Part shown: positions 1 to 64,000 of the stretch, in pieces | Layout of the letters: each line of letters opens with the position of its first letter | Numbering within the stretch: position 1 is the stretch's first letter | Source: an uncultured Gammaproteobacteria bacterium | Lineage (GTDB): Bacteria > Patescibacteriota > Microgenomatia > UBA8517 > JACQJR01 | Direction: 5' to 3' | DNA length: 64,000 nucleotides | NCBI GenBank assembly: GCA_964442455.1 | Contig: CAYTZB010000004.1 | Location: 7,425 to 71,424, forward strand | The notes under the pieces: model-generated | Databases searched by the model: none | Told to the model about the DNA's origin: nothing | What the model saw: only the letters and a program-made list of their open reading frames with translations | Position numbers and translations under genes: made by a program

Positions 1-419
1 CCTTCCAAAGTCCCTCGAGCTTTAATCCCTGTCAATCGCTCAATCAGAAGTCCAATATTTTTCTCTGCATCATTTGTGAGTGGCCTTGGCCTTTCAGGAA
101 GAAAACTATCCAACTGATTTTTTAAATAATCTTCCGGATTTTCCGGTAATATCATTCCCGCACTCAAAAGCCGTTCAAAGACAGGCGGAGGAAGGGCAGG
201 TGCCTGTGCGAGTATCTTGTCTGCTGGAGAAGTGAGCGCAAGAGTTCCTGCAAGCGCACCGGCGGCAAGTGCTTTGGCTGAATGGTCACGAATCTTGGAT
301 AACGGAAGCGCTTTTTTGGTAAAGAATTCTAGCGCGTGAGGGTGTTTCTGCGCTAGTTTCTTTTGTTCTTCTAAATGACGAAGTTTTAGTCGTTCACGAA
401 TTGTAGGTTGGGCAGACAT
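1..419 (-). CDS. hypothetical protein, 3'-truncated by the window edge (N-terminus MSAQPTIRERLKLRHLEEQKK...)
   Basis: The minus-strand reading frame is open from the ATG at 417-419 to position 1 with no stop. It lies co-directionally downstream of gltX. It is absent from the ORF track, presumably because it has no stop in the window. Confidence 0.4.
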   Translation of the reverse strand, partial: MSAQPTIRERLKLRHLEEQKKLAQKHPHALEFFTKKALPLSKIRDHSAKALAAGALAGTLALTSPADKILAQAPALPPPVFERLLSAGMILPENPEDYLKNQLDSFLPERPRPLTNDAEKNIGLLIERLTGIKARGTLE

Positions 420-485
420 AAAATTAGTGCCGCCAGAGGCGAGCCTCGTCTTTGACGGGATTAGTGAATAGTAAACAGTGACTAG

Positions 486-1760
486 TCATGAAATTAATTC
501 TATCGCATTTTTAATGCGAGATACTGTTTTTTCTTTACCAAGTATAACAATTGAGGGAACAATGGGCGGAGTAATTTTACTTCCCGTTATCGCAACTCTT
601 AAACTCATAAAAAAGTCACTTATTTTAAATTTATTCTGCTCTATTGCTGAAAGAAACGCGCTTTGAAGATTCTCATCCCATCTATCCACAACATCTAAAG
701 CCACTTCTAAATGCTTTTTTGCATCACCACTAAAAAGTTTCTTATCAAGTTTTGGTTCTTCAAAGAAAAAACCTGCAAAATCCTCATATTCTTTAAGGGT
801 TTTAATCCTCTCTTTAACAAGCGGTATTGTCTTTTCAATTAAATCCGCTGGATATTTCCTGTCCAGGTATTCCCAGATTTTCGCTTTTAGCTCTTCGTTT
901 TTCGCTTCCCTAATGTATTCACCATTAATCCATGCTAACTTTGTCATATCAAAAATTGGTCCAGCTTTTCTTACTCGAGAAAGGTCAAAAACTTTGACAA
1001 ATTCCTCCAAGGAAAATATTTCTTTTTCCTCCGGATGTGACCAGCCCAAAAGACACAAGAAGTTTACCAATGCCTCAGGAAGATACCCCTCATCTCTGTA
1101 AAAACGTAGGTCAACTGGATCACGTCTCTTTGAGAGTTTTGCGCGTTGGGGATTGCGGAGTGCTGGGATGTGAGCAAATACCGGTGGCTCTTTACCAAAT
1201 GCCCCATAAAGCAAGAGTTGTCGAGGAGTATTTGAAATATGTTCTTCCGCCCGAATGACATGCGAGATTTCCATTGCAATGTCATCTACAACAACTGCAA
1301 AGTTATACGTTGGGTATCCATCAGATTTCAAAATTACAAAATCTTTCAATTGGGTAGAATCCGCGGGAAATGTAATTTCCCCTCGCACTGCATCGTTCCA
1401 TGACACCTCACGCGCGGGACTTTTAAAATACAAAGCTCCTTCTTTTTCATACACAACACCACCTTTTACAAGTTCTTGTGCTTTCTTTTTATAAAGAGAA
1501 AGACGCTCAGATTGTCTATATGGTTTATGGGGCCCACCCTTGTCCGGTCCCTCATCCCATGTAAAACCTAGCCATCGCAACCCCTCATACAAAGCTTCCT
1601 CCGCCCCCGCTACATGACGTTTTACATCAGTATCCTCAAGCCTAATAATAAATTTACCCTTAACGTGTCGAGCGAAAGCAAAATTAAATAGAGAAGCATA
1701 TGCCGTTCCTACATGAGCAAAACCTGTGGGAGAGGGAGCAATACGTGTGCGAGTGGTCAT
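486..1760 (-). CDS. gltX: glutamyl-tRNA synthetase (class I)
   Basis: The HIGH-region motif PSPTGFAHVGTA and the KLSKR (KMSKS-type) motif are present. The 424-aa size and architecture are GluRS-like. Confidence 0.9.
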   Translation of the reverse strand: MTTRTRIAPSPTGFAHVGTAYASLFNFAFARHVKGKFIIRLEDTDVKRHVAGAEEALYEGLRWLGFTWDEGPDKGGPHKPYRQSERLSLYKKKAQELVKGGVVYEKEGALYFKSPAREVSWNDAVRGEITFPADSTQLKDFVILKSDGYPTYNFAVVVDDIAMEISHVIRAEEHISNTPRQLLLYGAFGKEPPVFAHIPALRNPQRAKLSKRRDPVDLRFYRDEGYLPEALVNFLCLLGWSHPEEKEIFSLEEFVKVFDLSRVRKAGPIFDMTKLAWINGEYIREAKNEELKAKIWEYLDRKYPADLIEKTIPLVKERIKTLKEYEDFAGFFFEEPKLDKKLFSGDAKKHLEVALDVVDRWDENLQSAFLSAIEQNKFKISDFFMSLRVAITGSKITPPIVPSIVILGKEKTVSRIKNAIELIS

Positions 1761-1762
1761 AA

Positions 1763-2845
1763 TTGAATTCTAACATCAAGAACAGCTATACTCAAAATAT
1801 GCGTACGCTCACCGAAACTGCATTTTATTCCAGAGCGGCCATAAAATACGCAGTTGCATTCCTTATATTTCTCGTGCTTGCGCGAGTAGTGTGGACTGTA
1901 GGATTCGCTGCCTTTCGCTATTTTTTCCCAAAACCCCCGCCACCTCCTACAGTTTCATTTGGAAAATTACCAGCACTTGTATTTCCTTCCCAGGAAAATT
2001 TACCAAAATTTTCTTATGCCCTAGAACTACCAGAAGGAGAACTACCAATCACCCCACCAAGCCTCCCTGTATTTACCATGCCTCTTCCTCGGTCATCAAT
2101 AGTAGCATTAGATGAAGCCAGACGAGTTGCCACTCGACTCGGATTCACCGTAGGAGAAGAAAGCATTTCACAAAGCATCTATCGCTGGAGACGTAAAGAT
2201 ATACCTGCCACCCTTGAGACGAACATCATCACCGGCGCCTTTTCTATAAACTATAACTTGATTGCCGATCCTACCCCTTTTAGCGGGCATCCTCCTGCTG
2301 CAGAGTTAGCCGCTGCTGCTATACGCTCATTTCTTTCCTCAGCCGACCTTTTGCCTGAAGATTTCACCAATGGGCAAATAAGCTCACAATTCCTCAAACT
2401 CGAAGGCGCAGCGTTGGTAACTGTTCCCTCACTCTCTGAGGCAAACTTTGTGCGAGTGGACTTCTTTCGTCAAGAGTATAATGAGCTCCCTGTTGTCACC
2501 CAGTCGGGAACATCGGGCAATGTATGGTTTTTGGTCTCAGGAATAACTACAAGAGAACGTCAAATAATCGCAGGAGAATACCACTATTTTCCGGTAGATA
2601 CAGAAAGTTCATCAACCTATCCAATAAAGACCGCGCAAACTGCGTGGGAAGAGTTCAACTCTGGTCAGGGAGCAATTATCTCAGCGGGTGCCAACAAAGA
2701 ACGCGTTATCATTCGTCGGGTGTACCTGGCATATTACGATAACAGCGAACCGCAAGAATTCTTTCAACCAGTTTTTGTGTTCGAGGGTGACAACGATTTT
2801 GCCGCCTACCTCCCTGCCATTACCTCAGATTATTATGGGGAATAG
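1763..2845 (+). CDS. hypothetical single-pass membrane protein with a PPPPP linker; the start is more likely the ATG at 1798 (MRTLTE...)
   Basis: It is a long ORF with an N-terminal TM helix followed by a KPPPPPT linker and no recognisable catalytic motifs. The TTG at 1763 lies only 2 nt from the divergent gltX start. Confidence 0.55.
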   Translation: MNSNIKNSYTQNMRTLTETAFYSRAAIKYAVAFLIFLVLARVVWTVGFAAFRYFFPKPPPPPTVSFGKLPALVFPSQENLPKFSYALELPEGELPITPPSLPVFTMPLPRSSIVALDEARRVATRLGFTVGEESISQSIYRWRRKDIPATLETNIITGAFSINYNLIADPTPFSGHPPAAELAAAAIRSFLSSADLLPEDFTNGQISSQFLKLEGAALVTVPSLSEANFVRVDFFRQEYNELPVVTQSGTSGNVWFLVSGITTRERQIIAGEYHYFPVDTESSSTYPIKTAQTAWEEFNSGQGAIISAGANKERVIIRRVYLAYYDNSEPQEFFQPVFVFEGDNDFAAYLPAITSDYYGE

Positions 2846-3801
2846 TGCGTCAAAGAGATATCCCAAGTGTGTGTGCCGTACGCCCACTCAATAAGTTTTC
2901 GGGTATCGCCAAATCTATCAGCAGAACCAAGCACAACGGTAATAAGCGGATTACCGCCCCGTTCAATAAACGTCACCAACGCTCCACCCGATTCTTCACT
3001 CCATCCCGTTTTTATTCCAATTACCCCCGGGACTGTTCTTAAAAGTTCATTAAGATTGGTTAATTTATGCACAATTTCCCCATCTATACTCTGGACTGTA
3101 ATTTCTTGTGTTTTGACAATTGTTGCAAATTCTGGATTCTTCATTGCGAAAGCGGCAAATTTTGCTAAATCGTGTGTAGTTGAAAGGTGGCCTTGTTCGG
3201 GAAGTCCTGTCGGATTAGTAAAGTGTGTATTTTTCATGCTTAATTCTTGAGTTATTTGATTCATCTTTTTAATAAATACCTCTCTTCCCCCAGGAAATGC
3301 GCTGGCTACCACTTCTGCTGCATCGTTTGCAGACCACACCAAAACTCCATAAAGAAGATCTCGGGCAGTAATGTGCTCTCCCGGCACTAACTTCATGAGT
3401 TGCGGCTCAACAGTAAAGGAAGGAACTTCAACTACCTGAAGAAGGGGCACATTTTCAAGCACCAACATGGCAGTCACCATTTTAGTTGTCGAGACAGGAG
3501 GAAGTGGTACGTCGGCGTTTTTCTCAAACAACACAACTGAAGAGCGGGGGTCAAAAACGAATACTGAGCGAGCAGTAAGAAATGAAGGTTGGGTGGGACT
3601 CATCTTTTGAGGAAGTGGACTCAATGTAACGAACGGCACGTCGTTACGAGGAAAAGGAGGGGGTTGTGAAACAAAAAGAGTACTGGCAATAATTAAAAGC
3701 GTAAAAAAAGTCAGTGGGAAAAATGGAATTTGTCTCCAAAAATTTTCGGGCAAAATTACATAATTTGTTTTAAAAAATTTTCTTTTAACCTTTTTTCCCA
3801 T
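2833..3801 (-). CDS. D-alanyl-D-alanine carboxypeptidase (serine-type, PBP5/6-like, peptidase S11)
   Basis: The three serine-protease motifs are present: SxxK (STTK), SxN (SAND) and KTG (KTGW). There is an N-terminal TM anchor. Confidence 0.8.
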   Translation of the reverse strand: MGKKVKRKFFKTNYVILPENFWRQIPFFPLTFFTLLIIASTLFVSQPPPFPRNDVPFVTLSPLPQKMSPTQPSFLTARSVFVFDPRSSVVLFEKNADVPLPPVSTTKMVTAMLVLENVPLLQVVEVPSFTVEPQLMKLVPGEHITARDLLYGVLVWSANDAAEVVASAFPGGREVFIKKMNQITQELSMKNTHFTNPTGLPEQGHLSTTHDLAKFAAFAMKNPEFATIVKTQEITVQSIDGEIVHKLTNLNELLRTVPGVIGIKTGWSEESGGALVTFIERGGNPLITVVLGSADRFGDTRKLIEWAYGTHTWDISLTHYSP

Positions 3802-5182
3802 TTTTACTCTTTACCTTCACCTTTTGAGATGACAATCGAATATCTACTCGCTCCATGTCGCGAGGGAAAAGGCTAGCTTGCCTAATGTTAGCAAGACCCA
3901 AAATTTTCATCGTCACCCGTTCTGCTCCCATTGCAAATCCACCCTCAGGCGGCATCCCAAAACGAAATGCTTGAAGATAAAGCTCAAAATCGCGAGCGTC
4001 ATTTCCCCATCTCTTAATATTCTCAATTAACTCCTTGTAGTCGTTAATCCGCTGTCCACCGGTCACCCACTCAAGACCACGACCCAATAAATCAAAACTC
4101 AATGTAAGTTCTTTATCGTGTGGATCAGGATAAGTATAAAAGGGTCTTTTCTTAACCGGATAATGAGTTATAAAAACAAAATCAGAACCTTTCTCTTCTT
4201 TTGCCCAGCGACAAATTTCTTCTTCATCTATTGGCGATAGATCTGGTTCACTTCTATTATCTCTGCCTGTTCGTTTATAAATAATATCGTGTGCTTCTTT
4301 TAGTTTAATCCGTGGGAAGTTTGGTGGTGCAGTAGGAACAGTTGTGTTATACATCTTGAGTTGCTCACTACAACGCGTATCAACTGCATTTATAATTTCG
4401 TGAACTACATGCTCGACGGTATCCATTATCTCTTCCCAACTTTTAATAAATGACATTTCAGCATCAAGACTTATATATTCAGTTAAATGTCGCGTGGTTA
4501 CACTTGGTTCAGCACGGAAAGCATGAGTTACTGTAAAAACTCGCTCATAAACCCCAAGCATTATTTGTTTATAAAGCTGCGGACTTTGACCAAGGTATGC
4601 GGTATGACTAAAATATTTTACAGGAAAAACTTCTGCTCCACCCTCGGCTGTCGCTGGAACAATAATTGGTGCCTGAAACTCAGTGAAACCCAAATCTTTT
4701 AAGGTTTTACGGAAGGTATCAACAACAACTTCTTGAACCTCAAAGATAGATGCAATTTTTGGATGACGAAGAGTTAATGCACGCCAATCAAGAAGAGTGG
4801 GGAGTTCTAAATTTAAATCCGGACCGCCCATATCAAAAGGGAGTGTCTCTGCTTTTGAAATAACCTCAACCTCTTGCGCTTCTATTTCAACCTCACCAGT
4901 TGGAAGTTCTTTATTTTCTGTCCCTTTTGGCCGCGCTTTCACTTCGCCCATAATAGACACAACATCCTGTGAATGAAGCTCTCCCTTAATCTCTTTGACC
5001 ACTACTTGAAGAATTCCAGATCTGTCCCATAAATCAAAAAACAAGACGCCTCCATGATCCCGTAATCTGTCAATCCAGCCCATAACGTGCACTTTCTGAC
5101 CAATCTTATTTACCGTTTCTTTGGTGAGTGTTCTTTCCATTATCTTGATGTTACTCGCAATTCCCCCTCTTGACAAGCACAA
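3785..5182 (-). CDS. aspS: class IIb aminoacyl-tRNA synthetase, archaeal/eukaryal-type aspartyl-tRNA synthetase (asparaginyl not excluded)
   Basis: It has an N-terminal OB anticodon-binding domain. QSPQLYKQ, the RPFY motif and class II motif 3 (GGFAMGAERV) are present. Length is 465 aa. Confidence 0.75.
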   Translation of the reverse strand: MCLSRGGIASNIKIMERTLTKETVNKIGQKVHVMGWIDRLRDHGGVLFFDLWDRSGILQVVVKEIKGELHSQDVVSIMGEVKARPKGTENKELPTGEVEIEAQEVEVISKAETLPFDMGGPDLNLELPTLLDWRALTLRHPKIASIFEVQEVVVDTFRKTLKDLGFTEFQAPIIVPATAEGGAEVFPVKYFSHTAYLGQSPQLYKQIMLGVYERVFTVTHAFRAEPSVTTRHLTEYISLDAEMSFIKSWEEIMDTVEHVVHEIINAVDTRCSEQLKMYNTTVPTAPPNFPRIKLKEAHDIIYKRTGRDNRSEPDLSPIDEEEICRWAKEEKGSDFVFITHYPVKKRPFYTYPDPHDKELTLSFDLLGRGLEWVTGGQRINDYKELIENIKRWGNDARDFELYLQAFRFGMPPEGGFAMGAERVTMKILGLANIRQASLFPRDMERVDIRLSSQKVKVKSKNGKKG

Positions 5183-5238
5183 AATTAATGTAGGAGAATG
5201 TAAGTGAATTCCCCTTTGAGGGAATTTTTGTTGGCAAT

Positions 5239-5499
5239 ATGGGAGGAAAAGAAATTAAAGAACGCAATCAAGGAGTAACTCTGCCTCGGCTAACTGATGG
5301 ATGTAAGTACTCCAAAGGTGCTATTCAACTCGTAGAAGAAGCAATAGAAAGAGGAATTGATCCAACCCATGAAGTTGCACAAGCTCTAACTGAGGTAAGT
5401 ATTAATGGCAAAAAGACAATTACACGAAGACATCTTGGCGGATTATTAGAAGAAGTTACCAGAAGAATGCACTCGCTGCCGTTTATCAATCGAATTTAA
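5239..5499 (+). CDS. small hypothetical protein (86 aa), doubtful
   Basis: This is an ORF only, lying between two minus-strand genes and overlapping the recJ 3' end. No motif was recognised. Confidence 0.2.
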   Translation: MGGKEIKERNQGVTLPRLTDGCKYSKGAIQLVEEAIERGIDPTHEVAQALTEVSINGKKTITRRHLGGLLEEVTRRMHSLPFINRI

Positions 5500-7336
5500 T
5501 ATCCTTCAATTTCAACTGGACTTTTTTGTTTCCATTCCCACCTTCGCCAAGGCTGCTTCCTTCGCCGACCTGCGCTTCGCCGAAGGCTCCGGCGAGGCGA
5601 GAGTGGCTACGGAGGCCGAGTCGGCGGGCAGGCCACTCATCAATTTCAATCGTATACGCAATATCAACTGGTTTGTCTGGTGAAAGTTGTGAATAAAGCT
5701 CGCCCATTCCAAAACCGATAGCATTAAAAGTGATTAGTGATTGACCTCCGGCTCTGGAGAGCCTCCCACCGGGGCTTGAGCCCCTCTGGAGCGGAGCCTG
5801 GCTCGGAGAGTTATTAGTGATTAGTAATTTCAAGTGTTGGTTCTCTCTGCCCACAAGCCGTGCATCTTTAAACAAAACTCCTCGTGTTACAAACACCGGT
5901 CCAGGATTACCAACGCCAAAAGGGACAAACTTTGCAACTTCTTGTGCAAGTGCAAGGTTAACAACAGAGAGTGGAATTTCACACTCAATGCGAATTTTAG
6001 GCGTCAAGTGCTCATCGGTTAAATTTCCATCCGCATGATCTTTAAAAGCTTGTGAAAGTAATTCCAAATGTTGGGTCTTGACCGTAAATCCGGCAGCCAT
6101 AGCATGTCCCCCACCCTCAACCAAAAATTCACGAGCACGATCAAGAAGTTCAACAATATTAAATCCAGAAACCGAACGTGCCGAACCCCGAGAAAATTCC
6201 TCTCCTTTTGAGACAACAATTGCAGGTCTTCCAAATTCCTCAACAAGCCGAGAGGCAACGAGTCCCACAATCCCCTCATGATAACTCTCATGTGCGACAA
6301 AAATCAGCCCTGCCTGCGCAGGCAGGCCGCCATCGCTTTTTAACACCTGTTCTCTTGCATGAAACACACTATCCACCACCATTTGTTGGCGTGTTCTATT
6401 TGTTTCATTTAATTGAAATACCAACTCTCGTGCTTTGGTAGTACTTTTTGTACAAAGAAGCCGCAACGAACTAAGTGCATGCTCCAGTCGTCCTGCGGCA
6501 TTCAGTCGCGGTGCAAGCAGAAATCCAACTTCATATGTTCCAATCTCTTTTTGGTTTATCCCAGCAACTTGGCACAAAGCGACAATCCCCGCTCTGGTTG
6601 TTTTTTGCAAGACAGTCAATCCATGAAATACCAAAGAGCGGGCAGGACCAATGAGTGGTACCATATCGGCAACCGTTGCCAATGCCACAAGCCCCAACCA
6701 ATCATCCCAACGATCAATTTTCAATTTTAAATTTTCAATTTTCAATTCCCGCGCAAGTACGTATGCCACCCCAGCTCCGGAAATCGCGGTCGTATGTAAA
6801 ATTGCAAACGCTTTCGGTTTTGTTTTTCGTGGCAGGTGATGATCGGTAATAATGACATCAAGTCCCAGCTCCTTTGCAGTATCGACTTTCTCGTGCGCAA
6901 CAATACCGTTATCAACTGTAATAATAAGTCCAACACTCGAATCCTCTTTTTTTAACTGCTTCATCCGAGGAATATTCAAGCCATATCCTTCAGTTCTTCG
7001 CTCTGGAATAAAAGGCAAGGCATTAACACCGCTATAATAAAGTGCTTCCCATAAAATCGCTGCCCCGCAAATCCCATCCGCATCGTAATCTCCCCACACT
7101 ATTACTTTCTCACCAGTCTTTTTTGCTTTTTCTATTCTTTTAATTGCTTTTCTTAATTCTTTGGAGTCAATCCCAAAATCGCGAGCGGTCAGTTTGTCTG
7201 GATGTGTCGGGGCAAAAAATTCTTTCTCTTGGGCTTTGGTTTTAATCCCACGATTCTCAAGAAGAATTTTTATTATGCCCGTGGTACTTTTGCTACCTGT
7301 GGTACTCTTTTTACTTACTATTTCCCATTTTTTCAT
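5486..7336 (-). CDS. recJ: single-stranded-DNA-specific exonuclease RecJ (DHH family) with two in-frame GC-rich insertions near the C-terminus
   Basis: The DHH motif (VIITDHH) is present together with DHHA1-like and C-terminal OB regions. Length is 616 aa. Confidence 0.85.
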   Translation of the reverse strand: MKKWEIVSKKSTTGSKSTTGIIKILLENRGIKTKAQEKEFFAPTHPDKLTARDFGIDSKELRKAIKRIEKAKKTGEKVIVWGDYDADGICGAAILWEALYYSGVNALPFIPERRTEGYGLNIPRMKQLKKEDSSVGLIITVDNGIVAHEKVDTAKELGLDVIITDHHLPRKTKPKAFAILHTTAISGAGVAYVLARELKIENLKLKIDRWDDWLGLVALATVADMVPLIGPARSLVFHGLTVLQKTTRAGIVALCQVAGINQKEIGTYEVGFLLAPRLNAAGRLEHALSSLRLLCTKSTTKARELVFQLNETNRTRQQMVVDSVFHAREQVLKSDGGLPAQAGLIFVAHESYHEGIVGLVASRLVEEFGRPAIVVSKGEEFSRGSARSVSGFNIVELLDRAREFLVEGGGHAMAAGFTVKTQHLELLSQAFKDHADGNLTDEHLTPKIRIECEIPLSVVNLALAQEVAKFVPFGVGNPGPVFVTRGVLFKDARLVGRENQHLKLLITNNSPSQAPLQRGSSPGGRLSRAGGQSLITFNAIGFGMGELYSQLSPDKPVDIAYTIEIDEWPARRLGLRSHSRLAGAFGEAQVGEGSSLGEGGNGNKKVQLKLKDIKFD

Positions 7337-7371
7337 TCTTGCACCTCTTGTACGATATACTATAGTAGCAT

Positions 7372-8742
7372 ATGAAATTTACCATACCATCGTTTGTTCA
7401 GGAACTGGTTGAACGATTTCAAAAGAAAGGTTTTGAGATTTATATCGTTGGAGGGGCAGTGAGGGATTTGTTAATGGAAAGAGACGTGACGGATTGGGAC
7501 TTCACCACTAATGCCACTCCTGAACAAATTCTTGAACTCTTTGCAGGGGCATTTTATGACAATAAGTTTGGGACTGTTGGTATTCCGGTAGAAAAAACTC
7601 AAATTTTAGAGGTCACCACTTTTAGAAGAGAGGAAACATATTCTGACAGACGCCATCCGGATAAAGTGGTTTGGGGAGAAAGTTTGGAAGAAGATCTAGC
7701 ACGACGTGATTTCACGATTAATGCTATGGCATTTAAGATTGCTCATGGACTACAGACTACGGTAGACATCCAAATCATTGATCCGTTTCATGGTCAAGAA
7801 GATTTAAAGAATAAGCTCATTCGTGCAGTTGGTAATCCACAAGAACGATTCAGAGAGGATGCACTCCGGATGATGCGAGCAGTTCGGATTGCATCAGAAC
7901 TGGGATTTGTGATTGAAGAGAAAACTTTTGAAGCGATAAAAATGAATGTTCCCCTTATCCGCAAGATTTCAGCGGAACGCATACGAGATGAACTATTTAA
8001 ATTGCTTGCAAGCCCTTATCAGTACGAGGGAATTGTCATGTTGCGAAATGCAGGACTTCTTGTCGAAATTCTCCCAGAAGTTGAGGAGGCATTTGATATA
8101 CCACAAAAAAGTCCAAAACGCCATCATGTTGTTGATGTAGGGACACACCTTTTGTATTCCTTAAGGTATTGTCCTTCAAAAGACTCACTCGTCCGACTTG
8201 CAGCTCTCCTTCACGATATTGGCAAACCTCAAACGTTTAAAAAAGATGAAAAAACAGGAGTCATCACTTTTTATAACCATGAAGTTGTTGGGGGCAGAAT
8301 TGCGAATCAAGTTGCTAACCGGCTGCGGCTCTCAAAGAAAGAAATTGATAAATTATTCAGGCTCGTGCGTTGGCATCTCTTTACGGTTGACGAGCGACAA
8401 ACGGATTCAGCCCTTCGGCGGTTCATAAGAAATGTAGGAGTCGAAAATTTGGAAGATATTTTAGCAGTGAGGACTGGGGATCGTCTCGGCGGTGGTGCAA
8501 CCGAAACCTCCTGGCGACTTGAACTATTTAAAAAAAGACTTCTTGAAGTCCAAAAACAACCATTCTCTGTTCAAGATTTAAAAATTAACGGCAACGATGT
8601 CATGAAAGAATTGGGTATTACATCCGGACCAAAAGTAGGGCAGGTCTTAAACGCACTTTTTGCCGAAGTTGAAGAAGGAAAACTAAAAAACAATCGCGAA
8701 GATTTACTTAAGAGAATGGAAGAGATTGGTAAAGAGTTTTAG
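7372..8742 (+). CDS. cca: CCA-adding tRNA nucleotidyltransferase / polyA polymerase family with HD domain
   Basis: The GGAVRD nucleotidyltransferase motif, the HD motif (LHDIGKP) and the C-terminal tRNA-binding region are present. Confidence 0.8.
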   Translation: MKFTIPSFVQELVERFQKKGFEIYIVGGAVRDLLMERDVTDWDFTTNATPEQILELFAGAFYDNKFGTVGIPVEKTQILEVTTFRREETYSDRRHPDKVVWGESLEEDLARRDFTINAMAFKIAHGLQTTVDIQIIDPFHGQEDLKNKLIRAVGNPQERFREDALRMMRAVRIASELGFVIEEKTFEAIKMNVPLIRKISAERIRDELFKLLASPYQYEGIVMLRNAGLLVEILPEVEEAFDIPQKSPKRHHVVDVGTHLLYSLRYCPSKDSLVRLAALLHDIGKPQTFKKDEKTGVITFYNHEVVGGRIANQVANRLRLSKKEIDKLFRLVRWHLFTVDERQTDSALRRFIRNVGVENLEDILAVRTGDRLGGGATETSWRLELFKKRLLEVQKQPFSVQDLKINGNDVMKELGITSGPKVGQVLNALFAEVEEGKLKNNREDLLKRMEEIGKEF

Positions 8743-8747
8743 CTACA

Positions 8748-8775
8748 TTGACAATAAATATCTCTATATTATAAT
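8748..8775 (+). promoter_or_regulatory. sigma70-like promoter: TTGACA (8748-8753), 16-nt spacer, TATAAT (8770-8775)
   Basis: Both hexamers are exact matches. The element sits directly downstream of the cca stop and in front of the GTG of a small ORF. Confidence 0.4.
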
Positions 8776-8781
8776 AAGCCT

Positions 8782-9015
8782 GTGGAAGAGATAGAAAAAG
8801 AAAAAACTCCTATTTTGATAGAAGGTAAGTGCCGTAATTGTGGAGCCCCACGATTTGCCGCAGGATCTGATTTAGATAGTTTAACAAGTACATTGCAACG
8901 CCTTGATGCTTATGTATGCGAAGTGGGAGATCATTACTTCCAACCTGGCACAACGTTGTATGATGCTTATGAATGGGATTTTTCTACTAACAAAGTCCTT
9001 CAATCACCCCTATAA
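8782..9015 (+). CDS. small hypothetical protein (77 aa, GTG start, CxxC pair), or an untranslated small RNA
   Basis: It is an ORF with CRNCG and C...C motifs. A perfect promoter lies upstream and palindromes at 9053-9070 and 9076-9097 lie downstream. Confidence 0.3.
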   Translation: MEEIEKEKTPILIEGKCRNCGAPRFAAGSDLDSLTSTLQRLDAYVCEVGDHYFQPGTTLYDAYEWDFSTNKVLQSPL

Positions 9016-9104
9016 CTATAAATAAAAAGATACTCTTTGTAATGTAGACTTTAAATCAAAATTGATTTTGATTATCATATATTAATATATGATATAGAGT
9101 GGAA

Positions 9105-9878
9105 CTAATGTTTTCTGAAACGTGCTTGGATTTCTTCCCAAGTCACAAGGAGTGGAACGGCGACAAACGGGGAAGAGTAAGTACCGGTAACAACTCCGAT
9201 AAGAAGGGCGATAACAAACCAACGTAGCGTTTCTCCACCCAAAAGCGCGAGGGCTACTAAGACAAAAATAATCGTTAATGAATTATTAAGAGAACGAACC
9301 ATTGTTTGAGAAACAGCAAGATTGGCAAGATTGTATATGCTCCCACCAAGTCTTCTTTTTGTCTCACGTATTCTGTCAAAAACTACAATTGTGTCGTGGA
9401 CTGAAAAGGCAAGAGTAGTAAGCAAGGCAGTGACAAAAAGAATATCAACCGGTGCCCTCACAAAATGCCCCAACAGCGCGAATGAACCAATGAGCACGGC
9501 GCTGTCGTGCACGGTTGCTAAAATTGCCGATATGCCAAATTGAACACTCTTAAATTGCCACGCAACCCACAACAAAATTCCCCCTGCGGCAATCGCTACT
9601 GCAATAATGGTTTTGCGCAAAATTTCTTTTGAGAACGTCGGTCCTACACTTTCGAAACGGACAATCGTAGCATCTTCTCTTTGAGCTTCTTCTTGTGTTG
9701 TCGGCCCTGTTTGTTCAATGAAGCGACTACCATCACTTTTCTTCTGATACTCAATTACTGTTCCGCCGGTAAAATCAATTGAGAGAGCAAAACCCCAACG
9801 CACCAGCGAAAAAATGCCCACGCCAATAACAATTCCCGAAATTAAAAAATACAATGGTCGAAAATGCATCCAGTTCAT
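9105..9878 (-). CDS. secF: protein translocase subunit SecF
   Basis: It is a multi-TM protein with SecF-type periplasmic and TM regions, located immediately downstream of secD. Confidence 0.9.
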   Translation of the reverse strand: MNWMHFRPLYFLISGIVIGVGIFSLVRWGFALSIDFTGGTVIEYQKKSDGSRFIEQTGPTTQEEAQREDATIVRFESVGPTFSKEILRKTIIAVAIAAGGILLWVAWQFKSVQFGISAILATVHDSAVLIGSFALLGHFVRAPVDILFVTALLTTLAFSVHDTIVVFDRIRETKRRLGGSIYNLANLAVSQTMVRSLNNSLTIIFVLVALALLGGETLRWFVIALLIGVVTGTYSSPFVAVPLLVTWEEIQARFRKH

Positions 9879-9905
9879 CCTTCGGCTTCGCTCAGGACAA
9901 GTTGC

Positions 9906-11225
9906 CTAAGCTTTACCTCCTTTTGCAAATACCCGCAGTAATGTCCTCGTTACTACAATTCCGGTAAATAAGCTCAAAAGTACTCCAATTGCAAGTGTCG
10001 CAGCAAATCCTCGCACCGGCCCCGACGTATGAAGAAACGACCAATTAAACGGATTAAATAAAATGAAGGAAGTCAAAAGAGTGGCAATGTTTGCATCCCT
10101 AATTGAATCCCATGCGCGACCAAAACCTGCTTCAAGGGCCGACCTATAGTCAAGACCCCGCTGCACTTCCTCTTTGAACCGTTCAAAGGTTAAGATATTA
10201 CTATCAACCGCCATTCCAACCGAGAGCAAAAATCCAGCAATGCCGGGGAGCGTCAGAACGACCGGAATTAATTTAAATAAAGCAAGTGCAAACACTCCAT
10301 ACATAACCAGTGCCACCGTTGCGATAAGTCCTAATCTTCCATAGTAAAGCGTCATGAAGACAGCAACAGCCACAACACCTACCAGTCCTCCCCGAATTGA
10401 TGCCTGTACTGCTTCTTTGCCTAACGTCGGACCAATAGTGCGCTGTTCAATAGGCCGCAAAGGAACGGGCAATGCACCAGAGTTGAGTAATGTTACTATT
10501 TGCTTTACCTGCTCAACGGTAAAGTCACCCGTTATTACTGCTTGTCCACCCGAAATTTTCTCTTGAACGGTTGGGGCTGAAATGACTTCGCTATCAAGTA
10601 GAATCGCAAGCTGTTTACCCACATTCGCCTCGGTCAACTGCTCAAATAACTTTCCTCCCTCCTCATTAAACTGCAATCCCACGACTGGTTTTCCTGTTTG
10701 TGGGTCAAACTGAATTTGAGCGCGCACAAGCTCTTTCCCTGTAAGTGAAGTCGGGACAAGTTTAGCGGCTGGAGTCGCCTCACTTGTTTCTTCTTCAAAT
10801 TGTGCAAAAACAAGTTGTGCAGTTTGGCCAAGTAAATTTATGGCAGTAGTTGTATCCGTAACCCCCGGAAGTTCAGCAATCACTCTATAGCTTTCACCCA
10901 CCTTGGAAGTTTGAACCAAAGGTTCAGATACGCCAAATAGATTAACCCGTCTCTCAACCGTTGAAGCGGCAGCAGTTAGCGCACTTTCCTTATCTTCACT
11001 CTTGATGTTGCTCATATCCGTCTCAAAAACCAAGTGGCTCCCTCCTGCGATATCAAGACCAAGTTTTGTCTGCAAATCACGGATAAAAGAGAAGCTACCT
11101 ACTTTAATAGTAATCCCTGGCACAGGTATGGTACGACCACGCAGTGTCAATTCTCGAGGAAGTGCAACAAAGAGAGAGAGTAAAAATAAAACGAGTATAA
11201 AGAGCAACAAGCCGAGTGGTTTCAT
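9906..11225 (-). CDS. secD: protein translocase subunit SecD
   Basis: It has a signal-anchor, the LGLDIAGG motif, a large periplasmic domain and a C-terminal 6-TM bundle. Confidence 0.9.
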   Translation of the reverse strand: MKPLGLLLFILVLFLLSLFVALPRELTLRGRTIPVPGITIKVGSFSFIRDLQTKLGLDIAGGSHLVFETDMSNIKSEDKESALTAAASTVERRVNLFGVSEPLVQTSKVGESYRVIAELPGVTDTTTAINLLGQTAQLVFAQFEEETSEATPAAKLVPTSLTGKELVRAQIQFDPQTGKPVVGLQFNEEGGKLFEQLTEANVGKQLAILLDSEVISAPTVQEKISGGQAVITGDFTVEQVKQIVTLLNSGALPVPLRPIEQRTIGPTLGKEAVQASIRGGLVGVVAVAVFMTLYYGRLGLIATVALVMYGVFALALFKLIPVVLTLPGIAGFLLSVGMAVDSNILTFERFKEEVQRGLDYRSALEAGFGRAWDSIRDANIATLLTSFILFNPFNWSFLHTSGPVRGFAATLAIGVLLSLFTGIVVTRTLLRVFAKGGKA

Positions 11226-11810
11226 TTAACTTACAAAACTTTCCTCATCTCCTACAATCATTACCTTACTTCCCGAGATAACCTCAAGCAAGAAAGGATC
11301 GCGACGTCGTTTACGAAAGTCAAACTCTTCTCGGGTCATGGGTGTATAGTTAATCTCCTCACTCCGCCTCTTTTGCTCCTCTCTGATAAATGTGACCAAC
11401 TCCGGCAACACGACATCTCCCACAATCAATACATCAACCTCGTCATTAGTGCGTCTGGGCATCCAGCGTACAAATCGACCGGAGAACATGACATATGAGA
11501 TTTTTCCCAACTTTTCCCGGTTTTTGCGAATTGCGGCTCCCAGTCCTGTAGTTTTGACTACCAGTTGCAAAAGTTCTTGATAAAATTGATAGTCAGGCCG
11601 CACACCATAATATAGACGGTTCCCGCGCGGTTCGCGTCGCAACATCCCAGCTTCCTCCATACGTGCCAGTTCACGCCGCACTGCGTTAATCTCCTCCCCG
11701 GTCAACCGAACAAGCTCCCTGACATGATGAATTTGTCGAGGATTGCCATAAAACACCTCAAACAGCTTTATTCGTGCGCGAGAAACTATGAAGTCAGAAA
11801 TGTTGGCCAT
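11226..11810 (-). CDS. putative winged-helix transcriptional regulator with an uncharacterised C-terminal domain
   Basis: The N-terminal wHTH-like segment reads VRELVRLTGEEINAVRRELARMEEAGML. Its stop abuts the secD start, suggesting translational coupling. Confidence 0.45.
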   Translation of the reverse strand: MANISDFIVSRARIKLFEVFYGNPRQIHHVRELVRLTGEEINAVRRELARMEEAGMLRREPRGNRLYYGVRPDYQFYQELLQLVVKTTGLGAAIRKNREKLGKISYVMFSGRFVRWMPRRTNDEVDVLIVGDVVLPELVTFIREEQKRRSEEINYTPMTREEFDFRKRRRDPFLLEVISGSKVMIVGDEESFVS

Positions 11811-11825
11811 ACCGCATGGGGCAGA

Positions 11826-12989
11826 TTAATAATTAACCTCCGTTCCTGCGGACAGGACTTCTATCCAAATTGGTCCAGCAACAAAGGAAATTTCTTTCCC
11901 TGTTTTATCAAAAACTTCTGTTCGTGAAGTTCTCTCTTGCTTCTTCCAAGTTCCTTCTATCACAGTTCCCGCTTGAAAAACGAGTACCTTCCCGCTGCCA
12001 GTTGTCTGATAGAGTAAATGTTTTTCTACATCGCCAAGCGAGCGCTCACTGGTAAAGAGCACCACTACATTTGCAGCGGTGAGCTGCTGGTTGTTATTCA
12101 AGTCTGTGTGCGCCCTATCACCATTCTCCCGCTTCCATACCCCACTTGCCCCCTCATATGTCCATCGCACACTATATTGCTCATGCCCTGACCAGAAAGG
12201 GAATGAAATACTAGACACAGTGCCGGTGGTCCCGGGCTCTTTAAACTTCCATGGTAAAAATTCTTCATCCCACTTAGTACCGCTCTTATCTTTTGCTTCT
12301 AAGTCTCGTTCTTGGGCTACTTGCCATAATTTATCGGTAGTCGAATACATCGTATGCTCTGTTGCCACAGGATGCCCTATCCGTTCATAATCGCGCCAAA
12401 ACGTCGGAAAGCCAATTGCAAATTGATTAAAATCGTTTCCATCAGATAACCATCCATAGCGAGCGATAAGTCCCAATGCATCAGCGGGTCCGGGACGGTT
12501 TGCTCCTCCCACATGAACATACAACGGTTTATCGCCATACTCTGATGCCCAGTCCATGAAATAGACGCGGGCCGACCGAACTGGCCCAATGGTGAGCTCT
12601 TCGGCGGACGCTCCACAGTAAAATACGGCAAGAAATCGTGTAATACCACCCTCCGCCACTGCTTCGTACACAACATCAGCACTAGCGAGCCCTGATTGCG
12701 GTCGTGCCTCTTCATGGTTCTCAATCATGACGGTCAAAGGACGACGTTGCTCCCAAATTTCTCGTTCTTGTTTAGTATATTTCTTGCCATTCAAGGGACA
12801 GCTTTCTGTTTTGGGCGCATTCGGGTCAATCCCTGCTCTTTTTCCGGTAAGACCAATGGGGGAAATGAGAGGAACACTCGGTTTCACTACAAAAAAGAAT
12901 ATAAGCCACGAAACACCCGCTGACAACAAGTATAACCCAAGAAGGGTTATACTTATCCTCACATTTTGTGCTGTTACCAGTTGTCGCAT
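11826..12989 (-). CDS. DUF3048-family (YerB-like) exported protein
   Basis: It has an N-terminal TM anchor and a block (MIENHEEARPQSGL...DVVYE..AEGGITRF) typical of DUF3048. Confidence 0.55.
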   Translation of the reverse strand: MRQLVTAQNVRISITLLGLYLLSAGVSWLIFFFVVKPSVPLISPIGLTGKRAGIDPNAPKTESCPLNGKKYTKQEREIWEQRRPLTVMIENHEEARPQSGLASADVVYEAVAEGGITRFLAVFYCGASAEELTIGPVRSARVYFMDWASEYGDKPLYVHVGGANRPGPADALGLIARYGWLSDGNDFNQFAIGFPTFWRDYERIGHPVATEHTMYSTTDKLWQVAQERDLEAKDKSGTKWDEEFLPWKFKEPGTTGTVSSISFPFWSGHEQYSVRWTYEGASGVWKRENGDRAHTDLNNNQQLTAANVVVLFTSERSLGDVEKHLLYQTTGSGKVLVFQAGTVIEGTWKKQERTSRTEVFDKTGKEISFVAGPIWIEVLSAGTEVNY

Positions 12990-12990
12990 C

Positions 12991-13455
12991 TTACTTTTTT
13001 GCCAATTCTATCGCCTGTTTTTCTTCCTTTGAAAGCTCCGCTCGACTTTGCCCTTTGCTAATATCCTTTACATAGAGTCGGGTCGTATCTCGGGCGTGAA
13101 GCCCTGTGATAACCACTCCAGAGTTTTGCTCATTTAAAAGCGCGAGCGTAAATGACTGATTTCCTCCTGCATCACGGAATGGATTAAACCGCACCAATCC
13201 TATTTTTTGCAGATGCGTAACATCCGCGTGCTTGATATCGGTAATGACCGCCTCAATATTCGCAAGTTTCGTGTCAAATCCATCCTGTCGTGTTGCAAAC
13301 TCTCCCAAGAGCTTACGAATATCGCGCTCTCCTACTCTTCCTACTACTTTTTTAAAAGCGCGCTCACGGCTCCATATCCACCATGTGAGCGCTGCAACCC
13401 ACACAATCGCACTTCCAGTAACTACCCACAGGAACAATTCCTGATTGAACACCAT
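12991..13455 (-). CDS. DUF4446-like small membrane-anchored protein
   Basis: It has an N-terminal TM helix and a conserved VRFNPF..GGNQSF motif block. Confidence 0.45.
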   Translation of the reverse strand: MVFNQELFLWVVTGSAIVWVAALTWWIWSRERAFKKVVGRVGERDIRKLLGEFATRQDGFDTKLANIEAVITDIKHADVTHLQKIGLVRFNPFRDAGGNQSFTLALLNEQNSGVVITGLHARDTTRLYVKDISKGQSRAELSKEEKQAIELAKK

Positions 13456-13527
13456 TTTAACTCATTCATTCTAAGGGGATGGTGAAGGGGTTGTCAAGGA
13501 AGGATTTTTAGATTATCATCTTCTTAA

Positions 13528-13830
13528 ATGTCCAAGAAACGAAAAACAAGGAAGGAGAAAATGAAGGCTCGCCTTCGCCAAGAAAGGATAAACCCGGCAG
13601 AGCCTGCACAACAGGAGAGTGAATTTGAAGCCCCCACTTTTACGTTTGTCAAGAGGGAATTTAATGTGAATCACGCACAAACAGGCTCACCCACTTCACC
13701 AAGAGAAAAGCAAGAAAAACCAGCACAAACTGGAACTTTAGCTTCATCAACGAATGATCTCCGTAAAACATTTTTCATAGCTTCGCTCATCTTCTTGTTT
13801 GAAGCTGTGCTATACTGGCTCTGGAAATGA
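13528..13830 (+). CDS. hypothetical protein with a basic N-terminus and C-terminal TM helix (100 aa)
   Basis: ORF only, with a lysine/arginine-rich N-terminus. Confidence 0.3.
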   Translation: MSKKRKTRKEKMKARLRQERINPAEPAQQESEFEAPTFTFVKREFNVNHAQTGSPTSPREKQEKPAQTGTLASSTNDLRKTFFIASLIFLFEAVLYWLWK

Positions 13831-13872
13831 TTTTCCTGTCCAAAACAGGAAAGGAGGTGACGAGTAACTACT

Positions 13873-14010
13873 ATGGCAATGTATTGTGTTAAGTGCCGTG
13901 CAAGCCGTGAGGGAAAGAATGCTCAGCAAGTTACCATGAAGAACGGCAAGAAAGCAACCAAAGCGGTTTGTGAAGTGTGCGGTACGACAATGTTTAGGAT
14001 CGGAGGCTAG
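13873..14010 (+). CDS. small zinc-ribbon protein (45 aa; CxxC...CxxC)
   Basis: The sequence MAMYCVKCRASREG...VCEVCGTTMFRIGG has four Cys in ribbon spacing. A strong RBS (GGAAAGGAGGTG) lies 7 nt upstream. It was missed by the ORF track, which has a 60-aa cutoff. Confidence 0.5.
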   Translation: MAMYCVKCRASREGKNAQQVTMKNGKKATKAVCEVCGTTMFRIGG

Positions 14011-14037
14011 TTCGCCTCACAGTTTTTTCCAGGAAAT

Positions 14038-14075
14038 CACCTCATCCGGTAAAATAAGTGAGGTGGTTTCTTGGT
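14038..14075 (+). terminator. candidate Rho-independent terminator for the zinc-ribbon gene
   Basis: A 7-bp stem (CACCTCA / TGAGGTG) with a 14-nt loop is followed by the T-rich tract GTTTCTTGGT. Confidence 0.3.
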
Positions 14076-14696
14076 ATGCGCTCAAAAATAACGCCCAATC
14101 CCCAAAAAGTTTTTAAAGTCTTTAAAAAACATTACCAACCTATTCCCCTTGAGGTGTATGGAGATGATGCTTTCAAAACGCTCGTTTCAACACTTCTTTC
14201 ATCGCGAACTAGAGATGAAACAACATTTACAGTTTGCGAACGCCTATTCAAAAAAGTTCATAATTTCCAAGATTTAGGTCAATTAGGTAAATTAGAAATT
14301 AGAAATTTGATATATCCCGTTGGATTCTACAAAACGAAAGCAAAAAATCTTTCAAAAACTGCGAAACGTTTGGTAGAAGTGTATGGTGGAAACGTTCCAC
14401 AAACCATAGATGAACTCATTAAACTTCCTGGTGTGGGTAGAAAGACTGCAAATCTTGTTCTTGCTCGAGCTTTTGGAAAACCAGCAATTTCAGTTGATAC
14501 CCATGTCCATAAAATCGCGAATCTCCTTGGCTGGGTCAACACCAAAACCCCTGAACAAACAGAAAAAGAATTAATGAAAATCATCCCCAAAAAATATTGG
14601 CGTGACATCAACCGCCTGTTTGTTTCCATCGGCCGCCAGTTTAGAAGTAAACAAAAACTCACAGAATTTCTAATAGAGAATCAATTATTAGAATGA
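14076..14696 (+). CDS. nth: HhH-GPD DNA glycosylase (endonuclease III-like, no C-terminal FeS cysteine cluster)
   Basis: The HhH motif LPGVGRKTANLVL and the catalytic region VDTHVHKIANLLGW are present. The GTG at 14058 in the ORF track lies inside the terminator hairpin, so the ATG at 14076 is the preferred start. Confidence 0.7.
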   Translation: MRSKITPNPQKVFKVFKKHYQPIPLEVYGDDAFKTLVSTLLSSRTRDETTFTVCERLFKKVHNFQDLGQLGKLEIRNLIYPVGFYKTKAKNLSKTAKRLVEVYGGNVPQTIDELIKLPGVGRKTANLVLARAFGKPAISVDTHVHKIANLLGWVNTKTPEQTEKELMKIIPKKYWRDINRLFVSIGRQFRSKQKLTEFLIENQLLE

Positions 14697-14730
14697 CTTG
14701 TGGGTAAAAATTTGATATAATACTTTTATT

Positions 14731-15339
14731 ATGGCAGAACACACAGAAGATCGATTCTCTCGTGAGGAATTGAGAATAAGTCCTGGTATTCCCTTTTCCA
14801 TTACCTATGAACTAGCCGAATCTTCAATAGCGGCTTCAGATAAGGAGTACAACGTAAGACCTGATTCACAATTCAGGGCAGGAATGATTAGCTTGGACAT
14901 AGAAAAGGTAGAAAAAGCCGGTATATATGTAACCCTAAGAGAACCTCGTTTTGAGACTTTTACTTCTATATCTGATCCTATAGAACTCTGGTCCCCCGAA
15001 GATTTTGGAACACCTGCTGGTCCGATAGAAGTTCAATACGTTCTAGAGAATGGCAAAAGAATATTTAAAAGTTTACCGATGAGTTTTTCTGTTGTTATGA
15101 ATAATATTACTAAAGAACAGGTAGAAAAAATAAGGTGCTCTTTTATTTACGGAGGTAACAGATTTGAGGGAGAAGCGTTATATGTAGAAGAACCAAGGTC
15201 ACGGAGCAAGTATTATCCTGGAACACTTTCATTTCATAAGTGGAAAACACCCGATACTCAACAACCGCAATTTCAGTATTTTCCTCGCACACCGGAGGTC
15301 TACCAAAATTTACAATTTTTAGTTGATATCGAAAGATAG
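14731..15339 (+). CDS. hypothetical protein (202 aa), no recognisable domain
   Basis: The ORF is AT-rich. A TATAAT at 14713-14718 lies about 12 nt upstream of the ATG, suggesting a leaderless or short-leader transcript. Confidence 0.45.
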   Translation: MAEHTEDRFSREELRISPGIPFSITYELAESSIAASDKEYNVRPDSQFRAGMISLDIEKVEKAGIYVTLREPRFETFTSISDPIELWSPEDFGTPAGPIEVQYVLENGKRIFKSLPMSFSVVMNNITKEQVEKIRCSFIYGGNRFEGEALYVEEPRSRSKYYPGTLSFHKWKTPDTQQPQFQYFPRTPEVYQNLQFLVDIER

Positions 15340-15349
15340 TAAATCTCTA

Positions 15350-15895
15350 CTAATGGTCTAGAATAACTGTCACTGGACCGTCGAGTTCCGTTGAAATTTC
15401 CATATATTCTCCAAATCTTCCAGTTTTTACTTTTACACTTTGCGCTTTTAGCTTACTTATGACATCCTCCCCGCTTTGAAAAGCGGGGTTTCCTCTAAAG
15501 GAGGATGACATATCAGCGTTCAATTCATCTCCCGACTGAAAGTCGGGAGTTTTCTTGAATGCTGTTATAAAGTATTCATATAAAGGTTGGGCAATTTCGG
15601 GGCGGGCGGCTTTTACGAAGCTGGGGCGGTTGCCACCGGAGGTATCAGCATACAACGTAAATTGTGAAACAACAAGCATTTCTCCACCAACATCGTTTAC
15701 TGTTAAATTCATCTTTCCTGTCTGATCAGACATTATTCGTAACTTTGTTAGCTTTTCCGCTAAAAATTCAGCGTCTTTTTCTGTATCTCCATCTTTTATT
15801 CCCACTAACACAAAGAGTCCCTTTCCAATTTTACTAACAATCTTTTTGTTAACGGAAACAGATGCCGAAGAAACACGCTGGACGACACATTTCAT
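15350..15895 (-). CDS. dtd: D-aminoacyl-tRNA deacylase carrying a roughly 30-aa in-frame insertion
   Basis: The SQFTLYAD motif, the N-terminal MKCVVQRV region and the C-terminal GPVT motif are present. At 181 aa it is longer than the typical ~145 aa. Confidence 0.85.
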   Translation of the reverse strand: MKCVVQRVSSASVSVNKKIVSKIGKGLFVLVGIKDGDTEKDAEFLAEKLTKLRIMSDQTGKMNLTVNDVGGEMLVVSQFTLYADTSGGNRPSFVKAARPEIAQPLYEYFITAFKKTPDFQSGDELNADMSSSFRGNPAFQSGEDVISKLKAQSVKVKTGRFGEYMEISTELDGPVTVILDH

Positions 15896-15904
15896 ACAAC
15901 CTTA

Positions 15905-16393
15905 CTAAAGCCTTGAAATAATCGCTGCCTTAACCAAAATCCAAAAGAGATGATAGAAACCACCTACCCACAAAATAGTGTTGAGTGTTACGCCAATGAC
16001 TGCAAGCGTATATGCCTTCCAACCTCGTATCCTCAAGAGCCAAATAAGCGGTGCACCAACCATCGCAGGACCGGACACGATATAGGCAATAATGACAGAC
16101 GCGGCTTTCCCAATTTTGACACTTATGGTACTAAACTTCTCGAGCTTAATCTTCTTCGTTTGTGTGCGCACCCACGCGGATAACTCTACCTCAAAGGTTA
16201 AAAGATGTAAAAATATAACATTAAAAATGCTATTTACCACTACCATGACAAGTACTGCGCGAATAACTCCCGTATTAACGATGAGGATATTTGCCAGAAC
16301 AGTGAGCACAAAATCCGCAACAGGCCATATAGAAACTAAAATAGTTCTTCTGAATACACTTCTATTCATGGACACTCTTCCCCAGAGTAGCAA
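15905..16393 (-). CDS. hypothetical integral membrane protein (162 aa)
   Basis: It has multiple predicted TM helices. Confidence 0.4.
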   Translation of the reverse strand: MLLWGRVSMNRSVFRRTILVSIWPVADFVLTVLANILIVNTGVIRAVLVMVVVNSIFNVIFLHLLTFEVELSAWVRTQTKKIKLEKFSTISVKIGKAASVIIAYIVSGPAMVGAPLIWLLRIRGWKAYTLAVIGVTLNTILWVGGFYHLFWILVKAAIISRL

Positions 16394-17009
16394 AAATCCA
16401 ACCTGTTATAAATCCTCCAATGTGTGCAAACCAAGCAACCCCACCTATTGCGGCAATAGCAAGCGAACCAACGCCCGCAAAGAGTTGAGTAAAGAACCAG
16501 TAGAAAAGCATGACGCTCGCCGGAATATCGGTAACAGTAATAAATCCAAATACAGGAACGAGTGTTTTAATGGTATGGCGAGGAAATAGCACCAAATAAG
16601 CTCCTAACACTCCCGCAATTGCACCCGACGCCCCAAGCATGGGAATAGTTGAGTTGGGAGCGAGCAAATATTGTGCGGCACCGCCTACGAATCCCGAGAA
16701 AAGATATACAATGGGGAAAAATAACTTACCAAAATATCCCTCTACATTATCGCCAAAAATCCATAGAAACCACATATTAGACAAGATATGGACCAGACCG
16801 GCATGTAAGAATTGACTTGTGATAAACGGAGCGAAGGTCACAGGATTTCCCCAGTCAACAAGTGTGGGGATGAGTGCCCATTGTGAGATAAATAACTCAG
16901 GATTCGCCGCACTAAACTCAAGAAAAAATACCCATGTATTTAGCGCAATGATAACAAGTACCCAAAATGGAAAGGTGTGTGCTGGTTGTGAATCACGAAG
17001 GGGAATCAT
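16362..17009 (-). CDS. rhomboid-family intramembrane serine protease
   Basis: The GASGAIAG catalytic serine motif and AHIGGFITG catalytic histidine motif are present within a 6-TM protein. Confidence 0.8.
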   Translation of the reverse strand: MIPLRDSQPAHTFPFWVLVIIALNTWVFFLEFSAANPELFISQWALIPTLVDWGNPVTFAPFITSQFLHAGLVHILSNMWFLWIFGDNVEGYFGKLFFPIVYLFSGFVGGAAQYLLAPNSTIPMLGASGAIAGVLGAYLVLFPRHTIKTLVPVFGFITVTDIPASVMLFYWFFTQLFAGVGSLAIAAIGGVAWFAHIGGFITGWIFATLGKSVHE

Positions 17010-17142
17010 AGTTTATTCCAGATTACCAGGTACCAGATATCGGTTTCCAGTTTTTCAGGTCACAGTTTGCTTCTTAACCTGATAACTGATTACCCGAAAA
17101 CTGACAGCTGACAACTGATTAACTGATATTTCTTCACTTCAT

Positions 17143-18684
17143 TTATAGCATACTTTCATCTTGCTTAGGTCTATATTGCAGTGCCTCAGCGATATGAGCC
17201 GATCCTATTTCTTTCACGCCTGCCAAATCAGCAATCGTGCACGCAACCTTTATGACCTTATAGTATGAGCGGGCGGACAAATTAAGTTGGGTTGCAGCAG
17301 CAGTCAAAATACGCTGGGCTTCGGTTGAAAGGGGACAGAATTCACGCACCGCTTTGGTTGTTAGTTCGCTATTTGCACGAAACTTTGTTTTCTTAAACCT
17401 TGAAATCTGAATGTTTCGTGCCCGCTGGACCCTCTCACGAATTACCTTTGAACTTTCCACCTTCTTGTCACTCCGAACCAATTTTTCAACCTTTACCTCC
17501 GGTACCTCAATATGAATATCAATACGGTCTAAAATCGGCCCAGAAATTCGCTTTTGGTAGCGGGAAATGTGCCCAGGGAGACATCTACAGGGACGGGTTT
17601 GGGAACCATAGTATCCACATGGACACGGATTGGCAGCAGCAATTAAGGTAAATTGAGCAGGATACGAAACCGTTCCTGCTGCTCGAGAGATAGTAACTAC
17701 TCCATCCTCCATGGGTTGACGAAGTGCCTCTAAAACATGACGCGGAAATTCAGGAAACTCGTCCAGGAATAATACGCCGCGATGAGCGAGTGAAATCTCC
17801 CCCGGCGCGGGTTTAGTACTACCACCGATTAAACCAACCCTACTTGTCGTGTGGTGCGGACTACGAAAGGGACGAAAACGCACAATTGATTGCCCAGGAG
17901 GAAGATTGCCTGTTATTGAATAAATTTTCGTTACTTCCATTGCTTCTTCCTCAGTGAGAACAGGAAGTATCCCGGGAAAGGCACGAGCAAGCATGGTTTT
18001 ACCTGCACCAGGTACCCCTTTCATAAATACATTGTGCGACCCAGCTGAGGCAATTTCCAACGCTCGTTTCACTGATTCCTGACCCTGTACTTCCTCAAAA
18101 TCAAACTCAAAAGGTTGACCTTTTTGTAAAAGCTTTTTAAATGAAATTGTCTTTGCGGGAAGAATCGCAACAGTCCCTGAAAAATGGCGTACAAGCGAGA
18201 GTAAATTGTCAACCGGATATACTTTTATCCCTTTTATTACTGATGCTTCTTCACTATTAACCGATGGCAGGAATATGTGTGTAAAATGTTTTTCTTTCGC
18301 CAAAAGTGCCATCGGCAACACGCCCGCGGTATGCCGTAGTGACCCATCAAGCGAGAGCTCACCTAAAAACATAGAGTCGGATAAACTACGGCCGGGAAGC
18401 TGCCCGGATGCAGCCAGAAGCCCAACTGCAATTGGCAAATCAAACGAAGGACCTTCTTTGGGGAAATCGGCAGGGGCAAGATTGACAGTAATGCGTCGTG
18501 GGGGAAAATCAGCGCCTGAATTTTTAAGAGCTGCCCGAACACGCTCTTTTGATTCTTCAACTGCGCGGTCTGCAAGACCAACAATGGTAAACGAAGGTAA
18601 TCCACCTTCGGCAATATCAACTTCTACCTCAATTGGCACACCCGAGAGTCCTATCGTTGCACCTGAAAAAATCTTAGCGAGCAT
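17143..18684 (-). CDS. yifB: YifB/ComM-family Mg-chelatase-like AAA+ ATPase
   Basis: It has an N-terminal Lon-like domain, a Walker A motif (GVPGAGKT) and a C-terminal ChlI-like region. Length is 513 aa. Confidence 0.85.
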   Translation of the reverse strand: MLAKIFSGATIGLSGVPIEVEVDIAEGGLPSFTIVGLADRAVEESKERVRAALKNSGADFPPRRITVNLAPADFPKEGPSFDLPIAVGLLAASGQLPGRSLSDSMFLGELSLDGSLRHTAGVLPMALLAKEKHFTHIFLPSVNSEEASVIKGIKVYPVDNLLSLVRHFSGTVAILPAKTISFKKLLQKGQPFEFDFEEVQGQESVKRALEIASAGSHNVFMKGVPGAGKTMLARAFPGILPVLTEEEAMEVTKIYSITGNLPPGQSIVRFRPFRSPHHTTSRVGLIGGSTKPAPGEISLAHRGVLFLDEFPEFPRHVLEALRQPMEDGVVTISRAAGTVSYPAQFTLIAAANPCPCGYYGSQTRPCRCLPGHISRYQKRISGPILDRIDIHIEVPEVKVEKLVRSDKKVESSKVIRERVQRARNIQISRFKKTKFRANSELTTKAVREFCPLSTEAQRILTAAATQLNLSARSYYKVIKVACTIADLAGVKEIGSAHIAEALQYRPKQDESML

Positions 18685-19120
18685 TTAAGTTTACTTTATC
18701 GTATAGTTTTTGAATATCCCACTCTTTAATAAGAGAATATTAACGAGTGAGTGCGTAATTATCGCCTCAATTATTCCAAAGTTCACCACAACCCACCAAT
18801 AAAACAACCCCATAAAAAAGGCTGTAACAATAAACCTGAAGCCAAAATACCAATGAATCGCAGCGAAAATAACACTTGTTATTATCCCAACTTCCCAGAA
18901 TTTTCCTGGCGGTTGTCTTGAGCAACAGTATAGTTTGTTTCGTCAGAAACAAGCTCTGCTTATTTGAATTTATACAAAAGATAACGACGCTATTGTCGCT
19001 CGTTTGTTGAGAATATTTTAGGAGGTAATAAATAATCAGTCAACCATGAATTAACACCCAATGAAGAAAGTTCCCGTGTTTACTGTAAAAGACAGGAAAG
19101 TTAGAAGCACCTTCAGCCCT

Positions 19121-19804
19121 TTACCCTCTTATCTTATCGTACCAATCAAGCAGTATCTTTGAAACCAAGTCTTTCGCTCCCAATCCAATAAGTAGTCCAA
19201 GTGCCAGTGCGAGTGCCCAGGATAGCGTTTGGAATACTGCTTGTGTTAATGCTTCGGCAACACGAAGCTGCGAGAGTGCTGTGAAGAATGCAACTACTAC
19301 CACAACCCAGTACGCAAGTCGGCCGACCGGTCGCGCCGCATCATGGTCAACACTTGCAAGCGCCCCACGTACTAACCCTTCTGTAAGTCGTGCCACAAAG
19401 AATCCAGCTGCCAGGACCAGCGCTGACGCAAAGACATTAGGCAAATACCCCAAAATCTGCATTAACACATCAACGACAGGCGTCAATCCCAAAATATTAA
19501 CAGCCGCGATAAACCCAACCAGAATAATAATCCATCGCACAAACTCGCCAATGATTTGACTTACCGTAAGCTTTATCTCGGCGCGATGGAGCACTGTTCC
19601 AATACCTGCCGCCTGGACCAGCTGCTCAAGTTGCACGGCTTTCAGTACTTCCTCAACAAGTCGTCTCGCCCAGTAGGCAATTATGAGCGCGACTGCAAAT
19701 ACTAAACTAGCACCAATCGCAACAACAAGGACAGTAAGAACGCCCGGACCAACCTGTGCCCATGCCGAAAGAAGAGATGTCTGCCACACTTGAAGAAGAT
19801 TCAT
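19121..19804 (-). CDS. hypothetical multi-TM membrane protein (TM-helix-repeat type), somewhat GC-richer than its surroundings
   Basis: It is a hydrophobic repetitive protein with no enzymatic motif. Confidence 0.45.
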   Translation of the reverse strand: MNLLQVWQTSLLSAWAQVGPGVLTVLVVAIGASLVFAVALIIAYWARRLVEEVLKAVQLEQLVQAAGIGTVLHRAEIKLTVSQIIGEFVRWIIILVGFIAAVNILGLTPVVDVLMQILGYLPNVFASALVLAAGFFVARLTEGLVRGALASVDHDAARPVGRLAYWVVVVVAFFTALSQLRVAEALTQAVFQTLSWALALALGLLIGLGAKDLVSKILLDWYDKIRG

Positions 19805-19864
19805 CTAACGTTACTCACCTCCCTTCGCTCCATATCTAATCTCATTGTGAAAACTCTAACAAAC

Positions 19865-19894
19865 TTTGTCAAGGGGGCTCCTGGTGTGGTATAA
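19865..19894 (+). promoter_or_regulatory. rnpB promoter: TTGTCA (19865-19870), 18-nt spacer, extended -10 TGgTATAAT (19886-19894)
   Basis: This is a near-consensus promoter placed 6-7 nt upstream of the first P1 nucleotide of the RNase P RNA. Confidence 0.55.
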
Positions 19895-19900
19895 TAGGGG

Positions 19901-20318
19901 CGTCAAGGAGCAGGACAATCGCCCCACCCTTTCTGGTTGGGATCAAATAGGAAGAAAATCGTGATCGGAAAGGGTGGGGAGGAAAGTCCAGGCAGCAGGA
20001 AGCAGGGGACCCCGCGTAAGCGGGGACGGGTACCCTTCGACGTAGCTCAGGGTAGCCTGAGTAAAATCGAAGGCTAACCGCTAGTGGTCCTTCACTGAAA
20101 AGTGTAGGACACCAAACCTGAATTGACAGGGTTGGAGAGTCACAGAGACGATCATTAGTCTAAACCCTGACGGGTATGACCAATGAGTGAAACGCTGACA
20201 ATCCTCCCCGCTGCAACCTCCGAATGGTCCGCTATCAGGATGCTTCCCCGAGGACCAAAGTTGAGGGCACAGACAGATGATTGTCTAGAACAGAACCTGG
20301 CTTACTCGCTCCTTGACA
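19901..20318 (+). ncRNA. rnpB: RNase P RNA, bacterial type A
   Basis: It contains the conserved GGAGGAAAGTCCAGGC (P4 5' strand region) and ACAGAACCTGGCTTA (P4 3' strand). The 5' GTCAAGGAGC pairs perfectly with the 3' GCTCCTTGAC to form P1. The region is GC-rich relative to its flanks. Confidence 0.8.
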
Positions 20319-20451
20319 AATTAAACTATAAATAGCACGAGCAAGGTTCCCGAAGGGGTTCTTACTCGCTCCTTGGCAAAAATACTATCTAGATAATGCG
20401 AGCAAGAGGAGCGTAGGCTGAAAGCCGAGAACTCTTACTCGCTCCTTGACC
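20301..20451 (+). repeat. three direct copies of the 18-nt rnpB 3'-terminal P1 strand (cttactcgctccttgRca) at 20301, 20361 and 20434
   Basis: The copies are exact or 1-mismatch. Their spacing is irregular (60 and 73 nt) and the spacers contain short hairpins. Confidence 0.5.
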
Positions 20452-21421
20452 TTAAATTCCAATCTTTAAAAAACTCAACTACTGTAACTTGGGCAACAAG
20501 AAGTACGGGGACCGCCAGAATGGCTCCCATAATACCGCCAAGTTCAACTCCTACACTCAGTGCAATAAGCGTTGCAAGAGGCGGCAATCCCACGGAGCGC
20601 TCCATAACTTTGGGCACAATCACACTATTTTCTACCTGCTGAATTAAAAAATACAGCGCTGCAACGGAAATTCCTATGACCGGCGAAATGGTAAAGCCCA
20701 CGATAATCGCCGGAATTGCAGCGACAACAGGACCAACATTAGGCACTACTTCCAATAACCCTGCAAGAATAGCAAGGGGTAGAGCGAAGTGAACACCTAA
20801 AAGTCGGAGTCCCGTATAAGTAAGAAGGCCAATTATTGTCATAAGTAGCAGCTCACCTCGTACCCAGCCACCGAGTCGCCGCTCAAGTGTGGCAAGAAAT
20901 GTTTTCGTGCGAACTCCGTCTTTACCAAAAAGGAATACTACCCTACGGTCCAAATTACCCCACTCTAAAAGCAAGTAAAAGGCCAGTACAAGAACGATAA
21001 AAACAGCAATTATGTTTGAAAAAAGTGATATGACAAATTGAAAGATATTTGCAGGAATCCGCCCGAGATTGACGAGCTGTTGCGAGATGAGATTTTGATC
21101 CACCCCCACAACACCAAGCCGAGTCATATATTCCGGTAAACGTGAGACGAGTACGCTTGTCTGATCAATAAGAGGAGGAATAATACTTACTGCCACGCCT
21201 AACACAACTCCAAGCACGAACAAGTAAACAAGAAGAATTGCAACTGGACGAGGGATACGAAATCTTGTTAACCGGAGAACGAGAGGATTAAACGCAGTTG
21301 CAAGGATAAAGGCAATAAACAGTGCGAGAATCACCGACCGAATCTGCCACAGTAACCACAAGCCAATAAGAAAAAGAACGGTAAAGACAATAGTACGATG
21401 GGAAATTTCAATGGTTCTCAT
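20435..21421 (-). CDS. AI-2E family transporter (PerM-like permease)
   Basis: It is an 8-TM protein with AI-2E family topology and conserved blocks. Confidence 0.7.
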   Translation of the reverse strand: MRTIEISHRTIVFTVLFLIGLWLLWQIRSVILALFIAFILATAFNPLVLRLTRFRIPRPVAILLVYLFVLGVVLGVAVSIIPPLIDQTSVLVSRLPEYMTRLGVVGVDQNLISQQLVNLGRIPANIFQFVISLFSNIIAVFIVLVLAFYLLLEWGNLDRRVVFLFGKDGVRTKTFLATLERRLGGWVRGELLLMTIIGLLTYTGLRLLGVHFALPLAILAGLLEVVPNVGPVVAAIPAIIVGFTISPVIGISVAALYFLIQQVENSVIVPKVMERSVGLPPLATLIALSVGVELGGIMGAILAVPVLLVAQVTVVEFFKDWNLRSRSE

Positions 21422-21501
21422 AGTTAAATAGTTAAATGGCTACATGGCTTCATTATTCAATTGTTTAAAACCATGTAACCATGAAACAATGTAACAATTT
21501 T

Positions 21502-22455
21502 TCATCTCCTATTGTACCATGCCTGAACCTTTTTCTCCACGTCTTCCTCCCACCTTTTCTTTGTTACATCAAACCACTGGATTCTTTTATCTCTCTTAAA
21601 CCAGGTTAATTGTCTCCTCGCATAGTGCCATTCATCTACTTTCCACCTTTCAACCACTTCTTCCTTTTTTGATTTTCCTTCAAAATACGGTTTCCATTGG
21701 CGATATCCCAACGCATTCATTGCTTGAAAATTCCAGCCCACCCCACTACCCAAAAGCTTCATCACCTCATCCTCAGCACCCTTTATAACCCACTTTTCAA
21801 TGCGTCGTTCAATTCTCTGGCGCAATATATTGTACGAGCAAACCAAACCAATCATTACAACCTTTAAATTTTTCCACTTTTTCCCAGACACTTCTTTAAC
21901 TCCCATTTGCGCAATTTCAATTTTTCGAATTAAACGTTGTTTATTTTTACGCTCAGAAACATTAAGAGTATTTGCGGTGTCAGGAGACAAATGAAATAAA
22001 ATATTAAAAAGTTCTTCTGCACTCTTTTTTTCATATGCTGCCCGAAGTTGGGGATGTGGAGGAACGCCCAACGTATCTATTCCATCAATCATAGCTTTGA
22101 CGTACAAACCCGTCCCACCGACAAGAATTGGTAGCTTTTCCCTCTTCCAGATATCCTCAATAACTTTGTGCGCCCGCTCATGATACTCGGCAACAGAAAA
22201 AGAGTGTGTCGGCTCGACGACATCCAACATCCACACTGGAATACTATCAAATAAATAATACCCAAGTTTGGAGTTTTTGAGTTTTTGATACGTGGAGTTT
22301 TTGGGTAAATCCTTTCCCGTCGCAATGTCCATCCCACGATACACTTGCCGCGAGTCGACCGACACCATCTCTCCATCAAACTTTTTCGCAAGTCGTACAC
22401 CAAGTTGTGTCTTTCCAGTAGCAGTAGGTCCACAGATTACCAGAAGTTTCATCAT
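21502..22455 (-). CDS. miaA: tRNA dimethylallyltransferase
   Basis: It has a P-loop (GPTATGKT) and the MiaA block VSVDSRQVYRGMDIATGK. Confidence 0.85.
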   Translation of the reverse strand: MMKLLVICGPTATGKTQLGVRLAKKFDGEMVSVDSRQVYRGMDIATGKDLPKNSTYQKLKNSKLGYYLFDSIPVWMLDVVEPTHSFSVAEYHERAHKVIEDIWKREKLPILVGGTGLYVKAMIDGIDTLGVPPHPQLRAAYEKKSAEELFNILFHLSPDTANTLNVSERKNKQRLIRKIEIAQMGVKEVSGKKWKNLKVVMIGLVCSYNILRQRIERRIEKWVIKGAEDEVMKLLGSGVGWNFQAMNALGYRQWKPYFEGKSKKEEVVERWKVDEWHYARRQLTWFKRDKRIQWFDVTKKRWEEDVEKKVQAWYNRR

Positions 22456-22457
22456 TT

Positions 22458-23249
22458 TTAACTACTTGCACTTGAATAATTTTTCAGTGCCCAGTGCCAA
22501 AAGAAAAGTGATAAGCGAAAAGCGACAATGGAGAACAGGAAAGAATAGACTATAATCGGCCACTCAAGAATCCCCATTAATGTTTTCGCCGGAACCGTCA
22601 TCATAAGACCAACCGGAATGGCAAATGTTAAGAGCCCTCGAATGGGTTCTTTATAGAAATCAATTGGCACCCTCGCCATTGCAGTTAAATCGCGATAAAT
22701 CCACATCGTGTGGTCAATTGCAGTCGTCACTACTCCAAGAGCCAGAACTGCAATATGAAACGCTGTGGCAAAAAGGAGCGCATTACCCAACAACACAAGA
22801 TAAGCTACCAGAGAAAGAGATGAAGGGTGGAGATTGGCACCAACCGCAACTACCAATATAAGAAGCGGTGGAAGTGTGAGCAAATCCAAAATATCTATCC
22901 GCCCCAGCAGGGCGCGGAAAAGAGGATTCACTGGTCGAGACAGCACCAAGTCAAAACCTCCCGTCACGATTTGTGCTCTAAACCAATATACTTCGCGAAA
23001 GAGCATTTGAGAAACGACATCAACTAAATTAAAGGTTAAGAAAAAGAAGATAACCTGAGTGGTGGTATATCCCGCAAGAGCTTGGGTTCTCTGTGAAAGG
23101 ATAAAGAGGAATAAAAAGAAAAAGAGAAAACGAAGAATCTTGCCCGCAAGGAAAAGGACAGCCCCCGCTCTATTAGAAAGTGCAGTTGAAAACGCCGTCC
23201 TAGAACTCACCCACCACACACCCAGATACTTAGAAATTTTAATGGTCAT
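22458..23249 (-). CDS. ABC-2 type transporter permease
   Basis: It is a 6-TM protein coupled to the adjacent permease and ATPase. Confidence 0.6.
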   Translation of the reverse strand: MTIKISKYLGVWWVSSRTAFSTALSNRAGAVLFLAGKILRFLFFFLFLFILSQRTQALAGYTTTQVIFFFLTFNLVDVVSQMLFREVYWFRAQIVTGGFDLVLSRPVNPLFRALLGRIDILDLLTLPPLLILVVAVGANLHPSSLSLVAYLVLLGNALLFATAFHIAVLALGVVTTAIDHTMWIYRDLTAMARVPIDFYKEPIRGLLTFAIPVGLMMTVPAKTLMGILEWPIIVYSFLFSIVAFRLSLFFWHWALKNYSSASS

Positions 23250-24058
23250 CTCCCTTCAGCTCCATAGGTACGCAACCCCCTCATCCATACCGCCTGCACT
23301 GCCCACATAAAGAACACTGTCCACAAGACAAGCACTCCAAATCCCATCAGTATTTCATTAAAGCCAAGCTGTCCCAAATAAATTTTTGCCGGGAAGAAAA
23401 GCATATAGGGAAAAGGTGTTAGTTGTAACGCACGGAATACTGTGGAGGGCAAAATATCAAGCGGGAAAAAACCACCGGCTAAAAATTCGAGTGTCATCAT
23501 GGCAAGAAACCGAATTCCCCACGCTTCAGCAACCCAAAATGCCGCCATTGAAAGAAGGAATGAAAAATAGAAATAAAGAATAAGGGCAAGAAGCGATGCG
23601 GCAAGAGTTGCTAACACTAACACAATGTTCGACTGAAGTATTAATGGGGGTTGAAAAAGAAACCAAAGAAGTGAAAGTTCGACCAGAGCAAACGCAATAT
23701 TTAACACCTTATCCGCAGCATCGCGTGCCCACCACCACCCGATGTAAGACAGCGGCCGAAGAAGAAAGTTCGTTAATTCCCCATCGCGAATATCACCCGC
23801 CACATCTCCCACGCTGCGCGAAGAAAGAACAAGTGAACGCAAGAACGCAACACTTATGATATAGGTCAAAATTTGAGCTCTTTCATACCCAAATACCACC
23901 TCCTGCTGCAAAAAGACAGTTGACCACAGAAAATAAAGGAGAAGAATTTGTAATACCACACGCACTCGCCACAATACAAAGTTGAGCTTCCATACAAACA
24001 TTTCTGATATACTCACCACGAAGACCTGATAATATTTTCGAAGACTATTCAAAAGCAT
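23246..24058 (-). CDS. ABC-2 type transporter permease
   Basis: It is a multi-TM protein with a 4-nt overlap with the downstream permease gene. Confidence 0.6.
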   Translation of the reverse strand: MLLNSLRKYYQVFVVSISEMFVWKLNFVLWRVRVVLQILLLYFLWSTVFLQQEVVFGYERAQILTYIISVAFLRSLVLSSRSVGDVAGDIRDGELTNFLLRPLSYIGWWWARDAADKVLNIAFALVELSLLWFLFQPPLILQSNIVLVLATLAASLLALILYFYFSFLLSMAAFWVAEAWGIRFLAMMTLEFLAGGFFPLDILPSTVFRALQLTPFPYMLFFPAKIYLGQLGFNEILMGFGVLVLWTVFFMWAVQAVWMRGLRTYGAEGR

Positions 24059-24087
24059 ATACTTATCTTACTTAAAGTTTTTAACTT

Positions 24088-25083
24088 TTAAGCCTGCCTG
24101 CCGGCAGGCAGGGTATTCGTAAAAATCTTCCGAATAACTTCTTCAATTGGTGGTTCTTCAATCGTTACATCGGCAACGGAGAAATTTTGGAGAAGGCGTG
24201 CCGCCGCTCCCGGTGCCGCAGCGCGAGGAATACGAATTTCAACCCGAGGAAACTGATAGGAGATTACCTCACCTATTTCAGATAATTCTTGCATATTTGG
24301 TTCGTTCGTGAGCAGCGCGCGTATTACCTTCTCATTTACCCATCGCTCTACAATTTTTGCCAAACTTCCCTCAAAAATAAGTCTTCCCTCATTGATGATG
24401 CAGACACGACTTGCAAGTTTGGCAATATCACCCATATAGTGACTGGTCAAAAGCACCGTCGCTCCCGTCTTTTTATTGTAGGCAGTAATAAATTCCCTAA
24501 TATTCTGCGCTGCAACTACATCAAGTCCAATGGTGGGTTCATCCAAAAAAAGAATTCGAGGGCGGTGAAGCAGCGTTGCAACCAATTCCAGTCGCATGCG
24601 CTGACCGAGCGAGAGTTTGCGCACTGGGGTTGTAAGAAGTTGTTCTACCTCTAAAAGGGATACAAGCTCTTCTAATGTTTGCTTGAACTCAACTTTCGGG
24701 ATCTCGTAAATTGCACGGTTAAGAAGAAACGAATCCATCGCAGGCAACTCCCAGAGCAGTTGATTTTTTTGCCCCATCACGAGCGTTATTTTTTTTAAGA
24801 ATTCTTCCTCTCGTCTCCAGGGAATATGCCCTGCCACTCGTGCCTTCCCCGCGGTTGGATAAAGAACACCGGAGAGTATTTTCAGTGTTGTAGTTTTACC
24901 CGCACCATTTGGTCCAATAAATCCTACAAGCTCTCCTTCGTCAATTGTGAAGGAAATATCATCGACGGCTCGAACGATTTTCTTTTTGGGCTGAAAGAAT
25001 GAACTAACTACCCCTAGAAGTCCTGCTTCTCTTTGGGGAACAGAGAAGTGTTTCTTGAGATTCTCAATCTGAACCGCAACCAC
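24088..25083 (-). CDS. ABC transporter ATP-binding protein
   Basis: Walker A (GPNGAGKTT), the LSGGQ-like signature (LSLGQRMR) and Walker B (LFLDEPT) are present. Confidence 0.85.
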   Translation of the reverse strand: MVAVQIENLKKHFSVPQREAGLLGVVSSFFQPKKKIVRAVDDISFTIDEGELVGFIGPNGAGKTTTLKILSGVLYPTAGKARVAGHIPWRREEEFLKKITLVMGQKNQLLWELPAMDSFLLNRAIYEIPKVEFKQTLEELVSLLEVEQLLTTPVRKLSLGQRMRLELVATLLHRPRILFLDEPTIGLDVVAAQNIREFITAYNKKTGATVLLTSHYMGDIAKLASRVCIINEGRLIFEGSLAKIVERWVNEKVIRALLTNEPNMQELSEIGEVISYQFPRVEIRIPRAAAPGAAARLLQNFSVADVTIEEPPIEEVIRKIFTNTLPAGRQA

Positions 25084-25101
25084 AAGGCAAGTATAGCAGA
25101 A

Positions 25102-25377
25102 TTACTTCTTAATTATCCTCTTTAATGTTTTGCCGGGGATGAAGCGAGGAAGGCGATGAGCTGGGACTTGTCGCTCAACTCCACTCTTTGGAACAATCAC
25201 TCGCTTTGCTCTCATTTGAATAACATGGAAGGTTCCAAATCCCGAAAGTACAATTCGTTCGCCTTTCTGAAGCTGGCGAACAACTTCTTCCAAGAATGTC
25301 TCAACTGCTTCAGTCGCCGCTCTTTTGGTCAAATGAGCTTTGCGTGCAACTATGTCAATCAATTGCCGTTTCGTCAT
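25102..25377 (-). CDS. hup: HU/IHF-family DNA-binding protein
   Basis: It is 91 aa with the HU signature GFGTF and a C-terminal arm. Confidence 0.85.
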   Translation of the reverse strand: MTKRQLIDIVARKAHLTKRAATEAVETFLEEVVRQLQKGERIVLSGFGTFHVIQMRAKRVIVPKSGVERQVPAHRLPRFIPGKTLKRIIKK

Positions 25378-25423
25378 TGAGGAGAGAATATATTAAGGAA
25401 GGTAATTTGTCAAGCCTTCAACG

Positions 25424-26707
25424 TTACTTTGCTTTCGTTGTAGCCTCAGTTCGGGACTCTCGTATAAGTGTCACCTTAATTTGTCCTGCATACGCGACTT
25501 TCTCCTCAAGTGTTTTGGCAATATCATGAGCAAGCACAGTCAGCTCGCTATCCGAAACTTCCTCTGGACGGACCAAGACCCGCACTTCCCGTCCGGCTTG
25601 GAACGCAAAGGCCTGCTCAACTCCTGGGAATCCCTTCACGATATTCTCAATCTGTTCCATGTGCTTGGCATAATCCTCAAATGGCTCATACCGTGCGCCT
25701 GGGCGCGCACCTGATATGGCATCAGCAATCCAAACAACCACTGACTCAACAGTGGAGAACGGTTTATCCTCATGATGTTCACCAATTGCGTTCACCACTC
25801 GCTCAGGTAGCCCAAACTTTTTAGCCACAGAAACTCCAAGCTCAACGTGAGTCCCTTCTTCCTCTGAAACCACCTTTCCAATATCGCACAAAAGACACGC
25901 AAGTCTGACCGTATCGACATCCGCACCCACATCTTTTGCAATTTGTACACCGATTTTTACTTGTTCAATCTGATGGAATGCGAGGTTTTGACCATAGGAT
26001 GTCCTAAACCGGTAACGACCAATGAGGTGAAGAAGCTCTAACGGTAGGTTATAAATACCCACATCATGGGCAATCTTTTTTCCTTCCTCAAGGAGCACCT
26101 GGTCCATCTTTGCGCGAGTTTGGGCAACAATCTCCTCAATCCTTGCCGGCTGGATACGAGTATCTCGAATGAGTTGTTCAAGCGCCCGTCGGGCAATCTC
26201 ACGCCTTATTGGGTCAAACGAAGAAATTCGAATGTCATTTGTCTCGTCAATCTCAATCTCAGTTCCCGTTGCATGCTCGAACGCTCTAATATTCCTTCCT
26301 TCTCGACCAATTATTCTTCCTTTTATTTCTTCATCAGGAACACGAATAGTAGAAACCGTGTACTCAGCAACGTAGGAGGTCGCTCCATGCTGCATTGCCT
26401 CAACAAGAACCTCACGCGCCTTTTCTTCCGACTCCAGTTTTATTTTCTCTTCAGACGCTCGTATACGTTTTGCAACCTCGGTCGCTAATTCTTTCTCAAC
26501 TTCAGCAAGCAGCTGCTGTCGTGCCTCTTCTTTCGTTAAACCGGATAGCTTCTCGAGTTTTACAATATAATCGTCCCTTCGACTTTGCTCAGGGTAAACT
26601 TTCGTGGTTTTTACCATCTTACGTGGAGGACTACGAAGAAAAGGAGAGACAAAGATTATGCTATCAACGCGATAGGAAGATACACCTGTGAAAACAGGCA
26701 CACCCAA
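25424..26707 (-). CDS. rny: ribonuclease Y (KH + HD domains); the true start is probably internal (MVKTTKVYPE...)
   Basis: It has a coiled-coil region, a KH domain (GRIIGREGRNIRAFE) and an HD domain (LCDIGK). Confidence 0.75.
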   Translation of the reverse strand: MGVPVFTGVSSYRVDSIIFVSPFLRSPPRKMVKTTKVYPEQSRRDDYIVKLEKLSGLTKEEARQQLLAEVEKELATEVAKRIRASEEKIKLESEEKAREVLVEAMQHGATSYVAEYTVSTIRVPDEEIKGRIIGREGRNIRAFEHATGTEIEIDETNDIRISSFDPIRREIARRALEQLIRDTRIQPARIEEIVAQTRAKMDQVLLEEGKKIAHDVGIYNLPLELLHLIGRYRFRTSYGQNLAFHQIEQVKIGVQIAKDVGADVDTVRLACLLCDIGKVVSEEEGTHVELGVSVAKKFGLPERVVNAIGEHHEDKPFSTVESVVVWIADAISGARPGARYEPFEDYAKHMEQIENIVKGFPGVEQAFAFQAGREVRVLVRPEEVSDSELTVLAHDIAKTLEEKVAYAGQIKVTLIRESRTEATTKAK

Positions 26708-26837
26708 TTTCTCTGACAGTAACTCACCCCTTCAACTCCGTTCAGGGTGACCCTGAGTGAAATTGAATGGGTCATCTTGTACTCCATAGTTCTCCTAAAT
26801 TAGGAGTATACTGTAAATTGGCAACTTACGTCAATAA

Positions 26838-27281
26838 GTGGAAACAATGGAAACAATTTCTATAGGTGTGGAGAAGACTGGAATCATTCTCCTCATCATA
26901 ACTGCCACTCTTATAACAGCAATTGCGACAATTGAAGCGGGGTATGTTACCCAACTCAAAGATAAATTACGCCGCATGGCCGGAAAGGATCAACCTGCCC
27001 AAAAAAGATTTCGTGCAGCTGTTGAAGATTTTAAAAGGGCAGAAAACACCTTCAGATTTCTCTTGCTCGGATTTTACTTATTTTCTCTTGCAGCATGGCT
27101 TGTTTTCTTAACAGCAGTCATTATTAGCTTTACGGAGTTTATGGATCAAAAAGATGTTGCGTGGGTTTTTATCACTTTTACAAGCTTACTATTATTTATG
27201 GGTTGGACTTTTCTCATAATTGTGGCAGTAATAAGCTATAGCTGGCGTGATCCGGCGGGTGTTCGAGACAAAAATATTTAG
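26838..27281 (+). CDS. hypothetical membrane protein (147 aa)
   Basis: It has 3-4 TM helices and no known motif. Confidence 0.45.
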   Translation: METMETISIGVEKTGIILLIITATLITAIATIEAGYVTQLKDKLRRMAGKDQPAQKRFRAAVEDFKRAENTFRFLLLGFYLFSLAAWLVFLTAVIISFTEFMDQKDVAWVFITFTSLLLFMGWTFLIIVAVISYSWRDPAGVRDKNI

Positions 27282-27395
27282 CGTTTGTGGCTAGTGGGGA
27301 TTTTTAAATGGAGAAATTAATTCAAGAATCTCTTAATAATATTCCATCCAAACCCGCGGCTTGTGAGGAGATCCATAGTCTACTTGTGTTGTAAT

Positions 27396-28511
27396 TTAAT
27401 CTTTGGGTATTGGGATTTCGTAGTACTCACAATAACCACGAATGAGTTGTGGAACGTTCGTTTCAACTTTCCTTCCAGGTTGTGATTCATTAACAACCAC
27501 CCATGGATCTCTATGCATTCCCATCTCAAACGCTTTCTCGATTTCTTGTCGAATTTGCGCTTGGACTCTTCTTCGCCCCTCAGTTACTGGAATTGACCTA
27601 ACGATTCTCAAATCTTCCTCATCTTCTCTCACTTGCCGCTCATACGAAGGATCATCCAATCCCAAAGTAATTCTTGGCAATCTGATTCCTCTAATTCCTG
27701 CTAATCTTGCTATTAATTCCTCTTCCTTCCCAACCAACTCTTCAATATTTTCTAAAATTGCAAATTTTCTTTTTTGGATCTCATTATGTACTACCTTTTG
27801 AACTGACGGGGGGAGGTTGCTAGGTTTCTCTAAGGCTCGTTGTGCTCTTTCATATAAAACTAAAATATCAACATCTCGAAGTCTTTCTTCTTGACTTCGT
27901 GTGAGAAAGTCATCGTACCCTCGCTCCATCGACCAATATTCATACGCCATATTCTTTTTAGAACGGTCTAAAAACCATTTATAAACTGCTTCATCGCCCA
28001 CTATCACTTGAAAGGTTGCAGCTCCCAAAGCACCTCCGGGGTTCTTACGCGAAAGAGGCCTATCCAAAAATATAAGACTCGTTTCAAAACCTCGGATTGA
28101 ATCCTCCCTTGTTCTTACACCATCTCTCCTTGGATAGCTATTAATAATGGCATGTTTTGGTGTAACAATACCTAGGTCAATAGCATATCCTGGATGAAGT
28201 TCTAGAAACGGTGGTGTAACAATGCCTACATATAATTCTTCTATAATGTTCTCTCTCTCCCAATGCTGAGAAGCCATCAAAACAAACTCCCCTGGATGGT
28301 TTGTAAGATTATCCTCTAGCTGATGGAGTCTTTGTTCTAGGGATTCATTAATACCATGCCATGCTACCACGTGGTCACGTATTCTATCCCCAGTGGTTTC
28401 ACCCCCTCGTAATCGTTCTTGAAATTGTTGAAGTGACTCTTGAAGGTGGGTTTGTTCTCCCTGGTTAGACTGAGTTAACTGTTTAAGTCTGTCGTATTCC
28501 GCTTGCGCCAT
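27396..28511 (-). CDS. hypothetical protein (371 aa) with an N-terminal coiled-coil, co-directional and 30 nt downstream of recX
   Basis: It is a long intact ORF with no motif recognised by eye. Confidence 0.55.
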   Translation of the reverse strand: MAQAEYDRLKQLTQSNQGEQTHLQESLQQFQERLRGGETTGDRIRDHVVAWHGINESLEQRLHQLEDNLTNHPGEFVLMASQHWERENIIEELYVGIVTPPFLELHPGYAIDLGIVTPKHAIINSYPRRDGVRTREDSIRGFETSLIFLDRPLSRKNPGGALGAATFQVIVGDEAVYKWFLDRSKKNMAYEYWSMERGYDDFLTRSQEERLRDVDILVLYERAQRALEKPSNLPPSVQKVVHNEIQKRKFAILENIEELVGKEEELIARLAGIRGIRLPRITLGLDDPSYERQVREDEEDLRIVRSIPVTEGRRRVQAQIRQEIEKAFEMGMHRDPWVVVNESQPGRKVETNVPQLIRGYCEYYEIPIPKD

Positions 28512-28541
28512 ATTTATTATAGGACAGCTAAAAATAGCACC

Positions 28542-28994
28542 TCAACTAAAGCTTGTCAACCTAGAATTAATAACTTTTCGAATTACTCCCCAAGAAAATC
28601 CTCGGCTTGATAAAAAATTTACTATTTTTTTCTTTCTTGTTTCCTTGTCTAACTTTTCCCATACCCTCTTTCTCTTTTCAATTAATTGAAAAACTAGTTC
28701 TTCGTCATTTAAGCCACTTTCCGAAACCACTTTTTGTGCTAGATCTTTATCAACGCCCTTCTTTACTAGTTCAAGTATCAACATCCGCAGCGATTTGGGG
28801 CGAAAAGTGGTACGCTGTTCAATCCACCAACGGGCAAACGCTTCGTCGTCAACAAGTCCTGCTTTTTTTAATTCTTGGAGGGCTACTTTACAATCCTCCC
28901 CGCTTATTTTTTTTCGGACTAACCACCGCTTAATCTCAAATTCAGAGCGAGGACGAATGGTGGTAAATTTTATGAGGCGATCCAACAATTCCAT
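28542..28994 (-). CDS. recX: RecA regulator RecX
   Basis: It is 150 aa with a three-repeat helical architecture and RecX-like conservation, located downstream of recA. Confidence 0.75.
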   Translation of the reverse strand: MELLDRLIKFTTIRPRSEFEIKRWLVRKKISGEDCKVALQELKKAGLVDDEAFARWWIEQRTTFRPKSLRMLILELVKKGVDKDLAQKVVSESGLNDEELVFQLIEKRKRVWEKLDKETRKKKIVNFLSSRGFSWGVIRKVINSRLTSFS

Positions 28995-29135
28995 AAATTC
29001 GAAGCACGAAGCACTAAATTCGAAACAAACTCAAAATTATAAATACAAAATAACAAAAAAGTTTAGAATTTGAAGCATTTGAATTTAAATATTGTTTAGA
29101 GTTTCGGATTTGAAATTTCGAATTTCCGAGCTTAC
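28995..29135. repeat. family-A AT-rich palindromic intergenic repeat, copy a (inverted relative to copies b-d)
   Basis: It carries aaattcgaaac...ccaaaatt...gaatttaaatattgtttag...atttcgaatttcc with cgaagcacgaagcac arms. Related copies lie at 35110, 38873 and 58784. Confidence 0.5.
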
Positions 29136-29140
29136 ATCGG

Positions 29141-30190
29141 CTACTCTTCACTATTTCCCGTTTCTGCTTCTCCAATTTTTGTTGGCACTTTTTTACTTTC
29201 AGCAGCTGTTCTTCGTGCTTTTTCCTCAACCTCTTTCAAAATCTTTTGATGCTCCCCAAGAAACGCGATTGCCGCTTGGCGACCTTGGCCTATGACTTGG
29301 GTTCCGTAACGAAAGAATGAACCTTGTTTGGTAATAACACCAAACTCTGCTGCTACATCAAGTATTCCTCCTGCTTTAGAAACTCCACCCATATTCATAA
29401 TATCAAATTCTGCAACCCTGAAAGGTGGTGCAACTTTATTTTTAACCACGCGTGCTCTGTGTCGCGAACCAATGACGAGATCTCCATCCTTTATTGTGTC
29501 AATTTTTCGAATATCAATTCGGACCGACGCATAAAATTTAAGCGCTAAACCTCCCGGAGTCACTTCCGGGTTACCAAACATAACGCCTATTTTTTGCCGT
29601 AATTGATTGGTAAAAATGACTACGGTGCGTGACTTGGAAATTGCACCAGTTAACTTTCGAAGCGCTTGCGACATTAAGCGTGCCTGGACACCAATCATCG
29701 CATCGCCCATTTCTCCTTCAAGTTCAGCTCGGGGGACGAGTGCAGCAACTGAATCAATAACCACAACATCAACTGCGCCCGACCTGACAAGCGTTTCTAC
29801 AATCTCAAGCCCTTGCTCTCCCGTATCGGGTTGAGAGATAAGTAACTCATTAAGATTCACACCGATTGATTCGGCTCGAGCAGGGTCCAACGCATGTTCT
29901 GCATCAATAAATGCGGCAGTGCCACCCATCTTTTGGGCTTCTGCTATAACATGAAGCGCTAACGTTGTTTTTCCTGAAGCTTCAGGCCCATAAACCTCGA
30001 CTATTCTGCCCCGAGGAAGACCGCCAACACCAAGGGCTAAATCTAAGGCTATTGAACCTGTGGGAATAACATCTACCTTAAGGCGCGAATCCGCTGCTTC
30101 TCCCAACTTCATAATTGACCCCCGACCCCATTGCTTCTCAATCTGCTCAATTGCCAATTTTATCGCATCAAGTTTTGCTCCCTGTGCCAT
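29141..30190 (-). CDS. recA: recombinase RecA
   Basis: Walker A (GPEASGKTT), the L1/L2 loops and length of 349 aa are unmistakably RecA. Confidence 0.95.
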
Positions 30191-30255
30191 GGCATTCTTC
30201 TTGTACTACTTCTTCGGGAAAATTTCAATATGTAAAATGTGTCGGGGAGCCGGGA

Positions 30256-30283
30256 ATATCAGTTTTGCTCGCAAAACTGATAT
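30256..30283. promoter_or_regulatory. 28-bp near-perfect palindrome (11-bp arms ATATCAGTTTT / AAAACTGATAT) in the recA upstream region; candidate operator
   Basis: The inverted repeat is exact. It lies 66-93 nt upstream of the recA start, between tRNA-Pro and recA. Confidence 0.35.
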
Positions 30284-30376
30284 GTCTTACCTCACTTTGT
30301 TGTTCAAATGCTTTCGCTTTCGCAAGTCGCGAGGGGCGATATTGAACACGCACCTTTACCCCGTACCGATTTCTTG

Positions 30377-30448
30377 TCGGGGTGCCCAGAATTGAACTGG
30401 GACCTTACGCACCCCATGCGCAAATACTAACCGTTATACTACACCCCG
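30377..30448 (-). tRNA. tRNA-Pro (anticodon GGG)
   Basis: A cloverleaf was folded manually. The acceptor stem is CGGGGTG/CACCCCG, the T-arm is CCCAG-TTCAATT-CTGGG and the anticodon stem is TGCGC/GCGTA with loop ATGGGGT. The CCA end is not encoded. Confidence 0.8.
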
Positions 30449-30500
30449 AAATCTGGTACGGGACCATGCGCGTATTCTACCGTTAAACTACTCCCCGCTA
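30449..30500 (-). pseudogene. degenerate partial copy (5' two-thirds) of tRNA-Pro immediately upstream of the intact gene
   Basis: It is about 80% identical to tRNA-Pro over acceptor 5' strand, D-arm and anticodon arm (CGGGGAGTAGTTTAACGGTAGAATACGCGCATGG...). No T-arm is present. Confidence 0.3.
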
Positions 30501-30513
30501 ACTCTCCTGGAGC

Positions 30514-32268
30514 GTGTATATTGTATCATTTAAGCCCATCATACTTCCACTGAACCTACACCACTTGCAAGCAACGGGTAAAATAGCTCACTATAGTAAA
30601 GAGAATGTATTACAAAAACCAATGAATACTATCCTTAAAAATCTTACAAGCAAACCGTTATTTTTAATAGTTGTTTTAGCCCTTTTTTTGCGATTTATAA
30701 ACTTAGCAGACTACCCTTTTGGTTTCCATGCTGACGAAGTGCGAGTTGGCTGGAATGCCTTATCAATTGCAAAAACAGGAAAAGATGATAGAGGAAATGC
30801 GTTGGCCGTTCATTACAATACCTTTGGCGACTATAGACCAACGGGAATTTTTTATTTGACAATTCCCTCAATAATAATCTTCGGTAGAAATGAGTTTGCG
30901 GTACGATTTCCTTCTGCTTTATTGGGAGCACTTACTGTGCTTCCTCTCTTTTTCTTAGTACTAGAGATTACAAAAAAGAAAAATTTAGCATTACTTTCCG
31001 CACTTTTACTTGCTATTTCTCCTTGGCATATAGCAACAAGTCGGGCAACAAGTGAAGTGGTAATCGCTCTATTTTTGGTACTTTTTGGTTTATTCTTTTT
31101 ATTAAAAGCTTTTAGGGAAAAATCAAACAAACTGTTTTTTGTAAGTCTGGTCTTTTTAGTTCTCAGTTATTTCTTTTATCACTCTGCACGCATTCTTGTC
31201 CCTCTTTTTGTAGGAACCTTAATTATTTATTTTTGGCAAGAAATTAAAAGCACAAACTTAACCAGAAAAGCATTTGCAGTATTTTTGTTTCTTTTAATTT
31301 TAACTGCCCTCTTTGCTTCAAACAAAGAAGCGAGAGGTCGTTTTTCTCAGGTATCTATTCTTAATGATTTAGATGTTTCGTATGAACTTTCCCGCATGCC
31401 CTTTGAGGAAGGACCCAACAGGGTTTTTGTCGCCCGACTGTTCCACAATAAACCATCGGTTTATGCAAGGCGTTTTATAAACGAATATGCAAATTATTTC
31501 AGTGCCAACTTTTTGGTAGGAAATGTTGCAAAACCACTCCGTTATACAACTCCAGGTATAGGGCTACTTACCTATTTTGAGGCCTTTCTTTTTCTTTTTG
31601 GTTTAATCTCTATAGCTCAAAAAAGACACAGTATCCTTCTTCTTTTTCTCCTTCTCGTGTCACCAGTACCGGCGGGACTCACAATGGAGGATTCACCAAA
31701 CTTACACCGTGCACTTTTTATGCTCCCTTTCATAGCAATTATTGCAGCGTATGGTTTTTATCAACTCAAACAGGTGGAAAGATTTAAGAAAGAAATCATT
31801 TTTGCGACTTCTCTTGGTCTTGCCTTAAATTTTATATTTTTCCTTCACATGTATTTTGTTCATGCAAAAGTTCATATCCCTCTTTACAGAAACATTGGTG
31901 CAAAAGAGCTGGCGCTACAGTTGAACAAGTTACAAAAAGACTACGACAAAATAGTACTCACCAACATTCCCGACGATCCCTATCCATGGATTGCTTTCTT
32001 TACAGGAAGGGATCCTAAGGTATTCAATAAAGATGCGATAATGAGAGAAAAGGGAACATGGACAAGTGAGAATTTTGTTTTTACGGGTTTAAGATGTCCA
32101 TCAAGAGATGCTTTTGAACAACCTGATGTTAGGCGACTTTTGGTTGTTGATGCCGAAGGATGTGCAAGCGAGAGTAATCTGAAGAGTAGAGAAGATGTGG
32201 TTATACTCAAGCAAATCAAAAGACCGGACCAGTCCGAGGTTTATACTCTTTGGTCTAAAACTGAATAG
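30514..32268 (+). CDS. glycosyltransferase family 39 (PMT/ArnT-like) membrane protein; the start is likely at 30622 (MNTILKNL...)
   Basis: It has an N-terminal multi-TM domain with a DE-type loop (HADEVR) and GT-C architecture, followed by a C-terminal soluble domain. Confidence 0.7.
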   Translation: MYIVSFKPIILPLNLHHLQATGKIAHYSKENVLQKPMNTILKNLTSKPLFLIVVLALFLRFINLADYPFGFHADEVRVGWNALSIAKTGKDDRGNALAVHYNTFGDYRPTGIFYLTIPSIIIFGRNEFAVRFPSALLGALTVLPLFFLVLEITKKKNLALLSALLLAISPWHIATSRATSEVVIALFLVLFGLFFLLKAFREKSNKLFFVSLVFLVLSYFFYHSARILVPLFVGTLIIYFWQEIKSTNLTRKAFAVFLFLLILTALFASNKEARGRFSQVSILNDLDVSYELSRMPFEEGPNRVFVARLFHNKPSVYARRFINEYANYFSANFLVGNVAKPLRYTTPGIGLLTYFEAFLFLFGLISIAQKRHSILLLFLLLVSPVPAGLTMEDSPNLHRALFMLPFIAIIAAYGFYQLKQVERFKKEIIFATSLGLALNFIFFLHMYFVHAKVHIPLYRNIGAKELALQLNKLQKDYDKIVLTNIPDDPYPWIAFFTGRDPKVFNKDAIMREKGTWTSENFVFTGLRCPSRDAFEQPDVRRLLVVDAEGCASESNLKSREDVVILKQIKRPDQSEVYTLWSKTE

Positions 32269-33010
32269 CGGAGTTGTCTTTAATCCAAATCATCGCTCCA
32301 AATCTTCCGGTTGGTTTTTGTTTTCTCTCAGAAAAAAATAAATCAGGATTATCGAATGTACAAAGATTCGCAATCTCAATATTTTTCTCTTTTACTCCTC
32401 TTTCAATTAATTGAAATCTGTTCGCTTTCCATAAATCTAAACGGGCATGGCCTTTTCTTTTTTTTGAAAACAATTTATCTGCGTACTTAAACTTGTACTT
32501 AAACTGATTAATAACGTTGGCATCAACCTCATAGCAGCAAGGACCGATTGAAGGACCAATACCAACAATTAAATCCGTAGGGTTTGTCCCAAAATGGTCT
32601 TCCATATGCTGGACTGCGAGTCTTGTAATTTCCTGCACAGTCCCAAGCCAACCCGCATGTACCGCACCTACAACTTTATGCACAGGATCAACTAACATTA
32701 TCGGAACGCAATCGGCAACTTTAATGAAGAGGGGAACGTCAGGTTCCTTAGTAATAAGTGCATCGCGTTCTAAAATTACATGTCCCTTATCCTTTTCGCC
32801 TACTACCGCCACATGATTCCCATGCACTTGTTGTGCATCAACTACATCTTTTTCTTTAACACCAATCGTTTTAAAAAATTTTTCTCTGGAATTTTTTACA
32901 CTTCCAAAATCTCTTGTCGAAACCGCATGTCGCAACCAAGGAATTTGAGAAAGATTCCTAAACTGAAAAATTTTAAGACCCGAGAGTTCAGTAAATGGCA
33001 TAGGATTCAC
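32255..33010 (-). CDS. pgeF: YfiH/PgeF-family (DUF152, laccase-domain) purine nucleoside phosphorylase / peptidoglycan editing factor
   Basis: Conserved His/Cys blocks (QVHGNHV, VADCVP, HAGWLGT) are present. Confidence 0.8.
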   Translation of the reverse strand: MNPMPFTELSGLKIFQFRNLSQIPWLRHAVSTRDFGSVKNSREKFFKTIGVKEKDVVDAQQVHGNHVAVVGEKDKGHVILERDALITKEPDVPLFIKVADCVPIMLVDPVHKVVGAVHAGWLGTVQEITRLAVQHMEDHFGTNPTDLIVGIGPSIGPCCYEVDANVINQFKYKFKYADKLFSKKRKGHARLDLWKANRFQLIERGVKEKNIEIANLCTFDNPDLFFSERKQKPTGRFGAMIWIKDNSAIQF

Positions 33011-33027
33011 ACATTATACCTCTTAAT

Positions 33028-34674
33028 TTGCCTTTTTTGATAAATATGCTATACTCTTCTTCAATAATTACTGCTCCTCTCAAAATGAGCATTGCAGAAC
33101 TGCAACCAACTCCAGAAAGAGCACGAGCCACCTACACCCCCACCCTCGAACAAGCCCGCGAACTTGCACGTCTCAACACGCTTATTCCCATTTATCGCAC
33201 GCTCCCTGCAGACTTAGAAACACCAGTTACCGCGTATGTAAAACTCACAAGCGGGGAAAAGAAGACTGAATGGTCCCCCTCATTTCTCCTTGAAAGTGTA
33301 GAGGGAGGAAACCTTGGACGTTATAGCTTTTTAGTTACTGCACCAAAATGGGGGATTGAACTGCCTGTTGAAGGGGGATGGCTAGAACGACAACCTAATG
33401 GTTCAAAGCTGCATAATCCTGGCGAAGTAGTCGACCCCCTAATACCAATAGAAGAAAGAATGAGACGGCAAGTAGCAAGAGTTACCGGTTTACCCCGCTT
33501 TCATGGAGGATTTATTGGGTACATTGGGTTTGAAGTCGTAAGAGCCTTTGAAAGAAAACCCACGCTCCAAAATCCCAACCCAAGCACAACAGGCGTTCCC
33601 GACGCTATGCTCGCCCAAGTTGATGACCTTGTTGCATTTGACCATGTGACAAAAGAAATGAAAGTGATAACGCACCTCGCGGTCGAAGACCCACAACATA
33701 TTGATACTCTCTATGCCGCAGCAGTTGAGCGTATTGAAGCGATTGTTGACAAATTGCGCAAACCATTTGACCCTAAAACGCTAATCTCTGGCACAGTTCC
33801 CCCGTTACAAGCGGAGCCCACTTCAAACTTCGAACGCGCGCCATACCTAGAAATGGTAGCAGAAGCTCGTCACAAAGTTATTGAAGGAGAAGTTATCCAA
33901 GTAGTAGTCTCGCAGCGATGGGAACAAAAGACATCGGCTGACCCTTTTAAAATTTATCGTGCACGGCGGCGAGTAGACCCTTCTCCTTTCCAATTTTTCT
34001 TTGACTACGATGGGTTCCAGCTCATTGGTGCCTCTCCCGAGCTTCTGGTGAAAGTTGAAAACGGAAAAGTCACTACTTGGCCCCTTGCAGGAACTAGACC
34101 ACGCTCTCCTGATGCAACACCTGAAGAAGATGCTGCACTCGCAGAAGAACTCTTACACGATGAGAAAGAACTAGCAGAACATTTGATGTTAGTTGATTTA
34201 GGACGTAATGATATTGGAAGAGTAGCCATTCCTGGAACTGTAAAGGTAACAAAATTTAGGGAACCTGAGTTCTTCTCGAACGTCGTTCATCTCGGATCTC
34301 GCGTGGAAGGTTTACTTCGCCCAGAACTCACTTCCTTTGATGCGCTGCGCGCGTGCTTTCCCGCGGGAACAGTAGCGGGTGCACCTAAAATTCGAGCTAC
34401 AGAACTCATTTATGACTTTGAGCCTGACCGACGGGGTCCGTATGCGGGAGCAATTGGCTTCATCGACTATTCTGGGGGTTTGGAGGTAGCAATCACCATA
34501 CGTACTATGGTCTATAAAAAAGTTTTTGGGATACCCGTATATGGTATCGCCTATGTCCAATCGGGAGGGGGTATTGTCTACGACAGTGTGCCTGAAACGG
34601 AATATGAAGAGACAAGAGCGAAAGCGCGTGGAGGATTTCGATCAGTAAAGCTTGCAGAGGAAGAAGAATTTTAA
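33028..34674 (+). CDS. chorismate-utilising enzyme, anthranilate synthase component I / aminodeoxychorismate synthase-like
   Basis: TrpE/PabB C-terminal catalytic blocks are present (LAGTRPR, LMLVDLGRND, GAPKIRA, PYAGAIGF). No amidotransferase partner is adjacent. Confidence 0.7.
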   Translation: MPFLINMLYSSSIITAPLKMSIAELQPTPERARATYTPTLEQARELARLNTLIPIYRTLPADLETPVTAYVKLTSGEKKTEWSPSFLLESVEGGNLGRYSFLVTAPKWGIELPVEGGWLERQPNGSKLHNPGEVVDPLIPIEERMRRQVARVTGLPRFHGGFIGYIGFEVVRAFERKPTLQNPNPSTTGVPDAMLAQVDDLVAFDHVTKEMKVITHLAVEDPQHIDTLYAAAVERIEAIVDKLRKPFDPKTLISGTVPPLQAEPTSNFERAPYLEMVAEARHKVIEGEVIQVVVSQRWEQKTSADPFKIYRARRRVDPSPFQFFFDYDGFQLIGASPELLVKVENGKVTTWPLAGTRPRSPDATPEEDAALAEELLHDEKELAEHLMLVDLGRNDIGRVAIPGTVKVTKFREPEFFSNVVHLGSRVEGLLRPELTSFDALRACFPAGTVAGAPKIRATELIYDFEPDRRGPYAGAIGFIDYSGGLEVAITIRTMVYKKVFGIPVYGIAYVQSGGGIVYDSVPETEYEETRAKARGGFRSVKLAEEEEF

Positions 34675-34677
34675 CCC

Positions 34678-35109
34678 CTATCGCTTCGGAGATTGTTTCT
34701 TCCTCCTTGCCTTCCCGCCGGTTCCCACTTTTCGCCGCTCACGAATTCTCGCATCACGAGTTAAAAGCTTTTGTTTCTTGAGCGGTGGGCGAAACTGTTC
34801 GGGAGAGGCATTTGCAAGCGCACGCGCAATGCCCAAAACCGTTGCATCCAACTGACCCCCTTTGCCTCCCCCTTCCACCTTCACACTCACCCAATATTTA
34901 TCAAACGCACCCGCAACCTTAAATGGTCGCTCAAATAAAATTTTTGCAACTACTCCCGGAAAGTAATCGGTAAAGGGTATTCCATTCACGAGGTGCTCAT
35001 CATGACCTTTAAAGAGCCGTACACGCGCAATAGACTCTTTTCGACGCCCTACGGCGAAGATAAAGTCCTTAGTTTTTTTTGGTTCAATAGTTCGTTGTGC
35101 TGTAACCAT
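34678..35109 (-). CDS. rpsI: 30S ribosomal protein S9
   Basis: The S9 signature is present with a C-terminus ending ...KKQSPKR. Confidence 0.9.
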   Translation of the reverse strand: MVTAQRTIEPKKTKDFIFAVGRRKESIARVRLFKGHDEHLVNGIPFTDYFPGVVAKILFERPFKVAGAFDKYWVSVKVEGGGKGGQLDATVLGIARALANASPEQFRPPLKKQKLLTRDARIRERRKVGTGGKARRKKQSPKR

Positions 35110-35286
35110 ATAATTAAAATTCGAAATTCTAATATCGAAATTCGAAACAAATCCAAAATTATAATGTTCTAAATTATAAGCAGAGCTTGTTTCTCGCTAA
35201 CGCTCAAAATAAACGTTTTATCCGCCAGATGGCGGATTGAATTTAAATATTGTTTAGGATTTCGTGCTTCGTGCTTCGAATTTATC
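35110..35286. repeat. family-A palindromic repeat, copy b, between rplM and rpsI; it has an embedded family-B-like segment plus an ATCCGCCAGATGGCGGAT hairpin, and overlaps the last ~10 codons of rplM
   Basis: The sequence similarity to the repeats at 28995, 38873 and 58784 is visible by eye. Confidence 0.45.
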
Positions 35287-35688
35287 GTCATATGTATGTT
35301 CTCCTCCTGCAAACACTTTTAAGCGTGCCATTCTTACCTTCTTGAGACGATTATCCGGCAACATTCCAGAAACGGCATGTTCAATAAGACGCTCCGGATG
35401 CGTGCTTCTCATCTTCGCTGCTGAAATCTCTTTCAGCCCAGAAGGATATCCTGAATATCGCCTATACACCTTTTGTACTTCCTTTCTGCCGGTCAATACT
35501 ACATCTTTGGCATTTGTCACCACAACATAATCACCCGCGTCAAGATGCGGCACATAGGTCCTCTTATGTTTCCCCATTAAAAATGTGGCCACCCCGGTCG
35601 CAAGCCGGCCGAGCACCTTCCCCTTTGCAGAAATCAAATGCCACTCCCTTTTTGTATCCTTTGCCCGTGGTTGGTATGTTGTGCCCAT
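35254..35688 (-). CDS. rplM: 50S ribosomal protein L13
   Basis: The protein is L13 throughout (MGTTYQPRAKDTKREWHLISAKGKVLGRLA...). Confidence 0.9.
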   Translation of the reverse strand: MGTTYQPRAKDTKREWHLISAKGKVLGRLATGVATFLMGKHKRTYVPHLDAGDYVVVTNAKDVVLTGRKEVQKVYRRYSGYPSGLKEISAAKMRSTHPERLIEHAVSGMLPDNRLKKVRMARLKVFAGGEHTYDDKFEARSTKS

Positions 35689-35691
35689 TTT

Positions 35692-36111
35692 TTATTTTTT
35701 ATTTTCTAATTTCTTAGTCTTAGACTTAGACGCTTCATCCTTAGTTTCAACTTTTTCCCTACTCCACATAAGTCGCACCATTGGCGCATTATCTCCCGCT
35801 CGTCGCCCAGCGCGAACCATTCGGGTAAAGCCACTCGAGAGGGTAGCAAATCGAAGTTTTACTTCCTCTTCTAATTTGGCAACCGCACGCTTATTGTGTG
35901 CAAATTCAGACAGAAGTGCTCGTCTGGACGCGAGTGTTCTCTTCTTCGCAAGGGTAACTGCCTTATCAATTAAGGGTTTAACAGCTTTCGCACGAGGGAG
36001 TGTTGTTTCTATCGTTCCATGTTCTACCAATGAGACCACTAATGCACGGAAAAGCGCCGCTCGAGCGCCCGTATCTCTTGAAAATTTTCTCCCCATTACA
36101 TGCTTTTTCAT
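35692..36111 (-). CDS. rplQ: 50S ribosomal protein L17 (start at MKKHVMGRKF; the ORF-track N-extension is discounted)
   Basis: L17 family conservation is present, and it is the last gene of the alpha operon after rpoA. Confidence 0.85.
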   Translation of the reverse strand: MKKHVMGRKFSRDTGARAALFRALVVSLVEHGTIETTLPRAKAVKPLIDKAVTLAKKRTLASRRALLSEFAHNKRAVAKLEEEVKLRFATLSSGFTRMVRAGRRAGDNAPMVRLMWSREKVETKDEASKSKTKKLENKK

Positions 36112-36165
36112 TGAACATTCTTTTATATATCTGTTTAACCTTAGGTTAACTATACCGCAGGTCAA

Positions 36166-37080
36166 TTATACCATCGCCGGGAATTGTATCCCGTGCTCAC
36201 CGAGTGCTGCGGCAATAATCTTCAGCGATTTTTCACCCACATTACGTACACGAGAAAGCTCCTCGGGTTTTGCTCCAAGGAGTTGCCCTACCGTCTCATA
36301 TCCCCCTTTAACGAGCGCATTTGCAATTCGGGCAGGCAGATTTAGCTCCTCGACCGAAAGAGTTGCAATACCGGTTGAAATCCTTGGTTTCTCTCGAGAC
36401 TCTTGTTCTTTTATGCGTGGAGTAATAATTTGTGTAAAGTGAGCAACTAAAATTTCAGCTGCCCGCTTTATACTCTCCAGTGGGGGGACAGTCCCATCAG
36501 TCCAAAGCTCAAGTACCAACCTGTCGTAATTTGCGACACGACCGACTCGCGTCTCTTCGACCTTGTAGTTCACGCGTGTTACGGGAGAGAATACACTATC
36601 TATCGGAATGACTCCAATCGTGTTGCTTCTCCGGTCGTCTGCAGGAGAGAATCCTGTCCCTTGCTCAACCTGAAATTCTGCAGAAAAACGGACACCGGCG
36701 GATAATGTTGCAAGAGGAAGTTCGGGATTGACAACAGTAACAGCTGGTGAGCCCTTCAAATCTCCTGCCTTAATCACTCCAGGACCCTTTTTATCAACCG
36801 TCAACTTTGCGGGGGTAGTACCGGTATACTTAATTCTCACTTTCTTAAGATTTAATAAAAATGCAATCACGTCCTCTTTCATACCAGCAATTGTAGAAAA
36901 AGGATGACGAACTTTGTCAATTTTGGCACTGGTAATTGCAGCACCCACCAATCCGGTGAGAAGCACTCGACGCAATGCCGCCCCCAAGGTATGACCATAC
37001 CCTTGAGACAGCGGCTCAATCACAAACCGACCGTAATCAGGCTTTTCTTCGTCTTTTCTTAGTGTAAAAAGCAATTCCAT
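36166..37080 (-). CDS. rpoA: DNA-directed RNA polymerase subunit alpha
   Basis: N-terminal dimerisation and C-terminal domains are present. Length is 304 aa, and it sits between rpsD and rplQ. Confidence 0.95.
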   Translation of the reverse strand: MELLFTLRKDEEKPDYGRFVIEPLSQGYGHTLGAALRRVLLTGLVGAAITSAKIDKVRHPFSTIAGMKEDVIAFLLNLKKVRIKYTGTTPAKLTVDKKGPGVIKAGDLKGSPAVTVVNPELPLATLSAGVRFSAEFQVEQGTGFSPADDRRSNTIGVIPIDSVFSPVTRVNYKVEETRVGRVANYDRLVLELWTDGTVPPLESIKRAAEILVAHFTQIITPRIKEQESREKPRISTGIATLSVEELNLPARIANALVKGGYETVGQLLGAKPEELSRVRNVGEKSLKIIAAALGEHGIQFPAMV

Positions 37081-37140
37081 ACAAAAAGCCCCGTGTTAAG
37101 GGCCATTATTAAGTCTACACTATTTTTAAACAATACGCAA

Positions 37141-37345
37141 GAACGTACTCATTATCGTGAGTAAGAACCTACGCTTCGCGTAGAACCTTGTTCCCTAACG
37201 AGAGTAAGCAGAGCTTGTTCTCTAACGAGAATAAGAACCTGCTTCGCAGAACCTTGTTTCTCGCTTTGCTCAAAATAAGAACCTCGCCTTCGGCGAGAAC
37301 CTTGTTCCCTTAACGGGAATAAGAGATTCTCTCTTTGCTCGACTC
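37141..37345. repeat. family-B degenerate tandem repeats (about 4-5 units of gaaccttgttcyctaacgRgaRtaag) in the rpoA-rpsD spacer
   Basis: The unit recurs with a period of about 27-45 nt. A related fragment lies at 35166-35205. Confidence 0.45.
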
Positions 37346-37355
37346 CTCTTGTTCT

Positions 37356-37955
37356 CTAACGAGAATAGAACCCAATAATGGTTTGTTCCTCAATTGGCTC
37401 GATAACGTCTTCTCTCACTGGCAGACGGAGAACCTTCCCCGCAGCCCCTTTTCTCTCAAGCCAAGAAGGAAGTACCTTCTCACGCTCAGCAACAAGTCGG
37501 GCAATTGCGGGAATTTTTTGCGCCGTGGGAGTAAGAGTCACCACATCTCCCTCTTTTACTTCGTAAGAAGGAGCAGCCACGCGTTTATTATTCACAAATA
37601 CATGTCCGTGACCCACCAATTGTCGTGCCGCAGGTCGTGTAGACGCAAAACCAAGCCGATAAACGATGTTATCAAGACGGCGTTCAAGAAGTGAAAGTAA
37701 TACCTCTCCACTATTACCTTTGCTCCTACTGGCACGCTCTATATAATGCTTAAACTGTCGCTCAAGCACACCATAAAGCCGCTTCGTTTTCTGCTTTTCG
37801 CGAAGTTGTCGCCCATAATCCGAGAGTCTTGGTGCTCCTCTATGTCCATGCATGCCGGGCGGCACCGTAAGGCGTGTAAGTTTGCTGCCCGCTCCGTACA
37901 AATCAAACCCCTCTCTACGGGATAATCTATCTTTTGGTCCAGTATATCTAGCCAT
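37356..37955 (-). CDS. rpsD: 30S ribosomal protein S4
   Basis: [16 protein letters not shown] is the S4 N-terminus, and the S4 domain is present. Confidence 0.95.
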
Positions 37956-38039
37956 AGATTGGCCTCCAATCTATGGAATTTCCAATTTCTGAAGGATTTC
38001 TTCCATTTGATATTTGATACTTGATACTTGATACTTTTC

Positions 38040-38423
38040 TCATACTCTCCTTCTCTTCTTCGGCCGTACCCCATTGTGGGGAATGGGTGTCACATCTGCT
38101 ATGAGAGACATCGAAAGTCCTACGGATCGAATTGCCCGAAGCGCTGCATCTCTTCCAGGGCCTGGACCTTTGACAAACACGGCAACCTCACGAACACCCT
38201 TCTCCCTTGCCTCCCGTGCCGCCCGCTCGACGGTCATCGTTGCAGCATAGGGGGTGGCTTTACGTGTTCCTTTAAATCCACTCTTTCCCGAGCTTCCAGA
38301 AGCTAACGTGTTTCCCTGCTCATCAGTCACGGTAACAACTGTATTGTTGAATGTTGCAGTTACAAACACATTGCCACGCTGCGGAAATGACGTACGTTTC
38401 TTTTTAGCTCCTTTTTTTGCCAT
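38040..38423 (-). CDS. rpsK: 30S ribosomal protein S11
   Basis: It is S11 family at 127 aa and follows rpsM. Confidence 0.95.
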   Translation of the reverse strand: MAKKGAKKKRTSFPQRGNVFVTATFNNTVVTVTDEQGNTLASGSSGKSGFKGTRKATPYAATMTVERAAREAREKGVREVAVFVKGPGPGRDAALRAIRSVGLSMSLIADVTPIPHNGVRPKKRRRV

Positions 38424-38428
38424 AGTTA

Positions 38429-38872
38429 TTACTTTTGTTGTCTTGCTTGTCCGGTCTGCTCGCCTCGCACTGAGGCGGGCTGGCGGGTTTGCATTTTTGC
38501 AAGCGTTTCTTTCTTAAATGCTCCAACAGTCCTTCTCTTTCCACGCTTGGTACGAGCATTGGTTCTTGTCCTTTGACCTCTAACCGGCAACCCTCTCTGA
38601 TGTCTCACACCACGATATGATTTTATCGTGACGAGTCGGCCTATATCTTCTCTCACGGACCTCTGTAAATCTCCCTCAATTATTATCCCCTCCAAGGCCT
38701 TTGTAAGGTGATTTATTTGCTCGTCGGTGAGCTCTTTAACTCTGCGCTCTTGCGGAATATTCACTTTTGTAAGAATCTGCCGGCTCATAGGCCACCCGAC
38801 CCCATACAAAAGGGTGAGTGCATAATCTACTCTGGCATTCTCTGGTAATTCAACTCCTGCTATCCTAGCCAT
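38429..38872 (-). CDS. rpsM: 30S ribosomal protein S13 with a ~30-aa GC-rich C-terminal extension (start at MARIAGV; the upstream ORF-track extension is readthrough into the repeat)
   Basis: The S13 N-terminus MARIAGVELP is present. The C-terminal tail is encoded by GC-rich hairpin DNA at 38441-38500. Confidence 0.9.
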   Translation of the reverse strand: MARIAGVELPENARVDYALTLLYGVGWPMSRQILTKVNIPQERRVKELTDEQINHLTKALEGIIIEGDLQRSVREDIGRLVTIKSYRGVRHQRGLPVRGQRTRTNARTKRGKRRTVGAFKKETLAKMQTRQPASVRGEQTGQARQQK

Positions 38873-39001
38873 ATAACCTCCTTCGGAGGAAATCCGAAAT
38901 TCTAAATCCGAAATACGAAACGTTTCGAATCTTATATTTTTATAATTTGTTTCGGATTTCGATATTCGTGCTTCGAATTTCCAACTTTGCACACAAAGTT
39001 G
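38873..39001. repeat. family-A palindromic repeat, copy c, between rpmJ and rpsM, including a perfect 8-bp-stem hairpin CCAACTTTGCACACAAAGTTGG
   Basis: It is visibly similar to the copies at 28995, 35110 and 58784. Confidence 0.45.
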
Positions 39002-39115
39002 GCTATCCTTGTCTTTGTTTGTGTTTAGGATTTATGCAAATCACGTACAAGACTCCTCGCCTTTTAACGAGTTTGCAATTCCGACATCTCACTTTGATTG
39101 ATGCTTGTACCTTCA
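39002..39115 (-). CDS. rpmJ: 50S ribosomal protein L36
   Basis: Manual translation gives [37 protein letters not shown] (37 aa, the zinc-ribbon C+ form). It is absent from the ORF track because it is under 60 aa. Confidence 0.85.
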
Positions 39116-39180
39116 TAATTGAAAATGGCTAAATGGTTATATGGTCACATAGTTTAACAATTAGCCATGCAACCATTTAA

Positions 39181-39396
39181 CTATTTATATCTAAATACTA
39201 TTCTTCCTCTCTCCTCATCATATGGTGTCATCTCTATCTTGACCCTGTCCCCCGGTAAAATACGGATGAAATTGCGCCGCATCTTACCCGCAACAGACGC
39301 CAGAATTCGCCTTCCATTATCTAAATCAACACGAAATAACGTATTGGGCATTGCCTCAACAATTGTTCCTTCTACCTCTGTTGTTCCTGTATGCAT
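39181..39396 (-). CDS. infA: translation initiation factor IF-1
   Basis: It is a 71-aa S1-like OB fold with the IF-1 signature. Confidence 0.95.
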
Positions 39397-39399
39397 TCC

Positions 39400-40146
39400 T
39401 TAAGTGAGAATAACTGGACCATTCTTTGTAATCGCCACAGTTTCTTCAAATAACCCTCCCATTTTATCATCTTTTGTGCGTGCTGTCCACTTGTCCTCTT
39501 CGATAATTATATCGGGAGTCCCTTCTGTATAAATTGCCTCAATTGCCAAAACCATACCGGCCGAAAGTGCGGGAGTGTTCTCAATCTTTCCTTCCAAAAA
39601 ACAGGGAATCACTGGTTCCTCATGAAGCTCTCTTCCTACTCCGTGTCCGGTAAACATACGCACGGGACTATATCCTGCGCCTCGCAAAACTTGCTCAAGG
39701 GTTTGAGAAATATCACCAACCTTCTTTCCCGGTCGCGCAGAGTGGATTGCATTCTTAAGTGCCTTTTTTCCAGTTTCGATAAATCGAGAAAGCTGTGCTG
39801 AAACAGGCGGAACTCCTACTGTAAAAGCAGAGTCTGTATTAAAACCACGATAGTATATTCCCACATCAACACTTACCTTATCTCCTGAATTAACCTTATA
39901 ATCATTGGGGATCCCATGAACTACTCCGTTGTTGACATTTATACACGTTGCCCATTTATACCCATATACCCTCTGAAATGCGGGCTCCGCCCCACTTCGC
40001 CTTATTTCCTCCTCTGCAACTCTGTTAAGTGTGGCAAGCGTTATTCCCGGTTTTATGTGGTTAGCAACTACCTCCTTAACATGCGCGAGTTTTTTCCCCG
40101 CTTGCGCAATAATTTCAATTTCTTGTGGGTTTTTGATGGGAATCAT
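39400..40146 (-). CDS. map: methionine aminopeptidase type I
   Basis: The pita-bread fold metal ligands and MetAP-I blocks are present. Length is 248 aa. Confidence 0.9.
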   Translation of the reverse strand: MIPIKNPQEIEIIAQAGKKLAHVKEVVANHIKPGITLATLNRVAEEEIRRSGAEPAFQRVYGYKWATCINVNNGVVHGIPNDYKVNSGDKVSVDVGIYYRGFNTDSAFTVGVPPVSAQLSRFIETGKKALKNAIHSARPGKKVGDISQTLEQVLRGAGYSPVRMFTGHGVGRELHEEPVIPCFLEGKIENTPALSAGMVLAIEAIYTEGTPDIIIEEDKWTARTKDDKMGGLFEETVAITKNGPVILT

Positions 40147-40156
40147 AAACTAATTT

Positions 40157-40732
40157 TTAATTTTGCAGTTTTCTAAGAATATCTTGAAAGATAACCTCAA
40201 TTGGTGGTTCGCCGTCCACCTCGACGAGCTTTCCCTGTGTCCGATAGAAATGAAGGACTGGGGCGGTTTGTTCGTGGTAAATAGAAAGACGTTCCTTAAC
40301 TACTTCTTCTGTATCATCCGCTCGTCTACGCAGAATCAGGCGTTTTACATTCTCACTATCTCGCACGCGCAAATAAATAACAACATCGGGAGTAAAAGGA
40401 AGATGGTGAGCTTGAAACAATGTCCTTGGAACCCCATCCACCACAAAACCGTTCTTATACTGGTTTTTTTCTAATTCTTTACCCAAAAGCTCAAGGGTCA
40501 AAGAATCGGGAACAAGCTTCCCCGCATCAACCAGTTCTCTTACATCCTGACTGGTGTTACTTAACCCGCGAAGAAGTGCCCCCATCTCAACATGCGGCAC
40601 ATTAAAATGCTTGGCCAACAACTCCGCTTGTGTACTCTTTCCCGATCCCACCGGCCCCATGACAATAATGCAACGCCGCCTACTTTGTTCCGAGGTATCC
40701 TTCATATCGGTGCATGGCGATTTGCGCCTCAA
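40157..40732 (-). CDS. adk: adenylate kinase (short type, no zinc lid); the exact start is uncertain
   Basis: It has a P-loop (GPVGSGKST) and sits between secY and map as in spc operons. Confidence 0.85.
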
Positions 40733-41969
40733 GTTGCTTTGTCAGCTCAAGAATAACCGAAACCACAATGAGAATTCCTGTTCCTCCAAGCGCAATGGTA
40801 GTCAATCCGGTAAATCGCTGTACCAGATAGGGTAAAATTGCAATCAGACCCAAAAAAACCGCCCCAACGGTCGTCACTCGATACAAAATAAACGTCAAAT
40901 ACGAAACAGTTCCTGAACCTGGCCGTATCCCTGGAATAAATCCTCCATACTTTGCTAAGTCCTCTCCCACGCGTTTCGGATTAAACACAACCGCTGCGTA
41001 AAAGAAGGTAAATCCTATAACTAAAAGGAAGTAAGAAAGATTATAAAGTGCACCGTTCGGGTTGAGAAGAGAAGAAAGATTTTGTGCAAAACGGGACAGG
41101 AGGGGACTCTCTACATTGGCGAGAAACTGGCTAAATAAGGAAGGGACGAGCACAAGGGAAATGGCAAAAATAATAGGAATTACTCCTGCCTGATTCACTC
41201 TTATGGGTAAATGGGTCTGGGGACTTGCAAGTGTTCCTCCTCTAAGACGTCTGGCGTACTGAATTGGTACACGCCTGGCTCCCTCATTCATAACGACCAC
41301 AGCGACGATGACGACTATTGAGAGCACGAAAAACGCAATGAGAGGGAAAAGGGTGGTCGCTGAAACTGTCACAGCAGTTTGGGAGGCAACAACGGGAAAC
41401 CGGCCGACAATTCCCGCGAAAATAAGAAGAGAAATACCATTTCCAACCCCATACTCTGAGATAAGTTCGCCAATCCACATAGCCACAATTGTGCCAGCCA
41501 CCATAGTAACTACGAGTGCGACAAGTCCGAGCGGTGAAAGTACACTAACAATTCCCTGTGAGCGCAACAGGACATACATTCCAACTGCTTGGAGTGCTGA
41601 GAGAGGAATAGTAAGAAAACGGGTATAGCGATTTATCTGCGCTCGGCCCTGTTCTCCCTCTTTTGAAAGTTCCTCAAGGGCAGGTATGACAAACGTCGCA
41701 AGCTGCATAATAATCGAGGCATTAATATAGGGGTTTAACCCCAATGCCATAATTGAAAAGTTCGCCAAAGTGCCCCCCGAGAAAATATCAAGTAATGAGA
41801 GGAGGGGACTGGTCGCAAAGAAGCTACGCAGTGCTCCCTGGTCTACTCCTCCTGCAGGAATGTGGGCAATAAAGCGGAAGGCGACGAGCATCAAAAGCGT
41901 AAACAAAAGTTTGCGGCGGATTGGTTTGTAGGCAAAGGCCTGAGTGAAAGTGCGCAAAAGAGTATTCAT
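40680..41969 (-). CDS. secY: preprotein translocase subunit SecY
   Basis: It is a 10-TM protein of 429 aa with SecY conservation. Confidence 0.95.
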
Positions 41970-42409
41970 ATCTCAATAGTTCCTCCTTGTGCTTCAATAA
42001 GGCGACGTGCGCCACGAGAAACGGGAAGAGCAATGGTCAAAGACTTGTTTACCGTCCCTCCTCCTACAATTTTAACGTTTTTTTCTGACGACTTCAGTAG
42101 CCCTGCAGCAACCAGTGCCGCTCTATCAACGCGCGCCTTCGCGCGAAATACTTTAAGTTTCCCAAGTGCGATAATGACCGGTTTTTCGCGGGGTTTGAGC
42201 TTCCCTTTTCCGCGTAGCATGGGAATCCGCTTGAGGAGGGACTTTTTAACTTTCGTTCCGAAAAAGGACACCCCAACTCTTTCGCGCGATTTTTGCCCCT
42301 TTTGTCCACGACCAACTGTATGACCTCCTTTGCCACTACCTATTCCTCGACCAATACGCTTTTTTCCTCTTCTTACATGGGCGGATAAGGTATGTGGTTG
42401 AGTCATCAT
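41966..42409 (-). CDS. rplO: 50S ribosomal protein L15
   Basis: It has the Gly-rich N-terminus typical of L15. It follows rpsE directly, with no rpmD (L30) between them. Confidence 0.9.
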
Positions 42410-42876
42410 ATTTCTCCTTTCTGTATCTTAACGAGCACTGCAATGTTCTTAAGTGCCTCTATAGTTGCATAAACATTTGAGATTTTATTCTTTGTGCCAA
42501 GAATTTTACCTACTACATCCCGAATACCCGCTACCTCAAATACGACCCGCATGGGACCACCCGCAATAATACCTGAACCTTGCGGTGCTGGCTTGACAAG
42601 CACCCTTGCTGCGCCATATTTTATTGTTTGAGGAAATGGTATGGTTGTTCCTCGCAACGGAACCATAATCAAATGCTTTCTCGCATAAGAGGTGGCTTTG
42701 TTAATCGCAGCAACCACGTCAGGCGCTTTGCCCAACCCTAGCCCTACCCTTCCTTTTTTGTCCCCGACAACCGCGAGCGCAGAGAACCGCATTTGATTTC
42801 CACCCGCAGTCTTTTTTGAAATACGGTTCACTTGGATAACTTTCTCGGTAAATTCATTCATTTCTCTATCCATCAA
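42406..42876 (-). CDS. rpsE: 30S ribosomal protein S5
   Basis: The S5 dsRBD and C-terminal domains are present. Confidence 0.9.
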
Positions 42877-43217
42877 AATTCTAATCCTCCTTCTCGTGCC
42901 CCTTCGGCTACCTCTCTCACCACTCCATGAAATGTATAAGGACCCCTGTCAAACACAACCTTTTTAATCTTCTTTTTGAGTGCCAGCCGAGCAATAGTCT
43001 TACCAACCGTACGTGCCCGCTCTTTCTTTGTTGTCCCATCGCGAGGGGAAAGTCCCCGAGAGGAAGCAGCAACGAGGGTATGCCCTTTTGTATCATCAAT
43101 AATTTGTGCCCAGATGTACTTACTTGAACGAAATACCGTTAATCGGGGTACCCTCTCAGTACGAGCCCGCAACTTCAATCTTGCCTTTTGTGCACGCATT
43201 TTTCGCTCCCTATTCAT
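42873..43217 (-). CDS. rplR: 50S ribosomal protein L18
   Basis: It belongs to the L18 family. Confidence 0.9.
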
Positions 43218-43219
43218 AG

Positions 43220-43756
43220 TTATGATACTGCTCCTTTCGCTGCTTTGCCCGGTTTCTTTCGTACTACCTCTCCTTCGTATCGCACTCCTTTCCCTTTATA
43301 CGAGTCAGGAGGACGGTAAGACCTAATCTGTGCAGCAACGAGTCCCACGCGTTGCTTATCAGTACCTTCAACTGTTATCTTGTTTTGCTGCACAGAAAAT
43401 TGAATTTCCTCGGGAGCAGTAACCACTATAGGATGCGAAAAACCCAGATGTAAGGTAAGTTCTTTTCCATCGGTAGCTGCTCGGTATCCGGTGCCTATTA
43501 TCTCAAGAGTCTTGCGCCATCCGACATTTACACCATATACCATATTGGCAAGTGTTGCCCTTACCCTTCCAAAAATTGCGGAGGAAGCGGCAGTCCGCTC
43601 CACAACGACTAAGCTGTTTTCTGTCTTTACATATATCCCAGTAGGGATAGCAAGCGCTAGCTCCCCTTTTGGCCCGACCACAATAACCCTCGAGTTATCA
43701 ACGGTGACTCTTACTCCTTCAGGAATCTCAATTGGTTTTTTACCAACCCGTGACAT
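43220..43756 (-). CDS. rplF: 50S ribosomal protein L6
   Basis: It belongs to the L6 family with its duplicated fold. Confidence 0.9.
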
Positions 43757-43757
43757 A

Positions 43758-44138
43758 TCACCAGACCTCCGCTATTACCTCTCCACCTCTTCCTTTCTTC
43801 ACCGCTTCCTTCTCTGTCATCACACCCGCGGGCGTCGACACAACCTGAATACCAATTACGCTGCTTCCCTTCTTAAGCTGGCGGACATTTTTGTAAATAC
43901 GCTGTCCTGGTGTTGAAATGTTTTTAACGTTGGTCAAGCGGGGACGCGACCTCAGATAAGCAAGTCGTACCATCAGGTTTCCTGCATCTCGCTCTATACT
44001 TTCCAGATACCCCTCTTTCACCAGTACTTTCGCAATCTCTTCCTTCAACCGAGAATATGGAATGACACACTCGTGCTTTCGGGCAAGCGCTGCGTTTTTT
44101 AGTCGTATAAATAAATCGTTTACAGGTGCTGTAATCAT
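43758..44138 (-). CDS. rpsH: 30S ribosomal protein S8
   Basis: It belongs to the S8 family. Confidence 0.9.
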   Translation of the reverse strand: MITAPVNDLFIRLKNAALARKHECVIPYSRLKEEIAKVLVKEGYLESIERDAGNLMVRLAYLRSRPRLTNVKNISTPGQRIYKNVRQLKKGSSVIGIQVVSTPAGVMTEKEAVKKGRGGEVIAEVW

Positions 44139-44142
44139 ATCT

Positions 44143-44328
44143 TTACCAACTCGCTTTCTTTACTCCTGGAATCTCCCCTTTATGTGCTAATTCTCGAAAA
44201 CAAAGCCGGCAGAGACCAAAGAGACGAATGTACCCTCTCGGTCTTCCACATAAGCTACAGCGGTTTCTATACCGCACGTCATATTTTAACTTCTTTTGTT
44301 CTCGTACAATTTTTGATTTTTTAGCCAT
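44143..44328 (-). CDS. rpsN: 30S ribosomal protein S14 type Z (zinc-binding, 61 aa)
   Basis: The CxxC...CxxC motif (CSLCGRP...CRLCFRE) is present. Confidence 0.9.
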
Positions 44329-44340
44329 ACTAGCTCTTCG

Positions 44341-44889
44341 CTACTTGCTTCCTCCCTTTTCAAAGGGCATTCCCAGCTCCTCCAACAATCTTCTCGCCTG
44401 TTCGTTGGTACGGGCAGTGGTGACTATTGTAATCCCAATTCCCCTTCCTTTTCCAACTTTCCCCACATCAACCTCGGGAAAGATTGTGTGCTCGACAAGT
44501 CCGAGCGTATAATTTCCTCTTCCGTCGAATGCGTTCTCCTTTGCGCCTCGAAAGTCACGAAGCCGCGGCAGCACGACGCGAAACAATTTTTCCAAAAATG
44601 CCCACATGCGTGACCCTCGAAGTGTCACGCGCAGTCCCACTGGCGCGCCACGCCGAATCCCAAATCCAGCAATTGCAGCGCGTGCGCCACGCACTTGCGG
44701 TCCCTGGCCTGTAATTAAACTTAACTCCCCACGTGCCTTATCAAGTACCTCGCGGTTCCCTGCGGCTTCGCCAATACCCATATCAACTACAACCTTCTCT
44801 ACTTTCGGCACACTCAGCGAACTCTTGACTCCAAGTTCAGTTTGAAGCTTAGGTCTCACTTGTTCCTCATATACTGTTTGCAAACTCAT
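44341..44889 (-). CDS. rplE: 50S ribosomal protein L5
   Basis: It belongs to the L5 family. Confidence 0.9.
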   Translation of the reverse strand: MSLQTVYEEQVRPKLQTELGVKSSLSVPKVEKVVVDMGIGEAAGNREVLDKARGELSLITGQGPQVRGARAAIAGFGIRRGAPVGLRVTLRGSRMWAFLEKLFRVVLPRLRDFRGAKENAFDGRGNYTLGLVEHTIFPEVDVGKVGKGRGIGITIVTTARTNEQARRLLEELGMPFEKGGSK

Positions 44890-44891
44890 AT

Positions 44892-45251
44892 TTATCCCTT
44901 GTTACTTGTCACCTTTTTAGCCTTAGCGGCCAAACTCTCTTTATCAATTTGCCTTCCGCACTTTCGGCAAATTCTCACTTTCTCTCCTGTGTTTAAAAAC
45001 TTCATTCCCACCCTCGTCAGTTTTGTGCAATGGGGGCACAACAGCGCAATATTACTCAAAGGTAGTGGTCTTGAAAACTCAATAATTCCTCCTTTTTGCT
45101 TTCCCAACGCTCGCTGATGTTTTTTATACACATTAAGTCCAGGAATAAGAACCCGACCACTGCGTGGGAACATCTTCTCAACTTTTCCGCGCCTTCCTTT
45201 ATCTTTACCTGCAGTTATCAATACCTCATCACCAACTCGTAGTTTCGTCAT
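44892..45251 (-). CDS. rplX: 50S ribosomal protein L24 whose C-terminal region carries four Cys (CPHC...CRKC)
   Basis: It has a KOW motif N-terminus. The C-terminal hairpin is cysteine-substituted relative to canonical L24. Confidence 0.85.
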   Translation of the reverse strand: MTKLRVGDEVLITAGKDKGRRGKVEKMFPRSGRVLIPGLNVYKKHQRALGKQKGGIIEFSRPLPLSNIALLCPHCTKLTRVGMKFLNTGEKVRICRKCGRQIDKESLAAKAKKVTSNKG

Positions 45252-45253
45252 TG

Positions 45254-45622
45254 TTAAACAACCTCCTTTGCAAGTGAAACAATCTTCCCGAATCCTGCTT
45301 CTCGGACTTCTCGTGCAATAGGACCAAAAATGCGCGTACCGCGGGGATTTCCTTGATTGTCGATAACAACCCCTGCATTGTCATCGAACCTGACAGCCGA
45401 GCCATCTCTTCTTTTATGTTCCTTTCTCGTTCTCACTACAACCACATCAACAAGTTCTCTATCTTTTACCACGCCTGTGGGATCTGCACCTTTCACCACA
45501 CATTTCACCACTACTCCCACAATCGCAAATCGCCGCTTTGAAAAGCGCGGAATGCCAATAACTTTCAAATAGTTCGCGCCTGAATTATCAGCCGAGCTGA
45601 GTATTGAGTTAAGTTGAACCAT
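45254..45622 (-). CDS. rplN: 50S ribosomal protein L14
   Basis: It belongs to the L14 family. Confidence 0.95.
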   Translation of the reverse strand: MVQLNSILSSADNSGANYLKVIGIPRFSKRRFAIVGVVVKCVVKGADPTGVVKDRELVDVVVVRTRKEHKRRDGSAVRFDDNAGVVIDNQGNPRGTRIFGPIAREVREAGFGKIVSLAKEVV

Positions 45623-45845
45623 TCAAAACCTCCACTATCTTCCATCTTTTCGCCTTCGAAAGTGGCCTGGTTTCTACCATCACTACCCTGTCTCCCACCT
45701 TCGCACCAAGCGCGTTATGTGCATGGAATTTTTTGTGGCGACGCACTCTCTTTTTGTACAGAGGATGCGTTACCCATCGTTCGACCCGAACTATAGCAGT
45801 TTTCTCCATTTTGTCACTCACAATGACTCCTTGTATTCTTCTCAT
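45609..45845 (-). CDS. rpsQ: 30S ribosomal protein S17
   Basis: It belongs to the S17 family. Confidence 0.9.
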   Translation of the reverse strand: MRRIQGVIVSDKMEKTAIVRVERWVTHPLYKKRVRRHKKFHAHNALGAKVGDRVVMVETRPLSKAKRWKIVEVLNGST

Positions 45846-46060
45846 CCTTGTAGCTCCTTCTCCCTAATAAGGGTTGCAATTTGCGCACTGTCGCGCTTAA
45901 GTGTACGTCCAGCATGAACATTTTTTATCTTGCCTCCCCGCACTTCAAGTACAATCCTCGCCCGTTCCTGTTTTTTCTTCGCAAACAGAGTCCTCAATTC
46001 TGCGGGTGTTTTTGTTCTTAATTCTTGTAGTTCCTTCTTTTTCATACTTACCTCCTCCAT
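45842..46060 (-). CDS. rpmC: 50S ribosomal protein L29
   Basis: It belongs to the L29 family. Confidence 0.85.
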   Translation of the reverse strand: MEEVSMKKKELQELRTKTPAELRTLFAKKKQERARIVLEVRGGKIKNVHAGRTLKRDSAQIATLIREKELQG

Positions 46061-46065
46061 TCAGA

Positions 46066-46473
46066 TTACTCTCTCTGTATTATCTTAGCTTCGACTGGCA
46101 ACTTCTGCGCTGCCATCCGCAGGGCCGTCATTGCAAGCTCACGCTCAATCCCCGCCACTTCAAATAACATTCTTCCCGCCCTCACAACTGCAACATATGT
46201 TTTAATATCTCCCTTTCCACCACCCATACGCACGCCGGCGGATTTAGCGGTTATCGGTTTATCAGGAAAAACTCGTATCCAAATTTTTCCTCCTCGTCGG
46301 GTCACATGGGCAATTGCACGTCGTGCCGCCTCTATTTGTGCAGCAGTCACCCAACCACTTGATGTACTTTTGAGTCCATATTCGCCAAAATCGAGTACTG
46401 TACCCCGACTTTCCTTTCCCTTCATCGTCCCTCTAAATTGTTTTCGATATTTTTGTTTTCTTGGTTGCAACAT
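46066..46473 (-). CDS. rplP: 50S ribosomal protein L16
   Basis: It belongs to the L16 family. Confidence 0.95.
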   Translation of the reverse strand: MLQPRKQKYRKQFRGTMKGKESRGTVLDFGEYGLKSTSSGWVTAAQIEAARRAIAHVTRRGGKIWIRVFPDKPITAKSAGVRMGGGKGDIKTYVAVVRAGRMLFEVAGIERELAMTALRMAAQKLPVEAKIIQRE

Positions 46474-46565
46474 GTTCGCTCCTTTTAGTCGAAAATAATA
46501 CCGATACTACAAATTTCAAATTATTAATTATTGGTTATTTATTGGTAATTATTTGAAATTGGTAC
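46474..46565. repeat. family-C AT-rich repeat in the rpsC-rplP spacer, related to the element at 58183-58291
   Basis: Shared blocks are tttagtcgWaaataWtac, atactacaaatt..tcaaat, attggtWatttatt and ggtacttatt. Confidence 0.45.
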
Positions 46566-47198
46566 TTATTCTGATTTCTTGTGTATCCATACTTTTACTC
46601 CCACATATCCTCGCTTCAAGAGTGCTGGCACCTGGGCATAATCAATATTCGCGCGTAAGGTTTGGCTAGGAACCGACCCTTGCTGAAACTTTTGTCTGCG
46701 CGCAATCTCGGCACCTCCAATTCGCCCCCCAATTACTACTTTCACCCCAAGTGCCCCCGCAGCCATTACCCGTTCAACTGTACGCATAATCACGCGTCGG
46801 GCAGGAAGACGACGTTCAAGTTCTGCGGCAATTCGGTATGCTACAAGCTGCGCTGACAACTCTGGTTCCTTTACCTCTTCTATTACCACATCAAGTTTGT
46901 CTGGAGATCCCACTAGCTTTCCTCGAATTAGTTTTTTTAATTCTTCTATTCCTGTACCACCTCTTCCGATTACCATGCCTGGCCGCGTCACAAGAATCCG
47001 TATGGTCAACGCCTTGGGAAGCCGCTCAATGATAATGTCAGTTACACCCGCATTCCTCAGTTTTTCGGTTAATAATCGGCGCAATGTCACGTCAGACAGG
47101 AGAAACTCGCGGAACTGCCGTTGTGTCGCAAACCAACGTGCTTTCCAATCGGTAAATTCTCCCACTCTAAATCCAATTGGATTAACTTTTTGTCCCAT
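46566..47198 (-). CDS. rpsC: 30S ribosomal protein S3
   Basis: KH and S3 C-terminal domains are present. Confidence 0.95.
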   Translation of the reverse strand: MGQKVNPIGFRVGEFTDWKARWFATQRQFREFLLSDVTLRRLLTEKLRNAGVTDIIIERLPKALTIRILVTRPGMVIGRGGTGIEELKKLIRGKLVGSPDKLDVVIEEVKEPELSAQLVAYRIAAELERRLPARRVIMRTVERVMAAGALGVKVVIGGRIGGAEIARRQKFQQGSVPSQTLRANIDYAQVPALLKRGYVGVKVWIHKKSE

Positions 47199-47199
47199 T

Positions 47200-47634
47200 T
47201 TATTTGCTTTCTGTCTGCAGTCTACCGACTACAGCCTCAGCTGGCTTAGGTGAATTAGCATCTTTCCTCGCTGTAGGCTGTGGTTTTTCAGCAGTAGACT
47301 CACCCTCCTTTGTCTCCAAAACTACCCTTATATGACTTGTCCTCTTTAAAATTGGTTGGGGCCTCCCTACAGAACCGGCTCTCCCTCGCTTGAGACGAGG
47401 CCCCTCATTAATCTGGATTTCTTTTATCATTAAAGGGGTACTCACTCCTCGGCTGCGAGCATTTGCGAGTGCTTGTTTTATCGTTTTGAGCAGTGGTAAT
47501 GCTGCTTGCTTTCTAACAAAAGAAAGGGTAGTAAGTAATTTATCCGGATCTTCTATGCCCTTTATAGCACGTGCAACTACCCTCAATTTGAGAGGACTCA
47601 TTCGTAAATATCGTTGTTCAGCTTTGATTAACAT
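47200..47634 (-). CDS. rplV: 50S ribosomal protein L22 with a ~30-aa C-terminal extension
   Basis: It belongs to the L22 family. Confidence 0.9.
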   Translation of the reverse strand: MLIKAEQRYLRMSPLKLRVVARAIKGIEDPDKLLTTLSFVRKQAALPLLKTIKQALANARSRGVSTPLMIKEIQINEGPRLKRGRAGSVGRPQPILKRTSHIRVVLETKEGESTAEKPQPTARKDANSPKPAEAVVGRLQTESK

Positions 47635-47700
47635 TGTTTATAAAAGCTAACTAGAGAATCGCTAACTAGTTAACTGGTCAACTAATCTCTAGTCAACTCA
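47635..47700. repeat. family-D palindromic spacer element (aactagttaactggtcaactaatc) between rplV and rpsS; a related copy lies at 51318-51365
   Basis: Inverted repeats built around ctagttaac / ttgactag are visible by eye. Confidence 0.35.
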
Positions 47701-47985
47701 TTACGTCTTCTCAATAGTCCTTTTTACAACTTGTCCATGCCCTCTAAATGTTCGAGTAGGAGAGAATTCACCCAGTCTGTGTCCTACCATATCCTCGTTT
47801 ACAAACACCTCAATAAAGGTTCGGCCGTTGTGTACCGAAAATCGATGGCCTACAAATTCAGGCGGGATTTGACTATCTCGTGCCCACGTCTTAATCGGTT
47901 CATGCTTATCATCCGACTTTTGAGCCATGACTTTTTTGAGCAGTTTTTGGTCAATGTATGGTCCTTTTTTACTTGAACGACTCAT
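47701..47985 (-). CDS. rpsS: 30S ribosomal protein S19 (start at [12 protein letters not shown])
   Basis: It belongs to the S19 family. The ORF-track N-extension would overlap rplB and is discounted. Confidence 0.9.
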
Positions 47986-48031
47986 ATCTTGCACTGGAGG
48001 CAAACCTACGGTTTTCCTCCAACTCCTTTCC

Positions 48032-48766
48032 CTATTTCTTTCTTCTTTTGACAATATACTTATCCGAATACTTTCCCTTCTTTCGTGTCCTCACGCCTCG
48101 GGCGGGTTTACCCCAGGGAGTTTTGGGTGGCATCCCCTCACCTGAACGACCCTCTCCACCACCATGTGGATGGGCTGCTGGATGCATGGCAACACCGCGA
48201 ACAGTTGGACGGATCCCCCTCCAGCGTTTTTGACCGGCTTTCTTCAATTTTTCCGTTTTATGTTCAATTCTTCCTACTTGACCGACTGTTGCGTATGCTT
48301 CTCCCACCACTTTCCGAATTTCCCCAGAGGGCAGTTTAAGCGTCACTACTCCGTCTTCTTTTCCTTGGACGACTGCTGCCGCGCCTGCACTGCGTATGAG
48401 TTGCCCTCCCTTTCCGGGCCGCAATTCTACACTATGTACCATCGTTCCAACCGGAATTCGAAACAGAGGAAGCGCATTGCCGGGAGAGAGGGGTGCATCC
48501 TCTCCTGCCATTACCGCATCCCCTCTTTTAAGTCCCTTGGGCGCAAGCAGGTAACGACGCTCTCCGTCAGGGTATACCACAAGGGCAACCTCAGCACTCC
48601 TGCCCGGGTCGTATTCAATTGCTTCTACCCGACCTGGCAATCCCCGTTTATCGCGCTTAAAGTCAATTTCTCGCAGGAAGCGTTTTTGCCGACCACCTTG
48701 GTGTCGTACGGAAATCCGCCCCTTTGACCTGCCTCCCTTCTTTGGTAAAATCTTCTTCAGTTTCAT
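48032..48766 (-). CDS. rplB: 50S ribosomal protein L2 (start at [12 protein letters not shown])
   Basis: It belongs to the L2 family with conserved histidine region GGGEGR. Confidence 0.9.
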
Positions 48767-48776
48767 ACTCAATACT

Positions 48777-49082
48777 TTATACTTTCCTTTTTCCTCCTTT
48801 TTTCTCTGTTGCAAAAAGATCAATTGTCTGTCCTTTCTCCAACTCCACAATTGCCTTCTTTATATCAGAGAGTTTTTTTACAAGACGCCGCCCCCCAAAT
48901 CGCCGGGTTTTTCCAGAAATTTTAACTGTCTTGACACCTTTTACCTTTACGCCAAAGGCGTTCTCGACTACATGAGTAATTTGGTTTTTGTTTGCACTGG
49001 CTACAACCTCAAAGGTAAACTTACCAGCCTCTGCGTCCTTTTTTGATTTCTCAGTTATCAACGGTCTTAAAAGTATGCTCAT
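48777..49082 (-). CDS. rplW: 50S ribosomal protein L23
   Basis: It belongs to the L23 family. Its ATG overlaps the rplD stop (ATGA). Confidence 0.85.
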
Positions 49083-49789
49083 ATTTTCTTTACTCTCTCT
49101 TTAATGACATCCTCCCCACTTTTCAAAGCTGGGTTTCCTCGCGCCGCCGGCATAGCCTTTGGCGACGCACGGCTAAGGGAGGCTTTCATCAATTCCAACC
49201 CAGCTATTGTCAAAACCACATTTGGGTGGTTAATCACCTCATATGCATTCACGTCGCTGGCAGGCAGTAAAGTTATTCCTGCTATGTTACGAGCACCTTG
49301 TACAAACGCTTTTTCTCCGCCGTGAAGAATCAACAGTCGCTCGCTTTCTAAACCAAGCTTTTTAAGTAACCCGACAATTGATTTTGTTTTTCCATCTATC
49401 TCTTTTGGGTCAATAAAGAATAGCTTATTCTCATCCAACCGTCTTGATAGCGCAACAGCAAGTGCCGCTCTTATAAACTTTTGTGGCAAGTGTCGCTTCC
49501 TCTTTGCCCCGACTGGACCATGAACCACACCTCCGCCAACAAATATCGGGGCTTTTTTCATTCCGTGACGAGCACGACCGGTCCCTTTCTGACGGTATAT
49601 TTTTGCAGTACTCCCCGCTACTTCCCCTCGCGTTTTCGCCTTATGGGTACCAGTATGAGCTCTCGTCTGATAGACATAGTAAGCTTGGCTCAGCAGCCTA
49701 TCATTCGGTTTTTGCCCAAAAAGCTCGTCTGGAAGAGAAATTTTCCCAGTACTCTTCCCTATTGGTGTGTAAACAGCAACTTGTTTCAT
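49079..49789 (-). CDS. rplD: 50S ribosomal protein L4 with a ~30-aa C-terminal extension that contains a copy of the dtd-type GC-rich element
   Basis: The L4 family core is intact. The tail RASPKAMPAARGNPALKSGEDVI is encoded by 49103-49185. Confidence 0.9.
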   Translation of the reverse strand: MKQVAVYTPIGKSTGKISLPDELFGQKPNDRLLSQAYYVYQTRAHTGTHKAKTRGEVAGSTAKIYRQKGTGRARHGMKKAPIFVGGGVVHGPVGAKRKRHLPQKFIRAALAVALSRRLDENKLFFIDPKEIDGKTKSIVGLLKKLGLESERLLILHGGEKAFVQGARNIAGITLLPASDVNAYEVINHPNVVLTIAGLELMKASLSRASPKAMPAARGNPALKSGEDVIKERVKKI

Positions 49790-50631
49790 TGACTTTGCGC
49801 CCTTTCGGTGTTCTGCTCACTCGGCACTCTCTCTGCGTTCTGCTCTTTGCCTTCTTCATTCTCTTTATCCTCTTCCGAGAGCTTAATGGATGGGAGTTCT
49901 TCCGGATGAATCTCTTCTCCTCTTGTTACCAGTGGCGAGAATTTTTCATTTTTTCCGATTTTTTCTATAGAGAGAAGTCCCCCAGGATTTCCGGGAACAA
50001 GGCCAGAGAGTTTCACTTCCCCATCTTTGCCAATCTCAAGCACAGTAAGATTGCGTACGGTTGCTGTTTCTGCCCCCATTCTTCCTGCCATTTTCTTTCC
50101 TCTCAAGACGCGACCCGGGGTAGTTGTTGCACCAATCGAACCAGGGGCACGCTCACGGTCTGATTGTCCGTGGGTTCGTGGTCCCCCGGCAAAATGCCAT
50201 CTCTTGACAACTCCCGCAAACCCTTTTCCTTTGGAGATACCGGTTACTTTTACTAAATCGCCAGGGGAGAGCACATCCGAAGCTTTTATGATATCTCCTA
50301 TTTTTGGTTGTTGTTTGTTGGTTGTTGTTTGTTGGATTTTTACTTCTCTTAAGAATCTTGGGAGCTTTGTGTTTTTTCCAGTCTTGAGTTTTTGAAGATG
50401 CCCTCGCATTGGCTTTGTAATATTCTTAATTTTTCTTTCTTCAAATCCAAGTTGCAAAGCTTCATAACCGTCCTTTTCTTGCGTTTTTATTTGCGTCACC
50501 ACGACAGGTCCGGCCTGTATAATAGTGATGGGTACTCTTTTACCGTCCTCTGTCCAAGCCTGTATCATTCTCTTTTTTGTTGCTAAAATGGTATTAATCA
50601 TACCCTCTCCGGTTATCTCTAATTCCCACAA
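49786..50631 (-). CDS. rplC: 50S ribosomal protein L3 with an internal Q/T-rich tandem-repeat insertion and an acidic ~40-aa C-terminal tail (start likely 50601, MINTIL)
   Basis: The L3 family core is intact. The DNA repeat ggttgttgtttgtt occurs twice at 50306-50333. Confidence 0.9.
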   Translation of the reverse strand: MWELEITGEGMINTILATKKRMIQAWTEDGKRVPITIIQAGPVVVTQIKTQEKDGYEALQLGFEERKIKNITKPMRGHLQKLKTGKNTKLPRFLREVKIQQTTTNKQQPKIGDIIKASDVLSPGDLVKVTGISKGKGFAGVVKRWHFAGGPRTHGQSDRERAPGSIGATTTPGRVLRGKKMAGRMGAETATVRNLTVLEIGKDGEVKLSGLVPGNPGGLLSIEKIGKNEKFSPLVTRGEEIHPEELPSIKLSEEDKENEEGKEQNAERVPSEQNTERAQSQ

Positions 50632-51008
50632 AAATGAGCGCCGAAGCGCCCAAACACCTTACGCGTTTCGGTCAATACCTATGAAGGCCGAAACCTCACC
50701 TCCATCGTGGAACAGTATATCAAATACACAATAGATACGCAAGGGGAAAGACGAGGTTTTACTTTTTCTTAACTCTCCAGAGTTTGAGGTAGAGGATGTC
50801 AAGCACTCCGACCGTATTTAAAATAAGAAGTGCCACAAACCAATTCCGCTGATTATTGCGTGCGGCATGCCAGAGAGCTAACCCTTTCCAAACTATGCTC
50901 CACACTGTAATAACAAGGAGAATAAGAGGATGCAATCGGGATAAGTTTAAGATTAAACCCAACAGCTCCATATACCTCTCAAGTATACCATGCTTAAATG
51001 GAAGAACA

Positions 51009-51317
51009 TTACATTTTTATCTCTACGGAAACTCCTGCAGGGAGGTCGAGGTTTGAAAGAGAGTCGATGGTTCGAGAGGTAGGCTCTAAGATATCAATCA
51101 AGCGCTTGTGTGTTAAGATTTCGAAGTGCTCGCGCGCATCTTTATCAACATGAGGAGAGGTGGTAACTACAACAACCTTTCTATCAGTCGGCAGAGGGGT
51201 TGGGCCGGACACAGACGCACCAGTTGCTAAAGCGGCCTCGACAATTTTTGAGGCTGCCTCATCGATTACTCGGTGATCAAAAGATTTCAATCGTACACGA
51301 ATTCTTCCTGCTGGCAT
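51009..51317 (-). CDS. rpsJ: 30S ribosomal protein S10
   Basis: It belongs to the S10 family at 102 aa. Confidence 0.95.
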
Positions 51318-51552
51318 GATGTTAAGTTAATCAGCTAACCAGTTGACTAGTTAATTAAGCTAATTTGGAATTATACGGGGAAATAGAATAGAAAGCAAGA
51401 TCAATTATTTGAAAAGGGAACTTTTGAGAATGGATTATGACGAATAGTTAAAGAAGAGACAACCCTCGTTCCTCTTTTTACCACAAGACGAAGATCACCA
51501 CTGCCCATATTTATCCCTGACTCAACAAAAATTGGTCCACCCAATAAACGGG

Positions 51553-52755
51553 CTATGCCACTATTTTTGAAATAACACCTGCGCCGACGGTTTTTCCACC
51601 TTCGCGGATAGCAAAACGCAAGCCCTCCTCAGCGGCAACTGGTTGAATGAGCTTAACACCCATCTTCGCATTATCCCCAGGCATAACCATTTCAACGCCT
51701 TCAGGGAGTGTTACGTCACCAGTCACATCAGTTGTCCTAATATAGAACTGAGGCTTATAGCCTGAGAAGAACGGCGTGTGTCGTCCACCCTCCTCCTTGG
51801 TCAAAATATACACCTCGGCTTCAAACTCCGTATGAGGAGTAATGGTTCCTGGTTTGGCGAGTACTTGACCGCGCTCAACATCTTCCTTTTCAATACCCCG
51901 AAGCAAAATTCCCACATTGTCTCCTGCTTGTCCCTCATCAAGAGTCTTTCGGAACATTTCAACACCCGTAACTATTGTTTTCTTTGCATCGCGCCTAATA
52001 CCTACAATTTCAATTTCTTCTCCCGTCTTTACCTTTCCTCGCTCAATTCGACCAGTAACTACTGTTCCCCGACCTTTAATCGCGAACACATCCTCAATTG
52101 GCATTAAGAATGGTTTATCAATATCCCTCTCAGGAGTTGGGATAAACTCATCAACTGCCTTCACGAGTTCTAAAATCTGCTTTTCCGCCTCGGCATCACC
52201 CTCGTACGCTTTCAATGCTGAACCTCGGATAATTGGGGTTTCTTTGCCTGGATATTGATATTTATTTAAAAGCTCTCGTACCTCTTCCTCAACCAAGTCA
52301 ATAAGCCCTGGATCATCAACCATATCAACCTTGTTCAAGAAAACAACCAAGGCCGGAACGTTAACTTGGCGGGCCAAAAGAACGTGCTCTCGTGTTTGGG
52401 GCATTGGACCGTCTGCTGCTGAAACGACAAGAATAGCACCATCCATTTGTGCAGCACCGGTAATCATGTTTTTTATATAGTCAGCATGCCCAGGAGCATC
52501 AATGTGGGCATAATGGCGCTTTTCTGTTTCGTATTCAACATGTGTAATGTTAATCGTTACTCCTCGAGCCTTCTCTTCAGGGGCATTATCGATGTCAGTG
52601 AAATCAAGAGCCTTAGTAGCACTTCCCGGTTGCTTTGAGAGCACTTTGGTAATCGCAGCCGTTAAGGTTGTTTTTCCGTGGTCCACGTGACCAATTGTCC
52701 CAATGTTAATGTGGGGCTTGGTCCGCTCGAATTTCTTTTTTGCTTCTTCAGCCAT
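51553..52755 (-). CDS. tuf: elongation factor Tu
   Basis: [14 protein letters not shown] and NKxD motifs are present. Length is 400 aa. Confidence 0.97.
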
Positions 52756-52805
52756 ATAAGTCTATATTACAACAAACAAGGGCGTTTATGCCCTCTGTGC
52801 TACGT

Positions 52806-52835
52806 ATTATACGAAGCAGCCTAAGTTCATGTCAA
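52806..52835 (-). promoter_or_regulatory. candidate tuf promoter read on the minus strand: TTGACA (52830-52835), 18 nt, TATAAT (52806-52811)
   Basis: Both hexamers match consensus exactly. It is preceded by an 8-bp-stem hairpin at 52836-52869. Confidence 0.45.
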
Positions 52836-52947
52836 GAGGTAACATGTTTTTCCCATTGTTTGTTACCTCGCACCCAACGAACAATCTTGGCACGAGGCGT
52901 GTATGAATAATACTGAAAAGCCGAGTGCGAAGATAAGGTGGGAAGTA

Positions 52948-55092
52948 TTAACTTTTCTTTGCTGCAATTATTTTCTCGGTAATGTTTGCGGGAACTTCCT
53001 GATAGTGAGAAGGTTCAACATAGGCATTCGCACGTCCTTGCGTCAATGAACGAAGTGTTGTGGTATACCCTGAAACTTCAGCAAGTGGGACGTATCCAAG
53101 AATCACTCGATAATGTCCTCGTGTTTCCGTTCCTACGATTTGTGCTCGCCGAGATGATAAATCGCCAATAACATCTCCTAAAAACTGTTCTGGTGTCGTT
53201 ACTTCAAACTTCATAATCGGCTCGAGTAACACCATCCCCGCTCGCTTTGTTGCATCTTGAACTGCCATTGAACCTGCGATTTTGAATGCAATTTCCGATG
53301 AGTCAACTTCGTGGTAGGTACCATCATACACGGACACTGAAAGATCAGTCACCGGATAGCCAGCAAGAATTCCATTTGAGAGTGCCTCTTGTACGCCTTT
53401 ACCAATTGCCGGAATAAACTCACCTGGAATTGCCCCACCTTTTATTTTATTAATAAACTCGTACCCCTCACCTCTACCTTTGGGTTCCACCCGCACAAAA
53501 CAGTGACCGTATTGTCCATGACCACCGGTTTGACGAATATACCTTCCCTCCCCCTCTGCCACTTTGGTTACTGTTTCTTTATATGCAACCTGTGGTGCAC
53601 CAGTTGTCGCGTCAACGCTAAACTCCCGTCGCATTCTGTCAACCAAAATTTCAAGGTGAAGCTCTCCCATTCCAGAGATAATCGTTTGACCTGTTTCCTG
53701 ATTGGTTTTTATCCTGAACGTCGGGTCTTCCTCGGAAAGCTTACCGAGTGCTTCTCCTAATTTTTCCTGATCTGCTTTCGTCTTTGGTTCAATGGCAAGC
53801 GATATAACCGGCTCAGGAAAGGAGATTGATTCAAGCACAATCGGATGAGCAGAATCAGTTACCGTATCGCCGGTAACCGTCTCCCGAAATCCCACTCCAG
53901 CAACAATCTCGCCACTATACGCTTCTTCAATAAGTTCTCGTTGATTTGCATGCATTAAAACCAGCCGCCCCACTCGTTCTCGTCTATTTTTTGTGGTGTT
54001 GAATACTTCCTGTCCTGCGCGCAATTTTCCCGAATAAATTCGAAGCCACACCAGTCGTCCAACATGAGGGTCGGTCTGCACCTTAAAAGCAAGTGCCGAG
54101 AGAGGTTCTTCATTCCCCACTGCGCGAGTCTCTTCTTGCCCGTTCCATACTCCTTTAACTGGGGGAAGATCAATTGGCGAAGGGAGATATTCAACAACTG
54201 CATCCAAAAGCGGTTGTACTCCCTTGTTGCGCAGTGATGAACCACAAAAGGTAGGAAAGAGTTCGGTTTTAATCGTAGCCTTCCTGAGTGCAGTTTTTAG
54301 TTCGGTAATATCTGGCTCAACCCCACCAACATACTTTTCAAGAAGCTGTTCATCAGTTTCTGATATAGCCTCAATCGTTTGGGAGCGGTATTTCTCAACC
54401 ATAGCTTTCAAATCTTCCGGTACTTCTTCTTCACGATAAGTACCTCCTGTTTCATCTCCTTCCCAAATAAGTGCTTTTCTCTCCAACACGAGGACAATCC
54501 CACGAAATTGTTGCTCGCTCCCAATAGGAACTGCAAGAACTACCGGTTTGCTACCCAAACGGTCACTAATTGCTGCAAGTGTTCCTTCGAAGTCTGCACC
54601 AAGTTTATCCATTTTGTTGATAAAAATGATGCGCGGCACATGATACTTATCAGCTTGTCGCCACACCGTTTCCGTCTGTGATTGTACTGTCTCTTCGGCA
54701 TCAAGCACGGTTATTCCGCCATCAAGAACCCGAAGTGAGCGTTCGACTTCAGCGGTAAAATCAACGTGTCCCGGAGTATCGATAATATTGACGCGATATT
54801 CACCCTTCGGAACACACGACTCCTGCTTTAATTCCCAAAAGGCGGTGATTGCAGCCGATACAATCGTAATTCCTCGCTCTCGCTCTTGCTCCATCCAGTC
54901 AGTAACGGTAGTTCCTTCATCAACTGATCCAAGTTTGTAGGTTCGTCCGGTATAAAAGAGGATTCGTTCTGTTGTCGTAGTTTTTCCCGCGTCAATGTGC
55001 GCAATAATTCCAATATTGCGGATTTTGTCGAGTGCAACCTCGCGATTCTTGGTAACAACTTGAGATAGTGATGCTTTCTGTCCTGTTGCCAT
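52948..55092 (-). CDS. fusA: elongation factor G
   Basis: The G-domain motifs (AHIDAGKTT), EF-G domains II-V and length of 714 aa all fit EF-G. Confidence 0.97.
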   Translation of the reverse strand: MATGQKASLSQVVTKNREVALDKIRNIGIIAHIDAGKTTTTERILFYTGRTYKLGSVDEGTTVTDWMEQERERGITIVSAAITAFWELKQESCVPKGEYRVNIIDTPGHVDFTAEVERSLRVLDGGITVLDAEETVQSQTETVWRQADKYHVPRIIFINKMDKLGADFEGTLAAISDRLGSKPVVLAVPIGSEQQFRGIVLVLERKALIWEGDETGGTYREEEVPEDLKAMVEKYRSQTIEAISETDEQLLEKYVGGVEPDITELKTALRKATIKTELFPTFCGSSLRNKGVQPLLDAVVEYLPSPIDLPPVKGVWNGQEETRAVGNEEPLSALAFKVQTDPHVGRLVWLRIYSGKLRAGQEVFNTTKNRRERVGRLVLMHANQRELIEEAYSGEIVAGVGFRETVTGDTVTDSAHPIVLESISFPEPVISLAIEPKTKADQEKLGEALGKLSEEDPTFRIKTNQETGQTIISGMGELHLEILVDRMRREFSVDATTGAPQVAYKETVTKVAEGEGRYIRQTGGHGQYGHCFVRVEPKGRGEGYEFINKIKGGAIPGEFIPAIGKGVQEALSNGILAGYPVTDLSVSVYDGTYHEVDSSEIAFKIAGSMAVQDATKRAGMVLLEPIMKFEVTTPEQFLGDVIGDLSSRRAQIVGTETRGHYRVILGYVPLAEVSGYTTTLRSLTQGRANAYVEPSHYQEVPANITEKIIAAKKS

Positions 55093-55184
55093 AAAAGCTA
55101 TTTTAAAATTCTGCCTATGGCCTCATTTTGAGGCCTACCGGCAGCTTGTATGAAGTGCTTTTGAAACCACTTCATAGACTTAAT

Positions 55185-55215
55185 GTAACACAAAAACGGA
55201 AGCGCTTTCGCTTCC
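55185..55215 (-). terminator. Rho-independent terminator (minus strand) downstream of the 175-aa ORF and upstream of fusA
   Basis: A perfect 7-bp stem GGAAGCG-aaa-CGCTTCC is followed on the minus strand by GTTTTTGTGTT. Confidence 0.45.
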
Positions 55216-55330
55216 TTAAACCTAATTTTACACGATAACCATAGATTATGCAACGAATGAATACAAGAGGAACTTACTGGTGGTTCACTTTGTGCTTACA
55301 CCTTAGAGGTGTAAGCTTGAAATATATTGA

Positions 55331-55858
55331 TTAGGCCATTAAATCTCTTACTGGAACTACTCTCTGATTCTCTGGATTTCCTTTTACTCTCTCAATGAAT
55401 TCAGCAGGAGTTAATGCTCTAATTCCTCGTAACTCTAAAAACTTCCTAGCACCTGGTAAATCAACAATTGCAAGTATGAGCTCTTCTATTGCTTTTTGGG
55501 GGATTCTTCCTTTGTCAAATGGGAGTAACCTATCCTGATTTAAGACAATTGTGGCATATGCCTCATCTTTTTTGTCTGCTGGGAAAATTATTGCTGCTTT
55601 GGAAAAAGAAGAAAGTTCTCCTTCTCCTACGAGCCAAAACTCAGCATCACGAGCTTCCATTATTCTCTGGGTCTCTTTTGCCAACGGTGTAAACGCATCC
55701 TGAGTCTCACTTTCTGCTAAAACATGGATTATCTCACTCGCATAATCGATAAGCAGCTGGATCATCTGATGTAGCTGTTCGACTCTACCAGGAGTTAGGG
55801 GAATACCAACTAATCCCCTCATTTTACCGTGTCTTATAGACAAAAATTCGTTTCCCAT
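55331..55858 (-). CDS. hypothetical protein (175 aa), island ORF D
   Basis: It is an intact ORF with no recognisable family, followed by a hairpin at 55294-55316 and the terminator. Confidence 0.45.
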   Translation of the reverse strand: MGNEFLSIRHGKMRGLVGIPLTPGRVEQLHQMIQLLIDYASEIIHVLAESETQDAFTPLAKETQRIMEARDAEFWLVGEGELSSFSKAAIIFPADKKDEAYATIVLNQDRLLPFDKGRIPQKAIEELILAIVDLPGARKFLELRGIRALTPAEFIERVKGNPENQRVVPVRDLMA

Positions 55859-55916
55859 TGTATAACTTATTCGAGATTATACACCCACCCTGGTTGCCAT
55901 TGCCAGGGAGAAGTAA

Positions 55917-56273
55917 CTACTTGTTGTAGAGGAATATTTTTAATCCAATGTTCGAGTCCATACTGTGTTGCGCTTTTAGTGGTTCCACCTCTTCCGGGGG
56001 ATGACGCGTTAAATCACCATAATCACACTCTCGAAGTCGTGCATCCTTAATTATGGGAATATTTCTTCCTTCAAAAGCAATTTTTGCGGTAGTATACGAT
56101 CTCTGTAGATCGGAGCAAAAGATAGCATCAAATTGTTCATTTTTATGCCGTTCACCTAGCTGCTTCGCTTGCTCTTTCCCAAGTTCTGATAACTCAACAT
56201 CAAAGTGCCCCGAAGAATGTTTGCTCTCGTTATCAAGCGACGTCGCGTGAGGTTCAAAAACTATAGTAACCAT
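55917..56273 (-). CDS. histidine-phosphatase-fold (SixA/PGAM-like) protein, truncated and degenerate (118 aa; PHA in place of RHG)
   Basis: The N-terminal beta-strand plus EPHATS aligns to the RHG motif, and CSDLQRSYTTAKI aligns to the SPLxRAxQTAxI block. The C-terminal half of the fold is missing. Confidence 0.4.
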   Translation of the reverse strand: MVTIVFEPHATSLDNESKHSSGHFDVELSELGKEQAKQLGERHKNEQFDAIFCSDLQRSYTTAKIAFEGRNIPIIKDARLRECDYGDLTRHPPEEVEPLKAQHSMDSNIGLKIFLYNK

Positions 56274-56523
56274 CAGAAGATTTTATCTGCTCTTCCATAA
56301 ATTTACCATAAATTCTTATGGTAAGTCGTTGAATAATTTGATAAAATAAGGTACGCCTGCCACATTGCAGGCTCTTTTTGCAAAGGGGCTTTCTTTGACA
56401 TTCTTGCACTGTGGCATTGAACAAGAGGGCTGCCTTTTAAACCTCTTGTTTTTTGTGGCAGGAAGCAAGAAATTGTTTTTATTAATAATTTTTTGAATTT
56501 ATTTGTTTCGATGTATCGATACA

Positions 56524-56928
56524 TTAAAACATAACTGTGGGATTGTTAAGTGTTACGCGGAAGTCACTTTTACCTACCCTCAGTCTCTCTAGATCATAGG
56601 GAAATCCAGATAGGGCGTAATACTCTTCACCTTGTTTGTTCACCTTTCTCCTTAATTCATGTAACACACGACGGCCATCATGAGTTGTAAGAATGGCTGA
56701 TGGAACAAAACCTTCTGTGCTTTGATCCACACGGAATAAGGCGAGGAGTACTTGTTGTTCTTGTTCTATCTCCTTTAACAACACACCATCTAACCTTCCA
56801 TCACTAATCAAATTTACTACTCCTTCGAAGACTAAACCATTTGTCTTGTCTTCAACGCGAATGACCCCTGAAAAAGTTGATGTAATCTCTTCTCTGTTCT
56901 TTGTCCCATTACCATTTTTTTCCCTCAT
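56524..56928 (-). CDS. hypothetical protein (134 aa), island ORF B
   Basis: It is an intact ORF. Its stop overlaps the start of a doubtful 73-aa ORF (TAATG). Confidence 0.4.
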   Translation of the reverse strand: MREKNGNGTKNREEITSTFSGVIRVEDKTNGLVFEGVVNLISDGRLDGVLLKEIEQEQQVLLALFRVDQSTEGFVPSAILTTHDGRRVLHELRRKVNKQGEEYYALSGFPYDLERLRVGKSDFRVTLNNPTVMF

Positions 56929-56973
56929 ATCTTACTCCTATCTCTTTTCTTTGCAATAGCTGGCTAAGAAACT

Positions 56974-57693
56974 CTAAGAGCTTTGGGTAATAATCCGTAC
57001 CGGTTGGAATAGTAGTGCATTCCTAAGTGCTGTTGCAACAAATTCGTCAGGGCTAGGAAGTGACAAACTACCGTATTCTGTCTCAATTACTCTCGTGTTC
57101 GTTGCAAAGTCTGTTCGTAATCTTCCAGGCCCAAGATGCAAATGTTCTTCAGTTGGCGTAATTGTTACCAGCTCATATTCTACCTCTCCAACTCTTAATA
57201 AAAGTTGTGCAAGAGGAGACCTATTTTCTTCAAAAACAAATATCTGTCTTGCATGTTCGAATGAACTACCGCTCAGCATAATAGGAGGAGAAGCATCTTG
57301 CGTTATTAAGACTCCACCTCTTAAATCAAGAATAGTGAACATATTATCTTTTAATCCGTTTTTGGATGTATCCGAAATGACTTCAACTCCTACTATTTTT
57401 CCATTTGATCGACTAATTACTAAGTCTGTTGTTGTTCTTTCGTGTTCAGATTGATGATAAAATGAAACTACATCCTCTCTTTCTCTTTGTACCTTTTTAA
57501 CATCATATCGTATTCCCCTTATTTGCGCCCCTTTGCTTCTATCTGTGAGAAGTTTATGATTTTGGTTAACATAATCGAGATGTTGTGAAAATCTTGTGCG
57601 AATCGCTTGGGGAATACGTGCAATCTGTGCTTGGGTAAGAGGAAAATATACTAATTGATTCTCAGGAGAGAGAGTACTTTCTGGTCTTGTCAT
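56974..57693 (-). CDS. hypothetical protein (239 aa), island ORF A, starting 10 nt after the rpsG stop
   Basis: It is an intact ORF with no recognisable family. No terminator separates it from rpsG. Confidence 0.5.
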   Translation of the reverse strand: MTRPESTLSPENQLVYFPLTQAQIARIPQAIRTRFSQHLDYVNQNHKLLTDRSKGAQIRGIRYDVKKVQREREDVVSFYHQSEHERTTTDLVISRSNGKIVGVEVISDTSKNGLKDNMFTILDLRGGVLITQDASPPIMLSGSSFEHARQIFVFEENRSPLAQLLLRVGEVEYELVTITPTEEHLHLGPGRLRTDFATNTRVIETEYGSLSLPSPDEFVATALRNALLFQPVRIITQSS

Positions 57694-57702
57694 AGAGGAT
57701 GA

Positions 57703-58182
57703 TTACCACCTAAAATGACTGAATGCACGGTTTGCTTCTGCGACTCTTTCGACTTCTTTTTTCTTTGCAATCGCACCACCCTGACCTTTGGAAGCATCCA
57801 AAATTTCAGCAGTAAGTTTGTCGGTAAACGTATGGTAATCTTTATTTGGGCGTTTTTGCGCCGCAAGAATCAACCAGCGAATGGCCAACGACTCGCGTCG
57901 CGGGCCCCGCACGGGAATGGGCACCTGGTATGCTGCACCCCCAACTCTGCGTGGCCGGACTTCCATTGTCGGTTTTATCTGCTCAACAGCAGACAAGAAT
58001 ACTTTGAGGGGATCCTCTCCTGTCTCCTTCTGCATCGCCTCAAAGGCACGGTATACAAGACCTGCGGCTACCGACTTCTTACCGTCGTGCATAATTCGGC
58101 TGATGAGCTTGGCCACAAGTTTGTGGCCATAAACCGGATCTGGTGCAATAGTTCGCGCTGGTACTGGTCCTCGTCTTGGCAT
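57703..58182 (-). CDS. rpsG: 30S ribosomal protein S7
   Basis: It belongs to the S7 family at 159 aa. Confidence 0.95.
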   Translation of the reverse strand: MPRRGPVPARTIAPDPVYGHKLVAKLISRIMHDGKKSVAAGLVYRAFEAMQKETGEDPLKVFLSAVEQIKPTMEVRPRRVGGAAYQVPIPVRGPRRESLAIRWLILAAQKRPNKDYHTFTDKLTAEILDASKGQGGAIAKKKEVERVAEANRAFSHFRW

Positions 58183-58291
58183 TGTCCTCTTTTTAGTCGT
58201 AAATATTACAAATACTACAAATTACAAATTTCAAATATTCTGAATTCTTAATTGATTGGTATTTATTTGTCATTGGTATTATTGGTACTTA
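58183..58291. repeat. family-C AT-rich repeat in the rpsL-rpsG spacer (see 46474-46565)
   Basis: It shares the blocks atactacaaatt..tcaaat, attggtatttatt and ggtacttatt. Confidence 0.45.
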
Positions 58292-58783
58292 TTAAGAAGC
58301 ACTAGCTTCCTGTATTACTGCTGCAGCTCTAGGCGCTCCCCCTCCCTCCGGGCCAGAGGTCCCTCCGGGCCGGCGGCCCTCACGTCGTGTCCCATATTGT
58401 GAACGGGAAGTCTTTCTTCCCACGACACCAGTGGTATCGAATTTCCCTCGTACAATATGATACTTAACCCCTGGAAGATCTCTTACACGACCGCCTCGAA
58501 CCAAAACTATCGAATGCTCTGCCAACTCGTGTCCTTCTCCTGGGATATAGGCAGTAACCTCTTGTTTATTCGAAAGTCGCACACGGGCAACTTTACGCAG
58601 CGCTGAATTCGGTTTCTTGGGGGTCATCGTGCGGACAGCCAATACCACTCCCCGTTTAAAGGGGCTCGGTAGTTGGGAAAACCGTCGCCGTCTCGCATTG
58701 AACCAACGCCGCAACGCCGTACTTCGGCTCTTTCCATGCACTTTTCTCCTTCCCTTTCTGGTGAGTTGATGAATCGTAGGCAT
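58292..58783 (-). CDS. rpsL: 30S ribosomal protein S12 with an N-terminal ~12-aa insertion and a GC-rich ~30-aa C-terminal tail
   Basis: The S12 core is present ([24 protein letters not shown]). The tail [24 protein letters not shown] is encoded by the direct repeat ccctccgggcc at 58321-58375. Confidence 0.95.
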
Positions 58784-58941
58784 AAATAATTAAATCCGAA
58801 ATTCGAATATCGAAATCCTAAACAAATTCCAAATTTTAAATTCAAATGATTGAAACAGTTTGAAATTTAGAAAATTTGAATTTAATTATTGTTTCGAATT
58901 TCGTGCTTAGAATTTCGAATTTCCAAAATTATATCACAATT
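58784..58941. repeat. family-A palindromic repeat, copy d, filling the rpoC-rpsL spacer
   Basis: It is visibly similar to the copies at 28995, 35110 and 38873, with inverted arms ccgaaattcgaatatcgaaat / atttcgaatttcg. Confidence 0.5.
58928..58936 (-). promoter_or_regulatory. candidate extended -10 promoter (TGaTATAAT on the minus strand) for the str operon, directly after the rpoC stop
   Basis: The motif is read from the reverse complement. No convincing -35 was found. Confidence 0.3.
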
Positions 58942-61900
58942 TTAACCTCGGGACAATTGTTGAGAGGGAAGTGCTGCACGCTCCGGAGTCACGGGAATAA
59001 GGCGGCCAATAATGACATTTTCTTTCAAGCCCAACAATTTATCTTCCTTGCCAAGAAGTGCTGCTTCGGTCAACACCTTGGTCGTCTCTTGGAATGAGGC
59101 AGCAGAGAGCCACGATGCGGTAAAGAGGGACGCTTTGGTAATACCCAAAATAACCACCTGGGCGGTTGCTGGTTCACCTCCTGCCGCAAGCACTCGCTCA
59201 TTCTCTTCTGTAAACCACGCTTTATCAACCAATTCCCGTGGCAACAGGATGGTATCTCCAGGGCTAATCACCTGCACTTTATCACTCATTTTCCTGACGA
59301 TGACCTCGAAATGTTTGTCGTTAATAGGAATACCTTGACTCTCATATACCGCCTGGATTTCAGAGATAAGATACTCTTGAGAAGCAAGCAGCCCCCGAAT
59401 ATTCAGTACTTCTTTGACATCAAGCATACCTGACGCAAGCTGTGTACCCGCCGCAATGAGGTCGCCATCGGACAACCGCAGTTGGGCAGTCTTGGGAATA
59501 ATATACTCCCGTTCTTCCGGCGGTTTGACATCAACACTGCGTACTCTTACTTTCCAAGAATCTTCTCGCTCAACAACTTCAACTTTGCCTGAAATTTCAG
59601 AAAGCGGTGAGACCACCTTTGGAATACGAGTTTCAAAGAGTTCCTCGACTCGGGGCAATCCTTTGGTCACATCAAGTCCCACAATTCCACCGGTATGTTT
59701 CACTCTCATGGTCAACTGTGTGCCTGGTTCACCGATAGATTGAGCCGCAACCACCCCTACCGGGGTACCCACTTCCACCCGCTTTTTGGTGGCCAAATCC
59801 CATCCGTAGCAGGCAGCACACATACCATATCGCGCAATGCACGTGAGAGGGGAGCGAACTAACACTTCATCTATCTTTTCCTCCTCAAGGTGAGTGAGCA
59901 CCTCTTCTGTTATTTCTTCTCCCGCCCGCACTATAAAGTGTTTCCCATTCTTAAGAGGAATATTAACTGCTGCCGTCCTTCCTAAGAGCCGACCCGTAAA
60001 CGAAACTGACCTATCCTTTCTCCGCATGACTACCCCTTCGCTCGTCCCACAATCTTCTCCCCTTACAATCATATCGTGTGCGACATCGACAAGTCGGCGT
60101 GTCAGATACCCAGCATCAGCAGTCTTGAGTGCCTGATCGGTCAATCCTTTACGTGATCCACGAGCGGTGGTGACGTACTCAAAGATAGAGAGACCTTCCT
60201 TAAAGTTTGATTTGGTCGGCAGTTCTACCACTCTTCCAAGGGGATCAACTACCAATCCCCTCATTGCCGCAATTTGTTTAACCTGCTCTCGTGAAGCACG
60301 ACCAACCCCTGCTTCAATAATAACCTTAATAGGATTCGCGGGCGGGAACACCTCCCACGTTCTGTCTGCTAATTCCTCTGTCGCCTCAATCCACACTTCT
60401 TGTGTTAATCGTCTTTTTTCATCTTCAGTGATTAAACCCGATCGGTAGTTTTCTTCAATTTCTGCAACTTGGCTATTTGCCCCCTCTATCATCTTATCTT
60501 TCTCGGGAAGAATGACTGCATCGGTAATACCAAACGAGAGACCGGATACTGTTCCGGCAGCGAATCCAATATTTTTGATGTTATCAATCATTTCTAAGAT
60601 TTCCGCCCTTGACCCCCGTGCAAAGACTGTGTTAAAGAGACGTTTGAGTACCCCTGCCGAAACCGGCTCATTCACAAATTCCACCCACCCTGGCAAGAGT
60701 TCATTGAAGAGAATACGACCAACTGTAGTGGTTATCTTTTTACCCTCAAGAAGAACGTCTATCTCTTGGCGAACTCCAAGCTTGCCTGTTTGGTATATAT
60801 AGACCGCTTCGCCAGCATCACACAGGACTTCCCGACGAGCTTGTTCGGTGTTAACACTCGTTAAGTAATATACGCCGAGCGCCATCTCTTTTGTTGCAGG
60901 AATTGTAATAGGAGAGCCATCAGCGGGCTTAAGGAGATTGTGCTCCGGCAACATGAGAGAGCGGGCTTCCTCTTTTGCCTTTTCAGCTAGAGGTACATGC
61001 ACTGCCATTTGGTCTCCATCAAAATCCGCATTGTATCCTGCACACACACACGGATGAATACGAATGGCGTTTCCTTCAATAAGAACCGGATAAAATGCCT
61101 GAATACCCAATTTGTGGAGTGTCGGCGCTCGGTTCAGCAACACCGGATGATCCCGCGAAACCTCCTCCAAAATATCAAACACTTCGGGGAGCCGTTTCTC
61201 AAGCATACTCTTTGCACTTTTAACATTCGGTGCAATACCCTGCGTAATCATTTCTCGCAACACAAACGGTTTAAACAGTTCTAGGGCCATCTCCTTTGGA
61301 AGCCCGCACTGATGGAGCGAAAGTTCTGGTCCTACCACGATGACAGACCGACCTGAATAGTCAACTCTTTTCCCAAGTAAATTCTGGCGAAATCTTCCCT
61401 GTTTGCCTCGCAGCATATCCGAAAGTGAACGGAGAGGCTGGCGTGTTCTTCCGCGACGCATCGTTTGGCGCTGGCTTGCATCAATGAGCGCGTCGACTGC
61501 TTCCTGGAGCATCCGCTTTTCATTACGCAAAATAATCTCCGGAGCCCCGAGCTCCAGTAAATGACGCAGTCGGTTATTCCTGTTGATAATACGTCGGTAC
61601 AAATCATTCAAGTCACTCGTGGCAAATCTACCTCCTGAGAGCTGCACCATGGGCCGCAGATCGGGAGGAAGCACCGGCAATACCCGCAGCACAAGCCATG
61701 AAGGGGCACTTCCGGCTTTGCGCATTCCTTCAACTAAGCGCAGCCGTTGTGCAAGTTTTATTGCACGGCCTCCCATTGCTTCGTTGACTTGAGAACGAAG
61801 CTGAGCTGCTAACTCCTCTAAGTTGATACTCTCAAGAAGATCGGCTATAGCCTCAGCACCCATTTTTGCCACAAAGAATGACGCGACCTCGTGGTCAAAT

Positions 61901-62658
61901 AACTCTTGATATCCCTCCTCTGATAAAAAGGTACGAGGAGCTACTACTCGAACCAACGCCACAAGTCGGTCAAACAGTTCACGAGTCTGTGCAGCTGCCG
62001 CAGCTGCTGTCTCGGTCACTGTGGCTTTGCGCTTGCGCGCTTCAAGTTCCAATTCCTCAACTGCTAAACTCAGTTGTTCTTTTGCTTTAATTTCTTTTTT
62101 CTTTTGGGCAACCAACGTGTTAAACTCGCGCTCTACAGCAGCAATACGGGAGCTTAATTGCTCCTGCTGCCGGTGTTCAAGTGACTGCCACTCCTTCTCA
62201 AGGCGGGTAATGGCAACTTTGCGCTCCTTCTCGTCAACTGAGAGAACTACATACCGTGCCAGGTATATCACTTGCTCAATTGTTTTAGAAGGTAAATCAA
62301 GAAGGGCTGAAAGCTTAGAAGGGGTACTTTTGAAAAACCACACATGCGCCACAGGAGAGGATAAGGTAATGTGACCCATGCGTTCTCGGCGCACCCGTGA
62401 TTGCGTCACTTCAACACCACATTTATCACACACCACCCCACGATATCGTATTCTTTTATACTTCCCGCAGTAACATTCCCAATCTTTTGTGGGTCCAAAA
62501 ATACGCTCGTCAAACAACCCATTTTTCTCGGGCTTGAGCGTCCGGTAGTTTATCGTCTCGGGTTTCGTCACCTCGCCACGGGACCACAGCTTAACCTGCT
62601 CGGGGGAGGCAACCTTAATAACCAATGATGTAAAATCAGCAAGATTCTTGACTTCCAT
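58942..62658 (-). CDS. rpoC: DNA-directed RNA polymerase subunit beta' (start at MEVKNLADF, 1 nt after the rpoB stop)
   Basis: The zinc-binding motif [23 protein letters not shown], the NADFDGD catalytic motif and the full-length beta' architecture are present. Confidence 0.97.
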
Positions 62659-62659
62659 A

Positions 62660-64000
62660 TTATTTTGTTTCCTCAACTTCCATCGTTCCCTCGGGTGCAG
62701 CCAACTCGCTTGAGTCTGCAGCAACTGTTGCACCCGACGCAGCGGCGAGTTCTTCGGCAAGGCGAGCTGTCTCCTCTTCCGCAACAACTTCTGTCGCAAC
62801 TATTTGCCCTTTCGGCTCAACAACCAGTCCAAGCGCATTGAGTTCACGCATGAGTACCTTAAATGAGTCGGGAATAGTTGCCTCAGGAATATCCGTCCCC
62901 TTGACAATTGCCTCAAATGCTCTCGCGCGACCCACCACATCGTCAGATTTGATGGTAATCATTTCCTGTAAGGTATGGGCTGCACGATGTGCCTCGAGCG
63001 CCCACACTTCCATCTCACCAAGTCGTTGTCCTCCCATCTGCGCTTTACCACCCAAGGGCTGTTGTGTGACGAGCGAATATGGGCCGGTTGAACGCGCGTG
63101 CATTTTGTCCTCAACCATATGAATAAGTTTCATAATATAACCTACACCCACCACCGTTTCTTGCTCAAGGGGTTGTCCAGTTCGTCCATCAAACAGTCGT
63201 GTTTTCCCAGACACAGGAAGCCCTGCAACTTTTAATTTCTCTTCAATAAGAGAGGTGGGAATACGCTCAAACACAGGAATCGCGGCTACCTCGTTCTGTT
63301 TTACAAGCGCCCATCCCAAATGTGCCTCAAGTAGTTGCCCCAAATTCATACGGGCAAGAACAGACAGGGGAGAAATAATGATATCAATTGGTGTCCCATC
63401 AGAGAGGTAGGGCATGTCGGAGGCCGGCACAATTTTTGAAATGACTCCTTTATTTCCATGGCGTCCTGCAAGTTTGTCCCCTACAGTGACTTTGCGAATT
63501 TGTGCAACTTTTATAATGATTTTCTTGAATGTCCCTGGCTCCAGCTCATCTCCCTTCTCCCTATCTAAAATTGTCAATCCTATCACCGTTCCTCGCTCTC
63601 CGTGAGGCATACGCAGTGACGTATCCCGTACTTCGCGCGCTTTCTCACCAAAGATGGCGCGTAGGAGCCGTTCCTCGGGGGTGAGTTCTGTCTCTCCTTT
63701 GGGTTGAATTTTCCCAACCAAAATGTCATTTGGTCCCACTTCGCTTCCCACTATCACAATGCCGTCCTCTCCCAAATTCGCCAGATCTGTCTCGGCGACG
63801 TTGGGAATATCGCGTGTCAACTCCTCAGGACCAAGTTTTGTCTCAACCACCTCTGCCTCATACTCCTCAATATGAATAGAAGTCAGTACATCCTCCTTGA
63901 CTAACCTGTCAGAAATCACGATTGCGTCTTCGTACCCCAATCCTTCAAATGAACAGTACGCAATCAGTAAATTCTGCCCGAGAGCAAGTTCACCATTTCC
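62660..64000 (-). CDS. rpoB: DNA-directed RNA polymerase subunit beta, C-terminal part (5'-truncated by the window end)
   Basis: The rpoB C-terminal conserved regions are present. The reading frame stays open to position 64000. Confidence 0.95.

Follow-up and report, generated by a model that had tools for sequence, protein, structure and literature searches.

In yeast mitochondria, GC clusters and 'byp' elements are short GC-rich palindromic mobile sequences of AT-rich genomes, and they occur in coding regions too. The byps, which belong to an organellar, eukaryotic system, are skipped by translational bypassing. The Rickettsia palindromic elements (RPEs) are reportedly selfish sequences that reside in frame inside conserved protein genes. 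RPEs are translated and are tolerated in surface regions; RPE-1 is about 100–150 bp long and is confined to Rickettsia. In heterocystous cyanobacteria, SDR4–6 are said to be mobile hairpin repeats of 21–27 nt with no coding capacity and no obvious transposase, and they are reportedly linked to nested arrangements and to heptamer tandem repeats. REPs are GC-rich hairpins of 20–40 nt with covarying stems and frequent G:T pairs. They are single or grouped, mostly intergenic, and have no coding capacity (PMC3733652; PMC3116915). Some REPs lie wholly inside ORFs, often of replication or repair genes, and add short peptides (PMC3733652). Bacterial MITEs (Correia, Nezha, ERIC) are non-autonomous and foldable, and some lie in frame within genes; they are at least 100 bp long, carry the terminal inverted repeats of a parent IS and show a target-site duplication (Delihas, 2008, PMC2229807).

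The window analysed here is a stretch of 64,000 nt, and the locus of interest is its recJ gene (Table 1). The protein contains the DHH and DHHA1 catalytic core (residues 77–220, PF01368, E = 1e-21; residues 346–433, PF02272, E = 8e-16), followed by the RecJ OB-fold domain from residue 450 (PF17768, E = 2e-22). Homologues were scored (n = 7,988), and the best ones carry the source name RecJ. The match to PF17768 is broken into two stretches by two inserts, and the D. radiodurans RecJ structure 5F54 is matched as far as the boundary of insert 2. The gene also contains a small perfect palindrome, which is missing from most of the aligned RecJ orthologues and falls in a lower-confidence loop of the model of the orthologue P0001 described below; its covariance-model match is weak (8.7 bits, E about 8).

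Table 1. Features of the recJ locus in the window
Feature	Position	Strand	Description
recJ CDS, host gene	5486..7336	-	616 aa; ORF list, Pfam DHH, DHHA1, RecJ_OB
Insert 1	5537..5632	-	96 nt, aa 569-600, PARR...SLGEGG; three nested hairpin units
Unit A, 5' half	5621..5632	-	CCTG CCCGCC GA
Unit A, 3' half	5537..5554	-	AGCCTTGGCGAA GGTGGG
Unit B, 5' part	5605..5620	-	CTCG GCCTCC GTAGCC
Unit B, 3' part	5555..5568	-	TCGGCGAA GGAAGC
Unit C	5569..5604	-	36 nt, degenerate; ACT CTCG CCTCGCC GG AGCCTTCGGCGAA GCGCAGG
Insert 2	5747..5809	-	63 nt, aa 510-530, SPSQAPLQRGSSPGGRLSRAG, SPSQ...SRAG; borders +/- 3 nt
Palindrome GAGCC-A-GGCTC in insert 2	5794..5804	-	read from sequence
Palindrome GGGGC-TCAA-GCCCC in insert 2	5771..5784	-	sole stem retained in centroid fold
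Palindrome GGCTC-TCCA-GAGCC in insert 2	5750..5763	-	read from sequence
Three heptamers AATTACT AATCACT AATAACT	5809..5829	-	upstream of insert 2; read from sequence
Two AATCACT heptamers	5729..5742	-	downstream of insert 2; read from sequence
Perfect palindrome CCTGCCTGCGCAGGCAGG	6309..6326	-	18 nt; mini-insert encoding LPAQA(G); present in window, P0001, P0004

The two inserts stand out by composition. The GC content is 0.72 for insert 1 and 0.73 for insert 2, against 42% for the remaining recJ; the value of about 60% given for insert 1 in the initial annotation was too low. Over 50-nt segments, the GC peaks reach 0.78 (5531–5647) and 0.74 (5734–5819), where the window mean is 0.44 (sd 0.086), and only one spot in the 64 kb exceeds them. 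The borders were set by alignment to 11 RecJ orthologues and to orthologous DNA. Insert 1 lies between W568 and N601-G602. It had been placed at 5538–5640; the final 'NG' of that version is native. Insert 2, placed earlier at 5745–5815, lies between N509 and G531 by codon alignment. Both keep the frame and contain no stop codons.

Neither insert is present in the closest insert-free orthologue (L003/L004, P0001) or in 10 further orthologues. L003/L004 show 81–88% nucleotide identity to the window, and the two inserts are the sole large indels over 8 kb. At site 1, L003 has 0 nt, L002 has exactly 30 nt, and the window and L001 have 96 nt. Insert 2 is missing in L002, in L003 and in 11 of the 11 aligned orthologues. 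These comparisons bear out the claim of two in-frame GC-rich insertions. They also supply the insert-free alleles whose absence from close relatives had been named as fatal to the initial annotation, so this objection falls for insert 1. By these alignments, the two segments are genuine, lineage-specific insertions that keep the frame.

GC-rich islands in an AT-rich MAG are a classic warning sign of chimeric assembly or contaminating reads. However, both inserts are found in an independent NCBI assembly (L001), which is 99.75% identical to the window over 13.3 kb and differs by one substitution in insert 1. L001 and the window do differ nearby in recJ, by a length of 14 nt and by clustered substitutions; the two were compared base by base in a crude way, and this comparison served only to place the indel. 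The 30-nt form at site 1 was recovered in separate studies, in L002, L204, L341 and L339. The inserts keep the frame, and the 30-nt unit is also found in chromosome-scale MAG assemblies and isolate genomes. An artefact is thus hardly credible. An intein or a self-splicing intron was also considered and rejected: the segments are only 63 and 96 nt long, their peptides are of low complexity with no Cys/Ser...His-Asn boundaries, and no intron family was matched in Rfam.

Insert 1 consists of 30 + 30 + 36 nt, in which unit A contains unit B and unit B contains unit C. The 30-nt unit has the form 5'-CYTG / 6-nt stem / GWAGCCTTGGCGAA / 6-nt stem-3', and it folds into a 26-nt hairpin with a covarying lower stem, a conserved 3 x 3 internal loop (GWA opposite GAA) and an upper helix of 3 bp (GCC/GGC) with a UU cap. 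The 3' half of unit A is an exact 18-mer common to L002 and more than 120 metagenome contigs. In the window, nhmmer gave no other significant match, and this 3' half is also the top covariance-model match there, at a marginal 15.3 bits (E = 0.17). The 5' half corresponds to the conserved 12 nt that precede the 18-mer in about 110 of 120 metagenome matches. Over 120 occurrences of the 18-mer AGCCTTGGCGAAGGTGGG, the upstream 12 nt are conserved, with C at -4 in 114 and G at -2 in 112. The ends of the unit are sharp, as conservation stops at -13 and at +1 of the 18-mer.

Unit B sits inside unit A after A position 12. The same nesting at CCGW^AGCC is seen in L042, L098, L082, L109, L083, L063 and L226, and the loop variant of unit B, AGCCTCGGCGAA, recurs in L017, L100 and L082. 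Unit C sits in unit B after AGCC, and this post-AGCC nesting is found four times in L095. After computational excision, units A, B and C score 37.1, 8.9 and 5.4 bits, respectively. Excised B and C each beat all of 1000 shuffles, whose maxima are 5.2 bits (B) and 3.5 bits (C). Unit C pairs at four of seven stem positions, and its assignment is the weakest of the three. The internal repeats that had been described for the two inserts, the palindrome ggctctggagagcc and two copies of ctctggag, are present as quoted.

A rival explanation is that the segments grew in situ, by slippage or tandem duplication of short GC-rich motifs, with no imported element. GGCGAAGG occurs three times in insert 1, and three segments containing GGCGAAG are spaced at about 18 nt. 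Tandem arrays of heptamers point to slippage; they are frequent in this genome and lie on both sides of insert 2, for which searches elsewhere gave no relative. On the other hand, Tandem Repeats Finder detected no array within 5400–5950, and insert 1 is nested, with the 5' halves followed by the 3' halves, and not tandem. The stems differ among the three units. Hundreds of unrelated contigs hold an element identical to the outer unit A, which refutes growth in situ for A. Overall, we regard this explanation as improbable.

The hairpin was assessed on many copies of the unit. Whole-insert DNA folding was not significantly above shuffles (z = -1.5 for insert 1 and -1.6 for insert 2), and none of the z-scores across tests (-1.5, -1.6, -1.9 and -0.65) was significant. 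The covariation set comprised 71 distinct viral units and the outer four stem pairs, which were not fixed by the search. In these units, 93.4% of the stem cells pair against 84.1% in shuffles, and 72 cells show double changes against 25. The covariation score of 0.255 (0.088 for shuffled stems) was reached by none of 500 shuffles. Slid controls pair at 26–56%. The top inner pair varies only by a compensatory change from C-G to T-A, with 10 cases and no single mismatches. G:T wobbles are frequent on one strand only. No match was found in Rfam 15 over the inserts or over 20 unit-bearing loci, tRNAs aside.

The unit is widely distributed. The metagenome contigs with the 18-mer range in GC from 0.32 to 0.72. 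More than 120 species genomes from at least eight phyla contain the unit, including Patescibacteria, Acidobacteriota, Verrucomicrobiota, Bacteroidota, Proteobacteria and Cyanobacteriota (one MAG, L180, with a 30-nt unit), and the isolates Geomonas paludis and Chryseosolibacter histidini are among the carriers. It is present in 93 viral contigs, and cultured phage and plasmid records gave no match. The search for other copies, suggested in the initial annotation, thus succeeded for the insert-1 unit in other genomes, whereas blastn-short and a repeat search detected no further copies of either insert elsewhere in the window or in the first related loci. With a single compound copy in the 64 kb, there is no support for a recent burst in this genome.

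Five of the six frames of the 30-nt unit are open. In contigs with a GC content under 56%, 48 units lie inside ORFs of at least 200 aa, and all five open frames are used. The hosts tested are real enzymes in seven of seven cases, and in most of them the unit lies within the domain span. Because the unit is 30 nt long and open in five frames, copies in tolerant protein loops survive as 10-residue additions, with peptides such as LARRSLGEGG, HLRQGYGGQA and PAFAKASAGK. Inside recJ, both inserts encode, as originally noted, Gly/Arg/Ser/Ala/Pro-rich peptides; these lie in loops.

The covarying stem invites a functional explanation, in which the hairpin is kept as an mRNA structure for translation or stability, or in which a flexible Gly/Arg-rich loop alters the binding of DNA or partners by the RecJ OB fold. 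Stem covariation and strand-specific G:U pairs fit structure at the RNA level; covariation, however, is equally expected of a single-stranded DNA transposition intermediate. The 3' stem in viral contigs is often GGAGG-like, the two RecJ loops are repeatedly occupied in Microgenomates, and intragenic REPs often lie in genes for the replication and repair of DNA (Di Nocera et al., 2013, PMC3733652). Against selection for such a function, the closest relatives have no inserts, and the units occur in unrelated enzymes, where the peptides change with the reading frame. Both orientations relative to host genes are used (24 antisense and 13 sense in ORFs), and both are also seen in spacers, where the units have no fixed relation to gene ends. 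No terminator-like placement, fixed orientation or strong orientation bias was seen. A selected function is thus an unlikely account of the inserts.

Site 1 is the only insertion with an empty allele for comparison: L002 exceeds L003 there by exactly 30 nt, at the codon boundary also used in the window, and no target-site duplication is seen. In L051 and L070, units interrupt heptamer arrays in phase with no added bases, and in L011, L031 and L072 a unit lies in a heptamer array with a single extra base or substitution. No target motif was found beyond a weak G/C before the unit. The 6,553 neighbouring ORFs from 309 unit loci were clustered, and no family was present in more than 12 loci; no protein family recurs within 3 kb of the unit. 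The top neighbour clusters comprise structural proteins of phages or spurious ORFs of high GC content, and neither a parent element nor a linked transposase was found among the neighbours of these loci. As no enzyme, target motif or strong orientation bias was found, the word 'mobile' is used here on the strength of comparative evidence. For insert 1, this evidence on the 30-nt unit strongly supports a mobile-repeat origin.

Insert 2 consists of three short palindromes set between AATNACT heptamers. Matches resembling GTGATTAGTGATT number 7 in the window against 1.6 expected, and three of them lie upstream of insert 2; at the metagenome locus L011, GTGATTA/GTGATTG heptamers flank a 30-nt unit, as they do downstream of insert 2. 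An exact search for AGAGGGGCTCAAGCCCCGGT in species genomes gave no match, and three seeds of 18–19 nt gave one chance match in viral contigs, inside a coding gene. Blastn-short in 1.6 Mb of unit-bearing loci found nothing, and neither did a search of 5.8 billion proteins with the peptides of five frames (E up to 10). The S12 tail was rejected as a relative of insert 2, as 70 of 1000 shuffles score equally.

In the initial annotation, insert 2 was described as bounded by a direct repeat resembling a 10–12-bp target-site duplication. The repeat exists, with ACTAATCACT at 5816–5825 and 5729–5738, and a MITE-like element with such a duplication would be consistent with the exact 10-nt repeat bracketing the GC-rich core, with the sum of 77 nt and the 10-nt duplication (87 nt, a multiple of three), and with a weak terminal complementarity (CTCCG...CGGAG). 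This model implies an empty site with a single ACTAATCACT, not CTAATCACTAATAAC / GGTCAATCA. However, the insert-free orthologue (LQLTAN / GLQTTAIN) has native counterparts for both repeat copies (LITNN and SLITF), and if 77 + 10 nt were taken out, the remaining loop would be shorter than that of any of the 119 orthologues. The repeat itself belongs to the AATNACT heptamer arrays, the related 30-nt unit inserts with no duplication, and no second copy of the element was found in the window, species genomes, viral contigs or unit loci. The duplication is thus not borne out, and we give a MITE-like insert 2 little credence. Rather, by analogy with insert 1, insert 2 may be the same kind of element; the kinship is suggested by its GC-rich palindromes, its heptamer flanks and its recurrently occupied loop.

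The AlphaFold2 model of the insert-free orthologue P0001 has a pLDDT of 94.6, whereas the model of the insert-bearing RecJ reaches 66 overall and less than 50 in the OB domain, which is too poor to use. The placement of both sites was therefore read from the P0001 model. Site 1 corresponds to the turn 541–542, which joins the strands 529–540 and 543–555, and site 2 corresponds to N502^G503 within the loop 501–507. In the predicted structure, both inserts occupy surface loops of the C-terminal OB domain.

These two loops are occupied more than once. The W^NG boundary of RecJ is occupied in separate clades (P0047, P0069, P0096, P0111 and L204), and variants with the same stem are found there in P0050, P0074, P0027 and P0067. 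The insert-2 loop is occupied in P0015, P0033, P0050 and P0096. The repeated use of one codon boundary is hard to square with the absence of a target motif. The occupation of one boundary could instead stem from an ancient insertion followed by precise losses, or from the exchange of segments of recJ.

We compared the unit with each of the systems described above. As in REPs, the 30-nt unit is a short imperfect palindrome with complementary stem changes, and a GTAG/GWAG motif is present. In REPs, however, the tag (GTAG/CGTC) is unpaired and terminal, whereas the GWAG of the unit lies between the lower stem and the upper helix, and the unpaired terminal tail of the unit is CYTG. The loop of the unit is common to many phyla and phage contigs, whereas REPs are limited to a species or genus. 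The units nest, whereas a REPIN is a head-to-head dimer. In REPIN–RAYT systems, the copy number is high and the repeats flank a RAYT gene; for the unit, one compound copy was seen in the 64 kb of the window, and no RAYT or other gene is linked to it within 3 kb in 309 loci. The unit resembles RPEs in its in-frame residence in genes, which is a likeness of behaviour and not membership; it differs in its size of 30 nt, its occurrence in many phyla and its self-nesting. The likeness to SDRs, which were described within cyanobacteria, is one of general features, such as the very small hairpins, the signs of mobility, the lack of coding capacity and of an obvious transposase, the nesting and the heptamers, but the unit is 30 nt long and extends from Patescibacteria to Proteobacteria. 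The unit is also non-autonomous, can fold and is found in frame inside genes like MITEs, but at 30 nt, with no duplication at site 1 and no parent element found, it falls outside that class. Finally, the recJ inserts are short, GC-rich and palindromic in coding DNA like the byps, but they keep the frame and have no take-off/landing codon pair. No description of the 30-nt unit was found in the searchable literature by DNA strings, peptide strings or topic.

Taken together, both inserts are probably tiny non-autonomous hairpin repeats in two surface loops of the RecJ OB fold, and the best reading is that they are selfish hairpin mini-elements, similar to REPs, RPEs and SDRs, that are tolerated in protein loops. 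A first copy (A) would have entered between the W and N-G codons, a second copy (B) would have entered the internal loop of A, and a third (C) that of B; three other short GC-rich palindromes may have landed at the second loop to form insert 2. We infer that the units are selfish DNA that is copied via a hairpin intermediate of single-stranded DNA and moved by an enzyme acting in trans; a putative HUH/RAYT- or IS200-type enzyme is the candidate mobiliser. The inserts would be translated, and the insert-bearing RecJ presumably stays functional. A wider claim is possible but rather doubtful, namely that the unit is an undescribed, ultra-small, gene-less mobile element of most bacterial phyla and their phages, which makes no target-site duplication, enters protein-coding genes as well as its own internal loop, and is moved by a widely conserved enzyme of host or phage that reads the invariant GWA/GAA.

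If the unit is mobile, pan-bacterial and gene-less, there must be a widely shared enzyme that recognises the invariant internal loop, and finding that enzyme would explain how minimal selfish DNA crosses phyla. The unit would then be the smallest and most widely distributed bacterial mobile DNA known, and it would provide 10-residue loop insertions to the proteins of reduced genomes generally. Its mobility would also account for a class of puzzling insertions, GC-rich and of low complexity, in the proteins of Patescibacteria and further uncultured lineages. Such insertions distort alignments, domain calls and structure predictions, as in RecJ (pLDDT 66 against 95 for the insert-free protein), and peptide signatures such as SLGEGG, LRQGYGGQ, FAKASAGK and LPAEALAKAG now allow annotators to recognise element-derived segments. 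In RecJ itself, the two OB-domain loops mark tolerance for insertions of 10–32 residues.

The closest database relatives of the recJ product in the window are the RecJ proteins of Microgenomates/Patescibacteria. Using 50-nt windows, two GC peaks were observed in the gene, 0.78 at 5531–5647 and 0.74 at 5734–5819 (window mean 0.44, s.d. 0.086), and only a single other spot in the 64-kb window exceeds them. The peaks contain two inserts, whose boundaries were set by alignment to 11 orthologues and to the orthologous DNA. The GC contents of inserts 1 and 2 are 72% and 73%, and that of the remaining recJ is 42%. In two related loci from Hainich groundwater (L003 and L004; 81–88% nucleotide identity), both inserts are absent, and the inserts are the sole large indels across about 8 kb of synteny. 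In a 99.75% identical NCBI assembly (L001, GCA_016182755.1), both inserts are present, with one substitution within insert 1; because L001 carries them, an assembly artefact is ruled out. These alignments of protein and DNA, together with L001, confirm the two GC-rich insertions proposed in the initial annotation. No second copy of either insert was found in the window. In the related locus L002 (JACQJS010000028.1), insert 2 is absent and site 1 holds just 30 nt, CTTGCCCGCCATAGCCTTGGCGAAGGTGGG. At 6138–6251, L001 also departs from the window, with clustered substitutions and a length that differs by 14 nt. This shifts the recJ frame in L001, where the annotation splits the gene into ORFs of 443 and 204 aa; possible causes are strain variation, a recombination patch and an assembly error.

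Coordinates of recJ, its inserts and other features of the window
Feature	Position	Strand	Remarks
recJ ORF	5486–7336	minus	616 aa; domains DHH, DHHA1, RecJ_OB
Insert 1	5537–5632	minus	96 nt; aa 569–600; between W568 and N601-G602
Unit A	5' half 5632–5621, 3' half 5554–5537	minus	encloses unit B
Unit B	5620–5605 and 5568–5555	minus	encloses unit C
Unit C	5604–5569	minus	36 nt, degenerate
Insert 2	5747–5809	minus	63 nt; aa 510–530
LPAQA mini-insert (small signature insert)	6309–6326	minus	palindrome in recJ
GC-rich stretch with GGAAAGTCC	19963–20062		resembles RNase P RNA by eye
ABC-transporter ATPase gene	24088–25083	minus	
Palindrome CCTGCCTGCCGGCAGGCAGG	24093–24112		perfect, 20 nt; encodes the final residues LPAGRQA of the ATPase
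tRNA	30377–30448		
Heptamer tandem arrays (examples)	6714–6747, 35117–35147, 38007–38036, 38889–38920, 50304–50335		Tandem Repeats Finder
AT-rich palindromic intergenic repeats	28995–29138, 35117–35283, 38890–38980, 58792–58935		AAATTCG/TTCGTGC-type heptamers
Central GC hairpin TCCGCCAGATGGCGGA	35221–35236		in the AT-rich copy 35117–35283
rpsL	58292–58783	minus	
GC-rich 3' extension of rpsL	58292–58400		GC up to 0.84; TCCCTCCGGGCC present twice

An 18-mer common to the window and L002, AGCCTTGGCGAAGGTGGG, has hits in more than 120 metagenome contigs, whose GC contents range from 0.32 to 0.72, and about 110 of 120 occurrences have the identical 12 nt upstream, CYTGCCCRCCGW. Conservation around the 18-mer ends abruptly at −13 and +1, and these sharp ends indicate that the 18-mer and the 12 nt form a discrete 30-nt unit. 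A degenerate 28-nt pattern of the unit matches at least 120 species genomes. Among the matches listed are many Patescibacteria classes, Acidobacteriota, Planctomycetota, Verrucomicrobiota, the PVC group and Kiritimatiellae, Bacteroidota (including the isolate Chryseosolibacter histidini), the isolate Geomonas paludis, Alpha- and Gammaproteobacteria, Rickettsiales, Cyanobacteriota and Acidimicrobiia. A looser 18-nt core matched 93 IMG/VR viral contigs, and no match to the unit was found in the cultured-phage and plasmid collections. No Rfam family matches the unit, and no paper containing its DNA or peptide strings was found in the literature searched. Copies within one genome tend to have the same stem variant (2/2 in L265, 2/2 in L300, 4/4 in L095 and 3/4 in one viral genome), which fits proliferation inside genomes. 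In two contigs (L054 102–131 and L112 around 11475), the unit occupies nearly the entire 37-nt spacer between tRNA genes, antisense to them.

The secondary structure was examined on a set of 71 distinct units from viral contigs; for these, the search pattern did not constrain the four outermost pairs of the stem. Columns 5–10 pair with columns 25–30 in 93.4% of cells, compared with 84.1% in shuffles, and 72 cells with double changes were observed where 25 are expected. The covariation score of the stem is 0.255 versus 0.088, 0 of 500 shuffles attain the former value, and pairing falls to 26–56% when the partner column is slid by 1–3. The stem variants include CCCACC/GGTGGG, TCCTCC/GGAGGA, TCCCCC/GGGGGA, CGTGCC/GGCACG, TCAGCC/GGCTGA and ACCGCC/GGCGGT. 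The apparent loop contains an inner GCC–GGC pairing around UU, and the sole variant of its top pair in 335 copies is a compensatory change of C–G to T–A. The invariant remainder is a 3×3 internal loop, GWA opposite GAA. CCCGCC with GGTGGG is common (66/120 copies), and its G:T wobble on the given strand is a C:A mismatch on the other; therefore, the folded form is one particular single strand, DNA or RNA. In the phage contigs (L245–L337), the 3' stem is often the Shine–Dalgarno-like GGAGGA or GGAGGG, and in 10 of 98 viral units, an ORF of at least 80 aa begins no more than 12 nt downstream. Some phage units may sequester a putative ribosome-binding site.

Insert 1 parses as three nested units, A, B and C, as in other contigs, where inner units occupy two defined positions of the outer units. 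The first is after position 12 (CCGW^AGCC; L042, L098, L082, L109, L083, L063 and L226), and the second is after AGCC (four times in L095). Scored after computational excision against a profile of units from other loci, A reaches 37.1, B 8.9 and C 5.4 bits, and the highest scores in 1000 shuffles are 5.2 bits for B and 3.5 bits for C. Each nesting step lengthens recJ by a multiple of three bases. The 12.7-kb contig L095 carries four identical nested double units (1861, 4853, 7942 and 9041), and their spacing of about 3 kb suggests a tandemly repeated gene block carrying the element; a fifth, single unit is located at position 136.

The empty site 1 of L003 and the filled site of L002 differ by exactly 30 nt. 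Heptamer arrays interrupted by units stay in phase across them, with zero added bases in L051 and L070, and one extra base or one substitution in L011, L031 and L072. In the flanks, no target motif was found beyond a weak G/C preference. When the 6,553 ORFs located up to 3 kb from a unit were clustered, no gene family recurred in more than 12 of the 309 loci, and the leading clusters comprise phage structural proteins. Of 84 units in contigs with a GC content under 50%, 37 are inside ORFs (13 sense and 24 antisense); the other 47 fall between genes, and their placement relative to the adjacent genes is not fixed.

The unit is open in five of six frames, and the stop in one sense frame arises solely if W is T. 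The peptides are LARRSLGEGG, CPPKPWRRW and LPAEALAKAG in sense frames, and HLRQGYGGQA, PAFAKASAGK and PPSPRLRRAS in antisense frames. In contigs below 56% GC, 48 units are inside ORFs of at least 200 aa. All seven hosts tested with Pfam are genuine enzymes (PIF1-type helicase, TsaD, glucose/sorbosone dehydrogenase, topoisomerase I, ValRS, GT1 glycosyltransferase and PEP-utilising PPDK), and in most of them the unit falls within the domain span.

Among 119 RecJ orthologues, inserts at the W^NG boundary (site 1) are found in a number of distinct clades, with orthologues that have an empty site interspersed among them. The canonical unit is found there in P0047, P0069, P0096 and P0111, and in a Levybacteria genome (L204); P0050 (PARQSNAQAFAGG), P0074, P0027 and P0067 have the same stem with another upper part. 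The DNA junction is identical, TGG|unit|AATGG. A possible explanation for this recurrence at one codon boundary without a motif is repeated insertion, with tolerance acting as the filter. Alternatives are an old insertion followed by precise losses (the 30 nt are flanked by a GG microhomology) and an exchange of segments between recJ genes. GC-rich hairpin clusters of other kinds also occupy the insert-2 loop in P0015, P0033, P0050 and P0096, and the three examined as DNA (P0033, P0050 and P0096) all start CAT|CCTGAA. Other RecJ loops carry smaller signature inserts: LPAGR and LPAQAG are encoded by CCTGCC...GGCAGG palindromes, and GFGGQ and LRQGYG by the unit in antisense orientation. The palindrome in the ATPase gene is of the same type as the LPAQA mini-insert and metagenome locus L106. 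In other Microgenomates recJ genes (L339, which encodes P0050; L340; and L341), as many as four small GC-rich inserts occur at separate places. Their site-2 inserts share a different repeat that begins CCTGAACGAAGTGAAGGATCT...GATTCTTCG (peptide PERSEGS...DSS), which in L339 contains a nested insertion of its own. The recJ array at 6714–6747 (TCAATTT ×4.9) encodes KIENLKLKI, and this region varies in length among orthologues.

The loops were mapped on the model of the insert-free orthologue P0001 (pLDDT 94.6, pTM 0.92), as the model of the insert-bearing RecJ is unreliable in the OB domain. Site 1 is a two-residue turn (N541-G542) between strands 529–540 and 543–555, site 2 (N502^G503) is in the loop 501–507 between strands 494–500 and 508–513, and the LPAQA mini-insert maps to a lower-confidence loop near residues 331–337. 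In this model, the three sites are surface turns, where added residues would probably be tolerated.

Three short palindromes make up insert 2 (GAGCC-A-GGCTC, GGGGC-TCAA-GCCCC and GGCTC-TCCA-GAGCC), which has three AATNACT heptamers upstream and two downstream. The flanking repeats had been interpreted as a target-site duplication. Both copies, however, correspond in the alignment to residues already present in the orthologue that has no insert, and the implied ancestral loop would be shorter than that of any orthologue. Moreover, heptamer arrays are common in the genome, and GTGATTA/GTGATTG heptamers also flank the unit in L011. The initial interpretation is therefore partly supported: lineage-specific insertion is retained, and the target-site duplication is unlikely. 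No relative of insert 2 was found in the window, the species genomes, the unit-bearing loci, the viral contigs or proteins. By analogy, insert 2 is probably the same kind of event as insert 1, from another hairpin family. The rpsL extension was considered as its kin, and the similarity is not significant; the equivalog model of ribosomal protein S12 ends at aa 135, with 28 extra residues beyond. In an Rfam scan of the whole window, only the tRNA reached the gathering score, and the GC-rich stretch at 19963–20062 that resembles RNase P RNA by eye did not.

The recJ insertion is lineage-specific, and its unit is discrete, structured, self-nesting and found across many phyla. No target duplication is present at the single site with an empty allele, no linked gene was found within 3 kb, and the units survive in frame in loops. 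The unit may be selfish DNA, copied via a single-stranded hairpin intermediate and presumably mobilised in trans. HUH enzymes act on single-stranded hairpins and leave no duplication. The closest mechanistic model would be HUH processing (RAYT or IS200/IS605-type) of REP-like hairpins. The unit is without the defining terminal GTAG tag, and no cognate RAYT was found within 3 kb in the 309 loci. In-frame palindromic mini-elements are represented by the Rickettsial RPEs, and very small hairpin repeats in cyanobacteria were reportedly described by Elhai in 2008. REPs are also known inside ORFs, particularly in genes for the replication and repair of DNA (PMC3733652). As in-frame palindromic mini-elements are already known, the unit is a variant within a known class; its unusual features are the 30-nt size, the self-nesting, and the internal loop identical across phyla and phage contigs.

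What the first reader, a model, noticed from the sequence alone, without database searches (positions are those of the whole stretch)
15461..15560. GC-rich hairpin element (gacatcctccccRcttt..aaaRcNgggtttcctc) inserted in-frame in dtd, with a second copy in the rplD tail at 49103-49140 and a possible third in recX
In dtd the sequence tgacatcctccccgctttgaaaagcggggtttcctc at 15461-15496 is followed by a second similar hairpin, cccgactgaaagtcggg. In the L4 gene tgacatcctccccacttttcaaagctgggtttcctc at 49103-49140 shares an exact 13-mer plus gggtttcctc. Both copies are translated in-frame on the minus strand as RGNPA[FL][QK]SGEDVI. The insert lengthens DTD by about 30 aa and contributes to a ~30-aa L4 C-terminal extension. 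The 12-mer atcctccccgct also occurs at 28891 inside recX, encoding SGED. The behaviour is analogous to Rickettsia palindromic elements, which insert in-frame into ORFs, but in a different lineage.
Basis: seen in the sequence. Interest (0 to 1): 0.7.

Follow-up and report, generated by a model that had tools for sequence, protein, structure and literature searches.

The report
Gene-less IS200/IS605 transposon translated inside genes
The repeated GC-rich hairpin is part of a 108-base gene-less mobile element of the IS200/IS605 family that has landed in frame inside the dtd and ribosomal protein L4 genes of a Patescibacteria (CPR) bacterium, where it reads through as extra protein; it is a clear new example of a known kind of selfish DNA.

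Summary
The repeat is real. Window 15459-15495 and 49104-49140 share 33 of 37 bases, and both read in frame as RGNPA[FL][QK]SGEDVI. The unit is not 36 nt, however. In dtd it is a 108-nt, two-hairpin element (15459-15566, active strand = window minus strand). The closest DTD orthologues lack exactly these 108 nt.

Related copies, some with the conserved stretch identical, lie in other Patescibacteria contigs, mostly between genes. Its fold is kept by compensatory changes in 24 of 39 pairs.

It has the anatomy of an IS200/IS605-family end-to-end fusion, a "PATE":
- It inserts 3' of TTAT, with no target duplication and no terminal inverted repeats.
- Its hairpins sit 17 nt and 10 nt from the two ends.
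- Its guide tetranucleotides pair with both cleavage sites by the IS608 rule.
- Its right end matches the sequence just after a Haloarcula tnpB gene, and its left end matches the left end of a tnpB element in a huge phage.
- Its active strand is the G-rich strand in 17 of 19 copies.

The L4 copy is a right-end-only fossil. The recX 12-mer is not a copy. This is a new member of a known kind, and the mobilising transposase was not found.

The parts
15459..15566 (-). Full 108-nt element (LE+RE fusion, PATE-like). The active 'top' strand is the window minus strand: 5'-AACAGCATTC...GGGGAGGATGTCAT-3'. It is translated in frame within dtd as (I)TAFKKTPDFQSGDELNADMSSSFRGNPAFQSGEDV(I).
   Evidence: Orthologous dtd genes L022 and L023 lack exactly these 108 nt. 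Covariance model R1 scores it 140.7 bits. It is 108/108 identical to the copy in L4 of L020, whereas the surrounding ribosomal operon is 86.8% identical.
15567..15570 (-). Target / left cleavage tetranucleotide (TAM, C_L) TTAT. It lies immediately 5' of the element on the top strand and is not part of the element.
   Evidence: The empty site reads TAC TTT AT|A AGT. TTAT lies 5' of the left end in 11 of the 14 intact left ends, with CTAT twice and TCAT once.
15529..15549 (-). Left-end subterminal hairpin (IP_L): CTCCCGAC-TTTCA-GTCGGGAG on the top strand. Its foot is 17 nt from the left end.
   Evidence: Folding. 8 of its 9 pairs show changes on both sides across copies. The homologous hairpin in phage LR756508.1, upstream of tnpB, lies at the same 17-nt distance.
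15550..15553 (-). Left guide tetranucleotide G_L (AAAA on the top strand), just 5' of the IP_L foot.
   Evidence: It pairs with C_L TTAT by the IS608 rule (c1:g2, c2:g1, A.A, c4:g4). Copy L018 covaries, with CTAT opposite AGAA (rule from PMC5934647 and PMC3201880).
15514..15564 (-). Left-end lower stem (CAGCGTTCAA / TTGAATGCTG on the + strand). It encloses IP_L and a conserved internal loop.
   Evidence: 6 of its 10 pairs show changes on both sides. The stem is also present in the phage tnpB element's left end. Unexplained: it has 20 G.T against 2 A.C cells when read on the + strand.
15469..15488 (-). Right-end subterminal hairpin (IP_R): CCCCGCTT-TTCA-AAGCGGGG on the top strand, an 8-bp stem with a UUCA-type tetraloop. 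Its foot is 10 nt from the right end.
   Evidence: 5 of its 8 pairs show compensatory changes and 100% of cells are paired. It matches the 'RE-like tetraloop' of IS1341-type elements and of HgcC (PMC4615843), and the hairpin after the Haloarcula tnpB gene.
15489..15492 (-). Right guide tetranucleotide G_R (GAAA on the top strand).
   Evidence: It pairs with C_R TCAT by the IS608 rule in 13 of the 16 copies that retain a right end. The Haloarcula right end has the same GAAA/TCAT. The phage element and IS608 both have GAAT/TCAA (PMC5934647).
15459..15462 (-). Right cleavage tetranucleotide (TEM, C_R) TCAT, the last 4 nt of the element on the top strand.
15350..15895 (-). dtd (D-aminoacyl-tRNA deacylase) ORF of 181 aa that carries the insert.
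   Evidence: PF02580. In the AlphaFold model the core has pLDDT above 90, and the insert (residues 117-152) is below 50 and splits a helix.
49104..49182 (-). Right-end-only fossil of the element in the 3' end of rplD. The left end and the target are deleted (72 nt relative to L020). The IP_R stem is broken by two synonymous changes and the loop is flipped.
   Evidence: Three-way DNA alignment of window, L020 and L014. R1 gives only 16 bits. Protein alignment A5.
49141..49173 (-). 33-nt GC-rich extra hairpin (GCGCCGCCGGCATAGCCTTTGGCGACGCACGGC on the + strand) nested in the right end, a subfamily marker.
   Evidence: The same 33 nt lie at the same position in the full copy in L014, which is a different locus and sample.
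49079..49789 (-). rplD (ribosomal protein L4) ORF of 236 aa. Its stop codon overlaps the rplW start.
   Evidence: PF00573. It is 100% identical to a 'Candidatus Microgenomates bacterium' L4 (P0131).

Best explanation
The feature is a 108-nt non-autonomous transposable element of the IS200/IS605 family. It consists of a left end fused directly to a right end with no gene between them, i.e. a palindrome-associated transposable element (PATE). It occurs in Patescibacteria (Microgenomates and Woesebacteria).

Inferred mechanism, by analogy with IS608:
- A Y1 (HUH) TnpA supplied in trans binds the two subterminal hairpins on the top strand as single-stranded DNA at the lagging-strand template.
- The guide tetranucleotides (AAAA, GAAA), which lie 5' of each hairpin foot, pair with the cleavage sites (TTAT in the left flank, TCAT at the right tip).
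- The top strand is excised as a circle and pasted 3' of another TTAT-like tetranucleotide, with no target duplication.

Why it can sit inside genes:
- The element is 36 codons long, and one of its six reading frames is open.
- An insertion into the sense strand after the second base of an ATN codon is therefore read through as a 36-residue peptide flanked by Ile.
- Such insertions survive where the protein tolerates them. In DTD the insert is a disordered excursion in a surface helix. In L4 it lies in the C-terminal tail.

The window's L4 copy is an immobilised right-end remnant, kept in frame by selection on L4.

Shown here: the boundaries, the target, the filled and empty sites, the conserved fold, the guide/cleavage complementarity, the homology of both ends to ends of tnpB-carrying elements, and the strand bias.

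Inferred, not shown: the enzyme, the single-stranded intermediate, and present-day activity.
For: 1. Filled versus empty site. DTD orthologues 80% identical outside the insert lack exactly 108 nt. The junction reads TTT AT|[element]|A AGT.

2. Dispersal. The genome and metagenome scans returned 21 loci, about 14 of them distinct after merging re-assemblies of one place; the look-up of two peptide-search ORFs added one more place, and the covariance model found two further diverged copies within loci already held. Most copies are intergenic. Several contigs end inside the element, and one copy sits next to a scaffold gap.

3. Recent spread. The dtd copy is 108/108 identical to the L4 copy of another species (L020), whose ribosomal operon is only 86.8% identical to the window's.

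4. Conserved fold. 96% of cells are paired and 24 of 39 pairs show changes on both sides, against 4-5 in the slid controls. Diverged copies L025b and L006b keep the architecture with different hairpin sequences.

5. IS200/IS605 anatomy.
- There are no terminal inverted repeats and no target duplication.
- TTAT lies 5' of the left end in 11 of 14 intact left ends.
- The hairpin feet lie 17 nt and 10 nt from the ends, against 19 and 10 in IS608 (PMC3201880).
- C_L/G_L = TTAT/AAAA and C_R/G_R = TCAT/GAAA satisfy the IS608 pairing scheme at both ends. L018 covaries as CTAT/AGAA (PMC5934647).

6. End homology.
- The right end aligns to AGAGGAAACCgCGCcgTTCAcgGCGcGGAGGATGTCAT, which starts 7 nt after the stop of a Haloarcula marismortui pNG300 TnpB gene. 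Eight further haloarchaeal plasmids also match.
- The left end aligns to TTAT|AGACACGTTCAAGAAAA[hairpin]ATGAATTGAAC directly upstream of a tnpB gene in phage LR756508.1. That element's own right end is GAAT[hairpin]AGACGTCAA.

7. Rfam. The only recurrent hit is HgcC (RF00062), full length, on the top strand of the nine copies tested, at 21-38 bits. HgcC carries the right-end-like UUCA tetraloop of IS1341-type elements and PATEs (PMC4615843).

8. Strand bias. The inferred top strand is the G-rich strand in 17 of 19 independent copies. My binomial estimate is p of about 4e-4. [quoted passage not shown]
Against: - No tnpA (Y1) or tnpB gene is present in the 64-kb window (phmmer), and no autonomous element with both of these ends was found in a Patescibacteria contig.
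- The one Y1_Tnp gene near a copy (L016) has different flanking palindromes of its own.
- Three left-end targets (TCAT in L020, CTAT in L026, CCAT in L025b) do not match their guides. Those in L020 and L026 could be later flank mutations. In L020 the change is a synonymous TTT to TTC.
- The left-end lower stem shows G.T pairs almost only on the bottom strand (20 against 2), which the top-strand model does not predict.
- GC skew on short contigs is partly confounded with gene orientation.
- The BLAST E-values for the end homologies are modest (2e-3 to 0.3) because the matches are short.
- Copy number is low: two copies in this 64-kb window.
Confidence: 0.85

Rival explanations
1. The element is a PATE that also acts as a guide-RNA (omega-RNA-like) gene. 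Its top strand is transcribed, inside dtd and rplD by the host promoters, to give an HgcC-like RNA ending at the right end and followed by flank sequence. A TnpB encoded elsewhere would use that RNA to cut empty alleles and so keep or re-home the element.
For: - The right end matches the sequence just 3' of tnpB genes, which is where omega-RNA scaffolds end.
- HgcC-like full-length hits fall on the top strand of every copy tested.
- The top strand is the sense strand of both host genes, so the element is transcribed in that orientation.
- PATEs are reported often to encode omega-RNAs used in trans (PMC10055086).
- The same L4 site is occupied by two different subfamily variants.
- 11 of the 28 mismatches between the window and a 99.8%-identical genome cluster within 44 nt just 3' of the right end.
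Against: - No tnpB is present in the window.
- The region upstream of the right end is a left end, not the 3' part of tnpB that supplies most of a known omega-RNA scaffold.
- All HgcC scores are below Rfam's threshold.
- There are no expression data.
- The mismatch cluster and the shared L4 site have simpler explanations: an ordinary recombination patch, and target specificity combined with few tolerated sites.
Confidence: 0.12
2. The element is a REP/REPIN-type element moved by a domesticated RAYT (TnpA_REP), not an IS200/IS605 derivative.
For: - It is hairpin-rich, short and mostly intergenic.
- A Y1_Tnp (PF01797) gene lies 200 nt from the copy in L016.
- RAYTs and IS200/IS605 TnpA enzymes are related HUH enzymes (PMC3333891).
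Against: - The two hairpins differ in sequence and sit asymmetrically (17 and 10 nt from the ends). They are not an inverted REP doublet.
- There is no conserved GTAG-type 5' tetranucleotide.
- Both ends match ends of tnpB-carrying insertion sequences.
- The L016 Y1 gene is flanked by its own, unrelated 19-bp inverted repeats.
- Only about one in 16 distinct loci has a Y1 gene nearby.
Confidence: 0.06
3. The element is a fixed structured RNA or regulatory cassette (two intrinsic terminators plus a -10-like TATAAT on the + strand) that was duplicated by recombination. It is not a transposon.
For: - The + strand carries two terminator-like hairpins, each followed by a T-run.
- The + strand sequence following the element reads TGnTATAAT and lies just upstream of gene starts in L001 and L006.
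- The fold is strongly conserved.
- The lower stem shows G.U-type pairs on the + strand.
Against: - The element sits inside two ORFs on the strand antisense to these signals.
- The filled and empty sites differ by a precise 108 nt.
- The 'TATAA' is the conserved target in the flank, and the T-runs are the complements of the A-rich guide sequences.
- Its orientation relative to neighbouring genes is mixed, yet it is uniform relative to GC skew.
- Contigs break within it.
Confidence: 0.04
4. RGNPA[FL][QK]SGEDVI is an ancestral or functional peptide motif shared by DTD and L4, and the DNA similarity is secondary.
For: Both copies are in frame, and the two stem-breaking differences in the L4 copy are synonymous.
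Against: - It is absent from 118 of the 120 DTD homologues listed, including the closest ones, and from L4 orthologues.
- Most copies are intergenic, and only short spurious ORFs carry the peptide.
- Stems change by compensatory base changes that alter the peptide.
- DNA identity across species (108/108) far exceeds that of the host genes.
Confidence: 0.01

Closest known systems
Palindrome-associated transposable elements (PATEs): gene-less LE+RE fusions of IS200/IS605 elements. Examples are Haloquadratum walsbyi, Halobacterium salinarum VNG_R0052 and the PATE-like elements of Geobacillus stearothermophilus (PMC4615843, PMC3119063, PMC10055086).
   Same: - About 100 nt long, with no gene: a left end fused to a right end.
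- The right-end hairpin has an 8-bp stem and a UUCA loop near the 3' tip.
- A conserved tetranucleotide lies 5' of the left end.
- It depends on a transposase supplied in trans.
   Different: - The host is a Patescibacteria (CPR) bacterium.
- Copies lie in frame inside dtd and rplD and, by the ORF, are translated. I found no report of that for a PATE in the papers I read.
- The left end has an extra lower stem.
- Copy number is low.
IS1341-type / IS200-IS605 elements carrying tnpB: the Haloarcula marismortui pNG300 element (NC_006391.1), the element in uncultured huge phage LR756508.1, and the paradigm IS608.
   Same: - The right end matches Haloarcula in all functional positions: G_R GAAA, an 8-bp stem, a TTCA loop, the tail AGGATGTCAT and C_R TCAT.
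- The left end is 83% identical over 52 aligned nt to the phage element, with the same TTAT target, the same 17-nt spacing and the same ATGAATTGAAC.
- The guide/cleavage pairing scheme is that of IS608.
   Different: - It has no tnpB or tnpA.
- Left-end and right-end similarity point to two different autonomous relatives.
- No autonomous partner was found in the host lineage.
Rfam RF00062, HgcC family RNA (Methanocaldococcus jannaschii).
   Same: - The three hairpins come in the same order.
- The junction sequences are shared (GAUGA..UGAAC and CCCCGC..GCGGGGAGGA.GUCA).
- All nine copies tested give full-length alignments on the top strand.
   Different: - Scores are 21-38 bits, below the gathering score of 50.
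- HgcC is archaeal, and its function is unknown.
Rickettsia palindromic elements (RPEs).
   Same: These are also short palindromic repeats found in frame inside protein-coding genes as well as between genes, tolerated as extra peptide segments. This comparison rests on my own knowledge of Ogata et al. 2000.
   Different: - The host lineage is different.
- I know of no enzyme or target rule established for RPEs, whereas this element has a defined IS200/IS605-type anatomy.
- Sequence relatedness was not tested.
REP/REPIN elements with RAYT (TnpA_REP).
   Same: Both are hairpin DNA presumably handled as single strands by a Y1 HUH enzyme, and both are mostly intergenic.
   Different: - There is no inverted doublet and no GTAG-type motif.
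- The ends are asymmetric, with IS608-like guide/cleavage pairs.
- The ends match tnpB elements.

Membership tests
IS200/IS605-family non-autonomous element (PATE) | Inserts 3' of a conserved tetranucleotide that stays outside the element, with no target-site duplication. | tested here: met
   Comparing filled and empty dtd sites gives a net 108 nt 3' of TTAT. The 5' flank is TTAT in 11, CTAT in 2 and TCAT in 1 of the 14 intact left ends; the diverged copy L025b has CCAT. The 3' flank is not conserved.
IS200/IS605-family non-autonomous element (PATE) | No terminal inverted repeats. Subterminal hairpins at both ends, placed asymmetrically (in IS608 the left cleavage site is 19 nt 5' of the IP_L foot and the right one 10 nt 3' of the IP_R foot). 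| tested here: met
   The IP_L foot is 17 nt from the left end and the IP_R foot 10 nt from the right end. The IS608 figures are from PMC3201880. The phage relative also has 17 nt.
IS200/IS605-family non-autonomous element (PATE) | Guide tetranucleotides 5' of each hairpin foot pair with the cleavage sites. In IS608 these are TTAC/AAAG and TCAA/GAAT, with A+16:T-3 and A+17:T-4. | tested here: met
   TTAT/AAAA and TCAT/GAAA give c1:g2, c2:g1 and c4:g4 as Watson-Crick pairs and c3.g3 as A.A at both ends in the canonical copies. L018 covaries as CTAT/AGAA. L020, L026 and the diverged L025b each have one mismatch at the left end (PMC5934647).
IS200/IS605-family non-autonomous element (PATE) | The ends are related to ends of elements that encode tnpA or tnpB. 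| tested here: met
   The right end matches sequence 7 nt after a Haloarcula TnpB stop codon. The left end matches sequence upstream of a phage tnpB gene. The matches are short, with E-values of 2e-3 to 7e-3.
IS200/IS605-family non-autonomous element (PATE) | The active strand lies on the lagging-strand template, giving an orientation bias relative to replication. | tested here: met
   The top strand is the G-rich strand in 17 of 19 independent copies. The rule is from PMC5027513. GC skew is only a proxy and is partly confounded with gene orientation.
IS200/IS605-family non-autonomous element (PATE) | A cognate Y1 TnpA is present in the same genome to mobilise it. | tested here: inconclusive
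   None is present in the 64-kb window or in most loci. One Y1_Tnp lies near the L016 copy, but it has different flanking palindromes. Whole genomes could not be searched.
IS200/IS605-family non-autonomous element (PATE) | Excision as a single-stranded circle, followed by reinsertion. | not testable with these tools
   This needs read-level data (RE-LE junction reads, empty/filled polymorphism) or biochemistry.
Rfam RF00062 HgcC | Covariance-model score at or above the gathering score of 50 bits. | tested here: not met
   Nine copies score 21.5-38.4 bits, all with full-length alignments.
TnpB omega-RNA | Encoded at the 3' end of tnpB and the right end, with the guide taken from the flank, and bound by TnpB. 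| tested here: inconclusive
   The right-end part is shared with tnpB 3' regions. No tnpB is adjacent or in the window. No Rfam omega-RNA or IS605-orfB family matched.
Rickettsia palindromic elements | Short palindromic repeat inserted in frame in ORFs and kept as a peptide insert. | tested here: met
   Found in dtd and rplD, with in-frame N-terminal fusions in L004/L009 and L018.
Rickettsia palindromic elements | Sequence membership of an RPE family in a Rickettsia host. | not tested
   No RPE model or sequences were available. The host here is Patescibacteria (names given).
REP/REPIN-RAYT | REP hairpins with a conserved 5' tetranucleotide, arranged as inverted doublets and flanking or clustering with a RAYT gene. 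| tested here: not met
   There are two different hairpins in direct order and no doublet symmetry. The L016 Y1 gene is flanked by unrelated palindromes.

The most novel reading that the evidence does not exclude
The element would be more than passive selfish DNA. Because its active strand is the sense strand of dtd and rplD, the host promoters transcribe an HgcC-like, right-end-terminated RNA followed by flank sequence. That RNA would serve in trans as a guide RNA for a TnpB nuclease encoded elsewhere. TnpB would cut element-free alleles, which would drive re-homing into the same essential-gene sites.

This reading would account for two observations: two different subfamily variants occupy the identical L4 site, and a recombination-like patch lies just 3' of the dtd copy.
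Probability: 0.1. Interest if true: 0.75.

Novelty: new member of a known kind. Interest (0 to 1): 0.45.

Why it matters
- It gives a mechanistic identity, an IS200/IS605 PATE with a readable target and guide code, to a Rickettsia-like "selfish DNA inside proteins" phenomenon. It does so in the Candidate Phyla Radiation, whose small genomes are usually described as poor in mobile DNA.
- It shows how the family's replication-strand rule places such elements in the sense orientation of co-directionally transcribed genes. A 36-codon element with one open frame can then become a peptide insert, even in a ribosomal protein.
- It explains assembly breaks and odd extensions in CPR proteins. Annotators should not read these as lineage-specific domains.
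- The near-identity of the right end's functional positions with haloarchaeal tnpB elements and with the archaeal HgcC RNA ties an orphan Rfam family more firmly to transposon ends.

Tried and rejected
- **Viral contigs.** Two pattern scans found nothing.
- **Peptide search.** A 40-aa query returned only 10 short ORFs and missed the window's own DTD and L4. It shows the element is rare, but the search is not exhaustive.
- **rplN look-alike.** The hairpin at 45530-45550 encodes part of the L14 sequence (PRFSKRR) and has no flanking similarity, so it is a chance match.
- **recX 12-mer (28893).** There is no hairpin and no model hit. The same 12-mer occurs in RNase P RNA.
- **TA or 4-bp target duplication, and terminal inverted repeats.** Neither is supported across copies. 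The apparent TTAT...TTAT in dtd is the target plus the TCAT-like element tip.
- **RAYT link through L016.** That Y1 gene has its own, unrelated palindromes.
- **Small ORF on the + strand (AGGAGG-ATG...).** The Shine-Dalgarno sequence abuts the ATG and the C-terminus is not conserved, so I dropped it.
- **C/D-box or hammerhead readings of GAUGA/CUGA.** There was no Rfam support.
- **HgcC membership.** All copies score below threshold.
- **L008 as the autonomous partner.** It has a tnpB gene with similar hairpins, but in the order RE-like...tnpB...LE-like, on a 1.5-kb contig. This is unresolved.
- **tnpA or tnpB in the window.** None was found.
- **Literature.** A search for MITEs in Patescibacteria found nothing relevant.
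Full report
**Observation.**
- Window 15459-15495 and 49104-49140 share 33 of 37 bases.
- A 32-nt consensus pattern hits only these two sites, with 0.00 expected from shuffles.
- Both lie on the antisense (+) strand of real genes: dtd at 15350-15895(-) and rplD at 49079-49789(-). Both are read in frame as RGNPA[FL][QK]SGEDVI.
- The four differences in the L4 copy are two synonymous third-position changes, which break the stem, and a flip of the loop centre (TGAA to TTCA).
- The recX 12-mer exists at 28893-28904. It has no hairpin partner and no covariance-model hit with filters off.
- The same 12-mer lies inside the RNase P RNA gene at 20201. I do not count recX as a copy.

**True extent.** One degenerate-pattern scan of GTDB genomes and one of JGI/ENA metagenomes returned 6 and 15 loci.
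- Aligning them shows that the hairpin and the 'second hairpin' belong to one unit. On the + strand it runs from ATGACATCC... to ...GAATGCTGTT.
- The closest DTD orthologues (P0012 and P0013, 80% identical outside the insert, 145 aa against 181 aa) lack exactly 36 residues.
- At the DNA level they lack exactly 108 nt. The filled site reads TAC TTT AT|AACAGC...GGATGTCAT|A AGT AAG on the coding strand, and the empty site reads TAT TTT GTT GAT AAG.
- The element is therefore window 15459-15566. Of the 120 DTD homologues listed, only the near-identical P0011 also carries the insert.

**A dispersed, structured family.**
- Copies occur in Woesebacteria, in 'Patescibacteria group' MAGs, and in groundwater and sediment metagenomes of 34-47% GC. 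Most are intergenic.
- Several contigs end inside the element, and one copy abuts a scaffold gap.
- A 40-aa peptide query found only ten short ORFs, so the family is rare.
- A covariance model built from ten copies also detects diverged copies, L025:13958-14070 and L006:3367-3482. These keep the architecture with quite different hairpin sequences.
- On 18 aligned copies, 96% of cells pair and 24 of 39 pairs show changes on both sides, against 4-5 in the slid controls.
- Either strand folds far better than shuffles, with z of about -7 to -8.
- The dtd copy is 108/108 identical to the copy in the L4 gene of another species (L020), whose ribosomal operon is 86.8% identical to the window's. The element has therefore spread recently relative to host divergence.

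**What kind of element.** Rfam has no match at gathering level. The only recurrent sub-threshold hit is HgcC (RF00062). It is full length and falls on the window minus strand, at 32.5 bits here and 21-38 bits in eight other copies. PMC4615843 reports that HgcC carries the 'RE-like tetraloop' (8-bp stem, UUCA loop) of the right ends of IS1341-type tnpB elements and of PATEs, which are LE+RE fusions. Read on the minus ('top') strand, the element has that anatomy:
- TTAT | AACAGCATTCAAGAAAA [CTCCCGAC-TTTCA-GTCGGGAG] ATGAATTGAACGCTGATATGTCATCCTCCTTTAGAGGAAA [CCCCGCTT-TTCA-AAGCGGGG] AGGATGTCAT |
- It has no terminal inverted repeats and no duplication.
- The tetranucleotide 5' of the left end is TTAT in 11, CTAT in 2 and TCAT in 1 of the 14 intact left ends. 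The 3' flank is not conserved.
- The hairpin feet lie 17 nt and 10 nt from the ends. In IS608 the figures are 19 and 10, and the left cleavage site lies outside the element (PMC3201880).
- IS608 recognises its cleavage sites by pairing with guide tetranucleotides 5' of each hairpin foot: C_L TTAC with G_L AAAG, and C_R TCAA with G_R GAAT, with A+16:T-3 and A+17:T-4 (PMC5934647).
- Applying that scheme (c1:g2, c2:g1, c3.g3 = A.A, c4:g4), TTAT/AAAA and TCAT/GAAA fit at both ends in all canonical copies.
- Copy L018 has target CTAT with guide AGAA, a compensating change. L020 (TCAT), L026 (CTAT) and the diverged L025b (CCAT) each show one left-end mismatch.

**Homology of the ends.**
- BLAST of the top strand against plasmids returns haloarchaeal replicons almost exclusively. 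The annotated best hit starts 7 nt after the stop of a TnpB gene (OrfB_IS605 plus TNB domains) on Haloarcula marismortui pNG300.
- That hit reads AGAGGAAACCgCGCcgTTCAcgGCGcGGAGGATGTCAT|. The guide, loop, 10-nt tail and tip are the same as here, and the stem changes are compensated.
- Against phages, the left half matches a 484-kb uncultured phage (LR756508.1). There, TTAT|AGACACGTTCAAGAAAA[TTCCCGG-TTTTA-GCCGGGGG]ATGAATTGAAC directly precedes a 405-aa TnpB gene.
- That gene is followed by GAAT[CTCCTCGC-TTTA-GCGAGGGG]AGACGTCAA|, which is the IS608 guide and tip pair.
- Both halves of the window element are therefore ends of tnpB-type IS200/IS605 elements.

**Strand bias.** The family inserts into the lagging-strand template (PMC5027513).
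- The window's + strand has negative GC skew throughout.
- The inferred top strand is the G-rich strand in 17 of 19 independent copies. My binomial estimate is about 4e-4.
- Skew on short contigs is only a proxy.

**The L4 copy.**
- L4 orthologues end ...ELLKETFGK....
- In L020 a full canonical element sits after ETF, at target TCAT, followed by IKERVKKI*.
- The window has a 72-nt deletion at the same site. It removes the target and the whole left end.
- The window also has a 33-nt GC-rich hairpin nested in the right end. That hairpin is shared with the full copy in L014 at an unrelated locus.
- Both changes are multiples of three. The remnant (49104-49182) is an immobilised fossil kept in frame.

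**Consequences for the proteins.**
- The element is 36 codons long. On the top strand only one frame is open, and all three bottom-strand frames contain stops.
- Both coding insertions follow the second base of an ATN codon, which explains the flanking Ile residues.
- In the AlphaFold model of DTD the core is confident, with pLDDT mostly above 90. Residues 117-152 are below 50, and the insert splits one helix into residues 99-112 and 143-152. This fits a tolerated disordered excursion, although function was not tested.
- In-frame N-terminal fusions also occur, to an ASCH-like gene in L004/L009 and in L018.
- On the bottom strand the A-rich guides become T-runs after each hairpin, so the element looks like two intrinsic terminators. 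This is a likely reason why only sense insertions survive in genes.

**Rivals.**
- An ancestral peptide is excluded by the orthologue alignments and by the intergenic copies.
- A fixed regulatory RNA cassette does not explain the precise filled and empty sites or the skew-linked orientation.
- A REP/RAYT origin fits poorly. The ends are asymmetric and match tnpB elements, and the one nearby Y1 gene (L016) has its own palindromes.
- A guide-RNA role for a TnpB acting in trans is not excluded and is my 'novel case'. PATEs are said often to encode omega-RNAs (PMC10055086).

**Gaps and oddities.**
- No tnpA or tnpB is present in the window, and no autonomous partner was found in this lineage. L008 carries a tnpB gene with similar hairpins, but the contig is too short to interpret.
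- The left-end lower stem has 20 G.T against 2 A.C cells on the bottom strand, which is unexplained.
- The window and GCA_016182755.1 are 99.8% identical over 19.5 kb, yet 11 of their 28 mismatches fall in 44 nt of dtd just 3' of the element.

**Verdict.** The element is a new, well-defined member of a known kind, an IS200/IS605-derived PATE, notable for being read through as protein in dtd and in a ribosomal protein gene of a CPR bacterium.

Noticed in passing
window 28994-29138, 35117-35283, 38890-38980, 58791-58935: An AT-rich intergenic repeat family (AAATTCGAAATTCGAAAC..., up to about 145 nt, 63-85% identical between copies) recurs between genes. It is unrelated to the element studied.
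   Followed up: no
window 19903-20320 (+): A bacterial class A RNase P RNA scores 99.5 bits, just under Rfam's gathering score of 100, so it is missed at default thresholds. It contains the same 12-mer, ATCCTCCCCGCT, as the element and recX.
   Followed up: partly
window 30253-30330 (-), between tRNA 30377-30448 (-) and recA: The hairpin GACATATCAGTTTTGC-GAG-CAAAACTGATAT shares GACATATCAG...CTGATAT with the element's LE/RE junction. It gives a weak model hit (10 bits) in the opposite orientation, and may be a very decayed copy or chance.
   Followed up: partly
window about 15374-15417 (dtd nt 478-521), compared with L024: The window and GCA_016182755.1 are 99.8% identical over 19.5 kb. Yet 11 of their 28 mismatches cluster in 44 nt of dtd, 40-85 nt 3' of the element's right end, which looks like a recombination patch.
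   Followed up: partly
window 45530-45550 (rplN): The hairpin TCGCCGCTTTGAAAAGCGCGG resembles the element's right-end hairpin (90% over 21 nt). It encodes PRFSKRR within L14 and has no flanking similarity, so I judge it chance.
   Followed up: yes
L016 9647-10380: A 229-aa Y1_Tnp (PF01797) gene is flanked by perfect 19-bp inverted repeats (GGGTGTAACCTTTAAAGGT). It lies 200 nt from an element copy and next to tRNA-Pro. It is a separate RAYT-like unit.
   Followed up: partly
L008 258-1468: A 375-aa TnpB gene (OrfB_IS605 plus TNB) on a 36% GC metagenome contig has an RE-like hairpin (GAGGAAACCCCTG...CAGGGGAGGA) upstream. A hairpin like the element's left-end hairpin (CTCCTGACTTTAGTCAGGGG) lies at its 3' end, which is the reverse of the expected order.
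   Followed up: partly
L010 1520-1707; L017 1435-1597; L014 706-851: Other short GC-rich segments (33 nt in L014; larger ones in L010 and L017, whose copies run to 188 and 163 nt) are nested inside element copies. In L010 the segment is flanked by a GGATG repeat. This suggests further mini-insertions or modular hairpin gain.
   Followed up: no
L002, L004 (CAYIKF01 'Gammaproteobacteria' MAG) compared with L019, L020, L009: Over the 105-106 nt compared, which run into the element, contigs of a MAG labelled Gammaproteobacteria are identical to Hainich groundwater Microgenomates contigs (an L4-L23 junction and an ASCH-like gene). This suggests bin contamination.
   Followed up: no
L004 / L009 1-305: The element's right end is fused in frame to the N-terminus of a small ASCH-like ORF (...MSSSFRGNPAFQSGEDVI-KKKIWPEFFKEVVEGRKKFEVRL...). 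The element's internal ATG may therefore supply the start codon. The contigs end inside the element.
   Followed up: partly

Follow-up and report, generated by a model that had tools for sequence, protein, structure and literature searches.

The window, by which we mean the whole 64,000-nucleotide stretch of DNA analysed here, groups in a RecA comparison with Candidatus Microgenomates (CPR), and it carries four AT-rich imperfect palindromes in the spacers recA/recX, rplM/rpsI, rpmJ/rpsM and rpoC/rpsL. The original prediction had placed palindromes at these sites; they are present there, and a repeat search ranked them as the top direct- and inverted-repeat families of the window. The genes flanking the four copies, all on the minus strand, were correctly named, with recA, recX, rplM, rpsI, rpsM, rpsL and rpoC being recognized by Pfam and rpmJ as an ORF. 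The features of the four sites are as follows.

28542-28994, minus strand: recX (Pfam), flanking copy a
28995-29135, no strand assigned: copy a, a decayed heptad palindrome filling the recA/recX spacer (arm-profile E 7.8e-10), with arms at about 28995-29038 and 29090-29125
29141-30190, minus strand: recA (Pfam), flanking copy a
34678-35109, minus strand: rpsI (Pfam), flanking copy b
35110-35286, no strand assigned: copy b, rplM/rpsI, with a remodelled interior (arm-profile E 1.4e-9 and 1.2e-3) and arms at 35117-35159 and 35240-35289
35220-35237, no strand assigned: G+C-rich mini-hairpin atccgcc-agat-ggcggat, within the copy b loop
35254-35286, minus strand: arm-encoded 3' end of rplM, translated as the tail ..KFEARSTKS plus stop
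35254-35688, minus strand: rplM (Pfam), flanking copy b
38429-38872, minus strand: rpsM (Pfam), flanking copy c
38884-38981, no strand assigned: copy c, a short version, rpmJ/rpsM (arm-profile E 8.5e-10 and 1.6e-3)
38981-39002, minus strand: 22-nt hairpin CCAACTTTGTGTGCAAAGTTGG, directly 3' of the rpmJ stop and outside the element
39003-39116, minus strand: rpmJ (ORF), flanking copy c
58292-58783, minus strand: rpsL (Pfam), flanking copy d
58792-58924, no strand assigned: copy d, rpoC/rpsL (arm-profile E 1e-6 and 1e-4), stopping 8 nt before the rpsL start
58928-58956, minus strand: promoter-like TTGTCC-17-TG-TATAAT just 5' of copy d, a consensus match only (10 of 12 positions)
58942-62799, minus strand: rpoC (Pfam), flanking copy d

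As seen in this list, all four sites stood, although the cores of copies c and d are slightly narrower than had been predicted. The remainder of their spacers is made up of the separate 22-nt hairpin after rpmJ, the rpsM Shine-Dalgarno region and the promoter-like site. The view that each palindrome occupies its whole spacer was essentially right, and copy b even encodes the final 9 codons and the stop of rplM; in the 144-residue product of this gene, the Pfam L13 domain does not extend beyond residue 131. Transcription from the promoter-like site, if it occurs, would give rpsL a 5' UTR consisting almost entirely of copy d.

Several other features of the window were recorded in their own right. 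The rpsM Shine-Dalgarno sequence GGAGG lies within a small self-complementary hairpin, CCUCCGAAGGAGG (38873-38889), directly after copy c. Proteins S13 (147 aa, 38429-38872) and S12 (163 aa, 58292-58783) are unusually long, and their Pfam domains are partial. A single minus-strand tRNA gene (30377-30448), the sole Rfam match of the window, is found just upstream of recA. From rpsG to fusA (55331-57693) there are five ORFs of 73-239 aa, which is unusual in a str operon. The rpoA/rpsD spacer (37087-37355) contains tandem short G+C hairpins, TCTCGCCGAAGGCGAGG, TCTACGCGAAGCGTAGG and TCTGCGAAGCAGG, each of them followed by TTCTTA..; these repeated units were called terminator-like by a scan. There is also a second family of AT-rich hairpins built from other heptads (..AATACCA ATGACAA ATAAATA CCAAT.. 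pairing with ..ATTTGTAGTATTGGTA..), with copies at 46474-46565 and 58183-58291 of the window and at 4255-4355 of the relative L201, which end in TTCGACTAAAAGGAG before the start codon. This second family fills two more ribosomal-operon spacers of the window, including rpsL/rpsG, and in L201 it occupies the rpmJ/rpsM spacer, which in the window holds copy c.

The four copies share their sequence, as had been claimed. Copies a, b and c each contain a perfect match to the 16-mer AAATTCGAAGCACGAA, and copy d matches it with a single mismatch; with up to 3 mismatches allowed, this 16-mer occurs 10 times in the window versus the 1.1 expected by shuffling, and 8 of these 10 matches fall inside the four copies. 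A second string, GAAATYCKAAACAA, has 12 window matches versus 4.3 expected. When an arm profile was run with nhmmer over the 64-kb window, only the four copies were matched (E 8e-10 to 1.6e-3), and the same profile yielded zero matches in 1.03 Mb of unrelated metagenome DNA, consisting of loci of distant homologues (<=53% identity, partial match) of a 548-aa anthranilate-synthase-like protein. The statement that copy a is inverted relative to the others holds for the GTGCTTCG motif, but this motif is a weak marker of orientation, because either arm of the family members can carry that heptad.

Further copies, which the original prediction had suggested looking for, do occur elsewhere. One 16-mer of the repeat was found at no fewer than 119 loci, spread over about 20 phylum-level lineages of MAGs and more than 100 species, with one genome per species scanned; by our own arithmetic, the chance expectation for a 16-mer in 596 Gb is roughly 280. 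Among the matches listed, nearly all run on into the same sequence, and at 83 occurrences a second, inverted arm lies at most 350 nt away. This second arm, which was not selected by the search pattern, has the strong consensus AAATCCGAAATTCGAATATCGAAATCCGAAACAAAT, read in heptads as AAATCCG AAATTCG AATATCG AAATCCG AAACAAAT... Given the shared flanking sequence and the strong consensus of the unselected arm, we judged the matches to be non-random. The elements measure 94-423 nt (median about 148), and most are imperfect palindromes of about 100-230 bp. Both arms are composed of AA-NNN-CG heptads, such as AAATTCG, AAGCACG, AAATCCG and AATATCG, with strict 7-nt periodicity, and their consensuses differ slightly, with AAGCACG on one arm and AATATCG on the other. 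Several genomes carry several loci each among the matches listed.

The hosts, as named in MAG record titles and with single-contig mis-binning being possible, in particular for one record labelled Nanoarchaeia, include Planctomycetota, Thermodesulfobacteriota and other former delta-proteobacteria, Omnitrophota, Patescibacteria (Saccharibacteria, Dojkabacteria, Harrisonbacteria, Parcubacteria), Verrucomicrobiota, Kiritimatiellia, Victivallales, Aminicenantes, Binatia, Ignavibacteria, WOR-3, KSB1, Hydrogenedentes, Nitrospiraceae, Deferribacteres and gamma-proteobacteria, among them the cultured Wenzhouxiangella sp. 15190. The 18-mer AAATTCGAAGCACGAAAT had no match in IMG/VR. A second 16-mer matched 39 IMG/VR viral contigs, of which about 20 hold true arms; there is therefore some presence on viral or proviral contigs, and a viral vector is at most possible. 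A blastn search of the consensus element against the plasmids of PLSDB gave no match. Full-text literature searches with four sequence strings of the element returned unrelated primer matches only, and a keyword search (MITE, heptad, STRR, IVP) yielded no account of the family, parts of which specialists may already know beyond the literature searched.

Some elements carry additional DNA. In several phyla, G+C-rich palindromes (e.g., tctacctgccctgcttgcgcaggcaaggcaggtagg) are nested in the AT-rich arms, as at positions 11150-11190 of L201 and also in L039, L031, L070, L101 and L003; judged from their sequence, they look like a second small palindromic element inserting into the AT-rich one. Some loops contain 350-420 nt of unrelated G+C-rich, non-IVP DNA (L093, 5590-5980; L089, 3200-3660; L048, 2440-2620), and the hairpin loop seems to accept other inserts.

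Comparison of the same spacers in relatives of the window, as proposed in the original prediction, revealed presence/absence polymorphism at recA/recX and rplM/rpsI. The recA/recX spacer reads as follows (RecA identity to the window in brackets).

Window: 146-nt spacer with copy a
L200 (97%): empty, ..gagTAAATGgag.., stop and start codons abutting or overlapping
L250 (85%): empty, stop and start overlapping
L249 (83%): empty, stop and start overlapping
L248 (81%): empty, with a stop-start gap of 8 nt
L201 (85%): filled, an element with a nested G+C-rich palindrome

The spacer is thus empty in four of the five relatives. At rplM/rpsI, the element is found in both the window and L200 in the same orientation, between flanking genes that are 87-96% identical; the arms are similarly conserved, and indels have reshaped the interior, the mini-hairpin of copy b (35220-35237) being missing from the L200 orthologue. 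L201 retains one arm only at this site, as the final rplM codons, with a spacer of 1 nt. The C-terminal tail of L13, ..KFEARSTKS.., is arm-encoded in the window, L200 and L201. No arms were detected in L248-L250 (32 kb in total), and an exact look-up of the window RecX sequence retrieved no record.

Next, the RNA-level properties of the family were examined. Copies b, c and d folded better than their shuffled counterparts (z of -4.00, -3.74 and -3.23, respectively), whereas copy a did not (z of -0.99), so that the predicted folding applies to three of the four; copy a is a decayed palindrome. Among the matches listed, 84 family members fold as long hairpins, with a small contrast in free energy between strands (54 versus 30, mean -0.9 kcal/mol). 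The neighbors are co-directional for 50 of the 63 elements with both neighbors called, and relative to these neighbors the orientation of the elements is evenly split, 25:25. In low-GC genomes the GCACG arm at first seemed to lie preferentially 5' of downstream genes, but this bias was gone in the full sample. Arms belonging to one element (identity 0.713) do not resemble each other more closely than arms taken from different elements (0.742). RNAalifold found no consensus structure in 39 aligned hairpins, and in a specified 36-pair arm helix 81.2% of cells pair versus 83.3% after shuffling partners among sequences; the covariation score, too, is lower than in the shuffled set. The AA..CG frame of the heptads is conserved, and the central triplets are variable and mostly unpaired. 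With no covariation, arm pairing is thus a by-product of the shared inverted-repeat consensus and not of compensatory evolution. At the gathering threshold, Rfam matched in the window the tRNA only; at a permissive E-value, L082 matched nothing in Rfam but generic hairpin models of miRNA precursors, with scores far below their thresholds. No terminator-like site (a G+C-rich stem with a T run) was found at any of the four copies.

These data bear on the suggestion that the palindromes are a shared 5'-UTR or attenuator structure, that is, a host regulatory RNA (attenuator, 5'-UTR structure or translational operator) of translation-machinery and recombination operons. Such a role would agree with the position of the copies in transcribed spacers, ending 0-22 nt before start codons, with the good folding of copies b, c and d, and with the small hairpin holding the rpsM Shine-Dalgarno that copy c adjoins. 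However, the element is found between unrelated genes in over 100 species, without orientation preference, close relatives have the same spacers without the element, and there are neither compensatory changes nor an Rfam family match. We therefore consider a regulatory RNA highly improbable; there is no indication of a regulator role for the copies, and this reading is not supported.

Some family copies have 350-420 nt between their arms. In Wenzhouxiangella sp. 15190 (L087), the arms enclose an ORF of 121 aa that matches PF05635 ("23S rRNA-intervening sequence protein", E 1.3e-13) and TIGR02436 ("four helix bundle protein", E 3e-18), and the protein also matches PDB 2RLD, deposited as 5 chains (E 3.7e-12). 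An Ignavibacteria locus (L038) has an IVP architecture like that of L087, with the arm profile matching one flank. Three IVP genes that were retrieved via the protein alone, namely L241 (between a VWA-domain gene and moxR), L245 (between spoT and ridA) and L247 (between leuC and leuD), are all bracketed by heptad arms of the window's family, with arm-profile E values of 1e-9 to 5e-12 on one side and 1e-5 to 1e-6 on the other. The arm profile therefore matches both flanks of the IVP genes in L087, L241, L245 and L247, and the arms of the window match this same profile. Among the matches listed, physical linkage to IVP concerns only 2 of about 155 arms in genome loci, and the remaining links come from targeted look-ups within one IVP subfamily. 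A tblastn search with 120 IVP proteins detected no IVP gene in the window, nor in 28.6 kb of L200 and L201.

The full element is about 480 bp long and consists of an Avd-like four-helix-bundle gene of about 120 codons (IVP, or S23p) between inverted A-rich heptad arms of about 60 nt, in the order AA-NNN-CG heptads, GAAACAAAT and the IVP start region ..AATGACC... The inner motif of the hairpins, AATGACCnAAA (..CAAATGACCAAAAC), corresponds to the start-codon region of IVP (ATG ACC GAA..), and the sequence just 3' of the IVP stop codon is the complement of this inner motif; AATGACnAAA is retained by 36 of the 84 hairpins. Since both the arms and the inner motif match the borders of the IVP gene, the hairpins of about 140 nt can be read as the two arms of the gene-bearing element joined together.

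Members of the family also occur in rRNA. In L029 (Saccharibacteria), gene-less copies are located at the tips of four 23S rRNA helices (model positions about 170, 283, 583 and 1893), and these copies inside 23S rRNA also argue against the regulatory RNA discussed above. At 6567-7193 of L029, after the point where the 23S rRNA match stops, there is a LAGLIDADG-type ORF (..GWIVGFVDGEGCF..), so that this 23S gene carries four hairpin insertions and probably an intron. Copies are gained and lost both in short spacers of co-transcribed genes and at rRNA helix tips.

IVSs have been known since 1990. They are stem-loop "selfish" elements that are cut by RNase III without re-ligation, some of which carry an S23p gene, and it is an open question where they come from, how they spread and what the encoded protein does (PMC4990558). 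CPR rRNA genes contain many short ORF-less insertions at known IVS sites, together with 23S_rRNA_IVP ORFs (PMC11270868). Like the window family, the IVSs of Salmonella, Leptospira, Coxiella and alpha-proteobacteria have complementary termini and form a stem-loop (PMC4990558); they also have a higher AT content than their host, are patchily distributed, are believed to spread by horizontal transfer, and are either PF05635-bearing or short and ORF-less (PMC4990558; PMC11270868). Unlike them, the window copies are found in spacers of protein genes and not in rRNA; they have no IVP gene, as is the case for many described IVSs, and arm heptads and near-identity across phyla are undescribed for IVSs in the literature searched. 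On these grounds, the four repeats are probably gene-less, internally deleted copies of the selfish element behind 23S rRNA IVSs. The hairpin arms are homologous to the arms flanking IVP genes, and family members reside in rRNA helices; we infer that the hairpins arose from the gene-bearing element by deletion. Because the window copies are located between protein-coding genes, they are IVS-type elements outside rRNA and not IVSs in the strict sense.

Heptad arrays were also found around IVP genes of another kind. A tblastn search of IVP against plasmids returned eight cyanobacterial records, all below 60% identity (32-43%), and in all six records examined the IVP gene is bracketed by inverted tandem arrays of a different heptad.

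L252: heptad AATTCAA, arm complementarity 31/31
L253: heptad AATTCAA, arm complementarity 35/35
L254: heptad GCAAGTC, an imperfect 33-nt inverted pair
L255: heptad TAATTCG, arm complementarity 33/33
L251 (Anabaena cylindrica pANACY.01): heptad AAGTAAA, IVP gene between cas2 and cas1 on the opposite strand
L256 (Nostoc sp. TCL26-01 plasmid): heptad AAGTAAA, IVP gene between cas2 and cas1 on the opposite strand

Autocorrelation at lag 7 is 0.85-1.0 in five of the six arrays, that of L251 having been identified separately, and in L252, L253 and L255 the downstream array begins at the IVP stop codon. Together with the AA-NNN-CG family, five heptad unit sequences bracket IVP genes, which suggests that IVP elements generally have such arrays; our literature search found no paper describing heptad arrays around IVP genes. 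The location between cas2 and cas1 in L251 and L256 may explain why PF05635 appears as cas-associated in metagenome surveys (PMC3936711). In L252 (Nostoc flagelliforme), a 10-nt direct repeat, GGAGTTGGGT, occurs at 563-572 and 1087-1096, outside the arms and at distances of 14 nt (left) and 5 nt (right); it could be a target duplication or chance. Tandem heptamers known as STRR are a familiar, unexplained feature of these cyanobacteria, and STRR heptanucleotide repeats were reportedly noted by Vioque in 1997 in the cyanobacterial RNase P RNA gene. STRR are tandem 7-nt repeats that are intergenic and located at a structural-RNA helix, and in this they resemble the IVP heptads, to which they may be linked.

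Neither a target-site duplication nor a conserved target motif was found at 84 junctions of the family, nor in the comparison of filled and empty recA/recX sites, and for this reason transposition is a hypothesis. Of the three roles offered in the original prediction, a MITE-like mobile element nevertheless came closest, as this is a multicopy inverted-repeat family with gene-bearing relatives and presence/absence among close relatives; the likeness stops at the lack of a target-site duplication and at the associated gene, which encodes an Avd-like four-helix bundle and no known transposase. A classical MITE moved in trans by a DDE/HUH transposase, with the IVP gene as a mere passenger of some copies, could explain the long terminal inverted repeats, the small size, the absence of an ORF and the many copies, as well as the polymorphism and the variable interiors with nested inserts. 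It is, however, improbable in view of the 84 junctions, of ends that vary by whole heptads and are not sharply defined, and of the fact that a transposase lies between the arms in no locus. Moreover, heptad arms are also found around IVP genes of distant lineages, so that it is IVP, and not a transposase, with which the arms are associated.

Other small repeats were considered. REP/BIME, whose 20-40-nt palindromes bear a GTAG or CGTC tag (PMC3733652), were rejected, the arms being about 60 nt, AT-rich and heptad-built with ends lacking either tag. Integron attC, Rho utilisation sites, a CsrA sponge and H-NS sites were dropped on reading the sequence. The Correia/NEMIS elements of Neisseria and enterobacterial ERIC are imperfect palindromes of 100-170 bp in transcribed intergenic regions, present or absent between strains, and their transcripts are processed by RNase III or RNase E. 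Their inverted-repeat ends are well defined and accompanied by a TA duplication, neither element occurs in more than a single bacterial family, and they have no known link to IVP. Their sequences are unrelated to the window family, the likeness being in size, palindromic form and intergenic site.

Drift alone hardly accounts for arms that are nearly identical from phylum to phylum, and the arms could have a selected function. One explanation, to which the nucleoid-protein site of the original prediction belongs, is that proteins bind the heptad arrays, as DNA or RNA, and that the host retains them for its own purposes, in RNase III processing that uncouples adjacent cistrons, as a stabiliser of mRNA ends or as a nucleoid/partition-type site. 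It is favored by an arm sequence that is conserved across phyla even in its mismatched, unpaired triplets, by the strict 7-nt periodicity of the arms, and by the persistence of copies at rplM/rpsI in two lineages despite turnover of the interior. A patchy distribution in close relatives, with no arms in the 32 kb of L248-L250, the decay of copy a, a gene context that is inconsistent across species and the absence of a terminator-like signature at the elements all weigh against it, making host use of this sort an improbable reason for their maintenance. Protein binding to the heptads as such is possible, but none of these data point towards a nucleoid function in the host.

With the four repeats read as deleted IVS-type elements, a course of events can be proposed. 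Deletion of the IVP gene would leave a hairpin of about 100-230 bp, as in the window. Because the arms pair, the transcript would fold into a self-contained stem-loop, leaving the flanking RNA undisturbed by analogy with rRNA IVSs. RNase III would be expected to cut the stem; in rRNA the insert would thereby be excised, and between protein genes the cut would separate or re-end the cistrons of recA-recX, rplM-rpsI, rpmJ-rpsM and rpoC-rpsL. Helix tips and intercistronic spacers, where such a stem-loop would do little harm, would be the places at which hairpins persist. Side effects on the host operons are probable, with the ancestral stop/start coupling of recA-recX having been lost and L13 having acquired a new tail, and the rpsL leader may be entirely hairpin.

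Proteins of PF05635 are homologous to Avd of diversity-generating retroelements, which is a pentameric four-helix bundle (PMC10053308). Unlike Avd systems, the elements examined have no reverse transcriptase, template repeat or variable repeat beside them. To our knowledge, Avd is not flanked by heptad arrays. A wider reading, which we offer tentatively and consider unlikely, is that IVP genes with inverted heptad arrays form a distinct class of mobile element that is cross-phylum and possibly cross-domain. Here, the Avd-like pentamer would recognise the 7-nt arrays in DNA or RNA and drive or guard mobility; the transcript may be excised by RNase III and copied back by a reverse transcriptase; and the CPR operon hairpins, the short rRNA IVSs and perhaps STRR would be non-autonomous derivatives. 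In its favor are the five heptad units seen around IVP genes of the six cyanobacterial plasmids and of this family, and the conserved AA..CG frame of each heptad with its variable, unpaired central triplet.

IVSs themselves are already known, and what is new here is that IVS-type elements occur outside rRNA, have a definite heptad architecture and are very widely distributed. The finding ties together rRNA IVSs, the very abundant "four helix bundle protein" genes and a huge family of intergenic hairpins, three subjects that are as a rule considered separately, and it makes the anatomy of the element, inverted heptad arrays around an Avd-like gene, recognisable. Such hairpins break assemblies, lengthen annotated genes, as with the L13 tail, and can pass for regulatory RNAs. 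The naturally filled and empty sites, together with cultured hosts (Wenzhouxiangella, Nostoc, Anabaena), offer material for testing processing, protein binding and mobility. Overall, these results describe an element that, in minimal CPR genomes, colonises the operon junctions that are tightest and most essential.
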